Assembly: GCA_051251855.1 (NCBI GenBank)
Contig: JBPOGI010000003.1
Coordinates: 320,001 to 384,000, forward strand
DNA from: Roseibacillus sp.
GTDB lineage: Bacteria > Verrucomicrobiota > Verrucomicrobiia > Verrucomicrobiales > Akkermansiaceae
Reading direction: 5' to 3'
DNA length: 64,000 nt
Below are positions 1 to 64,000 of the stretch, piece after piece (the first letter of the stretch is position 1; every line of letters begins with the position of its first letter). The notes beneath the pieces were generated by a model. It was not told the origin of the DNA and did no database searches. It saw only the letters and a program-made list of their open reading frames with translations. Both the position numbers and the translations under genes were made by a program.

Positions 1-1275
1 GATGATTTCCTGCTGGAAGGGGATGGTGGTCTTGATACCGGAGATCATGAACTCGCCGAGGGCGCGCTTCATGCGAGCGATAGCCACGGTGCGGGAGGCG
101 CCGGTGACGATGAGTTTGGCAATCATGGAATCATAGTGCGGAGGCACGGTGTATCCAGAATAGACATGGGTGTCGACGCGGACGCCTTTTCCGCCAGGAG
201 CATACCAAAGGTCGATGGTTCCGGGGCTAGGACGGAAGCCGTTGTAGGGGTCCTCGGCATTGATACGGCACTCGATGGAGTGGCCACGAGGTTCGGCGTT
301 GAGCACGTGGTCGGAGAGGGTCTCGCCGGCAGCGATGCGGATTTGCTCTTTGATGAGCTCGCAGCCCATGACCTCTTCGGTGACGGGGTGCTCGACCTGA
401 ATCCGCGTGTTCATCTCCATGAAGTAGAAGTTCTCTTCTTCATCGACGAGGTATTCGATAGTGCCGGCGTTTTGGTAATCGATGGCGGAAATGAGGCTGA
501 CGGAGGCCTTGCCCATCTTCTCGCGTAGTGCGGGAGTGAGGAGGGGGCTGGGGCATTCCTCGATGATCTTCTGGTTGCGGCGCTGCATGGAGCAATCGCG
601 TTCGCCAAGGTGCATGTAGTTGCCGTGGCTGTCGCCCATCACTTGGAATTCGACGTGATGGGGATTGAGGACGAGCTTTTCCAAATAGCAGGCACCGTTG
701 CCAAAGCAGGCGACTGCTTCGTTGCTGGCGGCTTGGAATTGGCTGATAAATTCTTCTTCTTTGAAAACGGGACGCATACCGCGACCTCCTCCTCCGGCGG
801 TGGCCTTGACCATCACGGGGAAGCCAATTTTCTTAGCCGCCGCTAAGCCGTCTTCGGGAGTGGCAAGGAGGCCAGTGCCGGGAGTGACGGGGACGCCGTT
901 GGCGAGGGCGGTGGTGCGGGCGGTGTCTTTGTCGCCCATTTGGCGGATGACGTCGGCAGAGGGCCCAATGAATTTGACTTGGCAGCTGGCGCAAATTTCA
1001 GCAAAGCGAGGATTCTCCGAGAGAAATCCATAACCAGGGTGAATGGCGTCGGCTTCGGTGATTTCGGCAGCGGCAAGGATGCGGTCCGGCTTGAGGTAGC
1101 TATCCTTGCTGGAAGCACCTCCGATGCAAACGGCCTCATCGGCAAGTTGCACATGCATGGAATCGACGTCGGCTTCGGAGTAAACCGCCACGGAGGCAAC
1201 TCCGAGTTCGCGGCATGCACGAATGATGCGAAGAGCGATTTCCCCGCGGTTCGCGACGAGAACTTTGGAAAACAT
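1..1275 (-). CDS. accC: Acetyl-CoA carboxylase biotin carboxylase subunit (3' end outside window)
   Basis: Read by hand from ATG at 1275: MFSKVLVANRGEIALRIIRACRELG. Directly downstream of accB. Absent from the ORF track because it runs off the window. Confidence 0.95.
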   Translation of the reverse strand, partial: MFSKVLVANRGEIALRIIRACRELGVASVAVYSEADVDSMHVQLADEAVCIGGASSKDSYLKPDRILAAAEITEADAIHPGYGFLSENPRFAEICASCQVKFIGPSADVIRQMGDKDTARTTALANGVPVTPGTGLLATPEDGLAAAKKIGFPVMVKATAGGGGRGMRPVFKEEEFISQFQAASNEAVACFGNGACYLEKLVLNPHHVEFQVMGDSHGNYMHLGERDCSMQRRNQKIIEECPSPLLTPALREKMGKASVSLISAIDYQNAGTIEYLVDEEENFYFMEMNTRIQVEHPVTEEVMGCELIKEQIRIAAGETLSDHVLNAEPRGHSIECRINAEDPYNGFRPSPGTIDLWYAPGGKGVRVDTHVYSGYTVPPHYDSMIAKLIVTGASRTVAIARMKRALGEFMISGIKTTIPFQQEII

Positions 1276-1287
1276 AAGGGTGAGGCG

Positions 1288-1749
1288 TTATTGGATGCGG
1301 AAAAGAGGGTCCCCGTATTGAACAGGGCTAGAGTCTGCGACGCAAACTTCGATGATGGTGCCGGAGCGCTCGGCTTTGATTTCGTTCATCACCTTCATGG
1401 CTTCGATGATGCAAAGAGTTTGTCCTTCGCTGACGGCGGTGCCGACTTCGACAAAAGAGGGCGAGTCCGGAGAAGGCTTGCAGTAGAAGGTGCCTACCAT
1501 AGGGGAGGGGATTTCTTCTCCAGCGGCTGCGGGGGCGGAGGCCTCGGCAGGAGCTGCAGGGGCGGCGGCGACAGGGGCTTGAGCTGCAGCGGGAGCGCTC
1601 ATTTGCATGCCTCCAAGAGCTGCTTGAATGGCTTCAGCATCGAGTCCTTTCTTTAACTTGACGTTCACACCCTCTTCTTCGAGGTGGAAATAACTCAGCC
1701 CATGCTCGTTCATGAGCTCTACGATTTTACGAATTTCTTGCAGGTCCAC
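1288..1749 (-). CDS. accB: Biotin carboxyl carrier protein
   Basis: SPMVGTFY motif, EAMKVMNEI biotinylation motif and Ala/Pro linker. Confidence 0.97.
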   Translation of the reverse strand: MDLQEIRKIVELMNEHGLSYFHLEEEGVNVKLKKGLDAEAIQAALGGMQMSAPAAAQAPVAAAPAAPAEASAPAAAGEEIPSPMVGTFYCKPSPDSPSFVEVGTAVSEGQTLCIIEAMKVMNEIKAERSGTIIEVCVADSSPVQYGDPLFRIQ

Positions 1750-1874
1750 AGATTTTTCCCAATTTGGTTAGTTGGCAGAGGATAAGGGACCAAACAACGG
1801 GGTCAAGCTTGGGAAGCGACCTTGTTTCCTATCGGGAATACAAAGAAGCGGTCGCAAAAGTCGCCTTTCTGGGA

Positions 1875-3770
1875 CTATTGAGGGAGAATCTCGGCGAGAA
1901 GGGTGTCGATGTTTTCTTCGGCGATCTCGGAGTCGGGGTAGATGGCTTGGGCCTCAAGGTAGTGGGCGAGGGCGGAGGCGAGTTGGGGTTCGCGGCGGGT
2001 CTTGAGCTTTTCGGCGTTGTCGAGGGCTTTGGTGAAGTCGGCGACTTGGGGGGCGAGGAGCTCGATTTCGCGGCCAAGCTTGGGGTCGTCAGGGAATTCT
2101 TTGCGGATTTCGGCGAGTTGTTCGTAGGCACCATAGGCGGCTCCTTTTTTTGCGAACTCGGAGGCTTTGGAGATGGCGATTTCGATGCGGCGCAGATTGG
2201 TGGTGATTTCCTTGAGGGCGGCGGTGCGCTCTTCGTCTCCGCGCACGGCGAGGATGAATTCACCTTCTTCGGCGCGTTTGGCGATTTCGCGATAATTGCT
2301 CTCGGAGAGAAGGCGGTCGAAGTCGTTACGGGAGGAGACGAGCTGCGAGCTGCTGCCAACCATGTCCTTGAATTCTTGCAGCTTGGGATTGGTGGGCCAG
2401 ATGCTGGCGGCTTGCTTGATGGACTCGGCGGCCTTTTCGCTGTTCTTTGCGAGGAGGTTGGCTTTGGCATCTTCGATGGCAAGGTCGGAGGCGAGGGTGT
2501 ATCCGGCGACCGCTCCGTCAGCTTTGGCGGCGGGAAAGTCTTTGGCCATGCTCTTGAGAGAGGCGATGAGAGTTTGGGCGCGGCCGTAGTCGCGTGCCTG
2601 CATGGCGCCGTAGAGGAGGTTGAGGTCGGTGATGTAGCCTTGCACTTGGCGCTTTTTCTCGCGTGGAAGAGTGGCCACGGGGGTGAGGTATTCCCCGAGG
2701 GCGAAGGCTTCCATGAGGCGTTGGGAGGCGTTGTGGATTTCACCCCGTTCGAGGAGAAACTCGAAGGCGCTGATCGCTTTCTCGGAGTCACGAATGGCTT
2801 CGGAGGCGAGGGAGTCGAGGGTAGAAATGGTGGGGGAGGCGCCTAGAGACTCGGAAAAGAGTTTTGAGATGTCAGAGCCTTCGTCGATGCGGAGGGTGCG
2901 GTCGCCATCACGCCAAATCTGATTATAGAAGCGGGAGGCCATGAGGACGTGCTGGAAGCGGCGCTGTAGAAACCATTGTGCCATCGCGACTTGGTACTGG
3001 GTTTTGGATTGTGCCATTGCGAACTCGGTCTGGACGATGTTGGTCTTTTTGAGGGCTTCGATTTCAGCAAGGCGGCGGAGATGCTCGGCATAGCGGAGAG
3101 ATTGAATGCCGACACCAGGGGTGAGAGTTTCGGTGGTGGTGGAGCCTTTTGCTTCGGTGACCTTAGTTTCTCTGCCGAGGTCTTTAGCACGCTCGTTGCG
3201 GGCCATCTCGTCGGCGGTGTTATTGACCCTCTTGCGCTCTTGATCCATCTTGGCATTGATGAGGCGCAGGTTTCTGCCGTCCTGCTTGGCGAGCATGGCA
3301 GTGTAGATAGATTCGGCGAGGGTGGAGCAGAGGCGAGCATCGCCGGGGTAGGAGGCTGCTTGGGGGAGGAGCTTGAAGGCTTCGGCCAAGCTGGGCCCGG
3401 AATCCCGCTGGCCAGTGAGGCTGGCGAGATGCTGAGGAGAAAGAAGGTCGAGGATTTCGTCGATATCCGCGCGGTATTGCTGAGCGGCTTCGCCGTCTTC
3501 GGGAGGCTCGTTGAGGTATTTCTCAAAGCGGGCCTTAATAATGCGGCTGTCGCCAAGAGGAATGGTGACTCCAGCAACGGTGACGGTTTCGGCGGAGGGG
3601 TCGAGGAGGGGGACTTCTTGGCCGAAGGGCGATCCGCTTTCCTGTTTCTGAGAGGCGGGTGCGGTATCGGTGGGAGTGGAGGGCGCAGGCTTGGGTTCGG
3701 GAGGGGTGTAGACTTGCGCGCTGATGGGCAAGCAAAGAGAAAGCAAGAGGCCGAAAGATTTCATATTCAA
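1875..3770 (-). CDS. Secreted helical (TPR-like) hypothetical protein
   Basis: 631-aa ORF with signal peptide MNMKSFGLLLSLCLPISAQ and alpha-helical composition; no recognisable catalytic motif. Confidence 0.75.
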   Translation of the reverse strand: MNMKSFGLLLSLCLPISAQVYTPPEPKPAPSTPTDTAPASQKQESGSPFGQEVPLLDPSAETVTVAGVTIPLGDSRIIKARFEKYLNEPPEDGEAAQQYRADIDEILDLLSPQHLASLTGQRDSGPSLAEAFKLLPQAASYPGDARLCSTLAESIYTAMLAKQDGRNLRLINAKMDQERKRVNNTADEMARNERAKDLGRETKVTEAKGSTTTETLTPGVGIQSLRYAEHLRRLAEIEALKKTNIVQTEFAMAQSKTQYQVAMAQWFLQRRFQHVLMASRFYNQIWRDGDRTLRIDEGSDISKLFSESLGASPTISTLDSLASEAIRDSEKAISAFEFLLERGEIHNASQRLMEAFALGEYLTPVATLPREKKRQVQGYITDLNLLYGAMQARDYGRAQTLIASLKSMAKDFPAAKADGAVAGYTLASDLAIEDAKANLLAKNSEKAAESIKQAASIWPTNPKLQEFKDMVGSSSQLVSSRNDFDRLLSESNYREIAKRAEEGEFILAVRGDEERTAALKEITTNLRRIEIAISKASEFAKKGAAYGAYEQLAEIRKEFPDDPKLGREIELLAPQVADFTKALDNAEKLKTRREPQLASALAHYLEAQAIYPDSEIAEENIDTLLAEILPQ

Positions 3771-3916
3771 GAGAGTTAACGTTCTTAAGGCCCTATCGCC
3801 AGTCAGAAAATGTGAAGTTTCTGAAAAGAGAGATTGTGATTACTTGGAATGCTGGGCCTGTCTGAGAGGCGCTGAGGGCTTTCGCGTGGATCGTTTTGGC
3901 GGGTCGTGGACAAATA

Positions 3917-4120
3917 ATACCACTCCGAGTTTCAAAAGAGACAAATGATATTTTTTCGGCTTTTGAAATTTGCGCTTTGCGACAGCTGGAATCTGCCGGG
4001 CGCTTTTCCGAAATAGCAGCGTTTTTCCTCGGTCATGGTGCACGCACCACTTCCTCGTCATGCCTTGCTTTTTCAAAAAATCACTCCGGCATTTGTCTCT
4101 TTTGAAACTCTACTTGGTAT
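3917..4120. mobile_element. Putative MITE (non-autonomous element, ~204 bp)
   Basis: Perfect 21-bp inverted repeat GAGTTTCAAAAGAGACAAATG at 3927-3947 and 4090-4110, extending to ATACCA...TGGTAT ends (27/31 match). AT-rich and intergenic; no transposase. Confidence 0.7.
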
Positions 4121-4193
4121 AAAAACCCGCCAGAACTGACGGGTTAACGGAGTTAGAACGCCATCTCTGGCGCTTCAGTGGAGAAGCTGCCTT

Positions 4194-6020
4194 TTAAGCC
4201 AATCGCGCGGTGGCCAGCTCCTTTTGGAAGACGAGTTCCTTGGGGAGGTGGTCGTAGAGATTGAGATAGTGTTCCGCTTGGGAGGCGAGTTCGGCCTTCC
4301 ATTCTTCGGGGTCGTAGCACATGGCGGCTTCGAATTGGTCTTCGGAGAAGTTCTCGAGGTCATCAGTGTTGAAGTCGGCGAAGCGTGGGGTCCATCCGAT
4401 TTGGGTTTCGTGACCGGGGATGCGTCCGTGGCAGCGCTCGGTGATCCACTCGAGAACGCGCATGTTTTCGCCGAAGCCAGGCCAGAGGAAGTTGCCTTCG
4501 TCGTCGAGACGGAACCAGTTGACGTGGAAAAGGCGGGGCACGTTTTTGATTTGGCCACGCATATCGAGCCAGTGATGAAGATATTCGCCGGCGTTGTAGC
4601 CGATGAAGGGGAGCATGGCCATGGGGTCACGGCGGACACCAGCTTTGAGGCCGATGGCGGCGGCGGTGACTTCTGAGCCCATGGTGGCCCCGAGGTAGAC
4701 TCCGTGAGACCAGTTAAAGGCTTGAAAGACGAGTGGCATGGTGGAGGGGCGACGGCCGCCGAAGACAATGGCGGAGACGGGGACGCCGTCGGGATTTTGC
4801 CATTCGGGATCGATGGTGGGGCATTGTTCGGCGGGGGCGGTGAAGCGGGAGTTGGGATGGGCGGCAGGAGTTTCGCTCTCGGGGGTCCAGTCGTTGCCCT
4901 TCCAGTCGATGAGGTGAGCGGGCTTTTCCTTGGTGAGGCCTTCCCACCAGACGTCACCGTCGTCGGTGAGGGCGACGTTGGTGTAGATACAGTTCTCCTT
5001 CATGGAGTCCATGGCGATGGGGTTCGTCTTGTAAGAGGTGCCGGGAGCGACGCCGAAGTAGCCGGTCTCGGGGTTGATGGCGTGGAGGGAGCCATCTTCG
5101 TGTGGCCAAAGCCAGGCGATATCGTCTCCGACGATGGTGGTCTTCCAGCCCTTCTTGGCATAGCTCTCGGGCGGAACGAGCATGGCGAGATTGGTTTTGC
5201 CGCAGGCGCTGGGGAAGGCGGCGGTGAGATAGGTCTTTTCGCCTTCGGGGGACTCAAGCCCGAGGATGAGCATGTGCTCGGCCATCCAGTTGTGTTCTTG
5301 GGCGATGACGGAAGCGATGCGAAGGGCGAGACATTTTTTTCCTAACAATGCGTTGCCACCATAGCCGGATCCGTAGGACCAGATTTCGCGGGTCTCGGGG
5401 AAATGGCAGATGTATTTGTCGTCGTTGCAGGGCCAAGCGATGTCTTCTTGGCCTGGCTCGAGGGGCATTCCGGAAGTGTGGGCGCAGGGGATGAACATGC
5501 CATGGCCGTGTCGCACTTCGGGAGCGGTGCCGGCTTTCTCGTCCTCTAGTTGTTTGAGAATATGGGAGCCCATGTGGGCCATGATGCGCATGTTGACCAC
5601 GACGTAAGGTGAGTCGGTGACTTGAACCCCGATCTTAGCCAAAGGCGAAGAAGGCGGGCCCATGCAGAAGGGGATTACATACATAGTGCGGCCTTTCATG
5701 CAGCCGGTGAACTTGTCGTGCATCTTGTCGAGCATTTCGCGAGATTCGGCCCAGTTGTTGGTGGGGCCGGCTTGCACGGGGCGGCGGGTGCAGATGAAGG
5801 TGCGGTCCTCGACGCGAGCGACATCGCCTGGAGAGGAGCGGGCAAGGAAGGAGTTGGGTCTCTTCTCGGGATTAAGGCGGGTAAAGGTGCCTTTTTCAAC
5901 GAGGAGGCTGGTGAGACGGTCCCACTCCTCCTGTGTGCCAGTGCATACCTCGACGTTGTCAGGTTGGCACAGGGCGGTCATTTTTTCGATCCATTTAGCG
6001 AGAGCGGGGTGGGAAGTCAT
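4194..6020 (-). CDS. pckG: Phosphoenolpyruvate carboxykinase (GTP)
   Basis: [33 protein letters not shown] and [10 protein letters not shown] motifs. Confidence 0.97.
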
Positions 6021-6172
6021 GAGATATTGTTATCGGAGTTAGTAAGGCTTGGCAAAGAGGCTTTAGGAGCCTGACAGAGAGAGGTTAGCAAGAGGTGTGC
6101 CCACTGTCTTCGCAGGAGCTCTCGGTTAGGGAGCGTATCTTGCTTTTTGTTCTTTGCTAGAGAAGGTGGAGG

Positions 6173-6532
6173 CTATTTTGCTTGGTGTTTTTCCAAAACA
6201 GCGCGATCGACAAATTCAACCACCGAGGCGTGAGTGGCTTCTAGGATGATAGTAGGGGCGCAGTTGGCTTCGAGGGCTTCGAGCCAGCGATTGAGGCAAA
6301 GGCACCAGCGGTCTCCTGCGGTCAGACCGGGGAATTGATACTCGGGACGAGGGGTACTGAGGTCGTTGCCTTTTGCTTTGCTGAAAGTGAGAAACTCTTC
6401 AGTCATGACGGCGCAGATGGTGTGCATGCCGGTATCAGATCCGGTGGTGTTGCAGCAACCGTCGCGGAAGAATCCGGTCATGGGGTTGGTGGAGCAGGAT
6501 GCGAGTTCGGTGCCGAGGATGTTGTTGGCCAT
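6173..6532 (-). CDS. DUF2237 family protein
   Basis: PMTGFFRDGCC, GNDLSTPRPEYQFPGL and GDRWCLC motifs. Confidence 0.9.
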   Translation of the reverse strand: MANNILGTELASCSTNPMTGFFRDGCCNTTGSDTGMHTICAVMTEEFLTFSKAKGNDLSTPRPEYQFPGLTAGDRWCLCLNRWLEALEANCAPTIILEATHASVVEFVDRAVLEKHQAK

Positions 6533-6592
6533 GGGTGGTGGTTAAGATGAATTTAAATAGCGTCGAAGCCATTCATTTTTTCGGGGGAGTGT

Positions 6593-7168
6593 CTAGTCCC
6601 TGTGGGTCTCGATGAATCGTTCGACTTCTGGGGTGACGTTCGCATCGATGACCAGATGGACGCGGCGTGCCTTGCCTCCATTAGAAACAGCGTGAGGTTC
6701 ACTGAGGCGAAGATACCAGCACTCGCCTTCATGCATAGTGACAGCCGTATCATTGAGTAAAAATTCAACCTGAGGGTTGGTGTGGATGGGGACGTGCAGG
6801 CGAATGGTGCCGTCTTCGAGGGAGAGGTCGTGGTCGCAGTGCTCTTTGATTTGTGAGCCAGGCGAGAGGGACATGAGCCGAACGGATGAGAGTTCGAAGG
6901 GAAAGCTCTTCAAAACAGTTTGTAGATAGGGGCAAGTGGCAAGAAAGGGAGTATCGGCAAAGTCTTCACATGTGGGATCGGAGTAGGCCATCATCACTGG
7001 GTGCTGAGCGTGGGCCGGGCCGCGAAGAGGGAGGACATCCCAGTCGCCCTCGTAGTTTTGAGTGACGAAGTGAGCGATCCAATCTGAGTCCTCGAGAAGA
7101 GCGAGATCGTCCTGCATTTTCTTAGGTGAGAATTGGAGAGTGAGCTTAAGGCGATCGGGAAGAGTCAT
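6593..7168 (-). CDS. Aspartyl/asparaginyl beta-hydroxylase domain protein (2OG-Fe(II) oxygenase)
   Basis: IKEHCD (HxD), RLHVPI, PHAVSN and RVHLVID motifs. Confidence 0.85.
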   Translation of the reverse strand: MTLPDRLKLTLQFSPKKMQDDLALLEDSDWIAHFVTQNYEGDWDVLPLRGPAHAQHPVMMAYSDPTCEDFADTPFLATCPYLQTVLKSFPFELSSVRLMSLSPGSQIKEHCDHDLSLEDGTIRLHVPIHTNPQVEFLLNDTAVTMHEGECWYLRLSEPHAVSNGGKARRVHLVIDANVTPEVERFIETHRD

Positions 7169-7255
7169 GGCACTTTTTTAGAGTGGAAAGAGAGTCTGAA
7201 ATGACAAGGAGAAAGGAAGGTTGGATTGGTGTAGGAGAAGGGTTAGCTTGCCGGC

Positions 7256-7816
7256 ATGGCAAGCGCTTCTCTTCCTGAAATTTATTCTCGGATTTGGCAG
7301 TCGTTGCAGGAGGCGGTGACGAGTTCGGAGAGTCCGTGGCGAGTATGTTCCTTGGGGACGGTTGATAAGTATGGTCGCCCTCGGAGTCGAATGGTGGTGT
7401 TGAGAGCAGAGGATATCGAGTCACGAGAGTTGCTTGTCTTTACCGATCCGAGAACGCCAAAGTGGCAGGAGATGTTAGAGAAGCCGTTGGCGGAGGTTCT
7501 ATTTTGGAATGCTGGGGAGAAGATACAATTGCGTTGTCAGTGTTCAGTGACGCTTCACGAGGGTGATGAACTGGCGGCACGTCATCAGGCTCAGTTGCCA
7601 GTGCATATGGCGGGGGATTATGCAGCGGAGAGAGAGCCGGGCACGGTGATTGAGGAGGCGGAGCGTGGAGCCGAGTTGGGGGAGAAGTGGAACTTTGGAG
7701 TAGTGGTTTTGAAAGTGGAGGAAATGGATTGGCTGGAGCTGAGGCGCGAGGGACACCGACGGGCAGGGTTTTTCTGGAAGGGGCAGGATTGCACGATGAA
7801 TTGGTTGCAGCCGTAG
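7256..7816 (+). CDS. Pyridoxamine 5'-phosphate oxidase-like FMN-binding protein
   Basis: GRPRSRMVVLR, FTDPRTPK, QLR, DWLEL...HRR and WLQP motifs. Confidence 0.85.
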   Translation: MASASLPEIYSRIWQSLQEAVTSSESPWRVCSLGTVDKYGRPRSRMVVLRAEDIESRELLVFTDPRTPKWQEMLEKPLAEVLFWNAGEKIQLRCQCSVTLHEGDELAARHQAQLPVHMAGDYAAEREPGTVIEEAERGAELGEKWNFGVVVLKVEEMDWLELRREGHRRAGFFWKGQDCTMNWLQP

Positions 7817-7859
7817 ACTGGATCCTGCAAGCATTCCGTGTTACGCCTCGGTTTCCTTT

Positions 7860-8540
7860 ATGAAGCCCACCACCAATGTTGCCGAGACTCTTGCTCCCGA
7901 TGGAGCGCACTTCCGATTGATGGAGCATGATGGAGACTACTATCTCTACATGAACGACCGGCAGGTGATGAGCACGCGGTTAACTTTGTCCGAGCGCTTG
8001 TTGGCGGATATTGGGTGTGATTTTTCTGACGGGCGGAAGAACCCTCGCGTGTTAGTGGGCGGTTTGGGTTTGGGGTTTAGCTTACGGAGAGCGTTAGAAA
8101 TCACAGGGCCAGATTCGAGGGTGGACGTCGCGGAGTTACTTCCGGAGGTGGTGCGGTGGAATACGGAGCTGATGAAAGGATACAATGATGATATTTTGGA
8201 GGACAAGAGGACCCAGATCATTGTGGCGGATGTGCACGACTGCATTCGTAAGGCGGCGGAGGGTGGGGAGAAGTATGATGCGATTCTGTTAGATGTCGAT
8301 GATGGTCCGTCGTCGTTGTTGCAGCCGCAGAACTCTCAATTGTATAAGGGAGATGGCTTGGCGCTTTTGAAGGCAGCTCTGACGCCGAAGGGCCGAATTT
8401 CCTTTTGGGCGGTGGAGCGGGATAACCGCTTGTTTCGCAGTTTGAAGAAGGCAAAATTTTGGTCGGAAGAGCATCCGGCGCCCAAGCACGAAAGGGCGAA
8501 GCGGAAGGAGCATTACGTTTACCTTGCGGAGAAGAGGTAG
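7860..8540 (+). CDS. Spermidine synthase-like SAM-dependent methyltransferase
   Basis: VLVGGLGLGFSL SAM-binding loop and YDAILLDVDDGP motif. Confidence 0.85.
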   Translation: MKPTTNVAETLAPDGAHFRLMEHDGDYYLYMNDRQVMSTRLTLSERLLADIGCDFSDGRKNPRVLVGGLGLGFSLRRALEITGPDSRVDVAELLPEVVRWNTELMKGYNDDILEDKRTQIIVADVHDCIRKAAEGGEKYDAILLDVDDGPSSLLQPQNSQLYKGDGLALLKAALTPKGRISFWAVERDNRLFRSLKKAKFWSEEHPAPKHERAKRKEHYVYLAEKR

Positions 8541-8659
8541 TTCTTTTGGTTCTTGTTAGATGAGTCTTCTCGTTGCATGGCCCTCTGCTCTACGAAGGTG
8601 AATTCAGGAATTTTGCCGAGGTTGAATTCTACTTCAGCCGAGATGGCTGAAGGCGCCTT

Positions 8660-8682
8660 CGTGGGCCAGAGGCCCACGCCAC
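8660..8682 (-). repeat. REP-like palindrome
   Basis: Minus strand reads GTGG CGTGGGCC TCT GGCCCACG, between convergent genes. A second hairpin (TTCAGCC...GGCTGAA) lies just before it. Confidence 0.45.
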
Positions 8683-8685
8683 AGA

Positions 8686-10059
8686 TTATTCTAACAAGAG
8701 GGTAGGGTCGTCGCTGGCGTTTTCGTCATCGAGCTCGAGGGCGGGGATGGAGGGGATTTGGCCGCCGATGATGCCTTGCATGTCGCCGTAAAGGCCGACG
8801 GTGTTTTTGACGACGCGCTCGATTTGTTTTTCGCGCTCTTTCCACTGCTTTTCCATCGCACGTTTTTCGCGGATGATCTGCAGTTGCATGGCTTCGAAGG
8901 CTTCTACGATGCCGGTGATTTTTTGCTGAAACTGGGTGCCGGCAAGATACTGATAGAGCATCTCCATTTTTTCATTTTTGCCGACGGAAGCGAGTTGCTC
9001 GCGGTTGACGACGAGGAGTTGTTCGCGGAGGGCAAGGACAAGGGAAAGAGCGGAGGCAGGGTCGGAGACCCAGACGCCATCGATGCGGCCAAAGCGCTTG
9101 ATGCTGGCGGGGAGGGCGACGGAGACGAGAATGCCGAGGACGGCGCGTTTCTCTTGCATGTCGTCCTTGAATTTGGTGAGCCAAGCGTCGCTCCAAGTCT
9201 TAGTGTTTTTGGTTTCCCAAAGGATGATGCCGCAATCTTGCGAGAGGGGGGTGCGCACGTTTTGCACGATGTCGGCACCGCGCACGCCTTTGGAGACGGG
9301 GGTGATTTCGTCGTGAGGGAATGATTGCCGGAGTTGTTCTTCGAGATCGATTTCGAGGGCCTCGCCTTGGCTTTCCATGGAGCCTTGTTCGGCCTTGCGC
9401 TTCATGTCTTCGACGGAAGTTTTGAGGCTGCGGATCATCTGGTCCTTTTCGAGCTCCTTGAGGCGGTGTTGCTCGCCGAGCTTTTCAGTGACCTCCTTGC
9501 TAATTGCTTCGCGCTCGGTGTCGAGTTTGCGTTGCATGGCGAGCTCGGCTTCCTCTTTTTCCTTGGCGAGTTCGCGTTGTTTTTTGCGGAGTTCGAGTTC
9601 TTGGTCTCGTAGGGCTTTGAGGCTGGCGTCTTTTTCGGCAGCGGATTCTTGCAACTCTTTAAGTTGAACTTGGAGTTCTTCCTTGGCTTTGGCGGTGGCC
9701 TTGGTTTCGGCTTCGGCGAGTTTGCGCTTGGAGTCTTCGCCTTGTTCTTTCAGGGAAGATTGAAGTTCTTTGAGCTGGTCGGCGTAGCGGGCTTCGAGTT
9801 TTTTGGCGGCAGCGGCTTCGAGTTGGGCGGATTGCTTCTTGAGCTCGCTGGCAACGAGTTCGTCGACGCTTTCTTGGTTTTTGGCGAGTTGGGCGGCTTG
9901 CTCTTTGAGGGCAGTGGTGCGCTTTTTGAGGTCGACCTCGCGTTGGGTGAACTCTTCCTTCAGCTTGCCTTCGAGCTGTTCGCGGATTTGGCTCTGGAGC
10001 GCGTCGGAGAGTTCAAACTGATGGTCGCAGTTTGGGCAAGTGATGGAGCCTTCGTTCAT
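8686..10059 (-). CDS. DUF2130 domain coiled-coil protein
   Basis: N-terminal CPNC, long coiled coil, then QGEALE...GADIVQ...ILWETKNTKTWSDAW. Confidence 0.9.
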   Translation of the reverse strand: MNEGSITCPNCDHQFELSDALQSQIREQLEGKLKEEFTQREVDLKKRTTALKEQAAQLAKNQESVDELVASELKKQSAQLEAAAAKKLEARYADQLKELQSSLKEQGEDSKRKLAEAETKATAKAKEELQVQLKELQESAAEKDASLKALRDQELELRKKQRELAKEKEEAELAMQRKLDTEREAISKEVTEKLGEQHRLKELEKDQMIRSLKTSVEDMKRKAEQGSMESQGEALEIDLEEQLRQSFPHDEITPVSKGVRGADIVQNVRTPLSQDCGIILWETKNTKTWSDAWLTKFKDDMQEKRAVLGILVSVALPASIKRFGRIDGVWVSDPASALSLVLALREQLLVVNREQLASVGKNEKMEMLYQYLAGTQFQQKITGIVEAFEAMQLQIIREKRAMEKQWKEREKQIERVVKNTVGLYGDMQGIIGGQIPSIPALELDDENASDDPTLLLE

Positions 10060-10091
10060 GGAGGAAGGCTAGGGTTGGAATTTGCTGCTGG

Positions 10092-10171
10092 GTAGCTGAA
10101 TTGGTGACAATTCGGGCGGGGAAGATGTGTTTGGAGGTTTACCCAGCCTGAGTTGTTACCAACTCAGCTAC
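10092..10171. repeat. Inverted REP doublet (REPIN-like), GTAG family
   Basis: GTAG-CTGAATTG-GTGA-CAATTCGG-GCGGGG at 10092-10121, with inverted GTAG-CTGAGTTG-GTAA-CAACTCAG-GCTGGG at 10142-10171. Confidence 0.75.
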
Positions 10172-10181
10172 ATTGAGTTTT

Positions 10182-10874
10182 TTAAGCGGCTTCGAGAGGC
10201 GGCATGCTGCGTCTGCGCAGGAAGGCCATGAACCCTGTGATGGCGAGGAGGAGGGCGACCAGTTGGTAGCCGGAAAGGCCGAGGAAGGGCTTGGGGGTGG
10301 CGCGGAGGAATTCGTGGGCGAAGCGGAAGAGGCCGTAGCTGATGAGGTAGAGGTGGAAGTGTTGGTTAGGAAGGAAGTGGAAGCGGCGGAAATTGAAGAA
10401 GGTAAGAAAGGCGAGGAGGTTGAACGTGATTTCGACCGGGACGGAGGGCCAGTAGTTGAGGGGACCGAGTTCGCAGGCGATGCCGCGACAGCAGCCATGG
10501 TGCAGGCAGCCAAGGCGGCCGACGATGAGGGCGAGGGGGACGACAGCGGCGAAGCCGTCTCCGGTGGCTTTGTGATAGCCGAGGACTTTCTTGGCGAGTT
10601 CGACCCCGATGAAGCCGCCGAGCAACGCTCCGGTGACGGACTTGCCGGTGAGCCAGTGGAGAAGACGCTGGTCTGAGGCAGCCACGAGCCAGCCTTCAGA
10701 GAGAAGGTAGGCGAGCTTGGCTCCGATGAAGGCGCAGGCGAGGGCGGCTCCGTAGATGAGCGGAATGAGGGGGTCGCTTTTGCTACGACGAATCCAGTAG
10801 ATGGCAGATCCGATGATGCCGATGAGCATGGTCAGAGCGTAGATGGGCGAGCCTTCTGAAAGAGTTGTTGGCAC
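10182..10874 (-). CDS. Divergent prolipoprotein diacylglyceryl transferase (Lgt)-family protein
   Basis: Multi-TM protein with IGAKL, GALLGG, D...P...GRLGCLHHGCCRG and YGLFRFAHEFLR (Lgt RF..EF.R). Start placed at GTG 10874 to avoid overlap with the upstream gene. Confidence 0.85.
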   Translation of the reverse strand: MPTTLSEGSPIYALTMLIGIIGSAIYWIRRSKSDPLIPLIYGAALACAFIGAKLAYLLSEGWLVAASDQRLLHWLTGKSVTGALLGGFIGVELAKKVLGYHKATGDGFAAVVPLALIVGRLGCLHHGCCRGIACELGPLNYWPSVPVEITFNLLAFLTFFNFRRFHFLPNQHFHLYLISYGLFRFAHEFLRATPKPFLGLSGYQLVALLLAITGFMAFLRRRSMPPLEAA

Positions 10875-10887
10875 GAAGTTTTCGATT

Positions 10888-11211
10888 CTAGTTAGAAATA
10901 GAAAAAGCCAAGCAGCCGTAACTGCCTGCACTGAGGCAGAAGAGGACCTCGACAAAGGGGTAACCAATCGCGCACAAGGTCATTTGCCGACCTCGAAGGC
11001 GTTTTGAAAGATTTCTGCCAAAGTAACCCCAGCAGATGAAGATGGAAAGGAGGAGGATGACCCCAGTCCAGTCAGAAAAAGCGGAGGATTGAATCTTGGT
11101 TGAGAGGAAGAGAAGGAGAATAGTGAGAAAGGGCGGGGCCAGAAGAGAAATCCAGAGACCCTTCGTGCTGAAGCCTTCGTAGAGGAGAGGGCCTGGGGTG
11201 GGTTCGGTCAT
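10888..11211 (-). CDS. Small 3-TM protein ending ...SYGCLAFSISN (orfC)
   Basis: 107 aa, three hydrophobic segments, ATGA overlap with the upstream gene. Confidence 0.75.
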   Translation of the reverse strand: MTEPTPGPLLYEGFSTKGLWISLLAPPFLTILLLFLSTKIQSSAFSDWTGVILLLSIFICWGYFGRNLSKRLRGRQMTLCAIGYPFVEVLFCLSAGSYGCLAFSISN

Positions 11212-11735
11212 TCGAGTTCCGCTGGTTCAGAAAGGGTGGTGGGACCATCGATTGGTTCTTCGACTGATTGAAGGTCGTGTCCGGTGCCTTTGATCGCTTC
11301 TTCCATTCTCTGCCTGGCTTCTTCTAATTCGACAGGATCGATGGGGTCTTCTCTGGCGCGTCTTTCTTGCTCTTCCACCCAGCTGTCGGGGGCGCTGTGT
11401 CCCCAGTTGCCTTCCCACGAAGTGAGGCAGCCGAAAAAGAAAAGGGTGACGCAGATGGCGGCTTGCACAAGGGGATAGGCGATGAGGCAGATCACATATC
11501 CCGCAGTTGGCATCCGCTTGAAGAGCGCGAAACCGAAAAGAATCCATCCTGCGATGACGGCAAGACTGCCTAAAATAATGGAAGTCGAGATGAAGTCGAA
11601 TTTGAGATGAGCAAAGGCGAGGCCGGTTAGGAGAGCCATCAAAGCGATGGGTCCCATGAGAGCAAGCCAGAGAAGCTTGTGGTTGATTTTTTTCCTCTCG
11701 GGAAGGCTGGGTGGGTTTGCGAGTTGTTCGTTCAC
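11208..11735 (-). CDS. 3-TM protein with FFGC motif and acidic C-terminal tail (orfB)
   Basis: GTG at 11735 gives MNEQLANPPSLPERKK, three TM helices, then FFFGCLTSW. Similar to orfC (YPLVQ vs YPFVE ... GCL). Confidence 0.75.
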   Translation of the reverse strand: MNEQLANPPSLPERKKINHKLLWLALMGPIALMALLTGLAFAHLKFDFISTSIILGSLAVIAGWILFGFALFKRMPTAGYVICLIAYPLVQAAICVTLFFFGCLTSWEGNWGHSAPDSWVEEQERRAREDPIDPVELEEARQRMEEAIKGTGHDLQSVEEPIDGPTTLSEPAELE

Positions 11736-11790
11736 GGGAGGAATTCTATCGGCTAAAAATGGAGTTGGCGAGGTCTCGGTGTGCAGGAAT

Positions 11791-13146
11791 TTACTCCAAT
11801 CCGTAGTAGCGGCAGAAGGAGTCGAGTTTGCCGTCGGGGCGGATGACGTGGGTGCAGCAGCGGTCGATGCGGTCGTCGTCCCAAGTGGAGGCATCCATGA
11901 AGGGCTTGATGAAGAGGCGGTAGGTGTCCTTTTCGCGGAGCTCGAATTTCTTGAGGATTTCGCCCAGCTCGGTGTTGTCGCAGCCGCATTGCACGAGGTC
12001 TGAGAGGTTGTATCGAATCTTGTCCTGCAAGAATCCCTGCACTTTTGCGAAGTCGAAAAAGTGGGAAACGCTACGCGTGCCGAGGGGGGTCTTGAGCAGG
12101 TAGCCGATGGTGGCGCAGTTTGGATCGCCACAGGGCAGGGGAGTAAAGTCGTCGGGCCCGAGTTCTTCTCCCGATTGTTCCATCAAGCCGAGGATGACGT
12201 CCGCTGTATTGAGGCGCCGCTCTTGGGCGTGGGTGCGGCCAGAGTGGAACATGGGTTGAAAGGACACTCCGCGACAGCTCTCGAACTCGAGACCGAATTG
12301 CACTGTCTCCCACAAGTGGGGAAGGTTCTCGGGAGTGACGGTCATGGCGAGGGTGACGGGGAGGTCGATTTCTTCGCAGTTGGCGAGAGCCTTCTTCTTC
12401 ATGGTGCGCAAGTCGGAGCCACGGAGTTCGACCTGGCCTGCTTCTTGGGGGCCGTCGAATTGGAGGTAGAGCTGGATGTGGCCTCGGTCCGTGCGTTTGG
12501 AGAGTTCTGTTAGGAAGTCTTTGTCGCCAGCGAGTTTGACGCCGTTGGTGTTGATGAGGGCATAGTCGATACGGGGTTCGTCGTGAATCCAGTCTAACAA
12601 TTCGAAGAACTCAGGATGGAGGGTAGGCTCGCCTCCGGAGAGTTGGAGGAGTTCGATGTGGCCTTTACGATCGAGGACTCCGGTGATGCGCTGTTGCAGG
12701 GCGGCGAGGGAATGATACTTGAGGCGCTCGCCGGTGCCGGCGGGGGAGTCGGCGAAGCAGGTGGGGCAGGCGAGGTTACAGGAGTCGACGATCTCGATGA
12801 GAGCGAGACAGGTGGAGAGTTGCTCGATGGTGTCGGGTTGGCCTGCGTTTTTACCTAAGGTTCCTGGGAGACCTGCGGAATCTGCGGGGGAGCAGGCGCA
12901 ACCGGGGCCACAGCGGTTGTCGTCGGAGCCTTGTGCGAGCCAGTAAAAGCGGGCATCGGAGGAGATGAGGGAAGTGGAGGAACCGTGCTCGGGGCAGGTG
13001 CGGCGGAGATGGACCTCGGATTTACCGGAGTCAGTGTTGAGCTTGAGGACTTCGGCTGGCACGCGGGTATGGCATTCCGGACAGCGGGAAGTGGTGCGTT
13101 TGAGTTCGCGTGGATCGCGGGAGAGGATGGGTGGGAGGTTGTTCAT
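11791..13146 (-). CDS. Radical SAM protein, COG1964 / tetraether synthase (Tes, GDGT-MAS)-like
   Basis: N-terminal CPEC...CPEHG metal site, CNLACPTCF radical SAM motif, LSGGEPTLHP, INTNG and YLQFDG, then C-terminal FMD...RCCTHVIRPDGKLDSFCRYY. Confidence 0.88.
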   Translation of the reverse strand: MNNLPPILSRDPRELKRTTSRCPECHTRVPAEVLKLNTDSGKSEVHLRRTCPEHGSSTSLISSDARFYWLAQGSDDNRCGPGCACSPADSAGLPGTLGKNAGQPDTIEQLSTCLALIEIVDSCNLACPTCFADSPAGTGERLKYHSLAALQQRITGVLDRKGHIELLQLSGGEPTLHPEFFELLDWIHDEPRIDYALINTNGVKLAGDKDFLTELSKRTDRGHIQLYLQFDGPQEAGQVELRGSDLRTMKKKALANCEEIDLPVTLAMTVTPENLPHLWETVQFGLEFESCRGVSFQPMFHSGRTHAQERRLNTADVILGLMEQSGEELGPDDFTPLPCGDPNCATIGYLLKTPLGTRSVSHFFDFAKVQGFLQDKIRYNLSDLVQCGCDNTELGEILKKFELREKDTYRLFIKPFMDASTWDDDRIDRCCTHVIRPDGKLDSFCRYYGLE

Positions 13147-13508
13147 AAAGAGAAGAGCATACACCCGAAGCCGATGGAAAAAACCACAGCGGGAGCGACG
13201 AGAATTTGGAGGAGACAGAAGATGAGTGTTTTCCAAGCCACCGAGCCTAGGGTTACACATTCACTGCCGTCTTCGGCTGTGATTTTTAGAATAGCGGCAA
13301 AGATGCCGCTACCCAAAAGAACGAACACTAAAACAAACCAGAAGCCGAGTTCGACGAGGTTGGGATTATGGCTGGCACGGTAGGTGAAAACGTAGGAGAG
13401 GAAAGCGAACCCAATGAAAGAGGCTCCCGGGAGAATCCAGCAGAAAAAAGTTAACCACGCATGTGCAGCAGTTGGCTGAGGTCGTGGAGGTGGAGGGGGG
13501 CTTTCGAT
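13143..13508 (-). CDS. Small 3-TM protein ending ...IGFGCMLFSL (orfA); start codon uncertain (ATC?)
   Basis: Frame is open from 13574 to 13143 and reads IESPPPPPRPQPTAAHAWLTFFCWILPG...FSIGFGCMLFSL. Its stop overlaps the radical SAM start (ATGA). The first canonical start is GTG 13328. Confidence 0.6.
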   Translation of the reverse strand: MESPPPPPRPQPTAAHAWLTFFCWILPGASFIGFAFLSYVFTYRASHNPNLVELGFWFVLVFVLLGSGIFAAILKITAEDGSECVTLGSVAWKTLIFCLLQILVAPAVVFSIGFGCMLFSL

Positions 13509-13574
13509 AGTAAGATGATAACTCCCGAGTTTCCTCTGTCGAAATTGATTTCTTCGATGAAGGGATTGAATGGA

Positions 13575-14663
13575 TCAATCAGAGTTCTCGCGCTGCCACC
13601 TCGCTTCGAAATCACCTTTCGACTTTACCCAGCCCACAGCTAAGACTTTTTCAATTTCGAATTGTCGTCGTCGGGCGTCATCAGGGTGACTTTTGAGTTG
13701 AAGAGTCATCCGTTTCTCCGCGGTGAGTTCGCGGGTAAGAATTCTCTCGGTGACTGAGCCAGCGGCTGCGTAGGCAGTGACAGCCTCTTGCTCAAGATCT
13801 GGGCTGGTGAGGCGGTAGGCGCGCCAGAGCCTTTCATCCGCAAAACGAAAATTGTAGTAGCTGTCTGGGATGGCTTGGATACGAACCTCGGCGGATTCCT
13901 CTGTTCGCTTGATACTTGGGTTTTCGGTTTCTTCTAACCAGTGAGTGAGGGCCCTGCTGTGTCGGGCGTAGGCCTCCCAATCGACTTTGGGGCCGTCATC
14001 GGTTCTTACCACGAAGAGGATGCGGGCATCGCCGTTTGCGAATCGGGTTTGGTAGCGTTCGATGCTGAGATCTCCCGCAATCACTTCGCCCATGGGCTTG
14101 CCCGAGACCCCGACTTCAGAAACAGCTTGGGGTGGGAAATTGGGAAGGAGAGTAGCGATACGTTCGGGGTCGAGGCAGTGCTTGAGACGTTCATTAACAT
14201 CGTCGGTTTTGGCAAATGCCATCGCCACGACATGGGGCAAAGGGCCTTCCACGGGGGTGAGATTCATGGCCGCGATCTCGTCGTCCATGGTTTGCTCAGG
14301 GACTGAGGAAGGGGATGTCTCGGCGACTTCTTTTCTGTTTTTTAGGAAAGAGAGAAGGAGAGCTCCGAGGATAAATAATGAAACAAGGGCAAGAGTGAAG
14401 ATGAGCCACTTCGGAGCTTTGGCTTCGACTCTGCTGCTGCCATCGGTCCATACCCCCTTGCGCGATTTTCTAGCTCTTCTTTGTTCGACAACGGGAGCCT
14501 GTTTTTGATGTTTCGAACGGTTCTTGTATGGTTTTGCGGGAACTTGCTGGGGAGCGTTCGCTTGCGCTGACTGGCATTTTTTCTCGTTGGATTTTTGCCA
14601 AGAAGCATTCGAGCGATCGGGTCTTTCCAAACCCCTTCTTTCTTCAAGCTTCCGAATCTTCAT
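13575..14663 (-). CDS. Membrane-anchored hypothetical protein
   Basis: 362 aa with a basic N-terminus, one TM helix and a C-terminal domain containing GPKVDWEAY. Confidence 0.75.
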   Translation of the reverse strand: MKIRKLEERRGLERPDRSNASWQKSNEKKCQSAQANAPQQVPAKPYKNRSKHQKQAPVVEQRRARKSRKGVWTDGSSRVEAKAPKWLIFTLALVSLFILGALLLSFLKNRKEVAETSPSSVPEQTMDDEIAAMNLTPVEGPLPHVVAMAFAKTDDVNERLKHCLDPERIATLLPNFPPQAVSEVGVSGKPMGEVIAGDLSIERYQTRFANGDARILFVVRTDDGPKVDWEAYARHSRALTHWLEETENPSIKRTEESAEVRIQAIPDSYYNFRFADERLWRAYRLTSPDLEQEAVTAYAAAGSVTERILTRELTAEKRMTLQLKSHPDDARRRQFEIEKVLAVGWVKSKGDFEARWQRENSD

Positions 14664-14712
14664 TGTTTATGCGAGGTGATCCTCCCCCTCGAGAAGGGTG
14701 GTGATTAATAGG

Positions 14713-14726
14713 TGCATATAATTGCA
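14713..14726. promoter_or_regulatory. Candidate operator TGCA-N6-TGCA
   Basis: TGCATATAATTGCA in a divergent intergenic region; near-identical copies at 15973, 19493 and 19514. Confidence 0.5.
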
Positions 14727-14795
14727 TTGTTAATCCACGTCAATTCAGTTTAATTTTAAGTGGAGTGTGGTGAGGTGTTCCTTGTTCTCACTAGT

Positions 14796-15920
14796 ATGCG
14801 TAAAAAAATCATGTCGATTTATCAATTCGGGACTTTCTTGACTGTTCTTTTTGTCTCTCTGTCGTGTTCGAGTTGTCGTGAGCAGGAAGAGAGCTCAGTG
14901 ATTCCGCCGGAGAGAGAGCCTGAGGTGGTTTTTCAGGTGCCGGTGCCTGAACTCCCTGAGTTGGATTGGCAGACTGTAAGGGCCTTCAATCTTCCTTTGA
15001 ACAATCCGCCCCACGTTTGGCCAGAAGAGGCGGTGTTCATGCGAAAAAGTGACATCGTCTTGGGGGTGCTCCTCGGCGATGAGGCGAGAGCTTATCCTTG
15101 GGATCTCTTATCAAACTTTCATGCAGTGAATGACTATCTGGATGGTCAACCCATCATTGTCAATTTGTGCGAAGCTTGTAATGGGGGGGCTGCTTTTTTG
15201 GCTACTTTGCCCGACACGGTGATCGATATTCGTCCCCGAGGTCTGAAAAACGGAACTTGGTATGGAGTCGATTTTCAAACTGGGAGTCTCTGGTACCCTT
15301 TTGTGGGGGAGGCGTTCGAGGGGCCGTTGAAGGGGACGAAATTAGAGCGCATTCGAGTCTATTTTTCGAGCTGGGGAGACTGGATTCGTGACCATCCTAA
15401 TTCATCAGTGGTAATGACCTCTCATGAAGTGAAAATGCGGCCTCACGCGCGCCAAAGCCGGATGGCCGATCCTTCCACATTTAATCCTCAGTATTTGAAA
15501 CGAATCGTCAGAGCGCAAAAGAATCCTAGGCGCTCCCTCTTACCTGGGAATACTTTGGTCTTTGGCCTTATTCCTAAAGAGGGGGAGCCGGCGCGGGCCT
15601 TTACCGTTGAATCGTTGGGTGACACCAAGTCTCTCGTTCAGACGAGTCTGAGCGACACGCCTATCGTGCTGTTGTTGCAGAATCGCTATCAGATTGGAGC
15701 GTATCAGCGACTTTTCAAAGGGCAGGAGCTCAAGTTCGAGCTCACATCCAAAACTCCCTTGGTGATGAAGGACCAGCTGGGTAATCGCTGGGATATGTGG
15801 GGGCGGACTCTTGCGGGGCCGAATCATCCTAGCGAATTGGAATTGGCGGATGGCTATCTGGCAAAATGGTATGAGTGGATTGAGAACTTCCCAGAAACAG
15901 AGGTTGTTAAGGTTGAATAG
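14796..15920 (+). CDS. DUF3179 domain lipoprotein
   Basis: ARAYPW...HAVND...CEAC motif, D..TGSLW and W.DW...HP.S. Lipoprotein-like signal (LSCSSC). Confidence 0.8.
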   Translation: MRKKIMSIYQFGTFLTVLFVSLSCSSCREQEESSVIPPEREPEVVFQVPVPELPELDWQTVRAFNLPLNNPPHVWPEEAVFMRKSDIVLGVLLGDEARAYPWDLLSNFHAVNDYLDGQPIIVNLCEACNGGAAFLATLPDTVIDIRPRGLKNGTWYGVDFQTGSLWYPFVGEAFEGPLKGTKLERIRVYFSSWGDWIRDHPNSSVVMTSHEVKMRPHARQSRMADPSTFNPQYLKRIVRAQKNPRRSLLPGNTLVFGLIPKEGEPARAFTVESLGDTKSLVQTSLSDTPIVLLLQNRYQIGAYQRLFKGQELKFELTSKTPLVMKDQLGNRWDMWGRTLAGPNHPSELELADGYLAKWYEWIENFPETEVVKVE

Positions 15921-15972
15921 AAGGGCGACCTTTCATCTGTCTGTTGGATTTTGATTCTAAAATTCTTGCTAA

Positions 15973-15986
15973 TACAATTTCATGCA
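15973..15986. promoter_or_regulatory. Candidate operator (same motif, reverse orientation)
   Basis: Reverse complement reads TGCATGAAATTGTA; upstream of the CRTAC1-family gene. Confidence 0.4.
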
Positions 15987-16075
15987 ATTCAATAGCCTTC
16001 GGCTAAATTGAAAGGTTGAGTCTGTTCTCGGCTTTCAAAAATCTTTTCTACTCATTCTCACCTCTCAAAAATCGC

Positions 16076-18457
16076 ATGAACTTTCTGATTTATTCCTGTG
16101 TTCAGCTTCGTTCCTCATTGGTTCGTAGCCGTTTCTTCCTTTGCACTCTTATTGGGTGGGGAATGGTGTTGGCTTTCTCCTCCTTGTCGATTGTCTATGC
16201 GGAGGTGATCTCGGCAGAGCCCCAAGAAATTTTAGAAGAGCGAAAGGTGCTGGATGAGACCGTCTGGGAGGACGAGGTGGAGGCGCAAGAATATGAAACC
16301 GTTTTTGTGAGTCTTTGGGATCGGATTCGTGATGAAGACGGGCCTTTCAAGCTTTCGATTCTTGCTGACTTTCCTTTCAACGGTGAACTGACGATGGGAA
16401 CGCGGGGGAAGGCGGAACCGCTGGAACAGGGAATGACCCAAACCTACTTTGAGAACGAGACGCTGCAGACTTTCACCGCTTCGAAGTGGCGTAATTATGT
16501 TCGTGCTTTCAAAGCAGCGGGTATCGAGGTGGTTCAGACCGAATGGCATCATAGTCGGTTCGTGCCAGGCACGGAGACTTCGGCTCCCAAGTCTGAAATC
16601 TCTTTTGCGATTCACGCCAAGCGCGAGTCGACGCAAACGGCCTTCGCCTTCAAGGGTGAGCTTGAGGTGCAATGGTCAAAAGACGATCCGAGCGAACGAT
16701 TGGATGGCGCGGTGCCTGATTCTCTCACGGTCACGAAGCTCAAGATGAAAGAGCGGACGGGCGGCGGAGGTTTCAATCAAATTTGGGAAGCGCGGCATGG
16801 TCGGGAGGACTGGATCTCAGCCTATCCGATTCTGGCCTACGATCTGGATGGGGACGGGCTTTCTGAAATCATCCTTCCTCGCTGGAATCGGGTCTACCGG
16901 AATATGGGTGATCGCGAGTTCAAGCGGGAAGACTTTCTCGCTCATCCTGTTGATATCTGGGAAGCGGCGATTCTTTCGGACTTTAACGGCGATGGTCATG
17001 TTGATTTCGTGACGGTGGGGAAAGATGGTTCCCCTTATTTCTTTGCTGGCACGGCAGAGGGTAAGTTCCCAACCGAGGGAAAAGTCTGTGCGGATGTTCA
17101 CTTTGATATGCCGACTTCAGTGACGGCGGGCGATGTCGATGGCGATGGCGACCTCGACCTGTGGATGGCGCAATACAAGCTCTCTTTCATGGATGGTCAG
17201 ATGCCCACTCCCTACTATGATGCGAATGATGGCCCTCCCTCCTACTATCTGGAAAATGATGGGAACGGTTCCTTCATTGAAAAGACGGAGAGTGTTGGCC
17301 TAGCTCCTTTGCGCAACCGACGAACCTACTCAGCATCCTTCGTCGATCTTGATGAGGATGGCGATCTCGATCTGATGAATGTTTCCGATTACGCGGGCCT
17401 CGATATCTATGAGAACACGGGGAAGGGCCAATTCGAACTCGCGACCGAGGACTATGTCGATCAGCGCCACTTCTTTGGGATGGGGCATACGATCGGGGAT
17501 TATAATGCGGATGGGTTGCTCGACTTTTACGTCATAGGGATGTCTTCCACCACGGCCCGTCGATTGGACCGGCTGAATCTTGGGCGCGAGGACCGACCCG
17601 ACGTGCATCCGATGAGGGGGCCGATGGGCTATGGCAATCGCATGTATTACGGGACCAACGAAAAGAGTTTTCAGGAGGATAAGGAAGTGGCAGGTGCGGT
17701 GGCACGGACGGGATGGTCTTGGGGCACGACGAGCTTCGACTTTGATTTAGACGGGGATCAGGACATCTATGTGGCGAATGGACACCGGAGCGGGAAGTCT
17801 TGTTCGGACTATTGCTCGACCTTTTGGAGGCATGATATCTATACCGGTGACTCGAAGGCGAACCCGCTTCTGTTAGAAGTGTTTGCGACCACTCTCCAGG
17901 ACCTGAATAAGGATGAGGTGTCTTGGAATGGGTATGAGAAGAATGTTCTGTTCGTGAATCACGAGGACCGGAGTGAGCGCTTTGTGAATGGCTCCTTCAT
18001 GTTCGGCGCGGCGCATTCCTACGATGCGCGCTGTGTGATTTCCGACGACTTGGATGGTGACGGGCGTCCGGATTTGATTGTGGCGGAGTCCAAGTGGGAT
18101 GGCCGTGGTTCCGCTCTCATCATTCGCGCCTTTGGCAACGATGTCGAAATCGATCCGGACAACAATTGGATTTCGATTCAACTTAGAGAGTCTGCCGGCG
18201 CGGGACACTCTCCCAATGGAGCGAAGGTCGCGATTACCGATGATTCCGGGCGTGTGCAGACGAAGTGGATTGTGAGCGGGGACTCGTTCTTGTCCCAGCA
18301 TGCTCCGGTGGCTCACTTTGGTTTAGGTCATGTTAAAGGAGTAAAGTCTGTGGAAGTGACTTGGCCGAATGGGAAGATCGAGAAGCATGATGCTGATTCT
18401 TCGGTGAATACGATGCTAACTTTGCGGGGCAGCGAGCTGAGTTCATCTTCGGAGTAG
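16076..18457 (+). CDS. CRTAC1 family protein (FG-GAP/VCBS repeats plus ASPIC/UnbV domain)
   Basis: Repeated D-x-D-G-D-G-x-x-D motifs, GWSWG...DFDLDGDQDIYVANG, and C-terminal GDSFLSQ...HFGLG...VTWPNG. Start codon uncertain. Confidence 0.88.
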   Translation: MNFLIYSCVQLRSSLVRSRFFLCTLIGWGMVLAFSSLSIVYAEVISAEPQEILEERKVLDETVWEDEVEAQEYETVFVSLWDRIRDEDGPFKLSILADFPFNGELTMGTRGKAEPLEQGMTQTYFENETLQTFTASKWRNYVRAFKAAGIEVVQTEWHHSRFVPGTETSAPKSEISFAIHAKRESTQTAFAFKGELEVQWSKDDPSERLDGAVPDSLTVTKLKMKERTGGGGFNQIWEARHGREDWISAYPILAYDLDGDGLSEIILPRWNRVYRNMGDREFKREDFLAHPVDIWEAAILSDFNGDGHVDFVTVGKDGSPYFFAGTAEGKFPTEGKVCADVHFDMPTSVTAGDVDGDGDLDLWMAQYKLSFMDGQMPTPYYDANDGPPSYYLENDGNGSFIEKTESVGLAPLRNRRTYSASFVDLDEDGDLDLMNVSDYAGLDIYENTGKGQFELATEDYVDQRHFFGMGHTIGDYNADGLLDFYVIGMSSTTARRLDRLNLGREDRPDVHPMRGPMGYGNRMYYGTNEKSFQEDKEVAGAVARTGWSWGTTSFDFDLDGDQDIYVANGHRSGKSCSDYCSTFWRHDIYTGDSKANPLLLEVFATTLQDLNKDEVSWNGYEKNVLFVNHEDRSERFVNGSFMFGAAHSYDARCVISDDLDGDGRPDLIVAESKWDGRGSALIIRAFGNDVEIDPDNNWISIQLRESAGAGHSPNGAKVAITDDSGRVQTKWIVSGDSFLSQHAPVAHFGLGHVKGVKSVEVTWPNGKIEKHDADSSVNTMLTLRGSELSSSSE

Positions 18458-18692
18458 ATCGTGGGTGCAAGGGTGGGGCTGTCTGGCCCTAGGCCGCTGA
18501 AGATACTCATTACAGAGGTCGTAGGCTTTTCCCCGTGGGTCAGAACATTCGTGAGTTTTCTGATGCTCCCTCTTCGATAGCTTAAGATCTTGCAGGTTTG
18601 ATTGACGACCCATTCGAAAAAGTGCCTGACCATGCAATGGATGATCACGGCGCGGCAGGGCCGCCACTCCCTACCGGTAGATTCTTGGGCAT

Positions 18693-18724
18693 AAAAAAAC
18701 GCGCTCTTCGAAAAGAGCGCGTTT
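18693..18724 (-). terminator. Rho-independent terminator
   Basis: AAACGCGCTCTT-CGAA-AAGAGCGCGTTT hairpin with an A-run on + (U-run on -), just after the PEP-CTERM gene. Confidence 0.85.
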
Positions 18725-18754
18725 ATGAGAAAAATTTGTTCTCTAAAGTCGTGC

Positions 18755-19438
18755 TTAGCGGCGACGACGAACGAGAAGGCCTGCAAGACCTAATCCGAGA
18801 AGGCTGAAAGCAGAAGGCTCAGGAATGACCACAAAGCCGACGTTATCGAATCCGATCGAAGATTGAAGATTACCACCAGCATTGTTGGAAACTGGAGTCA
18901 AGAGAGGGACTACTTTGACAGCTAATGCAGCTGGATCAATGGTGTAGGACCATGTGTAGTTCGCCCAAGAGCTGGACTGTCCAGAAGCTGGCATATCACC
19001 ACTATTGGTCAGGATCGTGGGAGCACCGCCCCCGTCAACACCCCAAGATTCCAATTTGACTCCACCAAGGCCATCGCCTGAGATGTTAATCATGTCCATG
19101 CTGAAGTCATAAGTTTCTCCGGCAACAAGGCCCAAATCTCCGAGTGGGATTCCATCGTTTCCTGGGTATTGGAAGTCAGCAGGAGAAACGAGTCCACCAC
19201 CCCAAGCTCCAGCGGTGTTGTCAACGAGGCCATAGCCACCGGTGTTTCCGCCAGTGGAAGGGTAAGATATTAAGGTCTCTGCCACAACAACAGGAGGGTC
19301 GCCGGCTGTTTGTATAGAAGCGAAAGAGCCCCAGCTGGTACCACCCGCGGAAAAGTCCCCGTTAGGAACAAGGTTCAAGACTGCGCTCGCGGAGCCGATC
19401 ATCCCGATGCTAGTCAGGCTTACAATTAGTTTTTTCAT
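18755..19438 (-). CDS. PEP-CTERM surface protein
   Basis: Signal peptide MKKLIVSLTSIG, NLVPNGDFS (carbohydrate-binding-like start), C-terminal IPEPSAFSLLGLGLAGLLVRRRR. Confidence 0.92.
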   Translation of the reverse strand: MKKLIVSLTSIGMIGSASAVLNLVPNGDFSAGGTSWGSFASIQTAGDPPVVVAETLISYPSTGGNTGGYGLVDNTAGAWGGGLVSPADFQYPGNDGIPLGDLGLVAGETYDFSMDMINISGDGLGGVKLESWGVDGGGAPTILTNSGDMPASGQSSSWANYTWSYTIDPAALAVKVVPLLTPVSNNAGGNLQSSIGFDNVGFVVIPEPSAFSLLGLGLAGLLVRRRR

Positions 19439-19492
19439 GTGTTTGGTTTTATGTTGGTTAATTGTGAAGCCACAATCCGCAGCCTCGTATGT

Positions 19493-19527
19493 TGCATAAA
19501 ATTGCAATCTAGTTGTATTAAATTGCA
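19493..19527. promoter_or_regulatory. Tandem candidate operators (21-bp period)
   Basis: TGCATAAAATTGCA (19493) and TGTATTAAATTGCA (19514), in an AT-rich divergent intergenic region. Confidence 0.5.
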
Positions 19528-19723
19528 CTGATTTGGATTTTGCAATGATTAAATTGCCTTCATCTGGCTGGGCATCATCGCTCGCGAAGGTGAGACGGTT
19601 TATTCTTAGGTTCCCTTAAGGTGCTGATTGTGAGGGTGTCACCATGAGAAGATGGCGTCTAAAAAATTCGATTCGGAAGGGAATAACTTGGTGAAGTGGA
19701 GGGACCTTTCTATGGTTCGAGAG

Positions 19724-20644
19724 ATGAAGGTTTTCTACTCGATATTATTCGTTATGATGGGAATCGTTTCGGCAGGAGCGGAGGTAGCTTGGGTGTCGTT
19801 GAGCAAGGTGGGAGGCTTGAAGGCTTACAAGGGGCAGGTGGCGCTCTTTGGGGTGAAGGAGGAGTTGGAGAGTCTGACGATGGCGATTCGGGGAGAGGGG
19901 ATGGATTCGTTTGCCGTGGCAGATGTTCGCAAAGAGGAGAATGGGTTGTTGTTGCTGGAGATTGCGTTTCAGCCGACGGTTGAGCGGGGTTTCTTTTCGG
20001 CGGAGTTGGTGGTGGGTGCTGGTGAGGGGGCGCAGGTGATTCAGTTGCGCGGGGTGGCGATTAAAGCTTTGGAGGGGAAGAATGAGCCACCTTTACAGGA
20101 GGTCTTGGATTCTTTAGGTGCGGGGATTGATGTGGGCGGGGCGATGTTGTCGTTGAGCACAAGTGAGAAGACGATTGGGGATTCGGTGTCGGCGACTCGG
20201 TTTGAGCCGGTGAAGGGTGGTTCGGTGAAGTTGACGCCTTTGGCACGTTACTCGCCTCCGGGCGTGACTCCGTTTGGGTTGGCGATTGAGGAGGGGAAAG
20301 TGCTACGATTGGAGACGGTGGGTGAACTTGGAGCGACGAGCAAAGAGCGTCCGGATGCGCATCAGACTTTGCGGCCTCCTTTGAGTGGTGGCCAGGCAGT
20401 GGTGACTTTGGCGGAGCCGCCGAAACGGTTTGGTCTCTTTTTGAAGGCGCATAGGTATACTTCGTTGACGTTCCCTGGGCGGTCGGAGGGGGCGACGATT
20501 GAGCATACGGCGCGGATCTATCCGGTGAAGATGTTTCAGGGAAAAGCTGTGAAGGATGCGTATGTGGTGGGGTTTGAGGAGGCGTCGAATGGGGATTATC
20601 AAGATGCGGTGTTCTTGATTGAGGGCGTGAAGGCAGTGAAGTGA
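19724..20644 (+). CDS. Secreted hypothetical protein (DUF4114-like C-terminus)
   Basis: Signal peptide MKVFYSILFVMMGIVSAGA; C-terminal GFEEASNGDYQDAVF. Confidence 0.7.
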   Translation: MKVFYSILFVMMGIVSAGAEVAWVSLSKVGGLKAYKGQVALFGVKEELESLTMAIRGEGMDSFAVADVRKEENGLLLLEIAFQPTVERGFFSAELVVGAGEGAQVIQLRGVAIKALEGKNEPPLQEVLDSLGAGIDVGGAMLSLSTSEKTIGDSVSATRFEPVKGGSVKLTPLARYSPPGVTPFGLAIEEGKVLRLETVGELGATSKERPDAHQTLRPPLSGGQAVVTLAEPPKRFGLFLKAHRYTSLTFPGRSEGATIEHTARIYPVKMFQGKAVKDAYVVGFEEASNGDYQDAVFLIEGVKAVK

Positions 20645-20856
20645 GGGGGCGGTGAGAAATTTCTTTGAACAGGAGGAAAGGAGTGGAGAGGAGCCCGACC
20701 GAGGTTTTGGTGACTGGTAGTGTTGTTCCGTCTGGAGAGAAAGCCTGTACTGGTGAGGTAACCATGGACTGGGACGGATAGTGGCGATGACTAAAGCCGA
20801 ATGGCTCTGTGATAGGCGGAAAATCAGAAGCTTATAAAAGAAGTGGACGCAGGCTC

Positions 20857-21002
20857 GGGAGAGTGGCTTTTCAAGCCGCTTGGGTGGATCTCGCTGAGAG
20901 GAGGGCGGACGAATCATGGCAGGAACAGCGGATTCGGGAACGAACAGGCCTACCTTCAACATTCTCTATTTTGAGATGGCGGCTTGGAAAGACCGCGCTC
21001 CC
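20857..21002. repeat. Inverted REP-like pair, GGGAG family
   Basis: GGGAGAGTGGCTTTTCAAGCCGC (20857-20879) with inverted GGGAGCGCGGTCTTTCCAAGCCGC (20979-21002). Confidence 0.55.
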
Positions 21003-21041
21003 ATTTCTTTGCCTTCGGCGCTCCGCTCGGTTCTGAGTGTT

Positions 21042-21464
21042 TCACTCTTCACCAAAGAAGGGGCTGTGGGGTTTCTGTTTGGTTTTGTCCCACTCGCGGC
21101 GCTTCTTTTTGGTCATGCGGCCTTGGTCGCCTTCTTGGCGGAAGATGCGTTCGTCTCGGAGGATTTTGCGTTTTTCTTCCACCGCTTTGAGGACGTCGGC
21201 GGAGGTGTGATCAAGGTGGGCTTCGCGGGCGAGAGGAGCGGAGACGCGTTTCTCGATGAGTTGCACGACCTCGATGTGACGAACATGGGTATTCTCGGGG
21301 ACGGTGATGTCGAGGTGGTCACCGACTTGGAGAGTGGTCGAGGGTTTGAGCGCCTTTTGAGCGCGCTTGATTTTGCCTGCTTGGCAGGCTTTGGTCGCTA
21401 GCGAGCGGGTCTTGTAGAGGCGGACGGCCCAGAGCCACTTATCGAGTCGGCAACTGTCAGGCAT
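21042..21464 (-). CDS. hslR: Ribosome-associated heat shock protein Hsp15 (S4 domain)
   Basis: RLDKWLWAVRLYKTRSLA and GRMTKKKRRE motifs. Confidence 0.9.
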   Translation of the reverse strand: MPDSCRLDKWLWAVRLYKTRSLATKACQAGKIKRAQKALKPSTTLQVGDHLDITVPENTHVRHIEVVQLIEKRVSAPLAREAHLDHTSADVLKAVEEKRKILRDERIFRQEGDQGRMTKKKRREWDKTKQKPHSPFFGEE

Positions 21465-21475
21465 GAGAGAGGAGT

Positions 21476-22744
21476 TTAGGGGCGTTTGTCTCCCGCAGGT
21501 GTTCGGTAGCGTGAGAGGGCGGTGAGGGTGTAGCCAGTACCGTAGGCTTGGTGGTAGTCGTAGAGAGGATAGTCCCACCAGGAGCCATTTTTTTCCTGCT
21601 TTCCGAGGAGGAGGCGGGCGAGTGGCTCGCGGAGATCGGCGCGGTCTTGTTCCTCTAACAGGGAGAAGGCTTCGGAGGCGTAGTAGTGTCCGTAATGGTA
21701 GAAGTAGCCGGAGAGTTGGAAGTGGGTTTCGTGAGGGATGGGGCGCTTGCGGCTGTTGGCGAGAAAGCCGTCTCGCTTAACGAGGCGGTCGAGCCACTCG
21801 ATGATGCGGGCGTCGGTGAGGTCTTCATCTTCGAAGGCACGGAGGGCAACGTTGCACGCCTGGCTGCGCGCGAGAGAGCCGGCGGGACGGTTGATGCCTC
21901 GGCGGGGGACTCGCCAGTGGGGAAGGGAGTAGGCGAAGGCTCCATCGGGGGATTCCTGCTTTTTGATGCTGCGAAGAGCTCGTTGGACGATACGGTCATT
22001 GAGCTGAATACCAAAGGTGTCGCGGGCATCGCGAAGGGCGAGGAGGACGGAGGCGGTGGTGAATGAGGTGGGAGATCCGGCGGGTTTCTGGGTGTGGACA
22101 ACGAAGTCATAGTAGCCCCAGCCTCCATTAATGAATTCGTAGCGATAGAGCATTTCCACTTGTTGTTCGGCCAGGCGAGCAAGGGCGGCTTGCTTAGAGA
22201 GGTTGCCGTCGTGGTAATGGTGGAGGGCGGCGAGAGTGCGGATGCCGTAGGCGTGGCCCCAGTTGTTGTAGATTGTGACTTGTTCGGCACGCCGCAGGCG
22301 GGGCAGTTGATCGAGGAGCCAGGCTTCGCCTTTCGCAATGGCGGCGATGGTTTCGGGGCGACGGTCTCCGGTGGAGAGAAGGCCTTCGAGGGCGAGGGCG
22401 CTGGCTCCGGTGCGGAAGGCGTGGTGAGCCCCAGGAATGGGGGCTTTGATATTGAGGCCTTTGGTCTTGGTGGCGCTGCCCCAAGAGCCGCTGGAGTTCT
22501 GTTTTTGAATAAGGTAGTCGAGGCCTCGTGTGATTGCTGATTCGAGTTCAGTGTCGAAATCAGGGGCGGGCTCGGGCGCTTTAGGGACGGGAGCGCTGTC
22601 GGTCTTTAGTTCGCTGGTCGCTGGAGGAGTAGTCTCGGATCTCGGAGTCGGGGCAGACTTCGGATCCTGAACGGGAGTTTCGGTTTGTCCGCTTGCCCAA
22701 AGAGTGAGGGAGAGCGTGCAAAGGGTGAGACGAGCAAGGGACAT
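21476..22744 (-). CDS. Secreted prenyltransferase/squalene oxidase repeat protein
   Basis: QW-type repeats GLDYLIQKQNSSGSW, NGGWGY and KQEKNGSWWD; signal peptide. Confidence 0.8.
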   Translation of the reverse strand: MSLARLTLCTLSLTLWASGQTETPVQDPKSAPTPRSETTPPATSELKTDSAPVPKAPEPAPDFDTELESAITRGLDYLIQKQNSSGSWGSATKTKGLNIKAPIPGAHHAFRTGASALALEGLLSTGDRRPETIAAIAKGEAWLLDQLPRLRRAEQVTIYNNWGHAYGIRTLAALHHYHDGNLSKQAALARLAEQQVEMLYRYEFINGGWGYYDFVVHTQKPAGSPTSFTTASVLLALRDARDTFGIQLNDRIVQRALRSIKKQESPDGAFAYSLPHWRVPRRGINRPAGSLARSQACNVALRAFEDEDLTDARIIEWLDRLVKRDGFLANSRKRPIPHETHFQLSGYFYHYGHYYASEAFSLLEEQDRADLREPLARLLLGKQEKNGSWWDYPLYDYHQAYGTGYTLTALSRYRTPAGDKRP

Positions 22745-22747
22745 AAC

Positions 22748-24229
22748 CTAAAGGAGAATCACTTGGCCTTCTTCGAGTCCGGAGAGAACTTCCACGACTT
22801 TACCGTTCTTTTTACCGAGTTCGATGGGGCGCTCTTCGGCGTCACCTTCGGAGAGTTTGACCATGACGTAGGTGGCACCGTCTTCATGAGTCTTGATCGC
22901 GTCGCTGGGAATGGTGATGGTGCTTTCCGCCTGATAGAAGACGAGCTCAGCCTTGTCCTTTTCACTGGGGAACTGGAAGTCTTTGGCAGGCTTGGCTGCG
23001 AGGGTGACGAGGTGTTTGCCGCTGAGGTTAGGGTAGGAAGCGATGGTGACTTCGGGCGCGCCTTCGTTGCTTTCGGCGAGGGAGGTTTGCAGTTCTTTGA
23101 CCTTTTCGGTGTCGAGGAGGGCGTGGATGGCAAGAGGTGAGTCTTTAGCGACGAGGGTGAGGACGGTATTGTTGGTGGGAACATTGCCGCCGACCTTGAG
23201 GAACTCGCCGGTTTTGCCTTTCTTCCACTGGCCATCGGCAAGTTCGCCATAGACGAGGTTGCCATCGAATTCGGCGACGATGTCGAAGAGCTTGCGGTCA
23301 GCCTCGGTCTCGGCGAGGGCTTCCTTGGTGTCGGTGAGGGTGCGTTCGAGTTTGGCGACTTCGAGTTTCTTGAGTTCGTAGCTTCGCTCAAGATTGAGTT
23401 TGGCGGTGGCGTAGTCGATGCGGGCGGTTTCGACTTTTTCTTGGAGTCCGATGAGTTCGCGAGGAAGGGTTGTTTCGAGCGAACGGGCGTTGCGGCGCTT
23501 TACGTCCTTGAGGTTGTTCTCTGAATTGCGAACGTTGGCTTTTTGGCGAGTGAGGATGATTTCCTCGGTCTCTTCGGTGATGTCGTCTTCCTCATACATT
23601 TTGAGGAGTTGGGTGAGTTCTTCCTTTTGGTAGCTGAGGTAGTCCTCGGCTTGCTGTTGGGATTGGGCGAGGGATTCCTTGCGTGCGGGAAGTCCGGTGG
23701 TTTGATGGTAGGCGAGGTCGGCTTCGGCGTTGTCCATACGGCGCTTGGCTCCAGCGAGGGTGAGGGCGTTCTTTTGCTGAAGTTCGGTGAGCTCGCGATT
23801 AGCGATGGCGAGTTTGAGTTCCTGCGATTTGACGTTGTCGGCTTGGTCGATGAGGGACTTGTCGATAGCTTCTGTTTTGAAAACAATGAGAGGTTCGCCA
23901 GCTTTGATTTCAGCGCCGTGATCAGGGACGGATTCGATCGAGAAGGACTTCCAGCGCTCGGGAGTGAGGGTGAGCGTTTGGGTTTTGGTGGGAATGAGAA
24001 TGCCGCTGATTTCGGTCTTGATGGAGAAGGGACCTGCAGTGACGGTGTGCTCCTTAGCGTTGGGAGGCGCTTTCTCTTTCACTTGAGGAACTTCTTCAAT
24101 GAGGTCTTCCGCGACTTCTTTGACGTCCTCTTTGACGTCCTGAGCATCTTCCTTTTTTTCGACGGTTGGTTCCTGCGCTGCGGAGGCCAAGGTGAGGGCG
24201 AGTGCAGCAAAAAGCGATTTCATAAGCAT
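22748..24229 (-). CDS. HlyD/efflux periplasmic adaptor-like protein
   Basis: Signal peptide, lipoyl-like halves flanking a coiled coil, C-terminal IPSDAI...VEVLSGLEEGQVI. Confidence 0.75.
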   Translation of the reverse strand: MLMKSLFAALALTLASAAQEPTVEKKEDAQDVKEDVKEVAEDLIEEVPQVKEKAPPNAKEHTVTAGPFSIKTEISGILIPTKTQTLTLTPERWKSFSIESVPDHGAEIKAGEPLIVFKTEAIDKSLIDQADNVKSQELKLAIANRELTELQQKNALTLAGAKRRMDNAEADLAYHQTTGLPARKESLAQSQQQAEDYLSYQKEELTQLLKMYEEDDITEETEEIILTRQKANVRNSENNLKDVKRRNARSLETTLPRELIGLQEKVETARIDYATAKLNLERSYELKKLEVAKLERTLTDTKEALAETEADRKLFDIVAEFDGNLVYGELADGQWKKGKTGEFLKVGGNVPTNNTVLTLVAKDSPLAIHALLDTEKVKELQTSLAESNEGAPEVTIASYPNLSGKHLVTLAAKPAKDFQFPSEKDKAELVFYQAESTITIPSDAIKTHEDGATYVMVKLSEGDAEERPIELGKKNGKVVEVLSGLEEGQVILL

Positions 24230-24350
24230 GTGTCTGGTAGTTACCTACCATAGAGCTTGGAAAAGGCGAGGGTAAAGGACTCACGGGCGATAGCGGCGCT
24301 TTCCGAAGGCGGGACGAGGTCGTCTATTCGTTCGTGAGAGGGGAAGGCGG

Positions 24351-24590
24351 TTACCGGTGGGGGCCGAGGTGGCAGCGCATGCCGGTGAAGTGCTCGTCGG
24401 CGTAGCTGAGGGGGCGAAAGACGTAGTAGAGAGCGGGCTTTTCCTTTGGGAAAATGACGTATTGGAGTCCGTCGGTGTGGGTGGCGACAAAAAGGAGGCG
24501 GAGCATGAGGTAGGCGCCTAGGTAGATGAACAGGACCCCGCTGGGGAGAGCGAGGATGTGTTTGAAGAGGCGGGTGGGGAGGAAGAGCAT
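24351..24590 (-). CDS. Small membrane hypothetical protein
   Basis: 79 aa with one TM helix; starts 6 nt after the argD stop. Confidence 0.6.
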   Translation of the reverse strand: MLFLPTRLFKHILALPSGVLFIYLGAYLMLRLLFVATHTDGLQYVIFPKEKPALYYVFRPLSYADEHFTGMRCHLGPHR

Positions 24591-24596
24591 GGGAGG

Positions 24597-25853
24597 CTAG
24601 AGCTGATCGAGGGTTTGCTTGAGGATGGTGAGGGCCTCGCTGGTTTCGGCTTCGGTGATATTGAGTGGGGGTAGGAACCGGATGGCGTCGGGGCCAGCGG
24701 GGGGGACGAGGAGTTTGTTTTTGAGGAGCTCGCTGCAGAGGTGAACGGCGATGGTTTTGCCTTCGGGGGCTTTCATGGCATCGGGATTGAGGACGATGCC
24801 GAGCATGAGGCCTTTGCCGCGCACTTTGAGGATGGCGGGATGGTTCCAGCTGGCGATGGTCTCGCGGATTTGTTGCTCGCGAGCGAGGGCGTTGGCGGGA
24901 AGGTCGGCTTTAGCGATCTCGTTGAGGACGGCAAGAGAAGTTTGGGCAGCAAGGGGGTTGCCGCCGTAGGTGGAGCCGTGCGAACCGGGGCCGAGGAGGG
25001 AGGGCAAGGTGGTGCCTTCGTTGTCGACGGCACGGTCGTTGACCCAAAAGGCACCGATAGGAATACCGCCGCCCATGCCTTTGGCCCAAGAAATGGCGTC
25101 AGGTTGGAGGTCGGGGACGCCGAGGGCGCGCCAGGCCATCATTTCACCGAGCCGGCCGAAGCCGCACTGCACTTCGTCGAGGAGAAGGAGTAGGTTGTGG
25201 GTTTTGCAGAGACGGGCCACGCCTTCGAGGAACTCTGCGGTGGCGGGGTTGACGCCGCCCTCGCCTTGGATGGGCTCCAGTAGGATGGCGCAGGTCTCGG
25301 GGCTAATTGCGTCCGCGAGGGTGCTGAGCTGATTGAAGGGGACGTGGCGAAAACCGGGGAGGAGGGGATCAAAGCCTTCTTTGATTTTCTGCTGCCCAGT
25401 GGCGGCGATGCCTCCGAGGGTGCGGCCGTGGAAGGATTTGTTGAAGGTGATGATTTCCGACCGTGAGTTTCCGCTGACGGGGTCGGGGGTGTGATTGCCA
25501 AACCGGCGGGCGAGCTTGATGAGCCCGTCATTGGCCTCGGCACCGGAGTTGGCGAAGAAGGTCTTTCCCGAAATCTCGACGAGGTCGTTGATGAGCAGGG
25601 CGAGATGGGCGGCGGGCTGGGTGTGGTAGAGGTTGGAAACGTGGATGAGGGTGCGTGCCTGCTTCTCGATGGCATCGATCATCACGGGATGGCAATGCCC
25701 GAGGGAGCAGACGGCGATTCCGGCACAGAAGTCGAGGTAGCTTTGGCCTTGGTCATCCCAGACGCGAGTGCCTTCGCCTTTCACCAAAGTGAGAGGGAAG
25801 CGGGCGTAGGTCGCCAGAATGGGTGCGGTGGTAGGGTCAATGCTTGTGGACAC
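24597..25853 (-). CDS. argD: Acetylornithine aminotransferase (class III PLP)
   Basis: SLGHCHP, NSGAEAN, SFHGRT, EPIQGEGG, DEVQCG, AKGMGGG and HGSTYGGNP motifs. Confidence 0.9.
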   Translation of the reverse strand: MSTSIDPTTAPILATYARFPLTLVKGEGTRVWDDQGQSYLDFCAGIAVCSLGHCHPVMIDAIEKQARTLIHVSNLYHTQPAAHLALLINDLVEISGKTFFANSGAEANDGLIKLARRFGNHTPDPVSGNSRSEIITFNKSFHGRTLGGIAATGQQKIKEGFDPLLPGFRHVPFNQLSTLADAISPETCAILLEPIQGEGGVNPATAEFLEGVARLCKTHNLLLLLDEVQCGFGRLGEMMAWRALGVPDLQPDAISWAKGMGGGIPIGAFWVNDRAVDNEGTTLPSLLGPGSHGSTYGGNPLAAQTSLAVLNEIAKADLPANALAREQQIRETIASWNHPAILKVRGKGLMLGIVLNPDAMKAPEGKTIAVHLCSELLKNKLLVPPAGPDAIRFLPPLNITEAETSEALTILKQTLDQL

Positions 25854-25970
25854 GCAAGAGATGAACCCTTTTTTCGCCTTTTGATCAAATCGGAAACAAG
25901 GCTTTGAGAAGGAACCTCTCTGCGCCACAAGCGGAAGGTAAGCTCTTCCGGCTCAGTCGAAGATCTGAAT

Positions 25971-26531
25971 CTACTTTTTCTTAGCTTCGGTGGTGACTGC
26001 TTTGGTCGTGCTGCCGCCGGCGAGAGGGCGGACGGTAATGACGTGCGCGTCCCAAGAGACTTTCGACTTGGATTGCGAGAGGACATACTTGAGCGCGACT
26101 GAAGCAGGGATGTTTCGGAGGCTGATGTTGACCTTATTTTTCTTGATGGTGCCGGAGGTGTCTTCAATAACGAAGTTGGGGACGAAGGTTTTATCACTGG
26201 CTTTTTCGACCATGACCGCGAGACCTTCGAGACTTTCTTCAAGGGTAAGATCTTCGAAGGCGACTTTGGGAAGGATGATCGAGTTGAGTTTATCTTGGCG
26301 GGCTTTAATGCGGGCACTGGCGGTGAGGTCCTTCATGGAGAGAAGGCGGTATTTAGCGTTGCCGTGTTTGGGATCGAGTTTGAGTGCGCTGCGGTAAGAG
26401 CTCTCGGCTAGGGCGATTTTTCCTTCCTTGAGAGCGGTTTCGCCTTGTTTGAAGTAGTCTTCAGCGTTGGGTGATTTGGCAAGAAGGGGGGTCGTTAGGC
26501 CCAAGACGAGGACGAGGATGAGGTGTTTCAT
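25971..26531 (-). CDS. Secreted TPR plus STN-like domain protein
   Basis: Signal peptide, TPR-like YFKQGETAL...ALKLDP, then ILPKVAFEDLTLEE...ISLRNIP..ALKY. Confidence 0.7.
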   Translation of the reverse strand: MKHLILVLVLGLTTPLLAKSPNAEDYFKQGETALKEGKIALAESSYRSALKLDPKHGNAKYRLLSMKDLTASARIKARQDKLNSIILPKVAFEDLTLEESLEGLAVMVEKASDKTFVPNFVIEDTSGTIKKNKVNISLRNIPASVALKYVLSQSKSKVSWDAHVITVRPLAGGSTTKAVTTEAKKK

Positions 26532-26625
26532 TTGTTTATTGGTGTTAGCGTTTTGAAATGATCGATCTGTGCAGGATCAACCACCTAGCACACTACATGA
26601 TACAGAGAGACACGTCAAGAACACC

Positions 26626-27126
26626 TCATCGCACGGGGGTGATGACGGTGGTGGCGAGCCAGGGGCCGGACTTGGGGTGAAGGGTGGCGTGCCAAAACCA
26701 AGGGGAGGGTGAAGTCCATGATTTGTGGCCGTCGGTGATTTGTTCGCGGACGTGAAGGGTCTGGTGGTGGTTGCTGGCGTAGTAGGTGAGCCAGTTGTCG
26801 GAGTCGACCTTGCGTTCAGTGATTTGATAGCCGCCGGAGCGGAGGCAGGTCTCGGAAGCGTGCAGGCGACGAGTGCCGCGAGTGGCACGTCGAAGGATGA
26901 CTTGGCGGCCGGCGGAGCGGAAGGTGGCGATGTCGCCGGGGAAGTCGCCGGCGAAGGTTTTCTCGAATTCGGTAGGCTCCACAAGGTGGAGCGCGGCCCC
27001 TTCGAAGTGGGTAGGCCACTCGGAGAGTTTGGGAATGATGGATTGGTCGCGGTGGGAGAAGACGCGTGCGCCTTGAATGAGCCCTAGGCTGGCGCCGAGG
27101 AGGAGGAGAGGTGTGGATGTGAGCAT
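26626..27126 (-). CDS. Exosortase Q-like C-terminal (EpsI-like) domain protein
   Basis: WPTHFEG...FAGDFPG.IATF...TRRLHASETCLRSGGY...WFWHA resembles the C-terminal region of exosortase Q. Overlaps the upstream gene by 43 nt. Confidence 0.65.
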   Translation of the reverse strand: MLTSTPLLLLGASLGLIQGARVFSHRDQSIIPKLSEWPTHFEGAALHLVEPTEFEKTFAGDFPGDIATFRSAGRQVILRRATRGTRRLHASETCLRSGGYQITERKVDSDNWLTYYASNHHQTLHVREQITDGHKSWTSPSPWFWHATLHPKSGPWLATTVITPVR

Positions 27127-27887
27127 TTTGTTTTGGTCTTTCGTTTGGTTTGTTTGATGAAGGTGAGAAGGATGAGGGCGACGAAAAGGTGGAGGGCGAG
27201 GCCGAGTGCTTCGTGGGTCCAATAGGGAAGGGTGAGGAGTCCGGCCTCGGGGAAGAAGAGGAGGGTGGCGCGTAGGATGTTGGCGAGAAAACTAAGAAGA
27301 ATGGCGCAGGGAATGAGGGGGAGGAATTTTTTCCATGGGAGATGATGGAGGGCAGCGAGAGCGCAGGTGAGGTAACCGGTGAACCAGAGCATGCGGATTC
27401 CAGAGCAAGGTGGGTCGACGCCGACTTCGGCGCTTTGGAAGAGGAGGAGGGTGCCTTCGCGGGTGACGGGGAGGCCACTGAGGGTGAGGAGGATTTCGGC
27501 GCAGGTGGCGATTCCCAGTCGGACGGGCCAGGCAAAGTAGAAGTTGAGGGAGGCCATCACGGGAAGGGAGAGGATGAGAAGGCCGGTGAGGCCCGGGTTG
27601 CGGATGAGACCGCTGGCAACGGCGATGGTGAGAAGGCTGAGGGTGGCGGTGAGCAGTGGTGGCAGGAAAAAGGAGGCGATGATGGTGAGGGTGAGTAAGG
27701 AGAGGCCGAGGAGTTGGTGGGGGCGAAAGCTCTGGAGCTGGGGCCACGCCAATATTCCAATGGTGATGAGGGCGAGAAGCCCAATGGGTTCGTTGGTAGG
27801 GTCGGTGGTGCGGCGAACAAACCAAAGAATCTGTGGCCACAACGCCAGTGCATAGGCGAGAATGGGCAGGATTACTTTGCGGCTCAT
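27084..27887 (-). CDS. Exosortase (XrtQ-like)
   Basis: Multi-TM protein with catalytic-triad motifs PCSG, ANILR and HEALG; follows the VIT-PEP-CTERM gene after 2 nt. Confidence 0.88.
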   Translation of the reverse strand: MSRKVILPILAYALALWPQILWFVRRTTDPTNEPIGLLALITIGILAWPQLQSFRPHQLLGLSLLTLTIIASFFLPPLLTATLSLLTIAVASGLIRNPGLTGLLILSLPVMASLNFYFAWPVRLGIATCAEILLTLSGLPVTREGTLLLFQSAEVGVDPPCSGIRMLWFTGYLTCALAALHHLPWKKFLPLIPCAILLSFLANILRATLLFFPEAGLLTLPYWTHEALGLALHLFVALILLTFIKQTKRKTKTKCSHPHLSSSSAPA

Positions 27888-27889
27888 GG

Positions 27890-29911
27890 CTATTGTTGGT
27901 GACGGCGGCGTGGGAAGAAGATGACGATGACTGTGACGAGGATCAGCGCGAGGGGGCCTGGCTCGGGGACGGAGCCGTTTTTGACGACTGCCTGGCTGTT
28001 GGCGATGCTGCTGGGGCCGGGCATGGCGCTGGCGTTGACTCCTTGGGGGAGAGGGGCAGGTTGGTGGGCGAGCTTGGGGGTGTGGTCGATTTGGCGGCTT
28101 ACGGTATCGACCGCGACAAAGGAGGTCCATGGGGTGAGGAGGGAGTATTTGAGGCCGAGATTGGCGACTTCGGCGATGGTGTCTTCTCCTTTGGTGAGCT
28201 TGGCGTAGTCGGCGAGGTGTCGCACGCGCTCGCGGGCCCAGAGGGGGCGGAGAGAGGGGTGGTTTCTGCCGGTTTTGGTGACGGCTTGGGCGAGGTCGAG
28301 GCTTTGGCTCCAAGTTTGGCCGCCGCCGGTGAGGCCGGTAACGGTGATTTGGCCTTTGGGCTCGCCGGTCCACTTGGCGGTGAGGGAAAGGGGTCGGTTG
28401 GCGAAGAGGTCGCGTGTTTGAGCAGGTTCTAAGTCGGTGATTGCTGCGTCGGTGGTAGTGACCTTGATGTTGGTGAGGACGGGGGAGGAGATGTAGCGCT
28501 GAAAGCGGTCGCTGACGGCTTCGGATTCGGAGGGCTTGGTGACGATAAAGGGTTCGCCCATGCCGACGGAGGCGAGTCCTTCGATGAGGTGACGGTTGAC
28601 CGAAGAACCGATGCCGAAGGCGAAGAGGTTGGCTTGTCCGAGATTCTCGCGAATGAGTTCAAAGGCGTCGGATTCGAAACTGATGAAGCCGTCGGTGATG
28701 ACCAAGAGGGAGCGTGAGCCATCGCGTTCTTGGGGCATGGCGATGGCCTTTTTGAGCGCGCTGACGAGCTCGGTGCCTCCGCCTCCGCTTTGGCGATCGA
28801 GGAAGGTGATGGCTTTGGCGATGTTTCTTTGGTTGGCGGGTAGTGGTTTGTTCGAGAGGGTGTTGGAGCCTCCGGCAAAGAGGAGCATGTTGAAGGTGTC
28901 TGTGGGGCGGAGGTCGTGGCAGAGGTTGTTGAAGAGTTGTTTGGTGGTGTCGAGGGGGAAGCCGTTCATGGAGCCAGAAACGTCAATGACGAAGAGGTAG
29001 TCGCGGGGTGGAATGTGCTCGGGGGTGACGCGGGCGGGAGGCTGGACGGTGAGTTGGAGAAAGTTCTCGTCGTCACCTTCGTGGAGAAGGAGACCGCTGG
29101 CGATGGCTTGGTCGGCGAGACGGTAGTTGATGAGGAGGTCGCGATTGTTACCGAGGTCGTTGCTCGAGCCCTTCCAAGAAAGTTCAGCGCTTTGTTTGGA
29201 AGTGAATTTGATGTCGATGGCATGGCTGGGGGACTCGACGGACTGAAGGGGGAGGCCAGCGCTGAGAGTGAGGTCGAGGCTGAAGGTGGTTGGGGAGGGT
29301 GCGTCTTCGCTCAAGAAGGGGTTGGCGATGGCTTGGTTGGCGTGGGCTCCTTTATTGCCGCCATAACGTGGTCCAAAGGTGGTGGGAAAGACGAACTGAT
29401 AGACGCTGTCTTCGGGCTTGAGGAGTTCGGAGTAGTGCAACTCGACAGTGATTTCGTCGCCGGGGAGAATGCGCGCTACCGACATTTGAAAGAGGTTGGG
29501 TCGGTGTTGTTCGAGAAGAGCGGCGGACTTGCTCTCGCTCTGGGCTTTTTTGAAGGTCTTTTTGGCTTCTTCTTTTTCCTGAATCTCGGCGGTGATGGTG
29601 CGGTTGCCGATGGTCATGGTCATGCCGTGGACGGCGGCGCCAGTGGAAGCAGGGAAGAGGTAGGTGGCATCGAGCGCTTGTCCGCCTTCGTTGGTGAAGG
29701 TTTGAGTGAGGGTGACTTGAGCAAGAGGGCCAGCGATGGAGACCTGAGCGTGGGTCGACTCTAAGGGGAGAAGATGTTGCTGAGAGTCATCGTTGCTTTC
29801 GGTGGCTTGGAAGTAAGGGAGGAGGGAGGTCTCGTTGGCAAGGCTGGCAGTGTTGGCGGCGAGGAGGACGAACAGGGTTGTAACGGTTGGTCGGATAGGT
29901 CGAATCGGCAT
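27890..29911 (-). CDS. VIT plus vWA domain protein with PEP-CTERM sorting signal
   Basis: VIT (TQTFTN...YLFP...AV), MIDAS DVSGSM, GGGGTEL and ITDG motifs; C-terminal SVPEPG-TM-RRR. Confidence 0.92.
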   Translation of the reverse strand: MPIRPIRPTVTTLFVLLAANTASLANETSLLPYFQATESNDDSQQHLLPLESTHAQVSIAGPLAQVTLTQTFTNEGGQALDATYLFPASTGAAVHGMTMTIGNRTITAEIQEKEEAKKTFKKAQSESKSAALLEQHRPNLFQMSVARILPGDEITVELHYSELLKPEDSVYQFVFPTTFGPRYGGNKGAHANQAIANPFLSEDAPSPTTFSLDLTLSAGLPLQSVESPSHAIDIKFTSKQSAELSWKGSSNDLGNNRDLLINYRLADQAIASGLLLHEGDDENFLQLTVQPPARVTPEHIPPRDYLFVIDVSGSMNGFPLDTTKQLFNNLCHDLRPTDTFNMLLFAGGSNTLSNKPLPANQRNIAKAITFLDRQSGGGGTELVSALKKAIAMPQERDGSRSLLVITDGFISFESDAFELIRENLGQANLFAFGIGSSVNRHLIEGLASVGMGEPFIVTKPSESEAVSDRFQRYISSPVLTNIKVTTTDAAITDLEPAQTRDLFANRPLSLTAKWTGEPKGQITVTGLTGGGQTWSQSLDLAQAVTKTGRNHPSLRPLWARERVRHLADYAKLTKGEDTIAEVANLGLKYSLLTPWTSFVAVDTVSRQIDHTPKLAHQPAPLPQGVNASAMPGPSSIANSQAVVKNGSVPEPGPLALILVTVIVIFFPRRRHQQ

Positions 29912-30084
29912 GACGACGAGACCGTGCTCCGCTTCTGTGAAGTCTTGATGAAGGGAGTGTGAAAAAGGGAGGAGTTTGGGGTGTCCCAGTTTCAGGGGCG
30001 GCGGGTGAGGCCTTGAAAAACCGAATGTTCATCCCGCTCTGCGGGACAAGAATCAAAGTGATCTAGAAGGACGGAGTTGGTGGG

Positions 30085-30107
30085 GGCGGTCGAAGACCGG
30101 CGCTCCC
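30085..30107 (-). repeat. REP-like unit, GGGAG family
   Basis: Minus strand reads GGGAGCGCCGGTCTTCGACCGCC, similar to the units at 20857 and 20979. Confidence 0.45.
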
Positions 30108-30124
30108 AGTGACGTTCCCGTGGT

Positions 30125-30730
30125 CTAGTAGCCGCGCCAGGCGGTGAAGCTGAGGGCGAGGACGAGGATGCCGTAGGCAAGTCCGCCAAAGGCGAGTCCT
30201 TTCCAGCGGCCATCGGTTTTGGTGGCCCAGGTGACGGCGTCGCGGAACGTGTAGGGCATGCCAATCCAGAACATGCCTTTGGTGAGAAGGATATAGGCAA
30301 AGAGGGAGAGGACGACGCGGGAGCCGGGCTCTTTTAAGAAGGCGGACTCGAGAATGGGAGCGGCTACCATGAGTGCGACGACGCCGATGCCGCGGACGAA
30401 GAGAAACTCGCGCACTTGCATGATGAGGCCGACGCAGACGACGGGGATGCCAATTTGAAGGTACTTTTTGAGGAAATTGAATTCACCCAAGTCCATGGAG
30501 AGTTTGCCGAGCCAAGAAAAGGAGCCTCGAATATCAGGGGCGACGAGGAGCCAAAACCAGATGAGCCCGATGGCCATGGCGTAGACTCCAGCGTTGTAGT
30601 TGCGGGGAAGCTTTTTAAGGAAGGCCTTAGCGGGGTCGGGCTTGGCGAGCATGAGTGCGTGCGCGACCACGAGGTAGATACCGACCACGATTCCCACCGA
30701 GCTCATGGAGAGAGACTCGTAGGGATGCAT
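30125..30730 (-). CDS. Multi-pass membrane hypothetical protein
   Basis: About 200 aa with six hydrophobic segments; start codon uncertain. Confidence 0.75.
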   Translation of the reverse strand: MHPYESLSMSSVGIVVGIYLVVAHALMLAKPDPAKAFLKKLPRNYNAGVYAMAIGLIWFWLLVAPDIRGSFSWLGKLSMDLGEFNFLKKYLQIGIPVVCVGLIMQVREFLFVRGIGVVALMVAAPILESAFLKEPGSRVVLSLFAYILLTKGMFWIGMPYTFRDAVTWATKTDGRWKGLAFGGLAYGILVLALSFTAWRGY

Positions 30731-30827
30731 TGCTTCCTTCATCACAGTGCTGGTTAGGTAGGGGAGGCGGGCCATTTTGGCAACCCTGCATAGGTATTTT
30801 TGGAGTCGGTTTGCAGGGAGGCGGTAC

Positions 30828-30870
30828 AAAAAAGATTCCCGGTTCCCCCAATGAAGAGGAAACCGGGAAT
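30828..30870 (-). terminator. Rho-independent terminator (aqpZ)
   Basis: ATTCCCGGTT/AACCGGGAAT stem with an A-run on +; a second hairpin lies at 30884-30906. Confidence 0.7.
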
Positions 30871-30922
30871 GTTGGGGGGGAGTGAGAAGCCAGACAGTGG
30901 CTTCTCCGAGGAAATTCTCTTT

Positions 30923-31618
30923 TTAGGCCTCCTTTTCGGAAGAACCGATGAATTTGTAGATGACCGCTCCAAGGAAACCACCAGCAATGGGGGCAATCCA
31001 GAAGAGCCAGAGTTGGCTGAGGGCGGCTCCACCAGCAAAGATAGCCACTGCGGTGCTACGGGCAGGGTTAACCGAGGTATTGGTCACCGGAATGCTGATG
31101 AGGTGGATGAGGGTCAGACCAAGGCCGATGGCGATGGGGGCGAAGCCAGCAGGGGCACGGCCATCAGTGGCACCGAGGATGATGATGAGGAAGAAGGCGG
31201 TCATGACCACTTCGGTGATGAAGCCGGACATCATGCTAAATCCTTGGGGGGAATGCTCTCCAAAGCCATTTGAAGCGAAGCCGCCGACGTCTTTAAAATC
31301 GGATTTGCCGCTGACAATGAGGTAAAGAACACCGGCAGCGAGGACACCACCGACCACTTGGGCGACGATGTAGGGTCCAAGCTCTTTGGCAGAAAAGCGT
31401 CCGCCTGCCCAGAGGCCGATCGAGACGGCTGGGTTGAGGTGACATCCTGAGATGTGTCCAATCGCATAGGCCATGGTGAGGACGGTGAGACCGAAGGCGA
31501 GGGAAACCCCGACCCAGCCAATGCCAACATCAGGGACACCTGCTGCCAAGACAGCGCTACCACATCCTCCTAAAACTAACCAAAAGGTTCCAATAAGTTC
31601 CGCTACGTATTTTTTCAT
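30923..31618 (-). CDS. aqpZ: Aquaporin Z
   Basis: [12 protein letters not shown] and [10 protein letters not shown] (two NPA boxes). Confidence 0.97.
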
Positions 31619-31769
31619 AACCGTCTACTTAGAGTCTTTTCGGGTGTAAAAGGACACAAAAAAGGAAGGAAATTTGTCTAAGGCTCTGATTTTCAGTGCA
31701 CGGTTTATTTACAATTTGTAAACCTCGGCAAAGAAATGACATTGTCTGTTGGAGAGGATTCTCTAACCC

Positions 31770-34700
31770 ATGACTTTTCGACTCTTTGTTTTCTTAGCGC
31801 TTTTTGCGGTTCCGGTTCGGGCTGAAGTGATTCTCCAGTATTTTGGAACGAGTTGGTCGGAGATTGAGCGGCGGATTCCGGAATTGGCGGAGGTGGGGTA
31901 TACTTCGTTGTGGTTGCCTCCTCCGTTCAAAGCGGGGGGCGGGGGATTTTCCGTCGGCTTTGACACCCTCGATCGTTTTGATTTGGGCGATAAGGATCAG
32001 TCAGGAACTCTACCAACACGCTATGGCACAAAGGCTGATTTGGAGCGCTTGATGAAGACGGCGCATCGATTTGGTTTTCGGGTTTATTTCGACAATGTGA
32101 TGGCGCACACGGCTGGGCCCTTGGATCCGGTATCGACTGGAACGTTGTTGCCGGGGGTGCCGGGATTTGTGCCGGAGGATATGCATTTGGGATGGAATGG
32201 AAGTAACTGGCAGAAGTTTGCAGATTATCCTGATTACAATAATGAGACTGAAGTCTTGTTGCGTAATCCCTTCGCGTGGGACATCGCCCAGGAGGGGCCA
32301 GATAATGCCTCTTTCGATGACGATGGCTTACAGGAGTATTCTACTTTTTCAAAATGGACGGGGATTCGGCACCCAGGACAGACGGACTATTACCAAGATT
32401 CAGATTTGACGATTGCGACAAATGGCGAAGGGAATCCGGTTCATCCTTTTGCGGATCAGGAGGCGTTTGAGGATGTTGGTTTGGACGGTAATGCAGGGAC
32501 GAATGATGCCGGTGAAGGGAATGGAGTCTTTGACTTTACGGATACGAATGCAAACGGTCAGCACGATGTTGGTGAGGCGAGCGAGCCGTTTAATGATACC
32601 GGTGTGGATGGAAGTAATCCAAGTCGGCAGACAGTGACTTGGGGCTTCGGTGATGGGATTTATAATATGGGCAATCCGGTGGCGGAGGATGTGAACTTGA
32701 TGCTTTTCCGGGCTCTGCGTTGGTTTGTGCAGGAGGTGAAACCGGATGGATTTCGCTTAGATGCGGTGAAGCATGTGCCTTCCTATTTCTTTGGCGAACA
32801 GTCTGCCTCTAACAAGGACCTGACCAACGCGGGATACAATGGTTCCATTCAGGAGCATTTCAATCTGACCCGAGGGTTTTCGGATTGGAATAACCATCGT
32901 GATACTGTTTTCAATCAAGCGGCGGCGCGCGATGATGCGTTGCTCTTTGGTGAGCATTTGGGTGCGCCACCCGCGACGGAAGGTTATCGCGATGCCGGGA
33001 TGCGGGTGGCGGCGGATGACATGCTGAATCAGGTGGCGAACCGCATTGGGAGCGACCTCTCCGGATTGGATGACCCGGGATTTGGGCATGTTTTTAACAA
33101 TCCGGCGACGTCGATGAGCTATGTGATGAGCCACGACAATACCTTTCTCTTCGGAGGGGATCGGGCGGCGGCTTTGCCTTATATGATTCTTAAAGAGGGA
33201 ATCCCGATTGTTTACACCGATGGCTATAATGAGTCCTCGGCGCCAGACTTTTTCCCGAAACCTGCGGATGTGAACTTTCTGGGCCAGTTTTCGGATTCGA
33301 GTGTGACGGGGGCGCTTGGCTTGCACCGCGACTTTGTTCGTGGGGGGCAACGTGGGGTGTGGAGTGACCAAGATTTCCTAGCCTTCGAGCGCTTCGACGG
33401 TTCGGAGCAAGGACCCGCTGCCGGTTCTTGGAATGATGCGACGTTGTTGGTGATGATGGCGCGTAATTACATCGGAGGAGCTCATGGTCGTGGTGACTTG
33501 GTGACGGGGTTCCCGAGTGGAGCTGCTCTGCGTAATCAGGCAAATGACGGCGGTGACTTTGTAGCAGTGGTGCAGTCGGATGGTAAGGTGCGGGATACGA
33601 GTGGAAATGTGATATTGGTTCCCTCGGGTGGTTATTTTGCGTTTGGATGGAGGCGGCCGCAGTTGCCGGCGATTTGGAATGATGGCGTGACTGGTGAGCG
33701 TCAGCCGATTGAGATTTACCAAGGAGGAAACCGGGCTCCGACGATGACGGTGACGCGGCGTGATGGGGTGGATGGAGATCCGAATTTCAATCCCAAAGGT
33801 TTGTCGGGACAGAGCGCTGGCGATTTTTCCTATGAAGTTCAGATTCCAAGAGTGACGGGAGCGTCTCCGATTTCGTTCGTTGCGCGGGCAGATGGTTCGG
33901 CAGATAATATTTTGATGAAGCTCAATGGGGGGGTGGACTTGAATGCGCAGATGGGCTTTGAGCCGATGGCGGGGGCCAAGCGGGATTTCGCTCCGGGTCT
34001 GAACAATGATTTGCGCGACGAGCAGGGCGATGGTGATCCTTCCAATGATTCAATTCGCCAGTCCTCCACGGATACCTATCTGGGTTACGAGCAAATGCGT
34101 TTTGTAGGGCGATGGAATGAGCGTTTTGCGGCGACTGATATTGCGCGTAATGTGTCCGGCTCGTTGGGTGCGGAGACGTGGGTGGCGACTTTGGGGACGG
34201 CTGGGTTGACGCGGAATGATGGCAGTGGGCCTAGTTCGGGGCAGGAGACTGCGAGCTGGCTCTATCATGATCCATCGAGTGATAACCAACTAGGGACTGG
34301 TGATTTACAGTTCTTTCCGGCTCCCGAGAATGCGGGTGGTGCGCCGGTTACGGTTTGGGTAAAGGTGGGTTACGAGAATGAAATCGATCAAGCGCATCTT
34401 TACTACACCACGGATGGCTCGGCACCTGAGGGTTCTGGAGGCCTGGGCAAAGGTCTGACTCAGGTGATTGATTTTGTTGATTTTGCAGATGGCAATGTCG
34501 ATGGCGGCACGATGCAAACGCGCTGGTGGTCGGCAGAAATTCCAGCTCTCCCGACGGGCACTGTGTTGACGTATAAGATCGGTGGGCGTCGTGATGTCGT
34601 TGGGAGTCGTTTTCCTTTCTCGGAGAATGACCATGCCGACATTGAGCGTATGGAGACGGTCTTCGAGGTGGCGGACTTTGACCCAACTACGGTGGTCTAC

Positions 34701-35960
34701 CATCCTCACAATGACTACGGCGAGATGGCGACGGGGCTGGAGGAAGGTTATCACGTGGTCAGGACCCGTCCTTTCGTGGGGCGGAATGATGGAGCCTCCA
34801 TCTATCGCACAAATGTGCAGACCTTCTACTATGATGGGAGTCGACCGGCCGGTGAAATTGCTTTTCCGAATGAGAACGATCAACTCGGTGGTAGTAGCTA
34901 CGAGGTGGTGGTTTTGACTGATGCTTCGGTAACCGAGGTGCGCTTCAATATCGATGATGATGAGAGTGGGAATGATGGTGCAGGGAACGGCTCTTGGGCC
35001 TTGGCCGAGTTGCAGGTACCCACCGCTTTTCTGCGAGATAGTGGCAGTGCGAAGGAGTGGCGTTTTGAGTATTTGAATATCCCAGGAGCTGGCGACGCGG
35101 CGATTCAAGTGCGTCTGATGGAGGACTCTTCGTCGCAGGATATGACTTTGAGTGATGTCGACGGATGGTTCACGACGTTGACGCGGAATGTGGTTACGGG
35201 GGTAGGGCGCACGTGGAGTATCACCCAACCTAACAATAATGATGTGGTGGATGCGGGAACTAAGCTGCGGGTGGCGGTGGCGAAGGACTTGGTGGGAGGA
35301 CTGAGCGATGGGGAGTTTCTATCGGAAGTGCGTATCCTGATTGCGAGCAATGTCTCGGGGAGTCCGAGTGGGGCAGTGATTCAGCCGTTGGCGACATACA
35401 GCTTGGTTCGGGATGTCAATGCGACAGAGCACGCGGTGGAGTTCACTTTCGAAAATCTTTATACCGGTGACCCTGATTTTTTGCATCATGTTCGGGTGGT
35501 ACACACTCGTTCGGGTCAGGTGCTCACGGATATCATTCGGGTCAAGATGGAACCGGGTGCTTTGTTAGATTCTGATGGTGATGGCTTACCGGACCTCTGG
35601 GAGAGTGAGAATGGGCTTCAGCCCAGTAACCCGTTCGGAATTCATGGCGCGGATGGCGACTATGATCTCGATGGGTTGACCAATATGGAGGAGTATATTT
35701 ATGGGCTGAGTCCTATCATTCCTGACGCCGAACTTGCTCCCTGCTTGGTGCTGGATTCCGGAGCCATAGTTGGCAGTTGGGACATACAGTTTCCGGGGAT
35801 TCCTGGTCGTCTTCATACCTTGTATTGGTCCGAGAACCTCGTGGATTGGAATCCTTTGATTTCGGATTTGGAGACCGCGCAGGACATCTTTTTCAGCGTG
35901 AACGATGACGATGGGGTGCCTCGCCGATTCTATCGCACCGAGTATCGTATGAAGTTCTAA
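31770..35960 (+). CDS. Large secreted GH13 alpha-amylase family protein
   Basis: LWLPPP, DNVMAH, GFRLDAVKH (nucleophile), FGEH (acid/base) and SHDN motifs; C-terminal DSDGDGLPD Ca-binding repeats. Confidence 0.88.
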   Translation: MTFRLFVFLALFAVPVRAEVILQYFGTSWSEIERRIPELAEVGYTSLWLPPPFKAGGGGFSVGFDTLDRFDLGDKDQSGTLPTRYGTKADLERLMKTAHRFGFRVYFDNVMAHTAGPLDPVSTGTLLPGVPGFVPEDMHLGWNGSNWQKFADYPDYNNETEVLLRNPFAWDIAQEGPDNASFDDDGLQEYSTFSKWTGIRHPGQTDYYQDSDLTIATNGEGNPVHPFADQEAFEDVGLDGNAGTNDAGEGNGVFDFTDTNANGQHDVGEASEPFNDTGVDGSNPSRQTVTWGFGDGIYNMGNPVAEDVNLMLFRALRWFVQEVKPDGFRLDAVKHVPSYFFGEQSASNKDLTNAGYNGSIQEHFNLTRGFSDWNNHRDTVFNQAAARDDALLFGEHLGAPPATEGYRDAGMRVAADDMLNQVANRIGSDLSGLDDPGFGHVFNNPATSMSYVMSHDNTFLFGGDRAAALPYMILKEGIPIVYTDGYNESSAPDFFPKPADVNFLGQFSDSSVTGALGLHRDFVRGGQRGVWSDQDFLAFERFDGSEQGPAAGSWNDATLLVMMARNYIGGAHGRGDLVTGFPSGAALRNQANDGGDFVAVVQSDGKVRDTSGNVILVPSGGYFAFGWRRPQLPAIWNDGVTGERQPIEIYQGGNRAPTMTVTRRDGVDGDPNFNPKGLSGQSAGDFSYEVQIPRVTGASPISFVARADGSADNILMKLNGGVDLNAQMGFEPMAGAKRDFAPGLNNDLRDEQGDGDPSNDSIRQSSTDTYLGYEQMRFVGRWNERFAATDIARNVSGSLGAETWVATLGTAGLTRNDGSGPSSGQETASWLYHDPSSDNQLGTGDLQFFPAPENAGGAPVTVWVKVGYENEIDQAHLYYTTDGSAPEGSGGLGKGLTQVIDFVDFADGNVDGGTMQTRWWSAEIPALPTGTVLTYKIGGRRDVVGSRFPFSENDHADIERMETVFEVADFDPTTVVYHPHNDYGEMATGLEEGYHVVRTRPFVGRNDGASIYRTNVQTFYYDGSRPAGEIAFPNENDQLGGSSYEVVVLTDASVTEVRFNIDDDESGNDGAGNGSWALAELQVPTAFLRDSGSAKEWRFEYLNIPGAGDAAIQVRLMEDSSSQDMTLSDVDGWFTTLTRNVVTGVGRTWSITQPNNNDVVDAGTKLRVAVAKDLVGGLSDGEFLSEVRILIASNVSGSPSGAVIQPLATYSLVRDVNATEHAVEFTFENLYTGDPDFLHHVRVVHTRSGQVLTDIIRVKMEPGALLDSDGDGLPDLWESENGLQPSNPFGIHGADGDYDLDGLTNMEEYIYGLSPIIPDAELAPCLVLDSGAIVGSWDIQFPGIPGRLHTLYWSENLVDWNPLISDLETAQDIFFSVNDDDGVPRRFYRTEYRMKF

Positions 35961-36754
35961 AGGTTGCGGATGGCAAGGACTTCTTTGGCAGGCTCGCGGT
36001 CTCCGTTGCATGAAATGCGGCGGGGGGCATCGAGGACGGTGAGCTCGAATCCGGTGTCGCGGTAGAGTTCTTCGATGCGAGGGGTGAGTTGATTGGACAG
36101 AACTACGGGGCCTGGGTGTTTGGCGAGCCAGTGGGTGAGTCGGACTTGGTCGTTCCAGTCAAAGCCTCCAGCGGAGTATTGAGTAAATTCGACATCATAG
36201 GGAGGGTCGGCGTAGATGAAGTCGTTCTCTTCGATAGGAAGAGCTTCGAAGTCGCCGAGATGAAAGTTCCACTTCGCAAAGAGTTCGCGAAAGACTAGGA
36301 AGTCGCGGCGATAGTTGATTTTAGCGTAACTTCCGAAGGGCACGTTGAAGAGTCCTGACTTGTTGAAGCGGCAGAGTCCATTGAAGCAACTCCGATTGAG
36401 ATAGTAGAAGAGTTGAGCGGCTTTTGAGGTCTCGTGCTGACCTTCGCGAATCAATTGGTTAAAGCTTTCGCGATGTTGGTAAAAGAGTTTGGAATCGTTT
36501 TCCATCGGGATGGTCGCTTCTAGGCCTAACTGAAGTTGGCGGTAGAAGTTGACCAAGTGAGGGTTGACGTCATTGAGGAGAGCTTGGGTGGGTCGGAGGC
36601 CGAGGGTGACGGCTAAACCTCCGCAAAAGGGCTCTACTAAGCGACGCTGTGAGTGTCCTTCCCAAAGGGAGGCAAGATGCGGTAAAAGCCAGCGCTTCCC
36701 GCCAGCCCATTTGAGGGGCGAGCTGGTGGATTCGGCGAGAGGAGTGGCGGGCAT
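35957..36754 (-). CDS. Dam-family (D12) N6-adenine DNA methyltransferase, orphan
   Basis: LKWAGGK, EPFCGG, YLNRSCFNG and DPPY motifs; no endonuclease gene adjacent. Confidence 0.92.
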   Translation of the reverse strand: MPATPLAESTSSPLKWAGGKRWLLPHLASLWEGHSQRRLVEPFCGGLAVTLGLRPTQALLNDVNPHLVNFYRQLQLGLEATIPMENDSKLFYQHRESFNQLIREGQHETSKAAQLFYYLNRSCFNGLCRFNKSGLFNVPFGSYAKINYRRDFLVFRELFAKWNFHLGDFEALPIEENDFIYADPPYDVEFTQYSAGGFDWNDQVRLTHWLAKHPGPVVLSNQLTPRIEELYRDTGFELTVLDAPRRISCNGDREPAKEVLAIRNL

Positions 36755-37058
36755 GGATTGGGATGAGCTGCCTTTCGATCATGATCTCTCGTTGGGTATT
36801 CTCAATGATAGAGTCTGTTTTCTGTTCGAGAGTGGGGGCAAAATTGCAAATTCGTCATATTTTTCTGATATTAAGCCTTCGCTAACAGAAGGAGTCTATG
36901 GAGAGAGGGAAAGTTCTCATGAGTAATGATTATCTATCTAAATACAAGGGAGTTGTATGACACGTGTTTCTGGCGAGACCATCATATGAAAGATTGGCTA
37001 TTTGCCCCTAAGTTGCTCGTAACAGGCGTTTTGAGTAGTGTGTGCGAGCACAACAACT

Positions 37059-37694
37059 ATGAACACGATCACTCTTTTACTTACCTTTTCACTGCCGACA
37101 TTTGCTCAGACAACTATTCTACCGGCTGCGGTCGATGGAGACGTTCTTTCAAGAGGGGCCCTTGGATTGTCGGTGGAGAATGAGGCTTTCAATTCTACTA
37201 CTCGGTCTGGTGGAAGTAATATTAATCAATCCATGTATGAGTTCGATCTTTCGGGAATCTCAGCTGGGAGCACCATTTTAGAGGCCTATTTCGAGTTTGA
37301 TACTCGTTCGGTGTCAAACATAGGTCCCACCTCGGTTTTTCGCATTGACGGTTATATTGCCGACGGTGTGATTACGACTTCGGACTTTGATGCAGCTCAG
37401 TCCGCAGGAGGACTTCTCATGGCAAGCTATGACCTCGTCAGGGCAGACAGCGATTTTAGGAGTCTTTCCCTAGAGCTGACTGACTTCTCTTCCCTGCAGA
37501 GTGCAATCACGAATGGTGAAAACTATTTTGGTCTTCGCACCGAGACCGAGAACTTTTCGATCATCCAAGTTTCGTCTCTCGAGAATACTACTGGAGCGGC
37601 ATTTCCTTCGCTGCGTCTTGTGCTGGTTCCAGAGCCTTCGACTTTGGCGCTCGTCGGGCTCGGTTTCATCGGGTTGATTCGCCGTCGTCGGTAG
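37059..37694 (+). CDS. PEP-CTERM surface protein
   Basis: Signal peptide; C-terminal VPEPSTLALVGLGFIGLIRRRR. Confidence 0.9.
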   Translation: MNTITLLLTFSLPTFAQTTILPAAVDGDVLSRGALGLSVENEAFNSTTRSGGSNINQSMYEFDLSGISAGSTILEAYFEFDTRSVSNIGPTSVFRIDGYIADGVITTSDFDAAQSAGGLLMASYDLVRADSDFRSLSLELTDFSSLQSAITNGENYFGLRTETENFSIIQVSSLENTTGAAFPSLRLVLVPEPSTLALVGLGFIGLIRRRR

Positions 37695-37722
37695 AGAGAA
37701 ACCACTTTCGAGTGGCGCCTTG

Positions 37723-38922
37723 TCAGGATTGAATCAATGAGAGCAGCTGCTCCACGGCCTTGGTTGAAAATGCTGGGTCGTTGATGGTGGTTTCCATCTC
37801 GATAACGGGATGTTTGGCCTCTTGACGAATGGTGTCGAAGAGGGCGGTGTCGGCGGCGGCATCGTGGAAGGGTTGGCCTTCTACGCTGATGATGCTGATG
37901 CCCTTGAGGGGGAGCATCATGACCGCTCGCGAGGAATGGCGATTGAGCTTTTCGGCGAGCACTTTGCCGAGCTGAACATTCTCCTCCGCGTTGGTGCGCA
38001 TGAGGGTGACCTGAGGGTTGTGATGGTAGAAAGTGCGGTCCGCGAATTTCTCTGGTACGGTGGTGGGTTCGCCGAAGTTGGCCATGTCGACACAACCGGG
38101 TGCGAGCACGGTGGGGAGGTTCATGTCGGCGGCGGCGTTCATGCGTTCGGGACCGGCAGTGAGGGTGGCGCCCACGATTTCGTCGGCCCACTCGGTGGTG
38201 GTGAGGTCGAGAACGGCGGTCACTTGGCCGGAGAGAATGAGTTTTTCCATGGTGCGTCCACCAGCTCCAGTGGCGTGAAAGACGAGGACTTCATAGCCGG
38301 CATCTTCAAGGAGGCCACGAGCGTGGTCGACACACTCGGTGGTGTTGCCGAACATGGAGACGACAATGAGCTCTTTTTCCTCCGTAGGATTGTTCGTCGA
38401 TTGGACCATGGCGCAGATGGATGCGGCTGCTCGGCGGAAGACTCCTTTGGAAACTCGGTTAAGTCCCGCGACATCGACGATACTGGGCATGAGGTTGATG
38501 TCGCTTTCGCCGAGGTAGTGGGCAGTGTTGCCGCTGGCCAAGGTGGAGACGATGATTTTGGGAAAGCCTAAAGGCAGCGGGCGCATCGCTCCGGAAGCAA
38601 TGGCGGTACCGCCTCCTCCTCCGAGGGAGATGATGCCGTCGATGCGTCCGTCTTGGACGAGCTTTTGGAGAAGCAGAGGAGCGGCTTGGGCCATGGCGGT
38701 GACGCATTCTCCGCGATCAGCGCGCGCTAACAAAGGCGCGAGGTCGATTCCGGCAGCAGCGGCAACTTCTTCGCGCGTGATGTCGGGAGTGATGAGAGGA
38801 TCACCACCCGAGCCGACATCGATGAGAAGCACCTGATGGCCTAGGGCGCGGATTTCGTCTGCGACAAAGGCGTGTTCGTGCCCTTTGCTATCGAGGGTTC
38901 CAAGGACTGCGATGGTGGCCAT
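37723..38922 (-). CDS. Tm-1-like ATP-binding domain protein (UPF0261)
   Basis: GTLDSKG.E, LGGGGGT, LPLGFPK, SMFGNTT, FHATGAGG, DLTTTE and HNPQVTLMRT motifs. Confidence 0.92.
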   Translation of the reverse strand: MATIAVLGTLDSKGHEHAFVADEIRALGHQVLLIDVGSGGDPLITPDITREEVAAAAGIDLAPLLARADRGECVTAMAQAAPLLLQKLVQDGRIDGIISLGGGGGTAIASGAMRPLPLGFPKIIVSTLASGNTAHYLGESDINLMPSIVDVAGLNRVSKGVFRRAAASICAMVQSTNNPTEEKELIVVSMFGNTTECVDHARGLLEDAGYEVLVFHATGAGGRTMEKLILSGQVTAVLDLTTTEWADEIVGATLTAGPERMNAAADMNLPTVLAPGCVDMANFGEPTTVPEKFADRTFYHHNPQVTLMRTNAEENVQLGKVLAEKLNRHSSRAVMMLPLKGISIISVEGQPFHDAAADTALFDTIRQEAKHPVIEMETTINDPAFSTKAVEQLLSLIQS

Positions 38923-38928
38923 AGCGTG

Positions 38929-39798
38929 CTAGTGCTTGCGCTTAACGGGGATGGATTTGAACTGCTCGGTGAGCTGGGGGAGTGAACTCTCGACAGCAGC
39001 ACGTTCGAGCGAGGAGGCGCCGACAAAGCCAGAGGTGTCGGTGTGCTCGTTGATGTAGGCCGCATCTTCGGGGGTATTGATGGGGCCACCGTGACTAAGG
39101 TAGATGATGTCGTCGCGCACAGTGCGGCCGGCATCGATGATCAGTTGGGTACGCTTGGCGGCATCTTCAAGAGTAATGGTGGCGTCGACCACACCGATGC
39201 TCCCGCCAACGGTCGTGCCGACGTGAGCAATGATGACGTCGGCGCCCGATTCGGCCATAGACTTGGCTTCTTCAGGAGAGTCGACGTAGACAATGCTGAA
39301 GAGATCCATCTTGCGAGCAAGACCCACCATTTCGAATTCTTTCTGCACGCTCATGCCGGTTTCTTCCAGAATGTCGCGGAACTTGCCGTCTACGATACTG
39401 TGGGTGGGGAAGTTGTTGACGCCCGAGAAGCCCATGTCCTTGACCTTCCCGAGCCAGTGCCACATGCGGCGGCGGGGGTCGGTAGCATGAACTCCCGCAA
39501 TGACGGGGACTTCCTCGACGACGGGGAGGACTTCGTATTCTCCGATCTCCATCGCGACGGCATTGGCGTCTCCGTAGGCCATCAAACCTGCGGTGGATCC
39601 ATGACCTGCCATGCGGAAACGGCCTGAGTTGTAGATGATAATGAGATCAGCGCCGCCCCTCTCAAGGAACTTGGCGCTAATGCCGGTGCCGGCTCCTGCT
39701 GCAAGGATAGATTCGCCTTTGGAAAGTGTATCGTGCAGACGTTCCAGAACTTCGTCTCGTGTGTAGGGGTTTCCCTTACCGGTCCATTGATTGGGCAT
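38929..39798 (-). CDS. Phosphoenolpyruvate hydrolase-like TIM-barrel protein
   Basis: GAGTGISAK, YNSGRFRMAG, NFPT, HGGPI and GASSLER motifs. Confidence 0.92.
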   Translation of the reverse strand: MPNQWTGKGNPYTRDEVLERLHDTLSKGESILAAGAGTGISAKFLERGGADLIIIYNSGRFRMAGHGSTAGLMAYGDANAVAMEIGEYEVLPVVEEVPVIAGVHATDPRRRMWHWLGKVKDMGFSGVNNFPTHSIVDGKFRDILEETGMSVQKEFEMVGLARKMDLFSIVYVDSPEEAKSMAESGADVIIAHVGTTVGGSIGVVDATITLEDAAKRTQLIIDAGRTVRDDIIYLSHGGPINTPEDAAYINEHTDTSGFVGASSLERAAVESSLPQLTEQFKSIPVKRKH

Positions 39799-39804
39799 GG
39801 CTGG

Positions 39805-39869
39805 AGTGTGTTCAAGAATGGTCCGTCTGCCAAGTTTCTCTGTCGCACTACTAGATATTCAGAATCCAC
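39805..39869 (-). promoter_or_regulatory. AraC-type tandem site plus sigma70-like promoter
   Basis: On -: GTGGATTCTGAATAT-N6-GTGCGACAGAGAAAC, then immediately TTGGCA-17nt-CACACT, 6 nt before the ATG at 39798. Confidence 0.55.
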
Positions 39870-40006
39870 ATTTCGTTTTGCCCTGTAGTGACAATTAACC
39901 TTCGTCTGTCGGATAACGGAGCCTTAGAGTTGGGGGAGTCGCAAAGAAGTTCTTCACTTTTGGTGCGTGTGAGTGAGGGGCCTGAATAAACGATAGCTCA
40001 GGGCGC

Positions 40007-40042
40007 GTGGATTTTCGATATGGTGAAGTGGTTTGTCAGTAG
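40007..40042 (+). promoter_or_regulatory. AraC-type tandem site
   Basis: GTGGATTTTCGATAT-N6-GTGGTTTGTCAGTAG (21-bp period), upstream of the PEP-CTERM gene. Confidence 0.55.
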
Positions 40043-40151
40043 GCTAATTCATTTGGCTGGCTCTTCGGTAAAGATACTCTTTGAGTGATGAGGTTGACTT
40101 TTCTAGCCTCTGGCAAGATTGCCGAACTAAGCCTTCGAGTAAGATCACCCA

Positions 40152-40811
40152 ATGAAAAAAAAGCTACGCACTCAACTTCTTGTGACCACCACGTTTGTGG
40201 CGGTTTTAACAGCGTCTCAAGCCCATGCAGCTGTAACAGTTCTAGCGACCACCCAAGTTGCTACAGTCCTGGATGATAACGCCAACAATTGGTCCAATGG
40301 AACTGTCAACGTTGTGGGCTCTCCTTCACCTGGAAATAATGAGCTGAGAACTTTTGTTGGGTTCTCAACTTTTGATTTGTCTGGTTTTACTCCAGCCGAA
40401 CTGGAGAGTGCTTCTTTTACCATTGGGTTCGATTTGGCAGTTCTAGCAGGGGCCCCAACTGGCCTTTCTATCGAGTATATCGGAACTTATGCTAACGATA
40501 ATGTCCGAGGGGCCGATACCGGCGGGGCAAATCTGGCGCAATGGATTTCTGACCCCACGGTCGATACCGTTGTGTCTGGCTACAGCACTGCTGGGGCGGC
40601 AAGTGAAGCCATTGCCCTAAGTGATGGTTCATTTGCTGACGGAGACTTTGCTGTTTTCCGCTACGTTTATGATGCGGGGGCTAGTTTAGCTAGTAACGAC
40701 CAATGGGGTATCACCAACGCGACTCTTACAGTGGACACGATTCCAGAGCCATCGAGCTTCCTTCTTCTTGGAATCGGCCTCGCCTTCGGGAGCATTCGCC
40801 GTCGTTGCTAG
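40152..40811 (+). CDS. PEP-CTERM surface protein
   Basis: Signal peptide ending SQAHAA; C-terminal IPEPSSFLLLGIGLAFGSIRRRC. Confidence 0.92.
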   Translation: MKKKLRTQLLVTTTFVAVLTASQAHAAVTVLATTQVATVLDDNANNWSNGTVNVVGSPSPGNNELRTFVGFSTFDLSGFTPAELESASFTIGFDLAVLAGAPTGLSIEYIGTYANDNVRGADTGGANLAQWISDPTVDTVVSGYSTAGAASEAIALSDGSFADGDFAVFRYVYDAGASLASNDQWGITNATLTVDTIPEPSSFLLLGIGLAFGSIRRRC

Positions 40812-40850
40812 AGAAGCGCACTTGCGCTGTTGGCTCTACTTTTTAGGTGA

Positions 40851-40887
40851 ACCGATAAGGGAGCAGCCCCGTCGGTCTACTTTTTTT
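40851..40887 (+). terminator. Possible Rho-independent terminator
   Basis: Imperfect ACCGA...GGG/CCC...TCGGT stem followed by a T7 run. Confidence 0.45.
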
Positions 40888-41209
40888 CCGGCACTGATAT
40901 CATTCTCACAGCTACACTGATGTGATGAATCGTATTTCGCTTGGAAGATTGCGCTTTGCGACAGGCCAGAAAGTCGGGCCAGATTTCCCAAAGCCATCGT
41001 TGTTTGCTGCTCCCCTCTGGTCGTCCCCTTTGGGTTGCCATAGCAGGCAAGCTATCTCGCTCAGCTCGGTTCTTGGTCCGAGTATACCCACGGGGCATAC
41101 CACTCGCACTCCTCCCTCGGCACGCATTGGCCTTGGAAAATTTGGCTCCGACCGCTACACTAATTTAGCTGCTCAAATAGCATAAGGTCACCTCCCAGTT
41201 GTCGTTAGA

Positions 41210-41245
41210 ATACCTTTTCTCCACAAGAATCTATCCAATATCCAC
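41210..41245 (-). promoter_or_regulatory. AraC-type tandem site
   Basis: On -: GTGGATATTGGATAG-N6-GTGGAGAAAAGGTAT (21-bp period), just upstream of the AraC gene. Confidence 0.55.
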
Positions 41246-41286
41246 CTGTCCTTTACAGGAGGGGATGTCTTTCTTACCTTGGAAAG

Positions 41287-42192
41287 GTGGCAAAAAAGAA
41301 GATGTCTCTCGAGGAAACCCACCATTTTGGGGCGAGTGAGTTTATTGCCGTTAAGAGTACCTCAGAAGATTCTCGTTCATGGTTAGCGAAGTCGCCCGTC
41401 TGTCATCAGCTCTCCCAACTCAATGTAGCCCATGTGGGGGTTTTGCATGCTCTTCATCCCTTCAAGGTGATTCGAGCGGACCAGTCGGGTAGCTTTATGT
41501 TCGCCTGTATCTCTGGTGAAGGAGAAGTTCTCATCGATGGGCGCTGGATGACGGTTCATGCGGGTGAGGCGTGTTGTTTGCCGCCGTTCGTGGCCAATGC
41601 GATTCGGGCGATCGAAGGGAGTGAGCCATGGACCTTTTGTTGGGTGCGCTATCTTGAAGTGCAGGATCAGCTTCCTCTGATTTCTTCTAAGTCTCCGGTC
41701 AAGGGACCCTTCGCATCCCATGTGCTTCGTCATGCGATTGAAGGGCTTCATGGCGAGGTGACAAGTCGCGCTTCCTCTCCAGCTCTTAACAAGCTTTGGA
41801 TCGATCTCATTCACAGCTATGTCCTCAAATTTGCGCAACCAAGTCATGGCGATAAGCGTCTATGGCGGCTATGGCAAGAAGTGGAAGCAGATTTAGGTAG
41901 ATCATGGAATGTTGCTCAGATGGCTGCGATCGCTGCAGTGAGCGAGGAGCATTTGCGCCGTCTGTCGGTGAAAGAACTGGGGCGTTCTCCGATGAAGCAT
42001 GTGATTTTTTTGCGGATGCAGAAGGCATGTCTCCTTCTGGGAACAAGGAAGGATAAGATCGAGACGATAGCCCATGAAGTGGGATACGATAACCCCTTCA
42101 CCTTCTCTACGACCTTTAAAAAATGGATTGGACGCCGTCCTTCGGAGTATCGACAGGGGTCGGACCCCGCTGAGAGTCGTACTATTGATTGA
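41287..42192 (+). CDS. AraC family transcriptional regulator
   Basis: Cupin-like N-domain; C-terminal LGRSPM...LRMQKA...IAHEVGYDNPFTFSTTFKKWIGRRPSEYR. Confidence 0.95.
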   Translation: MAKKKMSLEETHHFGASEFIAVKSTSEDSRSWLAKSPVCHQLSQLNVAHVGVLHALHPFKVIRADQSGSFMFACISGEGEVLIDGRWMTVHAGEACCLPPFVANAIRAIEGSEPWTFCWVRYLEVQDQLPLISSKSPVKGPFASHVLRHAIEGLHGEVTSRASSPALNKLWIDLIHSYVLKFAQPSHGDKRLWRLWQEVEADLGRSWNVAQMAAIAAVSEEHLRRLSVKELGRSPMKHVIFLRMQKACLLLGTRKDKIETIAHEVGYDNPFTFSTTFKKWIGRRPSEYRQGSDPAESRTID

Positions 42193-42865
42193 CTAGGTCG
42201 TCGCGGTGCAGTTCTCGTGATTGACCTCGTTCGTTCGTTTGCCAGATATGTCCGGTTTCGAGGTCTAGGGCACTGAGCCAACCTCCGCCGTAGGCGCAGG
42301 TGTCGAGACAGATGGCATAGCCCAAGTCGGTGGGGAGATCGCCTTGGATGGTGTGGCCGCAGACGACGGTCTTACCTGATGAATGAGGTTTTTGACTGTG
42401 GAAGCGCTGATAGTAGTAGGTCTCTTGGTCTTGTTCGGCGACGGGGAGGTTCGCATCGACTCCAGCGTGGACGAGAATGAAGTCCTCGGTTTCGTGGTAG
42501 TGCTTGGTATTACGGATGAAGTCCCAATGTTCCTCGAGAACATCGCTGAGGGAGCCTCCGTAGTTATCGAGGGTGTCTTGGCCTCCACAGAGTCCGCTCA
42601 GGAAGCGTTCGCGATCAGTGCGGGTCTCGAGGGCTCGTATCATTTGGATCTCGTGGTTGCCCATGAGGTTGACGGTGCGGTGTGTATCGCGGAGGGCGAG
42701 AAGGTGGTCGATGACGCCTTTGGAATCGGGGCCGCGATCGACGTAGTCCCCAAGGGTCACGATCAGGTCGTCTTCTTGCGGTTGTGCGACCTCAAGAAGG
42801 GTGCGCAGGGAGGTGAGGCAGCCGTGAATATCTCCAATGACCAATTGCATCTTGGGGAGGTGCAT
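42182..42865 (-). CDS. Metallophosphoesterase (PPP-type Ser/Thr phosphatase)
   Basis: GDIHG, GDYVDRG, GNHE, HAG and GHT motifs. Confidence 0.92.
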   Translation of the reverse strand: MHLPKMQLVIGDIHGCLTSLRTLLEVAQPQEDDLIVTLGDYVDRGPDSKGVIDHLLALRDTHRTVNLMGNHEIQMIRALETRTDRERFLSGLCGGQDTLDNYGGSLSDVLEEHWDFIRNTKHYHETEDFILVHAGVDANLPVAEQDQETYYYQRFHSQKPHSSGKTVVCGHTIQGDLPTDLGYAICLDTCAYGGGWLSALDLETGHIWQTNERGQSRELHRDDLVNQ

Positions 42866-42936
42866 AACGTAGGAAGTTTTTTCAGCCAACCCCTTTTCTT
42901 GCTTCTGACGGTTAGCGACGATTAGACTGCGGAGAG

Positions 42937-43371
42937 ATGGATGCCTTTCGTGTGATAGCCTTCGGAAGTGCCGAGTATGAGCAGGAATGTCTCTTGCGGA
43001 ATGAAGTTCTGCGCAAGCCGCTAGGATTGTCGCTATGGGATGAGGAGCTTTCGAGGGAAAGTGGCGAGATGCACTTTGGCCTATTCTCCGATGAAAATGC
43101 TTTGGATGCTTGTGGTGTGGCGGTCGCCTTGAATGAGAAGCGGGCTAAGATTCGGCAAGTCGCGGTCCAGGATGAAAAGCAGGGGGAAGGCTTGGGGAGA
43201 AAGTTGCTCCAGGAGGCTGAGGTCGTTTTGAGAGAGAAGGGGTTTGAAGAGGTGGTGCTCCATTCGAGAGTGACTGTTGTGGGGTTTTACCTTCGATTGG
43301 GATACGAAAAAGAGGGCGACGTGTTTGAAGAGATTGGATTGGCTCATCAGAAGATGAAGAAGAGGTTGTGA
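42937..43371 (+). CDS. GNAT family N-acetyltransferase
   Basis: LRNEVLR, RQVAV...QGEGLGR and FYLRLGY motifs. Confidence 0.9.
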   Translation: MDAFRVIAFGSAEYEQECLLRNEVLRKPLGLSLWDEELSRESGEMHFGLFSDENALDACGVAVALNEKRAKIRQVAVQDEKQGEGLGRKLLQEAEVVLREKGFEEVVLHSRVTVVGFYLRLGYEKEGDVFEEIGLAHQKMKKRL

Positions 43372-43409
43372 TTTCTTTTCAGGGGTGAATTTGTTGTTAG
43401 TTTTCTTCC

Positions 43410-44048
43410 GTGATTGACGAAGGAAAGTGGGAGGTATGTTTTCGCGAGTTTCTCGGTAAGCAGCTGGAGAGTGATCCGGCGCATGACTTAGCACACATCG
43501 AACGAGTGGTGCGCAATGCGAGGCAATTGACCGAGGCCGAGGGTGCGGATTGGGAAGTGGTGATGCCGGGGGCTTGGCTGCATGATTGTGTTTTTGTGGC
43601 TAAAGATTCGCCGCAACGGAGTCAGGCTTCTATTTTGTCGGCGGATTGCGCGGTGTCGTTTTTAAAGGAGAAGGCGTTTCCTTCGTCGGATTGGGAGGCG
43701 ATTCATCATGCCGTCGCAGCTCATAGTTTTTCGGCGGGGATTGAGACCCGAACTTTGGAGGCGAAGGTGCTGCAAGATGCGGATCGGATGGATGCCTTGG
43801 GTGCGGTCGGGTTGAGTCGGTGTTTGATGTTGGGTGGCCACATGGGGACGGCTCTGATGAGTCCGGTGGATCCTTTTTGTGAGGAACGTGAGCCTGACGA
43901 TGGGCGCTTCACCATTGACCACTTTTACCGAAAGCTGTTGAAGCTGGAGAATACGATGAAGACGGATTCGGGGCGAGTTTTGGCAAGGGAACGGAGTGAG
44001 GTGCTGCGTGAGTTTCTTGCTCAGTTGCGGCGGGAGACGGAAGGGTAG
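43410..44048 (+). CDS. HD domain phosphohydrolase (YedJ-like)
   Basis: AHDLAHIERV, WLHD, AHSFS, QDADRMDALGA and DHFYRKLL motifs. Confidence 0.9.
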   Translation: MIDEGKWEVCFREFLGKQLESDPAHDLAHIERVVRNARQLTEAEGADWEVVMPGAWLHDCVFVAKDSPQRSQASILSADCAVSFLKEKAFPSSDWEAIHHAVAAHSFSAGIETRTLEAKVLQDADRMDALGAVGLSRCLMLGGHMGTALMSPVDPFCEEREPDDGRFTIDHFYRKLLKLENTMKTDSGRVLARERSEVLREFLAQLRRETEG

Positions 44049-44058
44049 TTGTTTTTTC

Positions 44059-44137
44059 GGAGCTGAGTTGGTGACAACTCGGGCGGCTAGGATGGTGAAG
44101 TTGCAGGCCCAGCCCGCTTTGTCACCAAAGCGACTAC
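44059..44137. repeat. Inverted REP doublet (REPIN-like), GTAG family
   Basis: GGAG-CTGAGTTG-GTGA-CAACTCGG-GCGG, with inverted GTAG-TCGCTTTG-GTGA-CAAAGCGG-GCTGGG at 44108-44137. Confidence 0.75.
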
Positions 44138-44156
44138 ACAGACTGGGCTGACACCC

Positions 44157-44195
44157 AAAAAAATCGCTCCTGACCGGTGAGGGTGCAGGAGCGAT
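44157..44195 (-). terminator. Rho-independent terminator (katG)
   Basis: ATCGCTCCTG/CAGGAGCGAT stem with A7 on +. Confidence 0.8.
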
Positions 44196-44217
44196 GAAGA
44201 GGGTGGGGTGGCCGTCT

Positions 44218-46452
<2,235 letters not shown>

Positions 46453-46511
46453 TTAGAGGTGAAATTGTGGTTGCGAAGGGGAATGCTAGGCGTGCTCATT
46501 CAATAAGTGAA

Positions 46512-46548
46512 ACAGATTCTAAAAATCACTGGTATAGGTTTTTCCTAT
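46512..46548. promoter_or_regulatory. OxyR-type binding site upstream of katG
   Basis: ACAG-N7-AAAT-N7-ATAG-N7-CTAT, compared with the consensus ATAG-N7-CTAT-N7-ATAG-N7-CTAT. Confidence 0.65.
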
Positions 46549-46563
46549 TGTCGAATGGGCATG

Positions 46564-46600
46564 AAAAAGGCCGACTGGAGGGTGAATCCAGTCGGCCTTT
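46564..46600 (-). terminator. Rho-independent terminator
   Basis: 14-bp stem AAAGGCCGACTGGA/TCCAGTCGGCCTTT. Confidence 0.85.
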
Positions 46601-46628
46601 GGAAAAAAGAAGTGGTCAGTGATGACTC

Positions 46629-49007
46629 CTAGTTTTCTTCGACACGGAAGAAGGAAGCATCGCCTGTGATATCGAACTCAAAGCGATTGTCGCCAGCACC
46701 ACTTGGAGCGAGGGAGGTGGTCACGTCGGTTGCCCCTCCTCCGAAGTCAAGGCCGCCGCTAGTCGGGGTGGTGACTTTGTAGCCAGCGCCACCAGGGGTG
46801 AACTCGATAAAGAAGGTGTCCGCATCAACAAATCCACAATTGGTAATTACTGGACTACCGGTGGGAGCCGCATCGACATCGAAGTAGCACATCGTGATGC
46901 TGAAGTCGCGAAGGCGAAGCCCAGGGGTCACCGAACCAGGGGTGAGCACTGCATTGTTCGCGACTAATGTCGGGGAGCCGGGAATAATGGCGGTAGCTCC
47001 AGCCACGTTCTCGTAAGCCTCTCCGCCATCACCAGAATTGATATTGGGAAGGCTCAAGCTAATCGTCGAGCCGTTGATATCCCCCGAGGCGGAACCGTCA
47101 GTCACTACTCCGTCACCCGCGTTACCACTCGCAAAGAGCTTACCGGTTGTGAAGTTGAAATCGACCGTTTTGCCGGTTGAAGCCGTTGCATTTACGATTT
47201 CCAAAGTGAGGGTCTCACTTGGGTCGAGAGCGTTAGTGCCATTACCAGCAATTCCAATGCCTTCTCCAGTGACGACCACATTGTCTGTTGTTCCGGAAGA
47301 GACACGAACGGTGAAATCGACGAAGTCGTCAAATGTTTCTGTGCCGTCAAAGTCCAAGAAGTTCCAGCGAAGTGGCAAGTCAACCGTAGGGCTGGGCACA
47401 ATCATGGTGCCATCAAAGCCAGGGGCAGCTTGGATGGTGCTACCGTCACTAGTCGCAGTTCCATTGAAGACGTAGGTCGCGTTGTTGCGAAGGTTGAGGT
47501 CCGTGACAGTGAAGCACTCCGTTGCGATTGGGGCGGGAGTTCCTTCAGCGAGGTAGTTAAACTTGAGGTCAAAGTCGCGAACGTAAGCGCTGAATTTAGG
47601 ATCTGTGTCCTCGAACACGGAGGGGGCTGCGGTCACCTGATTGAAGGAAGAGTTGTCAAAAGTGACTCCAGTTGCCGGGGTGGGGAAGAAGGCATGGCGA
47701 GCAGTGGAGAATTGAAAGCCGTCGCCATCCAATATGACTCGGGTCTCCGTTCCGTTGACATCCAAAGCTGCGTCGCCTTGGGTTAGTAGGCCCGCGCCCG
47801 CACTTCCTCCGGCACCAACACCGACTTCGTTAAATCCTGCGAACTCGACCGCACCCACGATGCCTGGCTTGAGCTCCAAATCGACAATTTCTACAAAAAC
47901 GCCTTCTCCAGAACCGATTCCCCAAGTCTCACCGCCATTGACCCCAATTCCGTTACCGGCAGCGAATCGCGCTCCAGAGCCCGTGGTTGAGTAAACGCGC
48001 ATCACAAAGTTGAAGTAGTCGTCATCGACTCCGACGCCGTCGAGGTCGATGCCGTCAAATCGCAAAGGAACGTCGAATGAGGCGGATCCTCCTCCGGGGA
48101 CTTCGGTAGCGAGGTCGAACCCGGCATCGGGGTTTTCAATAATGGTGCCGAAAGGGAAACCCAAATTTTGAGCGAGTCCCAAGGTTGTGTTTCCAGCTGT
48201 TGCAAAGACACGGAGATTATCGGTGGTGAAGCAAACGGGAGGAGTGACTGGAGTGCCTGCGGGGTCGTAGCTGAGCTGGAAGTCAAAGGCACGAACGCGG
48301 TTGGTTAGAAGAACAGAGACGGGATCGTTGAATCCCGAGACGGTTTCGGTGTCTCCGATGGCAACGGTGGTGATATCCTTGAAAAAGACTGATGGTTGCA
48401 AGCTGAAGTCTACCGGTGGGAAGGCGGTGTATATGTATCCGCTCTCAGGATCTTGGGCGGTATCATTGACGCTAATGGTGACGTCAACGCCGTTGATGTT
48501 GGCATTGGTTTGACCGACGGTTGGATCTGGGTCGGGGCCATTACCACCGCCACCAATCGCTGCTTGAGTGAAGCCGTCAAAGGTGGCTGCTCCGGCAGTG
48601 ACGCTCGGGCTGAGGACAGGGTTGATGATTTCAATAATCATCTCCTCTCCCGGATTAAGGTTGTCGTTGATGCTGTCGGTCCCGGATTTTAGCCCGATGC
48701 CTTGGTTGCTCATGGCCACGGTTCCTTGATTACCGGTGATGCGAAGGGTAAAATTGATGTAGTCGTCGGCGGTGGAGTCGCCATTCAGGTCCAAGCCACT
48801 CCAGCGCAAGGGAATGTCCGAGATGAGGCTTCCTCCTCCAGGGGCCGTGAAGCCGGCATCGGGGTCGATTTCGATGAGCCCTTCGCTGGGAGCTCCAAAG
48901 ACTCCAGAACTCCGGTAGCTGAAGTCGTTCACTGTGAGGGTAGTTTGAGCGGAGAGAGCGCAAGCGCTGAGGGCGGCGAAAACTCCGCCATACAAGGTAT
49001 ATTTCAT
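46629..49007 (-). CDS. Secreted acidic protein with three ~240-aa repeats
   Basis: Signal peptide; three copies of D.PLR(W/F)..(L/I)D..G....DD(Y/F)..F..R; C-terminus FFRVEEN. Confidence 0.85.
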   Translation of the reverse strand: MKYTLYGGVFAALSACALSAQTTLTVNDFSYRSSGVFGAPSEGLIEIDPDAGFTAPGGGSLISDIPLRWSGLDLNGDSTADDYINFTLRITGNQGTVAMSNQGIGLKSGTDSINDNLNPGEEMIIEIINPVLSPSVTAGAATFDGFTQAAIGGGGNGPDPDPTVGQTNANINGVDVTISVNDTAQDPESGYIYTAFPPVDFSLQPSVFFKDITTVAIGDTETVSGFNDPVSVLLTNRVRAFDFQLSYDPAGTPVTPPVCFTTDNLRVFATAGNTTLGLAQNLGFPFGTIIENPDAGFDLATEVPGGGSASFDVPLRFDGIDLDGVGVDDDYFNFVMRVYSTTGSGARFAAGNGIGVNGGETWGIGSGEGVFVEIVDLELKPGIVGAVEFAGFNEVGVGAGGSAGAGLLTQGDAALDVNGTETRVILDGDGFQFSTARHAFFPTPATGVTFDNSSFNQVTAAPSVFEDTDPKFSAYVRDFDLKFNYLAEGTPAPIATECFTVTDLNLRNNATYVFNGTATSDGSTIQAAPGFDGTMIVPSPTVDLPLRWNFLDFDGTETFDDFVDFTVRVSSGTTDNVVVTGEGIGIAGNGTNALDPSETLTLEIVNATASTGKTVDFNFTTGKLFASGNAGDGVVTDGSASGDINGSTISLSLPNINSGDGGEAYENVAGATAIIPGSPTLVANNAVLTPGSVTPGLRLRDFSITMCYFDVDAAPTGSPVITNCGFVDADTFFIEFTPGGAGYKVTTPTSGGLDFGGGATDVTTSLAPSGAGDNRFEFDITGDASFFRVEEN

Positions 49008-49218
49008 GGTTCTTTAGGTCTCTTTCAGAATGATTTCCAGCGAAAGAGGAGGTTTCGTGGGAATGTCTTTCGGCTTTGAAAGAGTGAAAGAATCTGAGAA
49101 GAAATTGAGAAATTTTCTCACGAAATTACACCAAATGTTGCGAGGTTCGTGAGGGTGGGCTCTTATCCCGCTCATTTTTAATGGGTTGAGATGAGGGCGA
49201 GCGGGGACTTGGGCTCTG

Positions 49219-52200
49219 TTAGTCCAAGGTTGGTCTGAGGAAGGGAGCTGTTTGGGAGGGTTTTGCTTTGGCGATCTGCTCGGGGGTGCCTGCGGCGACG
49301 ATGGTGCCACCGTTGGCTCCGGCTTCGGGTCCGATGTCGAGGATGTAGTCGGCTTGGGCGGCGAGGTCCATGTGGTGCTCGATGACGATCACGGTGTGGC
49401 CTTCCTCGACGAGGCGGTGGAGGACGTCGATGAGCTTAGCGACGTCTTGAGCGTGGAGGCCGATGCTGGGTTCTTCGATGAGGTAAAGGTTGGCAATTTT
49501 CATTCCCGAGAGAGCTGCTTTGGGGGAGCGGCCTTTGATGAGCTGGGAGACGAGTTTGATGCGCTGGGCTTCGCCGCCACTGAGGGTGGGGCTGGGTTGG
49601 CCGAGTTGGAGGTAGCCGAGGCCGGTGTCGGCGAGGAGGGAAAGGGTTTTGCTGAGCTTGGGGACGGCGGAAAAGAACTCGGCGGCGTCGGCGATGGTCA
49701 TGCGGAGGACTTCGCCGATGTTGCGGCCGTTGTAGGTGACTTCGAGGGTGGCGGGGTTGTAGCGGTCGCCTTCGCAGCCATCACAGTCGATCCAAGTGGC
49801 GGGGAGGAAGTCCATCTCGAGCTTGATGCGGCCGTTGCCTTTGCAGTCGGGGCATTGGCCTTCTTTGTTGTTGAAGGAGAAGCGGCCTTGGTCGAAACCG
49901 CGCATGCGGGCTTCGGGGAGGAGGGCGAAGAGCTTGCGGATTTCGTCGAAGAGTTTGACGTAGGTGGCGGGGCAGGAGCGGGAGGTTTTGCCGATGGGGG
50001 TTTGGTCGACTTCGTAGCAGGCCTTGAGGCTTTGGAAGCCGCTGATGGACTTCCAGGTTTTCTCGATGTTGCTCTTTGAGAGGGAATCGAAGGCAGGTTT
50101 GATAGTGCCGCGCATGAGGGAGGACTTTCCGCAGCCGGAGACGCCGGTGAGGACGGTGAGGCGTCCGAGGGGAATGGCGGCGTCTATGTTCTTGAGGTTG
50201 TTCTGGGTGCAGCCTTTGAGCTTGAGCCAGCCGGTGCGGGAGTTTTTGGCGGGGACTTTGCGGCGCGGTGGTTTGAGGAAAGGGTCGAGGCTGATGCAGT
50301 CGGCGGCGACGATTTCGCCGCCGAGACGACCGGCTCCGGGGCCGAGGTGGATTTGAGTGTCGGCGCGGTCCATGGTTTCCTCGTCGTGCTCGACGATGAG
50401 GAGGGAGTTGCCTTTTTGTTGCAGGGTGCGAAGGGTGTCTAACAGTTTGACGTTGTCGCGCGGGTGGAGGCCGATGGTGGGTTCGTCGAGAACGTAGAGC
50501 ACGCCGCGCAGGTTGGAGCCAAGTTGAGCGGCGAGTCGGATGCGTTGCGCTTCGCCACCGGAAAGGGTGTTGGCGGAACGGTCGAGGGAAAGGTAGCCGA
50601 GGCCAACTTCGTCGAGGAAGTGAAGGCGTTGGGTGAGCTCGGGGAGGATGTCGCGAGCGATGAGTTTGTCGCGGCCGGTGAAGGTGAGGTGTTCTATGGT
50701 TTCGCGGGCGTCGACGACGGAGAGTGAGGTGAGGGCGGGGAGGGAAAGGGCGCCTTCGAGGTAGACGTGGCGCGCGCTTTCGTTGAGGCGGGTGCCGTAG
50801 CAGTCGGGGCAAATGATGAGTTCGGTGACGTCGGCCTTGTCGAGCTTGCGGTCGTAGTCGATTTCTGCTTCGGAGACGGAGTTGAAGGCGGAGGTGTCGA
50901 TGCGGTCGCGCTTGGTGGCGATGTGTCCGTAACCACGACAGCTCTTGCACCAACCACGAGGGCTGTTGAAAGAGAAGTGGCTGGGGTCGGGTTCCTCGAA
51001 AGAGCGACCAGTGGCAGCGGAGACGCGGGCGGTGGAGAGGGGGACGATTTTTTTGTCGGAGGTGAGGAGGCGGCAGGTGCCTTTGCCGACTTTGAGGGCT
51101 TCGGAAAGAAGTTTGCTAGTGTGCAGTTTTTCAGTGTTCAGTTTGATTTCTCCGATGACGGCGTCGATGTCGTGTTCGACGAAGCGTTCGAGGCGTTGGA
51201 AGCCTTCGACATCCTTGAATTGTTTGTCGACGAGGAGTTGGGTGTATCCTTGGCGGCCAGCCCAGGCGGCGACGTCGGTGTGGTAGCCTTTGCGGCCGCG
51301 AATGATGGGGGCGAGGAGGGTGATGGGGCCTTTCTTGGCTTCCGCTTTGAGGGTTTGCAGAATGGTGTCCTCGGTCTGGGAGATGACGGGTTCGCCGGAC
51401 TCGGGGCAGTGTTGGATGCCGACTTTGGCAAAGAGGAGTCGGAGGAAGTGATAGAGTTCAGTGATGGTGGCGACGGTGGACTTGCCGCCTCCGCGTGAGA
51501 CGCGTTGTTCGATGGCGACGGTGGGGGGAAGGCCGGAGATTTTGTCGACGTCGGGTTTTTCTAACTGCTCGGCGAACTGACGCGCGTAGGGCGACATGGA
51601 GTCGAGAAAGCGTCGTTGTCCTTCGGCGAAAACGAGGTCGAAGGCGAGGGTGCTTTTTCCGGAGCCAGAGAGGCCGGTGACGACGACCATTTCATCACGC
51701 GGAATCTCGAGCGTGATATTCTTCAGGTTGTGATGCCGTGCCCCATGAATGGAAATCACGTTCTTCACCTTCGCCGCTTTCTTCGCAGCGACTTTAGTTT
51801 TTAGGTTTTTAGTTTTTAGTTTTTTCGAAACAAGAGGAGCCAAGAACTCGCCAGTAAACGTCTTCGACTTCGCGACTTCCTCAGGGGTGCCGGTTGCGAC
51901 GATTTCACCACCATGAACACCAGCTGCAGGGCCGAGGTCAATGAGGTGATCGGCGCTTTTGATGACGTCGAGGTTGTGCTCGATAACAAGGAGGGTGTGG
52001 CCGCTATCGACGAGGCGTTGGAAGATGATGAGAAGACGCTCGATGTCGGCGAAGTGGAGGCCAGTGGTGGGTTCGTCGAGGATGAGGAGGGAGCTGGCGT
52101 CGTTGGTGTTGGTTCCTAACAGCTGGCAGAGTTTGAGGCGCTGGGATTCGCCGCCAGAGAGGGTGTTGAGGGGTTGGCCGAGGCGGAGGTAACCGAGGCC

Positions 52201-54747
52201 GACGTCGATGAGGGGTTGGAGGAGCTTGCAAGCTTTGGTGAGGAGGGTTTCTTCTTTTTTTACGCCCGCTTGGGGGATCGCTTCGGTGGCGACGGTGATG
52301 AATTCTTCAATGGTGAAGTTGAGAATGTCGGAGATGTGGTGGTCGCTGTATTTGTATTCGAGGGCGGACTGATTGTAGCGTTTGCCTTCGCACTCGGGGC
52401 AGGTGAGGTAGAGGTCGGAGAGGAACTGCATCTCGACTTTCTCGAAGCCGTTGCCGAGGCAGCGTTCGCAGCGTCCAGCTCCGGAGTTGAAGGAGAAGAA
52501 GCCGGGCTTGAGGCCGGCGGCTTTGGCGTCGGGAGTGAGGGTGAAGAGTTGGCGAATGGCCTCGAAGGCTCCGAGGTAGACAGCGGGGGTGGACTTGGGG
52601 GTTTTGGCGAGAGGGGTTTGGTCGACCAGTTGAACCGAGTGGATGCTATTCTTGGGAAGTTTGAGACCGCGGATGGGAGCAGGCTCTTCGCTGACTTCTT
52701 GGCCGAGTTCTTTGCAAAGATTGAGATAGAGGGCGTCGTGGGCGAGGGTGGATTTTCCGCTGCCGGAAACACCGGTGAGGCAGGTGAAGAGATTGAGAGG
52801 GAGTTCGAAGTCAACGTCGTGAAGGTTGTTCTTGTTGACGCCAGTGAGGGTGAGGGTCTTCTTGGGTGTGCGACGTTGTTTGGGGAGAGGGATGACCTTG
52901 TCACCGTTCAGGTAGGGGAGGGTGATGGAGGTCTTGTTTTTGCCGTGTGGCTTGCCTTGGTAGATGAGGTCGCCACCGTGTTGGCCGGAGCGGGGTCCGA
53001 TGTCTAACAGGTTGTCGGCGGCCTTCATGACCGCTTCGTCGTGCTCGACGACGAGGAGAGTGTTGCCCTTGTCGCGGAGGTCGTGCATGACGCCGATGAG
53101 GGCTTCGATGTCGCGCGGGTGGAGGCCGACGGTGGGTTCGTCGAGGACGAAGAGAGTTTGAGAGAGACTGGTGCCGAGGCAGGTGGTGAGGTTGACGCGG
53201 GCGATTTCGCCTCCGCTGAGAGTGCGGGCCGGGCGGTCGAGGGTGAGGTAAGAGAGTCCGACCTGCTGCAGGTATCCGAGGCGCGAAGAAATCTCGGTGA
53301 GGATGAGTTCGAGGGTTTTGTCGCTTTTGAGTTTTTCAGTGTTCAGTTTGTCAGTTTGCAGTGCCTTTACGAACTCTGCGAGTTCCTCCACTGGGAGGCG
53401 CCAGAGATCGGGGAGGGTTTTGCCGTTGATTTTGAAGGCGAGGGCTTCGGGGCGGAGGCGTCGTCCGCGACAGGAGCCGCACTCGGTGTAGCTGCGGTAG
53501 CGGGCGAGAAAGATGCGGACGTGCATCTTGTAGGCTTTCGTTTCCATCCAGTCGAAGAACCCTTTGACGCCATACCACTTGCCGTCTTGCCAGAGGTCTT
53601 CGGCCTTGGTTTGGCCGTTGCCTTCGCCGTAGAGGAGCCAGTCCTGTTGGTCAGGGGTGAGGTCGCGATAGGGGTCGTTGAGATCGATGCCGACTTCGGG
53701 GGCGAAGCGTTCGAGGTCGGACTGGCATTCTTCGCCGCGCTCGCCTTGGAAGGGTTTCACGCAGCCGTCCAAGATGGAGAGGGAAGGGTTGGGGACGGCT
53801 TTTTTGAGGTCGATGCCAATGACGCGGCCAAAGCCTCGGCAGTCGGGGCAGGCGCCGAGGGGGTTGTTGAAGGTGAAGAGGGCGGAGGTGGGTTTTTGGA
53901 GGGGAGCCCAGGAGGTGTTGAAGGAGTGGGTTTTAGCTTTGTCGGTGGTGGAGATGGTGGCTTCGCCTTTGCCGAGGCGGAGGGCGGCTTCGAAGGCTTC
54001 GAAGAGGCGCGAGCGATTGCGGGTGGTGGCTTTGACGCGGTCTTGGACGACTTGGATTTGTGATTTGAAATCTGAGATTTGGAATTCGGCGGGGTCGTCG
54101 GTGCGTTGGACTTCGCCGTTGGGGAGAAGGATGCGGAGGTAGCCTTGGGCTTGGAGGAAGGGGAAGAGGTCTTCGCTTTGGGTCTCGGCGGGGAGGGAGA
54201 CAGGGAAGGTGATGAGGACGGGTTGGTCAGTGAAATTTTCGAGGGTCCAGGTGGTGGCGCTGGTGGGGGTGTCGGGGGCGATTTCTTCGCCGGTGCGCGG
54301 GTGGTAGCCTTTGGCGAGGCGAGGGTAGAGGAGCTTGAGGTAGTCGTTGACTTCGGTGAGGGTGCCGACGGTGGAGCGGGTGGTGCGAATCTGGTTCTTT
54401 TGCTCAATGGCAATGGCAGGGGGAATGTGATCGATGCGATCAACGGCGGGCTTGTCCATGCGATCGAAGAACTGCCGCACATAGGGAGAGAAGGTCTCGA
54501 CGTAGCGCCGTTGGCCTTCGGCGTAGAGAGTGTGGAAGGCGAGGGAGGATTTTCCGGAGCCCGAGGGGCCGGTGACGACGGTGAGTTTGCCGAGGGGAAT
54601 ATCGACGTCAAATCCCTTCAGATTGTGCTGGCGTGCACCACGTACTTGAATCGCATTGGGACGCGATTGTTCTTTGGTCGTTTGCTTACGAGCCGCCTTT
54701 TTGGCAGCCTTTTTTGTGGTCTTGCGAGCGCTCTTTTTGGGTGGCAC
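49219..54747 (-). CDS. uvrA: Excinuclease ABC subunit A, tandem-duplicated form
   Basis: 1842 aa with four Walker A motifs ([32 protein letters not shown]), four LSGGE signatures and zinc fingers. Confidence 0.96.
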
Positions 54748-54816
54748 GTCGCTAAGCTAGCGAGGGTCGAACTTTTTGCTAGGGAAAGAGGCTTGAAAGA
54801 AGAGGGAGGGGAGAAA

Positions 54817-57108
54817 TTACTTTCTCACGAGCCTACTCGTTACTCCGTTATGTCTTGAGAGAAGAAGGGTTTTGGAATCCTCCATTTCAATTTTCCAAGC
54901 GACTCCGTTGTTCCAAGTGATGAGGTAACCGTCTTCCGTTTTTTGCCATTGCCCATTTTTGTTCCCCTTTCCATTATTGACGCTCTTGTCGGAGTTAAAG
55001 GTGAAGACAATATCGTTAGTTGGATTTTCGAAGACCCATTCTCCAACGACAGGTTCTGTCACGAGAGGGGTTGTGCGGTCAAAGTAGAAGAGATCCCCTT
55101 TTTTGTATTTCACGAGAATTCGGTTGGGATCATCAGAGGTGAGAGTGACGAGATCCTGTTTGTCTCCTCCCCAGTCGGCGACGACCTGTTCTCCTTCGAC
55201 TCTCCAAGTTCCCGTCTTTCTGGGTTTCTTGGCTTCGGCAGTGCCGTTATCATGAAAGATAAAGAGGGTGTCGGTGCTTTCTGACTTCCATTCTCCGACA
55301 ACGAGCTTGTCGGCGGACATGTGGGCGGGGTCGCTATTGAGTCCTTCTGGAAGAGGGTCTTCTCCTTTGACGATTTTCAGAAAATAATCGGAGGAGTCGC
55401 GCGCTTTCGTGGCTTCTGTTAGGAGGATCCCGGCGTCAAAGTCATTGCCTTCACCCTTCAAGGTCTCGGCCTGTTTTTCAACTCCATTGGCATAGACCTC
55501 GGCGAGAGGTTGGAGGTTTTTCGTTAGCTCTTTATCGATTTCAGCTTGCTCGGCCAAGGCTTCGCGAAGTTCTTTCTCGACCACTTCGCCGCTGCTGAAA
55601 TAGGACAGTGCGGTGAAGGCTCCGGGTGTGGCTGAGACCAAAGTCGTGGGGAGTCGTCCCTCTTGGCGGTATTTTTCGATAGCGGCTTCCAGATTCTCTT
55701 TGCGCGCACGTTCGTCATCTCTTGTGAGGTATTCCTGATCGCGGAGGATGGACTTTCCTTCGCGCTCCAAGCTCTCGATATTTTTGACGAGGTCCTCGTG
55801 ATATTCGGTGAGAATTTTTTCGCCCTTTTCGGAGCAAAAGTCTCGGCCACGCTTGAGGAAGGTGAGGTGGTCGAAGGTGGAGACGGGTTGAGCTGGAATG
55901 ATGGTGGTGTCAGGGACGATAGGATCGCTTTTTTCCACCATGGCTACGGATTCTTCCTCGGGAAGTTCTTCCGGCTCTTCGTTCTCTTCTGGAGTGATGA
56001 CTTCGGTCATTTCCTGCACGGGCTCTTTAACTGGTGTCGGCTCGACTTCGGGTGGGGTGGGCTCTTCCTCTGAAGGAGTGTTTGCCACTGCGTTCGGATC
56101 TTCGTGAGGGAGGGCCTCGGCAGTTCCGATGGGGGGTTCTTCTGGTTGGTCCTTCTTTTCGTCTGACTTCAGGAAGAAGAAGCCTCCTCCTAGGATGAGG
56201 AGAGCTGCGAGAGCACCAATGACGGGGCCGAGGCTGCTTTTCTTAGCTGAAGCAAGCTGTGTAGGGGGGCGATGAGGGGTGGAGGCGCTGGCAGTGGCGA
56301 CCTTACTGGCGGGAGCCTTGCGAAGGGCTTCGAGTTCGGTGGCGAGTTCGGCTGCGGTTTGATGCCGGTCGTTGGGGTCGGGCTGGAGGGCCTTTGCCAA
56401 GAGGACGTCGTATCGGCGGTCACAATTGGCGAGAGCGGAAGGGTGCTGATAGGGATTGTCGGGAAGTTGGCCGGTGAGAAGTTGGTAGAGAATGACGGCG
56501 GCGGCATAGACGTCGCTGCGAGCATCGGGATTGCCTTCATAAACCTCGGGTGCGGCATAGCCGGGGGTGCCGTAGATGAGGCCGTCGTCGCTGTCCTCAG
56601 TGGTTGCCATGGCGAGGCCGAAGTCACCGAGCTTGGGCTCAGCATGATGAGGATCCATGAGGATGTTGGCGGGCTTGACGTCGCGATGCAGGATGTCGTG
56701 CTCGTGTGCATGGTGGAGACCGTTGCAGGTCTCCAATACGATGCGGGCGGCTTCGGATGGATCGATTTGTAAGCCATAGGCGGAATCATGCAGCGGCTTT
56801 CCTGCCACATATTCCATCACGATGAAGGGCATGCCGTCGACTTCTCCAAAGTCGTAAACGCCGATCAGATTCGGGTGATTCAATTTGGCCATGGCCTTGG
56901 CTTCGGCAGCAAAGGATTTTCGAAATTCTTCATCAGCTCCAAACTCCCGAGGTAAAATTTTAATCGCCACTTGCCGTTCCAAGGAAGTCTGAGTGGCGAG
57001 GTAGACTGCTCCCATACCTCCTTGCGCGACAAACGCGTCGATGGAGTAGTTGGGGAATAAGGGAGCTAGCTCTTCTAAAGAAGGAGCTTGAAAGGCTTCA
57101 GGATTCAT
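54817..57108 (-). CDS. Membrane Ser/Thr protein kinase (Hanks type)
   Basis: GGMGAVY, VAIK, HRDVKPAN, DFGLA and GTPGYAAPE motifs; one TM helix; two C-terminal VVGEW repeats. Confidence 0.93.
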   Translation of the reverse strand: MNPEAFQAPSLEELAPLFPNYSIDAFVAQGGMGAVYLATQTSLERQVAIKILPREFGADEEFRKSFAAEAKAMAKLNHPNLIGVYDFGEVDGMPFIVMEYVAGKPLHDSAYGLQIDPSEAARIVLETCNGLHHAHEHDILHRDVKPANILMDPHHAEPKLGDFGLAMATTEDSDDGLIYGTPGYAAPEVYEGNPDARSDVYAAAVILYQLLTGQLPDNPYQHPSALANCDRRYDVLLAKALQPDPNDRHQTAAELATELEALRKAPASKVATASASTPHRPPTQLASAKKSSLGPVIGALAALLILGGGFFFLKSDEKKDQPEEPPIGTAEALPHEDPNAVANTPSEEEPTPPEVEPTPVKEPVQEMTEVITPEENEEPEELPEEESVAMVEKSDPIVPDTTIIPAQPVSTFDHLTFLKRGRDFCSEKGEKILTEYHEDLVKNIESLEREGKSILRDQEYLTRDDERARKENLEAAIEKYRQEGRLPTTLVSATPGAFTALSYFSSGEVVEKELREALAEQAEIDKELTKNLQPLAEVYANGVEKQAETLKGEGNDFDAGILLTEATKARDSSDYFLKIVKGEDPLPEGLNSDPAHMSADKLVVGEWKSESTDTLFIFHDNGTAEAKKPRKTGTWRVEGEQVVADWGGDKQDLVTLTSDDPNRILVKYKKGDLFYFDRTTPLVTEPVVGEWVFENPTNDIVFTFNSDKSVNNGKGNKNGQWQKTEDGYLITWNNGVAWKIEMEDSKTLLLSRHNGVTSRLVRK

Positions 57109-57260
57109 TGGTCGAAAGAAAAGAGATTGGAAGGCCGAGCAAACGGGAGAATAGGATATTAGCAACAACTATGCAGTTGAATAATCAGGTAATTCAGAAT
57201 GGTTTTTCAAAAACTTTGAACGGAAAGGGAGGTTGTTAGTCTACCTTGGTAAGCGTTCCA

Positions 57261-58076
57261 ATGTTTTTGATTAAAAAGAGCCTCAAATTAAGTGCCACCT
57301 GTTTATTCGGGTTATGGGCTCTTTGCAGCTGCCAGGTAAGCCAAGAATGGGCTCCCAGCAGAATTGTCCAAAATTTTCCCATGAACCACGCTCCGTCGCG
57401 ACCGGCCCAATTCCGTCCCGTTGCCTATCCAGTTCCAGCACCCAGTCGGGTGTCGGTCGCGACGATGGAGCGTCCTTCTATTCTAGGAGTGCCTATTCCG
57501 ACCTTTGGGTTGAATAAGCAATCGACAGCTATTCGTGACTCTCGGCCTTCGTGGCCCGAGCCGGTGGCAGCCTATCCAGTTACTCAGCCGGTCCCTACCG
57601 TTCCAGTGGTCCAGCCGGCCAGTGTCCCAGCGCCACGCGCCCCGATTACCCGTTCTTTTGCCCCCAAGGGCAAAGTGCGTTTGGTAAACGGCTTGGCGGT
57701 GGCCCCGCCCGATGCCCCTCCAGTGGTTCATCGGGCGGTCGCGGCCGGGAATCGTCTGCAGAAGATGCCTTACAAGTGGGGCGGCGGGCATGCGAAATTG
57801 AACGACGATGGTTACGATTGCTCGGGCACGGTGAGTTATGTGTTGAGGGAGTCGGGCCTGATGAAGGATCAAATGACTTCGCGTGGATTCTTTAACTACG
57901 GAGAGTCAGGAAAAGGGGAATGGATCACGGTGTGGGTTCGCGATGGCCATGTCTTTATGATTATTGGCGATTTGCGTCTCGATACGGGTGGTTCTTCAAC
58001 GAGAACGGGTCCTCGTTGGAAAACGAAGAGTCGCAGTTACAAGGGCTTGGTCCCTCGCCATCCGGCAGGGCTGTAA
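57261..58076 (+). CDS. NlpC/P60-like peptidoglycan hydrolase lipoprotein
   Basis: PYKWGGGH, YDCSGTVS and GHVFM motifs; LCSC lipobox-like signal. Confidence 0.85.
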   Translation: MFLIKKSLKLSATCLFGLWALCSCQVSQEWAPSRIVQNFPMNHAPSRPAQFRPVAYPVPAPSRVSVATMERPSILGVPIPTFGLNKQSTAIRDSRPSWPEPVAAYPVTQPVPTVPVVQPASVPAPRAPITRSFAPKGKVRLVNGLAVAPPDAPPVVHRAVAAGNRLQKMPYKWGGGHAKLNDDGYDCSGTVSYVLRESGLMKDQMTSRGFFNYGESGKGEWITVWVRDGHVFMIIGDLRLDTGGSSTRTGPRWKTKSRSYKGLVPRHPAGL

Positions 58077-58169
58077 GAGACTTGTTCGATGAGCGCATCC
58101 GGTAAATTTCGGCTGCTGGACGATGAGTGGTCAAAACGGACCGATGGTGCACGACTGAAGTCGATCCTC

Positions 58170-58724
58170 CTAGTCGAGTTTACGAATGCGAATGTTCCGG
58201 AAGGCGATGAGGCCTTTGTTCTTTTGGAGGCCAATGTAGCCTGCCGGGAGCGCGGGAGTGGCGACGTATTCGTAGAGTTTCTTTCCGTCTAAAGTCACGG
58301 AAACGGTGCCTTGACTGACTTTCAGTTGGTAGGTGCGCCACTCATCCTTTTCGCCGAGGCCTTCCACTTTCACATGCTTGACGACACTGCCGGTGGGGAA
58401 AGGGTTGGTGGGGTCGGCGATGTTGATTTCGTAGCAGTCAATGGCCTCATCCTTGACCTTGGCTTTGGTGTTAAGAAAGACTCCGCTGTTGGTGCCGATG
58501 GCGGCCTTGAACTCGAGCTCGAGCTCATAGTTTTCGTATTGTTCCGTGGTGGTGAGGAGTGAGACCTTGCCTGAGTCGGCGGTGATCGTTCCATCGGTGA
58601 CGGTCCAATTGGCATCTCCTCGATTGACCCAGCCACTGAGGGTTTTGCCATCGAAGAGCTGGACCCAGTCTTCGGCGAGGGTGAAAGGAGTGAGGGCGAG
58701 GAGGAGAGAGAGTATCAACTTCAT
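58170..58724 (-). CDS. DUF1080 (3-keto-disaccharide hydrolase family) protein
   Basis: WVQLFDGKTLSGW, NSGVF, YEINI, GYIGLQ and FRNIRI motifs. Confidence 0.9.
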   Translation of the reverse strand: MKLILSLLLALTPFTLAEDWVQLFDGKTLSGWVNRGDANWTVTDGTITADSGKVSLLTTTEQYENYELELEFKAAIGTNSGVFLNTKAKVKDEAIDCYEINIADPTNPFPTGSVVKHVKVEGLGEKDEWRTYQLKVSQGTVSVTLDGKKLYEYVATPALPAGYIGLQKNKGLIAFRNIRIRKLD

Positions 58725-58828
58725 AAGAAGCGAGTATTGAGAAAATGCTGGCGACAACAATCTCGAAGTTGAGGCAGCTCCCTTTTACTCGCTTCCGGCT
58801 ATGAGGTGAAAGGTGAGGTCCCGGCTTC

Positions 58829-59809
58829 TTAAAGAATCAGCATGCAGTCGCCATAGGAAAAGAAGCGGTAGCGCTCGGCGACGGCTTGGCGGTAGGCTTC
58901 CATGATGAGGTCGCGTCCGGCCATGGCAGAAACGAGCATCATGAGGGTGGACTCGGGAAGGTGAAAGTTGGTGAGGAGAGAATCGACGGCTTTGAGTTGA
59001 CGTGGAGGATAGATGAAAATATCGGTGGCACCAGTGGCTGGTTCGGGATAGTGGGCCTGAGCCTCAGCGAGATGTTCTAGGACCCGGGTGACAGTGGTGC
59101 CAACGGCGATGGTGCGGCCGGATTTTTCGCGGATTCGGGTGGCCGTTTTTTCCGAGAGATGGAAGCTCTCGGAGTGCATGTGGTGGTCGGTGACGAGCTC
59201 ACTTTTGACGGGGCGAAAGGTGCCAATGCCCACGTGAAGGGTGAGAAAGTCGTGGGGGATATTTTCTAACACTTCGGGCGTGAAGTGAAGGCCGGCGGTG
59301 GGGGCGGCGATGGCTCCGTCTTCTTTAGCGAAGGTGGTTTGGTAGCGGGTGTCGTCGAGCTTCTCGGGGTCGCGCTCCATGTAGTGGGGCAGGGCGAGAG
59401 CGCCGAGCTCGGGGTCGGGCATTTGGTCCCAGTCGATGATTCGATTACCGTCGTCATCAATCTCTAACACGGTTCCGGTGGCTTCGCCGATTTGGACGGT
59501 GCGTCCGGGTTTCATCTTTTTGCCCGGGCGGACCATGGAGCGCCAGCGAGTGTGCGAGATTTCCTCCACGCGCAGGAGTTCGACCTTTCCATCGTTAGAA
59601 AAGAAGCGGGCGGGGACGACTTTGGTATCGTTGAGGATGAGGAGGTCGTCGGGAGTGAGATAGCTGGGGAAGTCGCGAAACTGTTTGTGCTCGATGAGAC
59701 CGGTGTCGCGATGAATGACGAGCATACGGGAGGCAGCGCGGTCTTCGAGGGGATGGGACGCGATGAGTTCGGGTGGGAGCTCGTAGTGGAAGTCGGCCGT
59801 GCGCAACAT
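58829..59809 (-). CDS. queA: tRNA preQ1 S-adenosylmethionine ribosyltransferase-isomerase
   Basis: DFHYELPPELIA, AAPTAGLHFT, LHVGIGTF, TNFHLP and YRFFSYGD motifs. Confidence 0.97.
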   Translation of the reverse strand: MLRTADFHYELPPELIASHPLEDRAASRMLVIHRDTGLIEHKQFRDFPSYLTPDDLLILNDTKVVPARFFSNDGKVELLRVEEISHTRWRSMVRPGKKMKPGRTVQIGEATGTVLEIDDDGNRIIDWDQMPDPELGALALPHYMERDPEKLDDTRYQTTFAKEDGAIAAPTAGLHFTPEVLENIPHDFLTLHVGIGTFRPVKSELVTDHHMHSESFHLSEKTATRIREKSGRTIAVGTTVTRVLEHLAEAQAHYPEPATGATDIFIYPPRQLKAVDSLLTNFHLPESTLMMLVSAMAGRDLIMEAYRQAVAERYRFFSYGDCMLIL

Positions 59810-59857
59810 GTGGAAACTGGTAGGTTGATTTCCCGTCGGGGCCAAGTCTTTACCTTC

Positions 59858-62350
59858 TTACTCGGGAACGACGCGGGCTTTAGGCGGAGGTTGGAAGAGG
59901 GGGGCTTTTTTCTCCTTTTTGGGGCGCGTGAAGGGGGTGTTTTCCCACTTGGGTTCAGCAACGGGTCCGGTGCCACGGAATTGGAAGAGGCCAGAGAATC
60001 CACTGAGATTGAGGGGGAGGGTGACGAGCTTGAGGATGCCTTCGGTGTCGGCACGGGCGGTCATATCGAGAGTTTTACGGGCGAGGTCGATGGAGCCTTC
60101 GGCTTTGACGGTGAGGGAATCGGTGGAGGTGATGAAGTCATCGGTGTAGAGAATGCCATTTTGAATGAGGAATTGGGCTGAGGCATCGCGAGCGGTCTCG
60201 TGCGAGGCGCGCTCGTGGCCTTGAATGCCGGCAATGAGGGGAGAGAGAGGACCGAAGACGGGAGCTTTGAAAAGTTCCCCTTGTTCGAGGCCAAAGTTGC
60301 CGGTGCCATCGAGAGTTTCAATTTTTCCAGCGGTTCCTGTGAAGTCGAGACGTCCAGTGACGAGGCCTTTTTCGATTTTATCGAAGCCGTAGTTTTCTCC
60401 GATCTTTGCGAGCCGAAGGCGGGTCCATCGCATTCCTCCTCGGAAGTCCGGGGGGAGGCCTTCGCGATTGGGTAAGAGGACAGAGAGTTCTCCATCGATA
60501 GGGCCAGAGAAGGCGTAGGAGGAGAGTTCGGTGACATCGATTTGACGATGATGGGTGTGAATGAGGGCCGAAGTCTCGCGGAATTCAACGGGCTTTCCAA
60601 GGAAGGTATAATAGAGAGGAGCAGGAGTGCTGATGCGGGTGTGGAAGGAAGTGCGGTCGCGGGCGGGACTGTGGTCGATGACTCCGGATGAGGAAAAGGC
60701 GGGGGCCTCGGAGGCGCGATAGGTGCGCTCCAGATAGCTGGCGACTTTGGGGATGAAGAGGCGAAGAACGGGTGCGGGCCAACAGACTCCGTGTAGGTGG
60801 TTCACTCGGGTGAGCTTTTCGGTATGATCGTAGCTGATGAGGTCGGCGCGAACGACCGCGCTTTCAGAACCACCGAATGCACGGAAGGAACGGTCGTTGG
60901 TGAGATCGAATTCGATCTCCGGCTTGGTGTAGATGGCTTGCAGGGGGGTGAGGTTAAAGCGAGCCGAGGCATAGTTGGCGGGGACTTCGTTGTAGGAAAA
61001 ATTTTCGAGCTCGATGTTTCCCGATGCGGTCCAGTCGGTGAGGTCGCTGGGTCGAATGCTGCCGACGAGGTTGAGAGTGACTTTGGAGTCGTCGCTGAAT
61101 TTAGCTCGGTCCAAGGTCTTGCGAATATTTCCATCGGGTTTGATGAAGGGATCGAAGAGTTGGGGGGGGAGGGTGGAGTGCGCTTGGTAGCGGATATTTT
61201 CGTTTTGGAAGAGGAGCTTACCGCTCAGAGTGCCTTCGGGGTGGGTGAGGAGGAGGTCTCGCAGGTAAAGGTTCCCCTCCTGCCAGGAGAAGTCCGAAGA
61301 GAGTGAGGACCAAGAGCCCTCGAGGAGGCGGAAGTCGCGCACGTCAAGATGACCGGTGAGGTTGAGCTCCGGTTTTTGGTCTTCAGGGAAGCGGAGTTTG
61401 CCTTGAGTGGTGATTTTTGGACTACTGGTGAAGCTGAGCATCTGCAGTTTATCAACATCAAGGCCGAGACGAAGGAGGCGCTCTAGGTTTGTATCAGAAG
61501 TAGCTTCGAAATTAGCGGTTCGACGATAGAAGTCGTAGTAACCATTTCCCGCGAATGCCCCTTCCTTATCTTGAAAGCTCATTTCCTCGAAAAGAAGTGA
61601 GGACTGATTGATGCGTCCGGTGAGAAGAAGGTTTTCCATCTCGTATTGCAGGCGAGTCACTTGGGGAGCCTGGAACTGAAATTGAGCGCTGAGAGTCCGT
61701 GCTCTTGCTAAACTTCCTTCTAATTGGAGAGAAAGCTTGGGAAGGAGAGTTTCAGAAGTGGACCATTTGCTCACCTCGTGATGGAGAAGGGCCAGAAAGT
61801 CTTCTAGAGGTTTGTTCCTATCCTTCTCGCCCTCATCGGACTCCGGGAGAGCGAAATCGTTGAGGACGGCATTCAGCACAAGATCCAATTGACCAAGGCG
61901 CCCAGTAGTCTCGGAGATCGTGAGGCAATTTTCGCGGCAAACGGTGGCCTTTCCAGTGAGGCCCGTGAGGTGATGGGGCGCGCAAATCTCGGGGAGACGG
62001 ACGAAAGCATTCTCAAAGCTGGCGGACCTGACATGCCATTGGCCACGAAGGGCGATGGAGCGGTCGATATCAAGGTAAAGACGGTCAGACGAAGCGAGGA
62101 GAGTGGTGCGGTCTTCGTCGGCAAAGATTTGGAGGTCTTTGGCGACGAGTCCTCGTGAGAAAGAAAGGCGAACTGAGGAGAACTCGGCGTGAAGTCCGTA
62201 GTAATCGAGCTGTTCTTGGAGCTGTTCGCCCCATTCTCCAGAGAAGCCGCGCTGGTTGACTTTCCACAAGATGGTTCCGCCGATCACAAGGGTCAGCAAA
62301 GCCAACCCGACGAAGCAGGATTGGCAATGACGGAACCACGGGCAGCGCAT
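59858..62350 (-). CDS. AsmA-like C-terminal domain protein
   Basis: N-terminal TM helix, beta-rich body, C-terminal F.IQNGILYTDDF...GSIDL...GPVAEPKW. Confidence 0.75.
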   Translation of the reverse strand: MRCPWFRHCQSCFVGLALLTLVIGGTILWKVNQRGFSGEWGEQLQEQLDYYGLHAEFSSVRLSFSRGLVAKDLQIFADEDRTTLLASSDRLYLDIDRSIALRGQWHVRSASFENAFVRLPEICAPHHLTGLTGKATVCRENCLTISETTGRLGQLDLVLNAVLNDFALPESDEGEKDRNKPLEDFLALLHHEVSKWSTSETLLPKLSLQLEGSLARARTLSAQFQFQAPQVTRLQYEMENLLLTGRINQSSLLFEEMSFQDKEGAFAGNGYYDFYRRTANFEATSDTNLERLLRLGLDVDKLQMLSFTSSPKITTQGKLRFPEDQKPELNLTGHLDVRDFRLLEGSWSSLSSDFSWQEGNLYLRDLLLTHPEGTLSGKLLFQNENIRYQAHSTLPPQLFDPFIKPDGNIRKTLDRAKFSDDSKVTLNLVGSIRPSDLTDWTASGNIELENFSYNEVPANYASARFNLTPLQAIYTKPEIEFDLTNDRSFRAFGGSESAVVRADLISYDHTEKLTRVNHLHGVCWPAPVLRLFIPKVASYLERTYRASEAPAFSSSGVIDHSPARDRTSFHTRISTPAPLYYTFLGKPVEFRETSALIHTHHRQIDVTELSSYAFSGPIDGELSVLLPNREGLPPDFRGGMRWTRLRLAKIGENYGFDKIEKGLVTGRLDFTGTAGKIETLDGTGNFGLEQGELFKAPVFGPLSPLIAGIQGHERASHETARDASAQFLIQNGILYTDDFITSTDSLTVKAEGSIDLARKTLDMTARADTEGILKLVTLPLNLSGFSGLFQFRGTGPVAEPKWENTPFTRPKKEKKAPLFQPPPKARVVPE

Positions 62351-62401
62351 GGCGATAAGATACCACGCTGTGAGACTCTTGCAAAGAAGGCAGGAAGCCT
62401 G

Positions 62402-63889
62402 CTAAGCGAGGAGGTCTTTGATGACTTTGGCCTTCTTGACGCCGGTGAGACGTTGTTCGAGGCCGTTGGCGTTGATAGAGAGCTTTTGGTGGTCGAATCC
62501 GAGTTGGTTGAGAAGGGTGGCGTGGAAGTCGCGGACGTGGACTTCTTGGCCGGGGAGAGGTTTGTAACCGAAGGGGTCTGTCTCGCCGTAGCTGATGCCG
62601 GGTTTGACGCCGCCGCCAGCCATCCAGATGGTGAAGGAGTTGGGATTGTGGTCGCGTCCAGTGAACGCCATTTTGTTACCGCCTCGGTTTTCTTGCATGG
62701 GAGTGCGGCCGAATTCTCCGCCCCAGATGACGAGGGTGTCTTCCAGCATGCCGCGTTGTTTGAGGTCGGTGAGGAGAGCGGAGACGGGTTGGTCCATGGC
62801 TTTGCATTTGTTTTGAAAGCCGTGGTTGAGGGCTTCGCTTTTGCTGGAGCCATGGGAGTCCCAGCCCCAGTCGTAGAGTTGCACGAAGCGGACTCCGGAT
62901 TCCGAGAGACGGCGGGCGAGGAGGCAGTTGTTGGCGAAAGATTCTTTGCCAGGTTGTGTGCCATACATCTCGTGGATATGAGCAGGCTCGTTGGCGATAT
63001 CCATCACGCCGGGGACGGAGGTTTGCATGCGATAGGCCATTTCATACTGCGCGATGCGGGTGAGAGTCTCGGGGTCGGCGATGTCTTGGTAAGACTTGCG
63101 ATTGAGATCGTTGATGGCGGCGATGGCTTGGCCACGAAGCTGGTGGTCCACGCCGCGTGGGTTGGTGGTGTTGAGGATGGGTTCGCCGACAGAGCGGCAT
63201 TGCACCCCTTGATAAACGGAGGGGAGATGGCCTGCAGACCAGAGGGCGTTGCCCGCGCGCGGTCGACGGCCGCCTGATAACAAGACCATGAATCCAGGAA
63301 GGTTTTCGTTCTCGGTGCCGAGTCCCCAGGTGGTCCAGGAGCCGAGGGAGCCATGGCCCAGAGCGGCATGGCCGGTTTGCACCATGAGTTGGGCGGGCCC
63401 GTGATTGAATTGGTCGGTTTTTAGAGTGTGGACAAAGCAGAGGTCGTCGACGTGCTTGCTGAGATGAGGGAGTTGATCGGAAACGTAGGCTCCAGATTGG
63501 CCGTGTTGTTGAAACTGGAACTGGGGTCCCAGCATTTGAGGAGTTCCTTGGATGAAGGCGAAGCGCTCGCCTTCGAGGAAGGAGGCGGGGCAATCTTTGC
63601 CGTCGTATTTGGCGAGTTCGGGTTTGTAGTTGAAGAGGTCGAGGGTGGAAGGGGCTCCGACCATGTGGAGAAAAATCACGCGCTTGGCCTTGGGAGCGTA
63701 TTGCGCAGAAATGGCGTCGAGAGGGTTGGTGGCGCTATGGATGATCTCGTGGGGGCGACCGAGAGCGCGGCCTTGGGTGGCAAGCCAGAGTCCGCCGAGT
63801 CCGGTCATGCCGTCACGCAAGAAGTGACGGCGCGTCTGGTGTTGGAGTTGCTGGCGTTTTTGCTCGCGCAGGAGAGTGTTGAGATTCAT
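62402..63889 (-). CDS. DUF1501 domain protein
   Basis: TRRHFL, AKRVIFL...GAPS..D.F.YKP, CLLARRL..GVRFVQ, WDSH, EFGRTP, GRDH and VRDFHAT motifs. Confidence 0.92.
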   Translation of the reverse strand: MNLNTLLREQKRQQLQHQTRRHFLRDGMTGLGGLWLATQGRALGRPHEIIHSATNPLDAISAQYAPKAKRVIFLHMVGAPSTLDLFNYKPELAKYDGKDCPASFLEGERFAFIQGTPQMLGPQFQFQQHGQSGAYVSDQLPHLSKHVDDLCFVHTLKTDQFNHGPAQLMVQTGHAALGHGSLGSWTTWGLGTENENLPGFMVLLSGGRRPRAGNALWSAGHLPSVYQGVQCRSVGEPILNTTNPRGVDHQLRGQAIAAINDLNRKSYQDIADPETLTRIAQYEMAYRMQTSVPGVMDIANEPAHIHEMYGTQPGKESFANNCLLARRLSESGVRFVQLYDWGWDSHGSSKSEALNHGFQNKCKAMDQPVSALLTDLKQRGMLEDTLVIWGGEFGRTPMQENRGGNKMAFTGRDHNPNSFTIWMAGGGVKPGISYGETDPFGYKPLPGQEVHVRDFHATLLNQLGFDHQKLSINANGLEQRLTGVKKAKVIKDLLA

Positions 63890-63901
63890 AGGGCGAGAGA
63901 G

Positions 63902-64000
63902 TTAGCGGGTGAGGAATTCGTCGAGGTTGAGAATGACGGAGCAGAGCATCGCTTGCGCGGCGGCCTCGGGAGTGGCGGAGAGGTCCTTGGCTAGTTGAGG
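63902..64000 (-). CDS. 3' end of a DUF1553/PSD1-type protein (partial)
   Basis: Reads ...AQAMLCSVILNLDEFLTR*, the typical DUF1553 terminus, upstream of DUF1501. Confidence 0.75.
   Translation of the reverse strand, partial: PQLAKDLSATPEAAAQAMLCSVILNLDEFLTR

What the first reader, a model, noticed from the sequence alone, without database searches (positions are those of the whole stretch)
10182..13508. Candidate lipidation / lipid cross-linking operon: Tes-like radical SAM, divergent Lgt and three Gly-Cys membrane proteins
Seen: five co-oriented genes in the order orfA, rSAM, orfB, orfC, Lgt-like. There are ATGA overlaps at 13143-13146 and 11208-11211 and short gaps elsewhere. Known: the rSAM architecture (CxxC...CxxH N-terminal site, CxxxCxxC, C-terminal RCC.H...PDG...FC.Y) matches archaeal tetraether synthase Tes/GDGT-MAS (MJ0619, COG1964), which joins lipid tails by C-C bonds. 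Lgt enzymes attach diacylglyceryl groups to a Cys at the end of a membrane helix. Inference: the Lgt paralog lipidates the Cys of the co-encoded 3-TM proteins and the rSAM cross-links or modifies the acyl chains. The product would be a membrane-spanning lipid anchor or a modified lipopeptide. I know of no characterised bacterial pathway of this kind.
Basis: partly seen in the sequence, partly recalled or inferred. Interest (0 to 1): 0.88.

Follow-up and report, generated by a model that had tools for sequence, protein, structure and literature searches.

The report
Lgt paralog, Tes-like enzyme, cysteine proteins
A spare, altered copy of the enzyme that puts lipid anchors on bacterial proteins travels with a relative of the archaeal enzyme that welds lipid tails and with small membrane proteins whose one conserved cysteine is kept only where the two enzymes are present, which points to an undescribed way of attaching an unusual lipid to proteins.

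Summary
The five genes, their order and both ATGA overlaps are real; orfA has no ATG. They form one instance of a widespread cassette with no description found in eight paper searches. An Lgt-like gene lies beside the radical SAM gene in 62 of 80 related loci (nine phylum labels overall), two natural Lgt–rSAM fusions exist, and the two genes co-occur in 24 of 121 family genomes with two exceptions. New here: relatives of orfA carry the helix-end Cys in 27 of 32 cassette-adjacent copies and in 0 of 16 copies from genomes where neither enzyme was found. The rSAM has the Tes fold (Z 39.5) but is not Tes: below cut-off, separate branch (100/99), Met439 and Tyr459 replaced. It keeps the three presumed C-terminal cluster cysteines, which another cassette subclade has lost, so tail cross-linking is not assured. 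The Lgt paralog keeps Arg143 and Arg239 but lacks His103 and Asn146. Best reading (0.5): the rSAM modifies a phospholipid tail and the paralog transfers that lipid to the Cys. No activity is shown. The scan noted this module before on other DNA (9 findings).

The parts
13515..13542 (-). Promoter-like element (-35/-10) ending 6 nt before the ATC of orfA
   Evidence: 10 of 12 consensus matches; the spacing, an upstream AT-rich motif and the ATC are kept in 4 of 4 same-genus genomes aligned; function not shown
13143..13508 (-). orfA, 121 aa from a probable ATC start, 3 TM, Cys116 at the end of TM3, 5-residue tail; presumed substrate
   Evidence: no Pfam or NCBIfam family over cut-off
11791..13146 (-). 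Tes-fold radical SAM enzyme, 451 aa, PVC subclade of the Lgt-linked branch
   Evidence: PF23545 + PF04055; TrsS 204/490 and Tes 159/450 bits; model vs 7TOM Z 39.5, rmsd 2.5, 389 aligned; tree
11208..11735 (-). orfB, 175 aa, 3 TM, Cys103 followed by a 72-residue acidic tail with a conserved motif; presumed substrate
   Evidence: G102-C103-L104 and ten tail residues invariant in 9 of 9 homologs, C83 and C95 not
10888..11211 (-). orfC, 107 aa, 3 TM, Cys100, paralog of orfB; presumed substrate
   Evidence: (E 1e-8 to orfB, Cys aligned); narrowly fails the rule tests
10182..10874 (-). Lgt paralog, about 230 aa, no head domain; keeps the G142/R143/G154/Y235/R239/E243/R246 equivalents, His103 to Thr, Asn146 to Cys, Lys at the Met100 position
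   Evidence: PF01790 74.8 bits; model vs 5AZB TM 0.63, the only hit under E 0.001; residue table; canonical Lgt elsewhere in the genome, 238 bits

Best explanation
A dedicated protein-lipidation cassette. (1, inferred) The cytoplasmic Tes-fold radical SAM enzyme pulls a phospholipid into its pocket and abstracts a hydrogen from an acyl tail. In this subclade it most likely joins two tails (macrocyclic or membrane-spanning product) through the retained C-terminal cluster. (2, inferred) The Lgt paralog selects that lipid and transfers its glyceride to the Cys at the outer end of the last helix of orfA, B and C. Each last helix acts as an internal signal: basic cytoplasmic loop, hydrophobic helix, (G/A)-x-C. 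(3, inferred) The proteins stay in the membrane, probably uncleaved, because the motif is not a standard lipobox. Shown: gene linkage, fusion, co-occurrence, folds, residue patterns and co-variation of the Cys with the enzymes. My odds: paralog acts on that Cys about 0.7; rSAM acts on lipid tails about 0.6; C-C tail coupling specifically about 0.3.
For: Lgt-like gene on the same strand in 62 of 80 loci, 51 within 500 nt. Two fusions, P0150 and P0200, with C-terminal motifs of different subclades. Both genes in 24 of 121 family genomes, one gene only in 2. Helix-end Cys test: 112 of 148 cassette ORFs vs 25 of 195 genome controls, Cys-moved mean 47.6, max 65 in 200. Cys in the last 16 residues: 101 of 148 vs 12 of 195. 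Net positive charge before the helix in 82 of 101. Cys present in 27 of 32 cassette-adjacent orfA relatives, 0 of 16 in nine genomes where neither enzyme was found. R143, R239, G142, G154 equivalents in 80 of 80 paralogs. Tes fold; Tes binds bacterial phospholipids (PMC9433317, passages). Presumed C-cluster cysteines kept in 30 of 30 PVC-subclade enzymes.
Against: No activity data. His103 and Asn146, both essential in E. coli Lgt (PMC13251419, passages), are replaced; the five commonest residues at the His103 column are T, V, L, M, E (75 of 80). C430 and C445 are lost in 31 of 31 enzymes of the broadest subclade, and the N-terminal cluster motif in 30 of 30 of this subclade, so no one Tes-like cofactor set is shared. 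The nearest sister branch sits with methyltransferases, not Lgt. 36 of 148 cassette ORFs, orfC among them, fail the strict test. 6 of 9 dispersed copies in enzyme-bearing genomes lack the Cys. In G094 and G067 the three parts are unlinked. Topology is inferred from charge only, and the orfA loop before TM3 is not net positive. Kin genomes are not independent.
Confidence: 0.5

Rival explanations
1. The radical enzyme itself forms the bond to the protein: a lipid-tail radical is captured by the Cys thiol (thioether), and the Lgt paralog only binds and presents lipid or protein.
For: The paralog lacks His103 and Asn146. Tes passes through a lipid-sulfur intermediate (PMC9433317). The C-cluster ligands are dispensable in one subclade, while C113, C339 and C431 are kept in 81 of 81 cassette-branch enzymes.
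Against: Charge pattern puts the Cys on the outer face, away from a cytoplasmic Fe-S enzyme. R143 and R239 are invariant in 80 of 80 paralogs, as expected for catalysis. His103 is replaced by Y, W or F in working Lgts (PMC13251419).
Confidence: 0.2
2. Lipopeptide pathway: after lipidation, signal peptidase II cuts before the Cys and releases short lipopeptides (orfA, orfC) or a 73-residue lipoprotein (orfB) that act in signalling or conflict.
For: orfB tail motif invariant in 9 of 9. Small genes vary in number (1 to 4 per locus), diverge fast (orfA 38-49% vs rSAM 88-94% within the genus) and have lower GC3. The genome has an Lsp. DAG-RiPPs are a precedent (PMC13056109, abstract).
Against: Only 3 of 101 motifs fit the canonical lipobox and 58 of 101 have a small residue at -1. 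Most tails are 2-14 unconserved residues. No recurring peptidase or exporter neighbour. The 3-TM body persists without the Cys.
Confidence: 0.12
3. Bulk membrane-spanning or macrocyclic lipid synthesis, as for Tes; the other genes are accessory.
For: Tes fold; bacterial Tes homologs were proposed for this role (PMC8941075, passages).
Against: The acidobacterial proteins that pass the Tes cut-off keep Met439 and Tyr459, branch apart and have no Lgt-like neighbour (0 of 28 at 1.5 kb, 0 of 7 at about 4.5 kb). Tes homologs did not track diabolic acid producers (PMC13159169, passages). It does not explain the Cys co-variation.
Confidence: 0.08
4. Thiol, metal or metalloid chemistry akin to the TrsS and methyltransferase-linked relatives; the Cys is a metal or redox site.
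For: TrsS is the best-scoring NCBIfam model; sister branch with methyltransferases; a permease of the ArsP family follows two Chloroflexota loci.
Against: One Cys at a helix end is a poor metal site; the constant partner is an Lgt fold; TrsS members branch apart.
Confidence: 0.1

Closest known systems
Tetraether synthase Tes / GDGT-MAS (MJ0619; PDB 7TOL, 7TOM; NF045702)
   Same: Whole-chain fold (Z 39.5, rmsd 2.5, 389 aligned), rubredoxin-like CxxC..CxxH site, radical SAM motif, three presumed C-cluster cysteines (C344, C430, C445; mapping inferred)
   Different: 159 bits vs cut-off 450; separate branch; Met439 to Lys414, Tyr459 to Val434; N-terminal cluster motif absent; extra conserved Cys; linked to an Lgt paralog, which was not seen beside 28 over-cut-off acidobacterial Tes loci
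Lgt, phosphatidylglycerol:prolipoprotein diacylglyceryl transferase (E. coli, PDB 5AZB; PF01790)
   Same: Fold (TM 0.63); G142, R143, G154, Y235, R239, E243, R246 equivalents
   Different: His103 to Thr, Asn146 to Cys, Lys/Arg at the Met100 position in 74 of 80, no head domain; a canonical Lgt exists elsewhere in the genome; presumed targets have an internal or C-terminal (G/A)-x-C, not an N-terminal lipobox
TrsS radical SAM (seleno)protein (NF045646) and the methyltransferase-linked branch
   Same: Same family; best NCBIfam score (204 bits); C113, C339, C431 mostly shared
   Different: Below the cut-off of 490; TrsS branches apart; methyltransferase partner instead of Lgt paralog plus Cys proteins
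DAG-RiPPs (PMC13056109; abstract seen)
   Same: Ribosomal products that receive diacylglycerol on a Cys beside a dedicated modifying enzyme
   Different: They use an N-terminal signal peptide, the host lipoprotein pathway and an MNIO enzyme; here the Lgt is dedicated, the Cys is internal and the enzyme is Tes-like
Second Lgt of Mycobacterium smegmatis, MSMEG_5408
   Same: Reported Y26H and N146C (PMC13251419); N146C is in 77 of 80 and Y26H in 27 of 80 cassette paralogs; a Mycobacterium branderi record has the full cassette
   Different: Its neighbourhood was not examined here, so membership is a lead only

Membership tests
Tes / GDGT-MAS | NF045702 score at or above 450 bits | tested here: not met
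   159 bits
Tes / GDGT-MAS | Four-domain fold with rubredoxin-like site and radical SAM core | tested here: met
Tes / GDGT-MAS | N-terminal [4Fe-4S] motif CxxxCxxCxxH | tested here: not met
   0 of 30 in this subclade; 21 of 21 Tes rows, four of them duplicates
Tes / GDGT-MAS | Met439 and Tyr459, fully conserved in archaeal homologs | tested here: not met
   Lys414 and Val434; both residues are dispensable for activity in vitro (PMC9433317)
Tes / GDGT-MAS | Three Cys ligands of the C-terminal cluster | tested here: met
   C344, C430, C445 in 30 of 30; identity of the ligands inferred from conservation, not read from the structure
Tes / GDGT-MAS | Groups with Tes in a tree | tested here: not met
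   Branch 100/99 separates 17 cassette rows plus 2 methyltransferase-branch rows from 5 acidobacterial Tes and 4 TrsS rows; no archaeal sequence was in the tree
Tes / GDGT-MAS | Joins terminal carbons of lipid tails | not testable with these tools
   needs an assay
TrsS | NF045646 score at or above 490 bits and clade membership | tested here: not met
   204 bits
Lgt fold family (PF01790) | Pfam cut-off and fold | tested here: met
   74.8 vs 24.9 bits; 5AZB
Canonical Lgt | TIGR00544 cut-off 118.9 bits | tested here: not met
   31.9 bits
Canonical Lgt | Essential Y26, R143, G154, R239 | tested here: met
   numbering transferred through the genome's canonical Lgt and the motifs in PMC13251419
Canonical Lgt | Essential H103 (or Y/W/F) and N146 | tested here: not met
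   Thr and Cys
Canonical Lgt | Transfers diacylglyceryl from PG to a Cys | not testable with these tools
   needs an assay
Bacterial lipoprotein | N-terminal signal peptide with lipobox [LVI][ASTVI][GAS]C (pattern recalled) | tested here: not met
   Cys is at the end of TM3; 3 of 101 family motifs fit the pattern
DAG-RiPP | MNIO enzyme and signal-peptide precursor | tested here: not met
   no such family among the five genes
Known anti-phage system | PADLOC model | tested here: inconclusive
   only weak viperin hits over the radical SAM core

The most novel reading that the evidence does not exclude
The radical enzyme joins two phospholipid tails into a membrane-spanning or macrocyclic lipid, and the Lgt paralog couples it to the Cys, so the small proteins are covalently riveted through the bilayer. 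This would be a new post-translational modification spread over at least nine phyla and the function of a large share of the unexplained bacterial Tes homologs.
Probability: 0.3. Interest if true: 0.92.

Novelty: categorically new. Interest (0 to 1): 0.76.

Why it matters
It gives a testable function to two long-unexplained gene classes: bacterial Tes homologs, which have been invoked as sources of branched tetraether lipids used as climate proxies, and second Lgt copies. It also sorts Tes homologs by context, since the Lgt-linked branch is separate from proteins that pass the Tes cut-off. If right, bacteria have a second, dedicated lipidation route that acts on an internal cysteine of polytopic membrane proteins, possibly with a radical-made lipid. 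Substrate residue, both enzymes and point-mutant controls are all named, so one expression experiment can decide it.

Tried and rejected
Tes or TrsS membership: rejected. Housekeeping Lgt: rejected, a canonical copy lies on another contig. Chance Cys: rejected by genome controls, Cys-moved controls and the enzyme-free genomes; the Fisher tests overstate because kin are not independent and are not used. Expression: no RNA holder listed. Complex prediction of the Lgt paralog with orfA: never ran, so no verdict. ESM Atlas for orfC: only unnamed clusters at 0.91-0.92, recognition below the useful level. Pfam and NCBIfam give no family over cut-off for orfA/B/C or for four relatives (Pfam). PADLOC: nothing specific. 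A sequence search of the PDB missed Lgt; the fold search found it. The first 100-row tree did not finish; replace it. Recurring neighbours beyond the three parts: none general. Eight paper searches listed no description of the cassette; the library lacks most subscription papers, and I read no supplements (the bacterial Tes tree of PMC8941075 and Fig. S8 of PMC13251419 may bear on novelty).
Full report
OBSERVATION. Five ORFs lie on the minus strand: orfA (13143 to about 13508), a 451-aa radical SAM gene (11791-13146), orfB (11208-11735), orfC (10888-11211) and an Lgt-like gene (10182 to a GTG at 10874). Both ATGA overlaps are present. Named homologs at 79-87% identity place the host in or near Roseibacillus, Verrucomicrobiota. 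orfA, B and C each have three hydrophobic segments, the last ending in Gly-Cys. orfB and orfC align at E 1e-8. A profile from 48 proteins of other genera ranks all three first among 46,577 genome ORFs. orfA has no ATG, GTG or TTG before its first helix.

THE RADICAL ENZYME. It matches PF23545 and PF04055. NCBIfam gives TrsS 204 of 490 bits and Tes 159 of 450. The model (pLDDT 87.6) aligns to Tes 7TOM at Z 39.5, rmsd 2.5 over 389 residues; the next entry scores 18.9. In a 28-row IQ-TREE tree, 17 Lgt-linked enzymes and 2 methyltransferase-branch enzymes are split from 5 acidobacterial Tes and 4 TrsS rows at 100/99; a 120-row FastTree agrees. No archaeal sequence was in either tree; the Tes stand-ins pass the NF045702 cut-off and one hits 7TOL at 470 bits, against 126 for this protein. 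Met439 and Tyr459, fully conserved in archaeal Tes but dispensable in vitro (PMC9433317, passages), are Lys414 and Val434. The N-terminal cluster motif is absent in 30 of 30 enzymes of this PVC subclade. The three cysteines that I take as ligands of the C-terminal cluster (C344, C430, C445; inferred from conservation) are kept in 30 of 30 here, 21 of 21 Tes rows (four duplicates) and 8 of 8 TrsS, but C430 and C445 are lost in 31 of 31 enzymes of the broadest cassette subclade. C113, C339 and C431 are kept in all 81 cassette-branch rows. So the enzyme is built like Tes and is not Tes, and the cassette does not share one Tes-type cofactor set.

THE LGT PARALOG. PF01790 scores 74.8 bits and TIGR00544 31.9 of 118.9. 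A canonical Lgt (238 bits) and an Lsp lie elsewhere in the genome. The model (pLDDT 95) has 5AZB as its only hit under E 0.001 (TM 0.63). Across 80 cassette paralogs the G142, R143, G154 and R239 equivalents are invariant, Y235 is in 78, N146 is Cys in 77, the five commonest residues at H103 are T, V, L, M and E (75 of 80), and Lys or Arg occupies the Met100 position in 74. PMC13251419 (passages) lists Y26, H103, R143, N146, G154 and R239 as essential in E. coli, places M100 at the substrate cleft, and notes N146C in Leptospira Lgt and MSMEG_5408. The paralog thus keeps the phospholipid-binding arginines and has a remodelled cleft.

LINKAGE. An Lgt-like gene lies on the same strand in 62 of 80, within 500 nt in 51; one of the 62 (L111) is a canonical-type Lgt beside the methyltransferase branch. 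Of the 18 without, 11 have under 3 kb on one side, three are in the methyltransferase branch, and four have the paralog elsewhere in the genome (a fifth genome tested, with a cut locus, had none). Linked loci carry nine phylum labels, including annotated Bacteroidota and Mycobacterium records. Two of 150 representative proteins are Lgt-rSAM fusions. In 121 family genomes, 24 have both genes, one (84% complete) only the paralog, and one only an rSAM fragment. Control: no Lgt-like gene beside 28 acidobacterial over-cut-off Tes loci at 1.5 kb, 7 of them refetched at about 4.5 kb, nor beside 7 of a mid-scoring class or L167; 5 of 5 loci of the low-scoring class have one (these 20 regions were my pick from the places listed).

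THE SMALL PROTEINS. From 106 loci (four methyltransferase-branch loci and two duplicates dropped), rule-based calling found 148 small membrane ORFs chained to the enzymes in 91 loci. 112 have a Cys after a hydrophobic run with G, A or S at -1 or -2, against 25 of 195 control ORFs of this genome and a mean of 47.6 (max 65 of 200) when cysteines are moved at random. 101 of 148 have such a Cys within the last 16 residues, against 12 of 195. orfA and orfB pass the strict test; orfC narrowly fails both. The 18 residues before the helix are net positive in 82 of 101, which by the positive-inside rule (general knowledge) puts the Cys on the outer face, where Lgt works. Only 3 of 101 fit the canonical lipobox (pattern recalled). 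In orfB, G102-C103-L104 and a tail motif are invariant in 9 of 9 homologs while its other two cysteines vary.

NATURAL EXPERIMENT. A profile of 29 orfA-type proteins matched 31 of 121 family genomes. I fetched the matches not already held. The Cys is present by rule in 25 of the 29 profile rows (27 by eye) and 2 of 3 further cassette-adjacent copies. It is present in 0 of 16 copies from nine genomes where neither enzyme was found (two copies are fragments; one genome is 79% complete; absence rechecked with a broad profile). Dispersed copies in enzyme-bearing genomes have it in 3 of 9, including the best hit in each of the two genomes where the cassette is split. The profile was built mostly from Cys-bearing rows, so its bias works against this result. 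Kin are not independent, but the enzyme-free genomes span five genus codes. This is the best evidence that the Cys exists for the enzymes. It also shows that the three-helix body persists without it.

MECHANISM. Shown: linkage, fusion, co-occurrence, folds, residue patterns, Cys co-variation. Inferred: an Fe-S and SAM enzyme works in the cytoplasm and cannot easily reach a Cys on the outer face, so it probably acts first, on a phospholipid tail; Tes itself co-purifies with two E. coli phospholipids (PMC9433317). The paralog then transfers the modified glyceride to the Cys. In this subclade the retained C-terminal cysteines allow Tes-type tail coupling. I give this scheme 0.5, rSAM-made thioether 0.2, cleaved lipopeptides 0.12, thiol or metalloid chemistry 0.1 and bulk lipid synthesis 0.08. 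What the modified proteins do is open; fast divergence (orfA 38-49% vs rSAM 88-94% within the genus), copy number of 1 to 4 and low GC3 hint at surface or conflict roles.

AGAINST. No activity, expression or binding data; two residues essential in E. coli Lgt are replaced; cofactor ligands differ between subclades; 36 of 148 ORFs fail the strict test; the cassette is split in some genomes; the orfA loop before TM3 is not net positive.

LITERATURE AND NOVELTY. Eight searches listed no paper on this gene set. Passages seen: PMC8941075 (456 bacterial Tes homologs, function hypothetical), PMC13159169 (Tes homologs do not track diabolic acid producers), PMC13459092, PMC9433317, PMC13251419, bioRxiv 2025.01.07.631728 (MSMEG_5408 may prefer another lipid, speculative), PMC8939145 and PMC13188914 (nothing on the cassette). 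Abstract only: PMC13056109. No supplements were read. The scan's own notes hold 9 findings of the same module in other genomes (8 shown); they are not independent support, and one gave the fusion lead that I then tested.

VERDICT. A real, widespread three-part cassette with no description found, most likely a dedicated lipid-to-cysteine modification system using a radical-modified lipid. Interest 0.76.

Noticed in passing
window 13508-13545, - strand; L002, L004, L005: orfA lacks ATG; an ATC stands where paralogs have ATG, 6 nt after a -10-like hexamer, in 4 of 4 same-genus genomes with the gene. Possible leaderless ATC start, which could limit the translationally coupled rSAM.
   Followed up: partly
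window 11743-11771 and about 10885-10890, - strand: TAGAAT hexamers sit just before the GTG starts of orfB and of the Lgt paralog, and no clear Shine-Dalgarno sites are seen; the genes may have their own starts.
   Followed up: no
L090:6365-7458 and L109:6352-7427: In two anaerobe loci an ICMT/PEMT-family methyltransferase and a DUF4395 gene lie between the rSAM and the Lgt paralog, recalling methylation of lipidated C-terminal cysteines.
   Followed up: partly
L155-L161, L147, L152: A frequent acidobacterial Tes-like class (about 305-345 bits on NF045702) has Trp after the Met439 column and no Lgt neighbour; a third, unexplained subfamily.
   Followed up: no
L081, L086, L091, L096, L106, L116, L117: In Alphaproteobacteria the Cys ends the first of two helices, and in some Planctomycetota it lies between helices, so it is not always C-terminal.
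   Followed up: partly
L035, L087, L088, L102, L111, L036: Related enzymes paired or fused with SAM methyltransferases (L111 also with a CMD domain), including a haloarchaeal plasmid.
   Followed up: partly
L005 / L038 (G051), L024 (G068), L025 (G043): rSAM genes with an internal stop, a split or only fragments: decay of the cassette or assembly errors.
   Followed up: no
L037:4343-7536: A Mycobacterium branderi record holds the full cassette; MSMEG_5408 has the same reported substitutions and may belong to it.
   Followed up: partly
window 13575-14663, - strand: 362-aa single-helix protein with no family hit directly upstream; a homolog precedes the cassette in L004 too.
   Followed up: no
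window 14760-18457, + strand: DUF3179 gene followed by an FG-GAP/ASPIC-UnbV repeat protein; DUF3179 genes also flank the haloarchaeal relative.
   Followed up: no
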